From Promethearchaeia archaeon (GTDB lineage Archaea > Asgardarchaeota > Lokiarchaeia > Sigyniarchaeales > SOKP01): a DNA stretch of 10,617 nucleotides. The stretch is taken from assembly GCA_046497275.1 (NCBI GenBank), contig JAWOFX010000168.1, forward strand, positions 1 through 10,617. Direction: 5' to 3'. Positions 1 through 10,617 of this stretch are shown one piece after another (position 1 is the first letter of the stretch; every line of letters begins with the position of its first letter). The notes under the pieces were generated by a model. The model was not told the origin of the DNA and searched no databases. It saw only the letters and a program-made list of their open reading frames with translations. Both the position numbers and the translations under genes were made by a program.

Positions 1-585
<585 letters not shown>

Positions 586-705
586 GAAAAGGGACATTGT
601 GGTTCAGGCTTAGAACGTATAGGTATTATGTGCATGAGAATGAAACAATTATAAAGGATAAGGGATTGAAAAGAAGACAAACAGAAATGGGGTGTGTTCC
701 AATGA

Positions 706-780
706 CTTTTATTTCTCATTCTTTTTAAAACGTTCAATTCAACTTTTTATTTTTAACAATATTACTATTCATTTTTTTAT
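706..780 (+). terminator. T-rich tracts downstream of the 23S gene, possible archaeal oligo-T terminator region
   Basis: Several T5-T7 runs follow the rRNA trailer and precede the next promoter. Support is positional only, in AT-rich DNA. Confidence 0.3.
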
Positions 781-845
781 GATATGAAATAAGAGTAATT
801 TTGCCTAAAAAGAGTAAATCTCAAAAATAATTTCCCTTATATTGA

Positions 846-861
846 CCAAAAAATTATATAT
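846..861 (+). promoter_or_regulatory. Candidate archaeal BRE/TATA promoter for the GGR gene
   Basis: A-rich BRE-like CCAAAAAA is followed by TTATATA at 854-860, 31-37 nt upstream of the ATG at 891. Confidence 0.45.
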
Positions 862-890
862 GTGAAAATCAAAATAAACTATAATTTAAC

Positions 891-2093
891 ATGACTACGA
901 ATGACCAAAAATTTGATGTTGTTATTTCGGGAGCGGGACCCTCAGGTTCAAAATGCGCAGAAATCTTAGCTAAAAGTGGTTTCAAAGTTGCTCTAATTGA
1001 AAAAGACACAACCTGGAGAAAACCATGTGGTGGAGGTGTTAGTTCTAGGATTTTTAAATATTTCCCACAGCTTCGAAGGCTTAATCCCCATAGAATCAAA
1101 AGTATTGGAATGTATTCTGCGGATTATGAGAATCTTCACTTTTCATGGGAAAGTATGAAGGATGATTCCATAGTTATCGATAGATTAGAATTAGACAATT
1201 TCATAAGAAATGTTGCAGTAGATGCGGGAGCACAATTATTCGACGATCATACCTCCTATGATTTTTTAATCAAACAAGGAAAAAGAGTTGGAATAAAAAC
1301 TAAAACCCAAGAGAAAATAGAAGAATTTTATGGGAAAATATTAATAATTGCAGATGGCATGAGTTCTAAATTAGCTGTTAAATCGGGATTGAGAAAAAAA
1401 TGGGAAATAGATGAATTAGGATTAGCAAAATGTGCTATAATGGAAGGTGAAACATCTTTAGACACACAATGTATCCATGTATTTTTCAGACCATATAAAG
1501 GATATGGATGGATTTTTCCATTAAGTGAGAGAAAATTTAATATTGGATGCGGCACATTTGAAGAGGCCAATCGAAAGTATAATCTTAATACGATATATGA
1601 AGAATTTATTCGAGATCCCCATATAAAACATCTTTTACCTGAGAAAACATATAAACAGATATGGTCTGCTTCGTTTCCCCTCCCCGCAAAAGGAGTTAAA
1701 AAAAATAGTTTATTTGGGGAGAATATAATGTTAATTGGGGATACAGCTGGATTTGTTTCCCCTATAAGTGGTGAGGGGATTCATCCGAGCATTGTCTCTG
1801 GGAAGGTTGCTGCTGAAACTGCTATAGCAGCATTAGAAGAAGAAAATATATCCAAGAAGCAATTAAAGAAATACAAAACGAATTCAAATATAAGCAAGAT
1901 AATTCGAAATTTTCAACTGAAAAGATCGATGGTTGAATTCTTTTATGAGAATGATGGAGAGAATTTGTCAATCATGTTAAAATTAGCAAAACAAAATGAG
2001 AAATTTAGAGATATTGTTGTAAATATGTTTTTATTTAATGCGGCACCCTCTAAGGAGTTTTTTTCTAAGATAAAAGATTTTAAGCTTAATTAG
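891..2093 (+). CDS. Geranylgeranyl reductase family FAD-dependent oxidoreductase (digeranylgeranylglycerophospholipid reductase-like)
   Basis: N-terminal dinucleotide-binding motif DVVISGAGPSG...VALIEK, the GGR motifs KPCGGG and PYKGYGWIFP (PxxYxWxFP-like), and C-terminal IGDTAGFVSPISGEGI; 400 aa. Confidence 0.92.
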   Translation: MTTNDQKFDVVISGAGPSGSKCAEILAKSGFKVALIEKDTTWRKPCGGGVSSRIFKYFPQLRRLNPHRIKSIGMYSADYENLHFSWESMKDDSIVIDRLELDNFIRNVAVDAGAQLFDDHTSYDFLIKQGKRVGIKTKTQEKIEEFYGKILIIADGMSSKLAVKSGLRKKWEIDELGLAKCAIMEGETSLDTQCIHVFFRPYKGYGWIFPLSERKFNIGCGTFEEANRKYNLNTIYEEFIRDPHIKHLLPEKTYKQIWSASFPLPAKGVKKNSLFGENIMLIGDTAGFVSPISGEGIHPSIVSGKVAAETAIAALEEENISKKQLKKYKTNSNISKIIRNFQLKRSMVEFFYENDGENLSIMLKLAKQNEKFRDIVVNMFLFNAAPSKEFFSKIKDFKLN

Positions 2094-2173
2094 AACTATT
2101 TTTCATGATTAATAAAAAGTTCATAGTCCATATTTTAACATAATAAACAGATATCGAAAATAGGATGAGTAAA

Positions 2174-3214
2174 TTATTCTAATAATTTTTTACCCTCTTC
2201 AATCCACTTTTTTATAGTATTTTGTGAAGCCCCGTCTATTTTTTTCGCTAATTCTCCGGGATCCTTATCAATTAACTCATTGACAGAATCAATTCCTACT
2301 TCTCTAAATTTTTCTTCTGTTTTTGGCCCCAAACGGTTTAATTTGGTAAGTTTAATGGGTTTTATTTGAGATTTTTCTGCAATCTTTACTTCAGGTGTCT
2401 CTTCTTTTTGAGTAACTATTGATTTCTCGCTAATTTTTTCTAAAATTTCAATAGCATCTACAGATTTCATATCTTTATCAGTATATATCCGTAATTTAAA
2501 CCCATCCAATTCGAGGATTTTCCTAGAAAAAGATGTAATCGGTTCCCACTCTAATTCTGATATTTCCTTCCCAAAGATTTTTGATTTTTTCTCGACAGCT
2601 CCATACAATTCAGAATTTCCAATTAGAACGTGTCGTCTTTTATAATTTGGAGGATGCTCATTATCTAAGATTTTCTCTAATGTTTTTTTATTTTCTTTTT
2701 TGATAGGTTTATTAGGTTTAACATTTAATTGAGGAGATCGTTTATAATTTGGTATTTGAGAAAAACTCTGAGAAGGATTTGCAACATGAGAGTTTTTAGA
2801 TATTTGTGGACTGTATGATCTAAATTCTCTTTTAGAAGGAATTTCTGGTAATTCTCTTTTTTCTAACATTTCCTCATCAAATCTAAAATTTTGGATAAAT
2901 TCTTTAAGTTCATCTCCCTCGTCTATGGAAACTATTTTACAACGATGAAAATGGGCTTCATTTATTAATTCTTTTTGTAACGATGTGGCGACTCGTGAAG
3001 CGATAAACTTTTTTCGTACAGAGGATTCAATGCCTTTCCAAATATAAATTCTCCTTATATCTTCTTTTACAATTATTATCACTTCATCTGATTTTAGTAC
3101 AGTGCTTCCATTGTCCTTAGAAAAGTCCTTTTCGGTAATATTTAGTCTAATTCTTTCCCCAGTATTTTTAAGTTTAAAAACCATAAAATTAGAATAAGCA
3201 CTAACCATTTGCAT
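2174..3214 (-). CDS. Asgard-type single-gelsolin-domain protein with a middle globular domain and a C-terminal helix-hairpin-helix (HHH_5/DUF4332-like) domain
   Basis: aa ~11-112 match the gelsolin repeat pattern (VIIIVKED-RRIYIWKG-SS-RKKFIA...IVSIDEGDE-KEF). aa ~113-175 form a S/P/Q/N/K-rich linker. aa ~177-260 are globular (PPNYKRRHVLIGN-ELY...LRIY). aa ~288-346 (LTKLNRLGPKTEEKFREVGIDSVNEL...IKKWIEEGKKLL) resemble the RadA/Rad51 N-terminal HhH module. The start could be M1, M3 or M11. Confidence 0.8.
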   Translation of the reverse strand: MQMVSAYSNFMVFKLKNTGERIRLNITEKDFSKDNGSTVLKSDEVIIIVKEDIRRIYIWKGIESSVRKKFIASRVATSLQKELINEAHFHRCKIVSIDEGDELKEFIQNFRFDEEMLEKRELPEIPSKREFRSYSPQISKNSHVANPSQSFSQIPNYKRSPQLNVKPNKPIKKENKKTLEKILDNEHPPNYKRRHVLIGNSELYGAVEKKSKIFGKEISELEWEPITSFSRKILELDGFKLRIYTDKDMKSVDAIEILEKISEKSIVTQKEETPEVKIAEKSQIKPIKLTKLNRLGPKTEEKFREVGIDSVNELIDKDPGELAKKIDGASQNTIKKWIEEGKKLLE

Positions 3215-3336
3215 TTTAATATTTACTCATCAATTTAAATTTTGATATCTATCTCATTGATAAATATGTTTGTAAATTAAAAGAGAGAAAAGATTTATTG
3301 TTTTATGAAAACGATTAAAAAACTTATGATAATTTT

Positions 3337-4029
3337 TTAATTTATCCCTAAACTTAATCTAAAACCCTTGTATCCTTGTAAAAAATAACAAATAAGAAAA
3401 GAATATTGCGAAATTTTTTGATAAGATGCTTGGATTATAACTTTTTCATTAATTGATAAATGATATGTTGAGAAAGTAAGTATAATGTAAATTATAGCTA
3501 AAATGAGCAGAATAAGATAAGCTACCCCATATCTATTTGGAAAATTCTCTTCTTTTAAAATTGCAATAAAGTAAAATAAGGCAATAAAAGACCCAGCAAA
3601 ATTGAATAAAGTTGCAAAAAGGAGATGAATATTTCCAAAAATATCCCATGGGGTTAGTATTGTAATAATGAGAAAAATCGCGGCGAATATTCCAGCTAAA
3701 GATCCCAGTTTTGCTATATTATATTGATTATTATGTCTATTAAAAAAATTCGGCATCAAAATTATGAATGGAATGAAAGAAACACTAAATAATAATGCAG
3801 AAGGAGTAAATATAATAAAGGAAATGAGGTTTGACTCACCTGAAAGAGCTATTATCCTCCCTAAATCACTAAAATAATTCCCCCAAAATGTAAATCCTGG
3901 TTGTGAAGAATTATATAATGTACCACCTGAATAAAAATACATAGCAATGAGACCAACAATACAATACTGAATTGGAGCAATCATTACGAAACTAAAACCA
4001 AAATAGCGCCATTTATTGATATTTTCCAT
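3337..4029 (-). CDS. DUF998-family-like polytopic membrane protein
   Basis: About six hydrophobic segments, and the motif NYFSDLG after the first TM helix (NxxSDLG is typical of DUF998); 230 aa. Confidence 0.72.
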   Translation of the reverse strand: MENINKWRYFGFSFVMIAPIQYCIVGLIAMYFYSGGTLYNSSQPGFTFWGNYFSDLGRIIALSGESNLISFIIFTPSALLFSVSFIPFIILMPNFFNRHNNQYNIAKLGSLAGIFAAIFLIITILTPWDIFGNIHLLFATLFNFAGSFIALFYFIAILKEENFPNRYGVAYLILLILAIIYIILTFSTYHLSINEKVIIQASYQKISQYSFLICYFLQGYKGFRLSLGIN

Positions 4030-4255
4030 TTTAGATCACGATTTTAATCAAACTATCTTGATAAAAGAATTATTTAAAGTAACATAAATTTAGAAAAAAA
4101 TGCTAATTCTCTTAGATTTAATCCAAAAGAATTTAAAGAAAATATTTTGTACTAGTTTCAAGAATTTTGGATATTCGAGGATATTACTTTAATAAATTAC
4201 AAATAATAATCAATAATAACTAATTTATTAGTTCAAAGATATTTTCTTCTAATTC

Positions 4256-5656
4256 TCATCCATTAAAAATTAATTGTTTGATTTTTGGTTCAATTAAGTT
4301 GTATTTCTTCAGCAGTAACTTATTTTTCTTATTAATATAAATTAAAACCTTAGTTATTCCAAATCCATGAATCTTTTCTAAGAAAGTTTCATTACTCCTA
4401 TAAAATATTTCAGGTTCTTTATTTTTATCTTGGATCCAAATCGTCTCCTCTTCTTCTTCTTTGAATTTTTTTTCAGATTCTTTTGAAAGACCAGATAGAG
4501 GAATTTTATCTGCCATATATTTTGTAAATACATTTTTTGGAGTATGGACATAAATATCATTCGGAAAACGTTGTGTTAGATCTTTTAAATGAGTCTTTAT
4601 TCGATATTTTAAAATATCTGTTTCGGATTCAGATTTAGAGCTAAAAATTGAATATTTGTATATTTTAAAAAATTTTCTTCGGAAAAGAATTGCTTCCAAA
4701 ACTTTATTTAAATGAGACGATTTAGAGTTTAGGTTAGAATTTGTGATATTTTTATAAACTGAAAAAATTTCTTTTAATATATAAAAATCGGAAAGTTCTA
4801 AAAATTTCTTGGAATCCTCTTCTGTAGAAATAATTTCATTTAATTCATTAGAATTTTGAAAAGAAGGATAATTGTTCTGAGATATTAAATAATGACCTGC
4901 TATAGTTAACATATACGAAAAATATGAACTTGTTTTATGAGTGTAAACTCTATCATGCAAAGAAAAGCGTGAAATAATAAAATGTTCAATATCTCTTATT
5001 GCTTTATTATCTATTACAATCCTTTTGTTTTTGTAAGGGCGAAAATTACTTAACAAATAATGATAATTTATATTTCCGAAACCAACCCCAGTGAAAAAAG
5101 AATCTCTTAGAATATAATCAAGTCTATCCGAATCTAATTCCCAATTTATTATTCTACTTAAAATTAAATTTTCAATATCCTTCCCTTGTATTAAATTACA
5201 TATAAGATCAATATCATAACCATTATCTAATAAAAAATCCTTAATATATGAATTTTGTATAAGATAAACCCCAAATTCCTCATGAGGGAATTTTAAAAAG
5301 AAAGGAAAATTTTTCATAGAGAAGTCATCTTGTTTTCCATGGAATTCTAAAGAATGTGAGAAAGGAAAATGACCTAAATCGTGTAAAAGTGCTGCCATCT
5401 TTAAATTTTTTATACTAAAATTATCAAGAATATTTGTGGCTTTTTTATTTAATTCAAGAGCTATTTCTTTTGTTAAATGAAACACACCTAAGGAGTGTGT
5501 AAATCTATCATGCGTCGCAGTTGGATATATATAATAAGCCAATGCTAATTGTTTAATTCTGCGCAATCTCTGGAATAAGGGCGTATCTAAAATATAGGAT
5601 TCTACTTCATTTAGTTCGATCAATCCAAATAATGGATCATTTATTTTTCTTTCCAT
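4256..5656 (-). CDS. HD-superfamily phosphohydrolase, SAMHD1/YwfO/EF1143-like dNTP triphosphohydrolase (COG1078-type)
   Basis: Motifs DPLFG, DTPLFQRLRRIKQL, HDRFTHSLG (H54), LLHDLGHFPFSH (H92-D93), PHEE, ELDSDRLDYILRD (D177) and VYTHKT; metal-binding and catalytic residues appear intact; 466 aa. Confidence 0.92.
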   Translation of the reverse strand: MERKINDPLFGLIELNEVESYILDTPLFQRLRRIKQLALAYYIYPTATHDRFTHSLGVFHLTKEIALELNKKATNILDNFSIKNLKMAALLHDLGHFPFSHSLEFHGKQDDFSMKNFPFFLKFPHEEFGVYLIQNSYIKDFLLDNGYDIDLICNLIQGKDIENLILSRIINWELDSDRLDYILRDSFFTGVGFGNINYHYLLSNFRPYKNKRIVIDNKAIRDIEHFIISRFSLHDRVYTHKTSSYFSYMLTIAGHYLISQNNYPSFQNSNELNEIISTEEDSKKFLELSDFYILKEIFSVYKNITNSNLNSKSSHLNKVLEAILFRRKFFKIYKYSIFSSKSESETDILKYRIKTHLKDLTQRFPNDIYVHTPKNVFTKYMADKIPLSGLSKESEKKFKEEEEETIWIQDKNKEPEIFYRSNETFLEKIHGFGITKVLIYINKKNKLLLKKYNLIEPKIKQLIFNG

Positions 5657-5677
5657 AACGTTTTAGAAAAAATTCAT

Positions 5678-6169
5678 CTACTTTAAAAGCCCTTGCTTTT
5701 TTAAATCGTCAAGGATTTTCTCAATATTAAATTTATTGAAGAGATTAGGTTTAAATTTCCTAACGGCTTGTATTAATCTCTTTCTATTTTGATTTTTTAT
5801 GTACATATCTTGAAATATATACAATACACTTGAATAAAACTCTAATTCTTTAAGATCTTTGCCCCACATCAGTAATATTGTCTTAAGTCTTTTAATAATT
5901 TCTATTTCCTCATTTGAAAATTCAATATCAGGGAGATAATCCACATTTTGGTTATTTTGATTCAATGTTGCATAAATATCACTTATATCCGCAGAATAGG
6001 GACCATATGTGTGGAAATTATATTTTATCCCCAAATCTAGTCCAAGTTTTTGAAGAAAATAAAACATTTTCTGAATTATCAATCTTCTCTCAAAATCATA
6101 CTTTCCTTTTGTTTCTATCTCTAAAATATCACAGATCTTTTTGAACTTTATAATCTTGTCTATGCTCAA
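5678..6169 (-). CDS. YwgA-like winged-helix protein (related to DUF4065/SocA/Panacea-type antitoxins)
   Basis: RLIIQKMFYFLQKLG...YNFHTYGPYS matches the YwgA pattern (R--LQK--Y...Y-F--YGPYS), and the C-terminal ELEFYSSVLY...VRKFKP fits as well. The start codon is TTG (uncertain). The gene ends 21 nt before the HD gene start. Confidence 0.75.
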   Translation of the reverse strand: MSIDKIIKFKKICDILEIETKGKYDFERRLIIQKMFYFLQKLGLDLGIKYNFHTYGPYSADISDIYATLNQNNQNVDYLPDIEFSNEEIEIIKRLKTILLMWGKDLKELEFYSSVLYIFQDMYIKNQNRKRLIQAVRKFKPNLFNKFNIEKILDDLKKQGLLK

Positions 6170-6434
6170 GGTTTTTTTAGAGTTTGGTTATTTTAATTAA
6201 AATTCTTGAAATCTTCTTACTATTTATAATATAAGGCGCACATTGTTTTTTTAATTATATATCAAAATGTTAATAAAAATCTGAATACCTTATTTTCAAG
6301 AACAAGAATAAGAGATTTTTAAAAAAAAATCTTTTAAATTTAAGATTAAGTTAAATATCTTAATAATAAACATTTATAATCAATTAATATATATTTAAAA
6401 GAAAATTCTCTAACCAAAAATATTTTTTTTCAAT

Positions 6435-6869
6435 ATGGATGAAATTAAGAAAAGATTTCCAGTTTTCATTAAGATCCCCGTTTTATGGGGACAAATGGAT
6501 GCATTTCAACATCTTAACAATGTTCTTTACTTTCGCTTTTTTGAGAGCGTAAGAATTACCTATTTTAAAAAAATTGGCTTTCTGAAATATATGGAAGAGA
6601 AAGATATTGGCCCCATATTAGCATCAACAAATTGCAAATATTTAAAGCAAATAAAATATCCAGATACATTGATAATGGGTGCGAAAGTTCCAGAAATAAA
6701 AGAAGATAGGTTTTTGATGGAATATGTGATGGGGAGCATGCAAAAAAACACAATTGTAGCGATTGGCGAGGCAGATGTGGTGTGTTATAATTATAAGTTG
6801 AATAAAAAAGAGAAATTACCAGAAGAAATTAAGGACAAGATAATCAAATTGGAAAAGAAATTATCATAA
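6435..6869 (+). CDS. Acyl-CoA thioesterase, hot-dog fold (4HBT/YbgC/FadM-like)
   Basis: VLWGQMDAFQHLNNVLYFRFFESVR (D-x-x-x-H-x-N-N motif), followed by the typical strand pattern CKYLKQIKYPD; 144 aa. Confidence 0.92.
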   Translation: MDEIKKRFPVFIKIPVLWGQMDAFQHLNNVLYFRFFESVRITYFKKIGFLKYMEEKDIGPILASTNCKYLKQIKYPDTLIMGAKVPEIKEDRFLMEYVMGSMQKNTIVAIGEADVVCYNYKLNKKEKLPEEIKDKIIKLEKKLS

Positions 6870-6873
6870 ACTC

Positions 6874-7398
6874 TTATACTTCAGTAATATATCTCAAATC
6901 TGCTTTAATTTTTCTATTTTGATTTATACAAAGTATAATATAAGAAGTAGGAGCGCCGAAAAATGATTTTTCAAAATATCCTTTACCAGGATTTAATATA
7001 AGAATTCCCTCCTTCTTTTCTATTTTTGGATTATGAATATGACCAAAAATGAGCACATCAATCTTATCATTCACAAAATCCTTTAATATTTTATTCAAAA
7101 TGCTCTCTTCTGGTCCACCATATGAAGGATGGGTCAAGCCAAAAATGACGCCATTTAATTCAAAAATTGTTTTTATAGGTAATTTTTTTCTAATACTAAG
7201 CGGATCTGCATTACCAAATACCCCTATAAATCTATTTCCCTTCAAGTTTAGCAAAAGATTAAGCACCCTTTCCGAAATATAATCCCCTGCATGGATCAAC
7301 CAATCTGAGTGTTTCACTTCTTCCACAATTTTAGAGGGGAGATCATGCGGGGAAAGAATATGAGTATCTCCTATAATTAATACTTTTAAATCTCTCAT
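6874..7398 (-). CDS. Calcineurin-like metallophosphoesterase, YfcE/MJ0936 family
   Basis: Motifs GDTH, HAGD, GNAD, TH, GHIH and NPG in the canonical order; 174 aa. Confidence 0.92.
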   Translation of the reverse strand: MRDLKVLIIGDTHILSPHDLPSKIVEEVKHSDWLIHAGDYISERVLNLLLNLKGNRFIGVFGNADPLSIRKKLPIKTIFELNGVIFGLTHPSYGGPEESILNKILKDFVNDKIDVLIFGHIHNPKIEKKEGILILNPGKGYFEKSFFGAPTSYIILCINQNRKIKADLRYITEV

Positions 7399-7451
7399 TT
7401 ATTAAATACAAATATAATCTATTTTGGAAATTATTTATTCATTTCCTTATA

Positions 7452-7595
7452 ATGGAACAAAATAAAAATCTTGAAAAAAAAGAAGAAAAAAAAAATGATT
7501 ATAAACAGATTTCTACAAAAGATGTAATCAACTTCTTAAAATTCTTTAAAATTATGGGAAATAAACTCCGTAATACAATATACAATAAAGAATAA
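7452..7595 (+). CDS. Putative small protein, 47 aa (MEQNKNLEKKEEKKNDYKQISTKDVINFLKFFKIMGNKLRNTIYNKE); not in the supplied ORF track
   Basis: I translated it by hand from ATG 7452 to TAA 7595. It fills an otherwise empty ~280-nt gap, divergent from the phosphoesterase and convergent with ilvE. It has a charged N-terminus and an amphipathic-looking C-terminal helix. I recognise no homologue. Confidence 0.45.
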   Translation: MEQNKNLEKKEEKKNDYKQISTKDVINFLKFFKIMGNKLRNTIYNKE

Positions 7596-7682
7596 AGTTA
7601 AATATCACTCCGCCTGACTCAATATATCTCATATGGATTTATTTTTCAAGAGATAATGCGAAAAAAATATAAAATATTTAGA

Positions 7683-8708
7683 TTAAACATCTACTACCCA
7701 ATTAAATTCATCTTCAATTTCTTTTCTCTGGATGGCTGTTAGCAATTCATAAAGTTCTACTGTGGTATTCCCTGGTTTTCCCTCGTTGAAAACGCGCTTC
7801 TTCTCATCTAATGTTATAGAACCGATTGGAGTTATCACTGCCGCGGTACCCGTACAAAAAGCTTCAATACAATCCTCTTTAAACAATTCTTTATAAGAAA
7901 TATCTCTTTCTTCAACTTCCATTCCTAATTTCTCTTTTGCTAATGTTAACACCGATTTTCTAGTTATCCCTGGTAAAATGGTCCCTTTTAGCTTTGGTGT
8001 TGCTAATTTTCCGTCAATTACCGCGAAAAAATTTGCAGTTCCTACTTCATCAATATATTCTAACTCAGAAGCATCTAAATAAATTATTTGAGCAAACCCT
8101 CTCTCTTTTGTTTCCTTGGCCGGTTTCATAGTTCCTGCATAATTACTGCATGTTTTTGCGTAGCCTGTGCCTCCCGGTGCAGCTCTGGTGTATTCTTTAG
8201 ATATTTCTAAATCAATCGCATTGAATCCTTCTGGAAAGTAAGGACCAACTGGTACGGTAAATATTATCAATTTATACTGATCTGCTGGAGCAACTCCTAA
8301 CACTGGACCATTTGCTATCGATATAGGTCTAATATATAACGCTCCGCCACTATCATAAGGGGGGATATACTCTTTATTCGCTTTCACTACTTTTTTTACT
8401 ACTTCTAAAAATTTACTCTCATCATATGGTGGTATTAACATACGTTTCGCACTTTCTGTAAACCTTTTTGCATTCTGTTCGGGTCTAAATAGGACTATAT
8501 CCCCATTTTTAGCTTCTAATGCTTTCATTCCTTCAAAAATCCCTTGTCCATAATTTAATACTCCCGCTCCAGGAGAGATCTCAAAAGAACCGAACTTTTC
8601 CATTCTCCCTTCATCCCAACTACCGTCTATATAATCAGAAACAAACATTTCTTTCGTTTCTATAAAATTAAAACCCAGACTGTAAAAATCTATTTTCTCA
8701 GGATCCAC
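7683..8708 (-). CDS. ilvE: Branched-chain amino acid aminotransferase (PLP fold type IV)
   Basis: Motifs YGQGIFEGMKA, LFRPEQNAKRF, LYIRP, GPYF, PGGTGYAK--NYA (catalytic Lys), EVGTANFF, ILPGITRKS and GTAAVITPIG. The GTG start has an SD-like AGAGGT 6 nt upstream. Confidence 0.95.
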   Translation of the reverse strand: MDPEKIDFYSLGFNFIETKEMFVSDYIDGSWDEGRMEKFGSFEISPGAGVLNYGQGIFEGMKALEAKNGDIVLFRPEQNAKRFTESAKRMLIPPYDESKFLEVVKKVVKANKEYIPPYDSGGALYIRPISIANGPVLGVAPADQYKLIIFTVPVGPYFPEGFNAIDLEISKEYTRAAPGGTGYAKTCSNYAGTMKPAKETKERGFAQIIYLDASELEYIDEVGTANFFAVIDGKLATPKLKGTILPGITRKSVLTLAKEKLGMEVEERDISYKELFKEDCIEAFCTGTAAVITPIGSITLDEKKRVFNEGKPGNTTVELYELLTAIQRKEIEDEFNWVVDV

Positions 8709-8714
8709 TTTTAA

Positions 8715-8720
8715 ACCTCT
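8715..8720 (-). promoter_or_regulatory. Shine-Dalgarno-like site for ilvE
   Basis: AGAGGT on the minus strand, with a 6-nt spacer to the GTG at 8708. Confidence 0.6.
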
Positions 8721-8815
8721 TTCTCTTTATTTTATCAGTTAGAAATATTATATGTTTATTGAATAAAAAATCTTTTTATATGTGTTTATTTTAATAAAAC
8801 TCTTAAAAACCTATT

Positions 8816-8834
8816 AAGAGGAGATCCTCCTCTT
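8816..8834. repeat. Perfect 8-bp inverted repeat AAGAGGAG-ATC-CTCCTCTT
   Basis: Read directly from the sequence. It is comparatively GC-rich within the very AT-rich divergent ilvE/tRNA-Cys intergenic region. Confidence 0.6.
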
Positions 8835-8880
8835 TAAATCAAAAAATTAAAATTTTATATTACGTTCTAACATTTAAGTC

Positions 8881-8902
8881 TTTTTAAAGATAAGCCCTTA
8901 TC
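8881..8902 (+). promoter_or_regulatory. TATA-like box for tRNA-Cys followed by the palindrome GATAAG-CC-CTTATC
   Basis: TTTTTAAA at 8881-8888 lies 21-28 nt upstream of the tRNA 5' end. A 6-bp inverted repeat follows at 8889-8902. Confidence 0.5.
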
Positions 8903-8908
8903 AAACGA

Positions 8909-8979
8909 GCCAGAGTCGCTTAGCGGCCGAGCGTCAGCCTGCAGAGTTGATAACGAGGGTTCAATTCCCTCCTCTGGCT
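8909..8979 (+). tRNA. trnC: tRNA-Cys (GCA), intronless, CCA not encoded
   Basis: The cloverleaf folds as follows: acceptor GCCAGAG/CTCTGGC, D stem GCTT/GAGC, anticodon stem TCAGC/GTTGA with loop CT-GCA-GA (anticodon 8941-8943, G37), 4-nt variable loop, T stem GAGGG/CCCTC with loop TTCAATT, and the U73 discriminator typical of tRNA-Cys. Confidence 0.96.
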
Positions 8980-9042
8980 TCATTCCTGAACCTTGTCAAT
9001 TGAATATGACTTCCGTATAAAAATTCAAAAATGAGAATGAAT

Positions 9043-10389
9043 TTATTTTTGTTTTTCCCATTTCTTTAAATACATTACTTCTGAGAGAGTTGAGCCACGC
9101 TTAATTTCTTCTCGAATTCGATTCTCTTTTTCAAATACATCAATCGCTCGGTTCGCCATCTCTTGAGCTTTTGCTTTTGGAATTACTACAACTCCAGAAT
9201 CATCTCCTACAATCCAATCTCCTGGGTCCACTCGTTTGCTAGCACATTCAATACTTACATTAATCTCTCCAAGCCCTCGGGGTTCCCCTGCCGTTGGGGT
9301 AAAATGTCTCGCAAATAGTGGTAATTTAATTTTTCGAATATCATCTATATCTCTTACTGCGCCATCAATAACTACTCCTGCAATTCCTTTAACTTTACAA
9401 CTCCAAGAAGCTAATTCACCCCATACCGCATCTCTTCCTTCACAAGCATCGATTACTATCACATCTCCCTCATTTGCTTCTTCTATAGCCTCAACTGGTT
9501 TACTCCAATCTCCATTATAAGCTCTTACTGTGACAGCGGGACCTGCGAATTTTAATGGTTTCTCTTCTGTACCGATCCAAACTGGCTTTAACCCTTGCAT
9601 TTCCCCCATTCGGTGCATCGCATCAGAAATATTTGGACATGAAACTTTCATCAATGCATCTCGAATATGTTCTGCATCATATTTTTTATACAAGTCTGTT
9701 TCAACTGGTTTCGCAGACCTAATCGCCTCTTTTATTTTTTGAGCTGTTTCTTTTGGTTTCTCTGATTTATATAATGCTCCCCCAACGATTATAACATCAA
9801 CACCAATCTCTTTTGCCTTCGCTGCAGTTTCACTGTTTATTCCTCCAGCTATTGCCAACCAAGTAGTAGGTTTAAGTTTATTTTTAAGCTTACTAGCAAC
9901 TTCAAGAGTCTTTTCTCCACCATAAATTGTTTGTTGATCAATTCCCACATGAGAACATATCATCCCAGCACCCATTTCTTCTAATTCTAATGCCCTTTCC
10001 ACTAATCTATCCGGAGGAATATCAATAGTATCACATCCTAAAATAACCCCATATTTACGAGCAGCTTCAATTGCCTCAGTTACCGAAGCATCATCACTTC
10101 CTCCTAACATTAATACTACATCCGCACCAGATTTCGCTGCTATCTCAATTTCAATCGAACCACCATCCACAGTTTTCATATCTGCGACTATGGTATGCGT
10201 GGGAAACTTCTTATGGAGAACTCTTACCGAATTCATGCCTTCCGATTTAATAAGGGGTGTTCCTGCTTCTAACCACTCAACACCTCCTTCGACTGCCTCT
10301 TCAGCGATCTGCAAGGCACGATCTAAATTTATTAAATCAAGTGCAATCTGTAAAAAAGGTTCATTTTCTCTTTTTCTAATCAATTGCAA
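9043..10389 (-). CDS. Bifunctional 3-hexulose-6-phosphate synthase / RraA-family (HMG aldolase-like) fusion protein
   Basis: The N-terminal HPS (hxlA-like) domain has LQIALD, EAGTPLIKSEG, ADMKTVD, HVGIDQQ and AGGI. The C-terminal RraA-like domain has ISDAM, AGPAVTV, AVWGEL, VIDGAVRD and GDWIVGDDSGVVVIP. The true start is probably the TTG at 10383, which has AGGT 8 nt upstream, rather than 10389. Confidence 0.92.
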   Translation of the reverse strand: MQLIRKRENEPFLQIALDLINLDRALQIAEEAVEGGVEWLEAGTPLIKSEGMNSVRVLHKKFPTHTIVADMKTVDGGSIEIEIAAKSGADVVLMLGGSDDASVTEAIEAARKYGVILGCDTIDIPPDRLVERALELEEMGAGMICSHVGIDQQTIYGGEKTLEVASKLKNKLKPTTWLAIAGGINSETAAKAKEIGVDVIIVGGALYKSEKPKETAQKIKEAIRSAKPVETDLYKKYDAEHIRDALMKVSCPNISDAMHRMGEMQGLKPVWIGTEEKPLKFAGPAVTVRAYNGDWSKPVEAIEEANEGDVIVIDACEGRDAVWGELASWSCKVKGIAGVVIDGAVRDIDDIRKIKLPLFARHFTPTAGEPRGLGEINVSIECASKRVDPGDWIVGDDSGVVVIPKAKAQEMANRAIDVFEKENRIREEIKRGSTLSEVMYLKKWEKQK

Positions 10390-10617
10390 TTACCTATTTT
10401 ATTTGAATATTTAAAATCTTTAATATCCGAAAGAAATAATGCATAATGGAAAATAAAAATTTTGTATGGTTTTTTTAAATTCTATTTCATTTTTTCGTAT
10501 TCATAAATTTTTAATAAGTAAATTTTTATATCTTTTCTAGGTAAATTTTTCTTTTAACCTTATATTGTTTGTCTAAATAAAATTATAAATCTTGAAATTG
10601 TTATATTATACATAAAA

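Follow-up and report, generated by a model that had tools for sequence, protein, structure and literature searches.

The stretch of DNA analysed here (10,617 nucleotides from a Promethearchaeia archaeon, referred to as the window) encodes a 346-residue member of the Asgard GelX (1DGelX) family, in which a gelsolin domain (Gel) and the family's domain X are followed by a C-terminal pair of helix-hairpin-helix motifs, (HhH)2. The protein does not represent a new class of architecture; its novelty lies in the HhH tail, which, as judged from sequence trees, replaced an ancestral SAP/HeH tail once, recently and within one genus, and was captured from the resident gene for the ribosomal protein eL13e or from a copy of that gene. 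This account of the anatomy and evolutionary history (domains, orthology, tail swap and source of the module) is regarded as highly probable. The fuller explanation, in which the protein would couple actin to a nucleic-acid polymer, is given about even chances.

The gene lies in a region of low GC content (27-30%), and the strand opposite positions 2174-3214 is devoid of any open reading frame of 60 or more residues. It is separated from its upstream neighbour by 122 nt and faces a convergent gene downstream. It matches contig C82 of its own genome (G000, a 3.85-Mb Asgard MAG of 98.9% completeness) at 100%, the window being that contig, which opens with the 3' end of a 23S rRNA gene. In the annotation of the window the adjoining genes are unrelated housekeeping genes and offer no functional hint, and the homologs of the 346-residue protein at NCBI, from Promethearchaeota, Lokiarchaeota and other Asgard MAGs, are all named 'hypothetical protein'. 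Lokiactin is encoded in the same genome, with a 100% identical copy in the sister genome G002. The features of the protein and its paralogs in the same genome are collected in Table 1.

Table 1. Features of the gene on the window, with residue ranges, coordinates and basis, and the GelX paralogs of the host genome with their contigs.
Feature	Residues	Position	Strand	Basis or remark
Whole gene, GelX-family protein (Gel - linker - X - linker - (HhH)2)	1-346	2174..3214	minus	346 aa, ATG to TAA; stop TAA at 2174-2176
Gelsolin/cofilin-fold domain	9-117	2864..3190	minus	AF2, Foldseek, profile against PDB
Linker 1	118-168	2711..2863	minus	disordered, pLDDT 41-56
Domain X	169-262	2429..2710	minus	AF2 model, conservation
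Linker 2	263-285	2360..2428	minus	short, disordered, pLDDT 44-65, no net charge
(HhH)2 module, RadA-N/HHH_5 type	286-346	2177..2359	minus	Pfam HHH_5, PDB profile matches, module tree
Own-genome paralog, Gel-X-HhH (window gene)		contig C82		
Own-genome paralog, Gel-X-X		contig C118		ends in conserved '...LPKIPxxD' motif
Own-genome paralog, plain Gel-X		contig C180		

An AF2 model of the whole protein, computed from an alignment of 77 relatives (mean pLDDT 83), contains three confidently folded domains separated by disordered linkers. The Gel domain has a gelsolin fold, modelled with a pLDDT of 92-97 over residues 10-110. Foldseek ranks Thor ProGel first (7c2f_B; TM 0.78 by target, E 8.9e-5), ahead of dozens of gelsolin, villin and adseverin domains. 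At the sequence level, a profile of the Gel family retrieved 7c2f_B ProGel (E 1.7e-7), Loki 2DGel 7whg (E 4.4e-7) and Thor 2DGel3 (E 1.1e-6) from the PDB, and the domain as a single sequence reached 2DGel3 at E 6.6e-5; with the Pfam Gelsolin model (PF00626) the single sequence scored below threshold (13.8 bits versus a cut-off of 21). The tryptophan W59 and the glycine G61 are invariant across the family, and residues 66-87 form the long helix. The gelsolin-like domain that the preliminary description had proposed at about 2879-3184, corresponding to residues 11-112, is therefore found as a gelsolin fold by AF2, Foldseek and the PDB profile.

The two linkers differ in charge: linker 1 is basic (net +6, pI 10.4) and abundant in Ser, Pro and Lys, and the pLDDT falls below 50 at residues 123-156 in this linker and at residues 270-281 in linker 2. 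Between them, domain X is modelled as a helix (171-184) followed by an antiparallel sheet of four to five strands, at a pLDDT of 90-95 in the whole-protein model and of 85 when folded alone. The second globular domain earlier suggested at about 2435-2686 (residues 177-260) thus reappears in the model as a helix with five strands, at pLDDT 90-95. Invariant G, W, R and E residues and a mean column identity of 53% over 59 sequences mark it as conserved. Its fold resembles little else: Foldseek against the PDB gave no convincing match (best E 0.7), which is not proof of a new fold; the best Z-score in a VIA-align comparison with 48,161 chains was only 2.2; and the matches in the ESM Atlas were the Asgard GelX clusters themselves (TM 0.43-0.57). 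A degenerate second gelsolin repeat was considered for this domain and ruled out (hhalign probability 0.3%). On the strength of the model, domain X is described as a compact, conserved alpha+beta domain with an orphan fold peculiar to the GelX proteins of Asgard archaea.

The C-terminal module carries two HhH motifs and scores 30.6 bits with Pfam HHH_5 (PF14520; cut-off 27, E 4.8e-7, residues 288-340). The AF2 model places four helices at residues 297-345 with a pLDDT of 94-97. A single-sequence search of the PDB with the module led to the N-terminal domain of Pyrococcus Rad51/RadA (1pzn, E 0.005), and a profile of 19 HhH modules, in which 10 columns are invariant, matched HhH regions of Pol IV, Pol beta, L32e, Topo V and Rad51/RadA, including the N-terminal region of H. 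marismortui L32e (E 0.003). Among the matches listed, the RadA/Rad51 N-terminal domains were aligned over both hairpins (1pzn over profile positions 7-59, E 0.0069; 1t4g over positions 6-61). These results uphold the RadA-N/HHH_5-like tail read from the sequence at about 2177-2353 (residues 288-346), and all three segments of the preliminary description agree to within a few residues with the domain limits found here. The hairpins of the window's module are RLGPKT and IDGAS, the first of which is degenerate, as the first Gly of the canonical GhG is lost (RLGP versus GLGP). The module and the RadA/Rad51 N-terminal (HhH)2 share two HhH motifs within about 55 residues at the same spacing; the window's module, however, stands without a recombinase core, and its immediate relatives are the tails of eL13e proteins.

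The junction between X and the HhH module is present in independent contigs, by which an assembly chimera is ruled out as the source of the fusion. It is bridged at 99-100% identity by contigs from two RNA libraries (X4 record 13 over 2231-2975 and X5 record 15 over 2230-2613) and from a DNA run of another sample (X3 record 11, 2236-3307). A strain of about 95% identity carries the same bridged fusion (X11 record 2, 1937-2891). All four runs were available as contigs; X4 and X5 are metatranscriptome libraries from two separate salt-lake studies, and their contigs over 2230-2975 are consistent with transcription of the gene but are not proof of it, as RNA libraries can contain DNA.

Homologs of the protein are numerous, a word-indexed search having returned 222 and an exhaustive HMMER search 274. 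The full-length HhH-tailed form is confined to six database homologs (56-88% identity), while more than 100 other Asgard homologs of about 300-380 residues have Gel and X in common with the window's protein at 40-51% identity. These other homologs end in one or two copies of a 35-residue motif, WTVKQLKxFCxxNNIKVPSSYRKAxIxxLV, which Pfam reads as SAP, HeH/LEM, Ish1 or Rho_N. No literature on gelsolin combined with SAP in Asgard archaea was found, and the Gel-X-SAP/HeH proteins are, as far as could be found, unpublished. The SAP/HeH motif (a C-terminal helix-extended-helix of about 35 residues) is absent from the window's protein, which has the HhH module in its place, and none of the three GelX paralogs in its genome has a SAP tail.

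The window's protein is a positional ortholog of the Gel-X-SAP proteins, since in sister genomes the SAP-tailed genes have the same neighbours: a GGR-like FAD oxidoreductase, a 230-residue membrane protein, an HD-domain protein and a class IV aminotransferase. Orthologous Gel and X domains, a common locus and a layout ending in a small helical tail of DNA-binding type thus unite the two forms, although the tails themselves differ: one or two basic motifs of about 35 residues in the SAP/HeH proteins, as opposed to a 61-residue (HhH)2 module that is neutral to acidic in the HhH proteins. The SAP tails of the orthologs have a median net charge of +5 and a pI of 9.75, whereas the GelX HhH tails range from -5 to +2 (pI 4.6-9.2) and most are acidic. 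Because the HhH tails are not basic, the two tails are not simple electrostatic equivalents.

The survey of Asgard genomes for the same domain order that had been recommended at the outset yielded eight HhH-tailed proteins in all (that of the window, the six database homologs and one in the sister genome G002). The full-length form was found in G002 alone (same genus) among 40 relatives searched, while the SAP form occurs in the same-genus genomes G001, G004 and G006 as well as in other genera. Among cultured relatives, L. ossiferum and P. syntrophicum have GelX proteins of the SAP type or of other forms. The HhH-tailed form therefore has a narrow distribution, limited to one sub-lineage of one genus. 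In a careful maximum-likelihood tree (IQ-TREE; 86 rows and 209 columns) built on Gel and X columns only, with the tails excluded, the eight HhH-tailed proteins form one clade (UFBoot/SH-aLRT 100/98). This clade is joined to the SAP proteins of the same genus at 99/90, and both together lie nested among additional SAP orthologs (94/83), to which the LPKIP paralogs are external. From this nesting it follows that the SAP tail is ancestral and that it gave way to the HhH module a single time, in this genus. Sister genomes differ in what lies 3' of the gene (the GGR gene has a convergent orientation in G000 and G002 and a co-directional one in G004, and other genes are present there in G001 and G006), a rearrangement in keeping with an exchange at the gene's 3' end. 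Within the HhH clade, Gel and X have diverged to about 57-62% identity. The HhH tail is intact in all eight members, at 61-89% identity to the window's module and with invariant core HhH positions; its conservation is comparable to that of domain X.

A likely donor of the tail is encoded in the same genome. The best own-genome match to residues 247-346 is the C-terminus of a 191-residue protein (53% identity), in which an eL13e domain (scoring above the cut-off of Pfam PF01294) is connected through a Lys-rich linker to an HhH module; compared with the GelX HhH module alone, this eL13e tail is 59-61% identical. The eL13e-HhH form is present in the window's own genome and in all seven genomes of family f1 whose genes were read. 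In a tree of 26 HhH modules, the seven GelX tails included fall together with same-genus eL13e tails and are split at 96/99 from the modules of eL13e and Lys-rich proteins of other genera. The derived hairpins RLGPKTExKF and IDG(A/C)S are likewise common to the GelX tails and the same-genus eL13e tails. It is on this grouping, the own-genome match and the shared derived hairpins that the proposed origin from eL13e is based. More distant relatives of the module occur in four copies ahead of eL32e, in four to seven ahead of Topo VI-A/Spo11, and in small Lys-rich proteins; one further relative, on a thioredoxin-like protein, falls outside a nucleic-acid setting. A literature search on the HhH tail of eL13 found nothing.

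Beyond the genus, an X-domain profile detected genes with a single Gel domain and X in 112 of 201 sampled genomes of the phylum and in every genome of the window's family (41/41). Strong matches to the profile were restricted to the window's order (families f1 and f2). The distant Gel-X proteins, of 270-321 residues and from other families of the phylum, are, judged by their distribution, probably the classical 1DGelX type; those whose C-terminus was read end in an amphipathic helix instead of a DNA-binding-type tail.

The published Asgard 1DGelX/GelX proteins (Thorarchaeota 1DGelX, Akil et al. 2020, PMC7444086; L. ossiferum B35_GelX, bioRxiv 10.1101/2025.11.30.690169 and Nature 2026, PMC13716822) resemble the window's protein in that a single gelsolin domain occupies the N-terminus and is separated by a long stretch of disorder from a domain X without known relatives. 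Both are restricted to Asgard archaea (the named homologs of the window's protein all come from Asgard MAGs), and in both X is not a second gelsolin domain. The likeness to 1DGelX noticed in the preliminary description is borne out on these grounds; the X domain of the window's protein is tentatively equated with the published 'domain X' on the basis of its distribution. In the literature, X has been suggested to bind the side of the actin filament. The part of GelX beyond the gelsolin domain has been described as an 'unknown domain X', a 'coiled coil' or 'disordered' (PMC7444086; bioRxiv 10.1101/2025.11.30.690169). In contrast to the 'predicted coiled coil' or 'disordered' region of those papers, X models here as a compact alpha+beta domain. 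Furthermore, neither a SAP/HeH nor an HhH tail is mentioned in the 1DGelX/GelX papers, whereas the window's protein falls in a tail-bearing paralog group whose strong matches are found only in its own order. The gelsolin-X-HhH fusion, of which the preliminary description knew no earlier account, is not a free-standing new architecture, the protein being a recent tail-swap variant within a large Gel-X-tail orthogroup. An analogy, and only that, can be drawn to the SAP/LEM/HeH proteins that link cytoskeleton and chromatin in eukaryotes, in which a small helical DNA-binding motif is likewise carried by a structural or cytoskeletal protein; homology is limited to the motif, and the window's protein lacks a membrane anchor.

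Among the known regulators of lokiactin, the Asgard gelsolins are the principal ones. Thor 1DGelX binds actin (Kd 7.7 uM) and has a severing activity that does not depend on Ca2+ (PMC7444086), and L. ossiferum B35_GelX has been described among the gelsolins co-immunoprecipitated with lokiactin (bioRxiv 10.1101/2025.11.30.690169). By homology to these two proteins, the Gel domain of the window's protein should bind lokiactin. For the tail, the type of module, its fusion partners and the interchangeability of two tails of DNA-binding type suggest a nucleic-acid binder. SAP/HeH and HhH are unrelated folds whose commonest shared activity is the binding of nucleic-acid backbones. The presence of such folds at the same position in orthologs, together with the predominance of nucleic-acid proteins among the fusion partners of the HhH module, argues for non-specific attachment to nucleic acid as the job of the tail and lends indirect support to the tether to DNA or RNA put forward in the preliminary description. 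Against it speak the acidic character of most GelX HhH tails, the degenerate first hairpin and the module relative on a thioredoxin-like protein. Clustering through a SAM-like oligomerising fold, also raised in that description, gains nothing from these results, which speak neither for nor against it.

According to the proposed mechanism, the protein would be a GelX (1DGelX-type) actin regulator, orthologous to the widespread Gel-X-SAP/HeH proteins. Its N-terminal gelsolin domain would engage lokiactin, while orphan domain X and the flexible linkers on either side of it would serve as spacers between the gelsolin domain and the tail. The tail would hold a nucleic-acid polymer irrespective of sequence, most likely the duplex DNA of the nucleoid, so that the regulation or attachment of actin may be localised to that polymer. 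Nevertheless, since the donor of the tail is a ribosomal protein, RNA or a site on the ribosome has the same plausibility as DNA as the tail's ligand. The more specific proposition, that tail-bearing GelX proteins are physical tethers from the lokiactin cytoskeleton to the nucleoid or, for the eL13e-derived tail, to the ribosome, is offered tentatively and is, on balance, doubtful.

The ribosome had already been named in the preliminary description as one of the things that such a protein might position, and the derivation of the tail from eL13e makes this idea more concrete. In its strict form, the tail would have kept the site occupied by the eL13e extension (an rRNA element or a ribosomal surface) and would place the actin regulator on ribosomes and not on the chromosome. 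The nearest relatives of the tail among same-genus eL13e proteins, the occurrence of eL13e-HhH in the own genome and the seven f1 genomes read, the related modules ahead of eL32e and the profile match to H. marismortui L32e (E 0.003) are all in keeping with such docking. It is nevertheless thought distinctly unlikely. Ancestrally the orthologs bore a SAP/HeH tail, of a kind not known in ribosomal proteins; the long Lys-rich linker that precedes the module in eL13e is missing from GelX; the same type of module is also found on Topo VI-A, a DNA enzyme; and no paper was found on what the eL13e tail binds.

Folds of the HhH, SAP and HeH kinds mediate protein contacts in some systems, as in the AR repeats of NusA and in the LEM-BAF pair. 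Both tails might accordingly be protein-interaction or regulatory modules, directed to a cytoskeletal or membrane partner or folding back on Gel or X, instead of nucleic-acid binders. Agreeable to this reading are the acidic character of most GelX HhH tails, the module relative on a thioredoxin-like protein and the behaviour of GFP-1DGelX in human cells, which accumulated in the nuclear envelope/ER region and stayed out of the nucleus (PMC7444086). It is nonetheless judged unlikely, as it has to contend with two unrelated, commonly backbone-binding folds in the same position of orthologous proteins and with the nucleic-acid proteins that make up most of the module's fusion partners; moreover, the AF2 model (pTM 0.42, disordered linkers) has no packing of the HhH tail on Gel or X. 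Least credence is given to the swap as a neutral accident of local rearrangement that left the tail without a specific role in the HhH lineage. The differing 3' flanks of the sister genomes would suit such an accident, as would the lack of a tail of this kind in two paralogs of the same genome and in those distant Gel-X proteins across the phylum that were read; yet an intact tail in eight of eight members, despite the divergence of Gel and X, and its conservation to the same degree as X, with the HhH core invariant, make a dispensable tail quite improbable.

The locus brings to light a large ortholog group of Asgard gelsolins with a small tail of DNA-binding type, and within it a natural exchange of one tail for an unrelated tail that belongs to the same functional class and comes from a ribosomal protein. 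Its value is comparative, for two types of tail in otherwise orthologous proteins of the same genus amount to a domain-swap experiment performed by nature. If both tails bind nucleic acid, these proteins would provide the first concrete handle on how the Asgard actin cytoskeleton might be coupled to the chromosome or to ribosomes. Should the tether proposed above prove true, tail-bearing GelX would represent an archaeal forerunner of cytoskeleton-chromatin or cytoskeleton-ribosome coupling, and the replacement of SAP by HhH would show that the tail need only hold on to nucleic acid.

In the Asgard family of the window (f1), ribosomal protein eL13e carries a C-terminal (HhH)2 module joined through a Lys-rich linker; this arrangement was observed in the window's own genome and at seven further loci (L044, L045, L046, L049, L050, L051 and L052), and the literature search returned no description of such an eL13e tail. 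Related HhH modules precede other proteins as well, namely eL32e (four copies; protein P0196) and Topo VI-A/Spo11 (four to seven copies; P0219 and P0220).

Among Gel-X proteins at large, the C-terminal end varies. In distant genomes of the phylum (loci L084-L092), these proteins span 270-321 aa with Pro/Lys-rich linkers, and the C-terminus of most is formed not by SAP or HhH but by a conserved amphipathic helix (e.g. L.DL[IV]DFF) and a charged tail; they probably represent the classical 1DGelX type. A paralogous group of Gel-X or Gel-X-X architecture (P0121, P0130, P0133, P0135, P0139 and others) terminates in a basic tail followed by the conserved motif [RK]-x-L-P-K-I-P-x-[DE], possibly a short linear interaction motif, with some members additionally harbouring a SAP-like motif. 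The third Gel-X paralog of the window's genome (283 aa) is devoid of a tail; a Roadblock/LC7-domain gene directly follows it, and an actin-family gene is located ~4 kb away.

The LSU rRNA end accounts for the breaks that several sister contigs show shortly before the start of the orthologous GelX gene. At its 3' end, GelX is adjoined by a gene for a GGR-like FAD oxidoreductase, which is convergent with GelX in both HhH-tailed genomes but co-directional in the SAP-tailed genome of the same genus (G004). This difference in orientation is a local inversion adjoining the swapped GelX tail. Further, two non-GelX open frames of the window's genome, of 1155 and 278 aa, still contain HeH-like motifs that score below the Pfam threshold; therefore, SAP/HeH was lost from GelX and not from the genome.

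Coordinates of features in the window, its genome and G004
Feature	Location	Strand	Remarks
eL13e with HhH tail	L003:1498-2073 (contig C172)	-	eL13e, Lys-rich linker, C-terminal (HhH)2
Tailless Gel-X and Roadblock/LC7 neighbour	L006:1435-2755 (contig C180)	+	third own-genome Gel-X
Actin-family gene	C180:16325-17407		
Paralogous GelX	L002:1459-2787 (contig C118)	+	Gel-X or Gel-X-X group
Archaeal LSU rRNA 3' end	window 1-584	+	matches positions 2615-2987 of the Rfam RF02540 model; truncated by the contig start
GGR-like gene	window 891-2093	+	
GGR-like gene, G004	L021:78-1256	-	
tRNA gene	window 8909-8979	+	
OMP-decarboxylase/HUMPS-family and RraA-like aldolase/methyltransferase-like domain fusion	window 9043-10389	-	448 aa; Pfam
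HeH-like motif	C69:49929-50183	+	
HeH-like motif	C156:864-956	-
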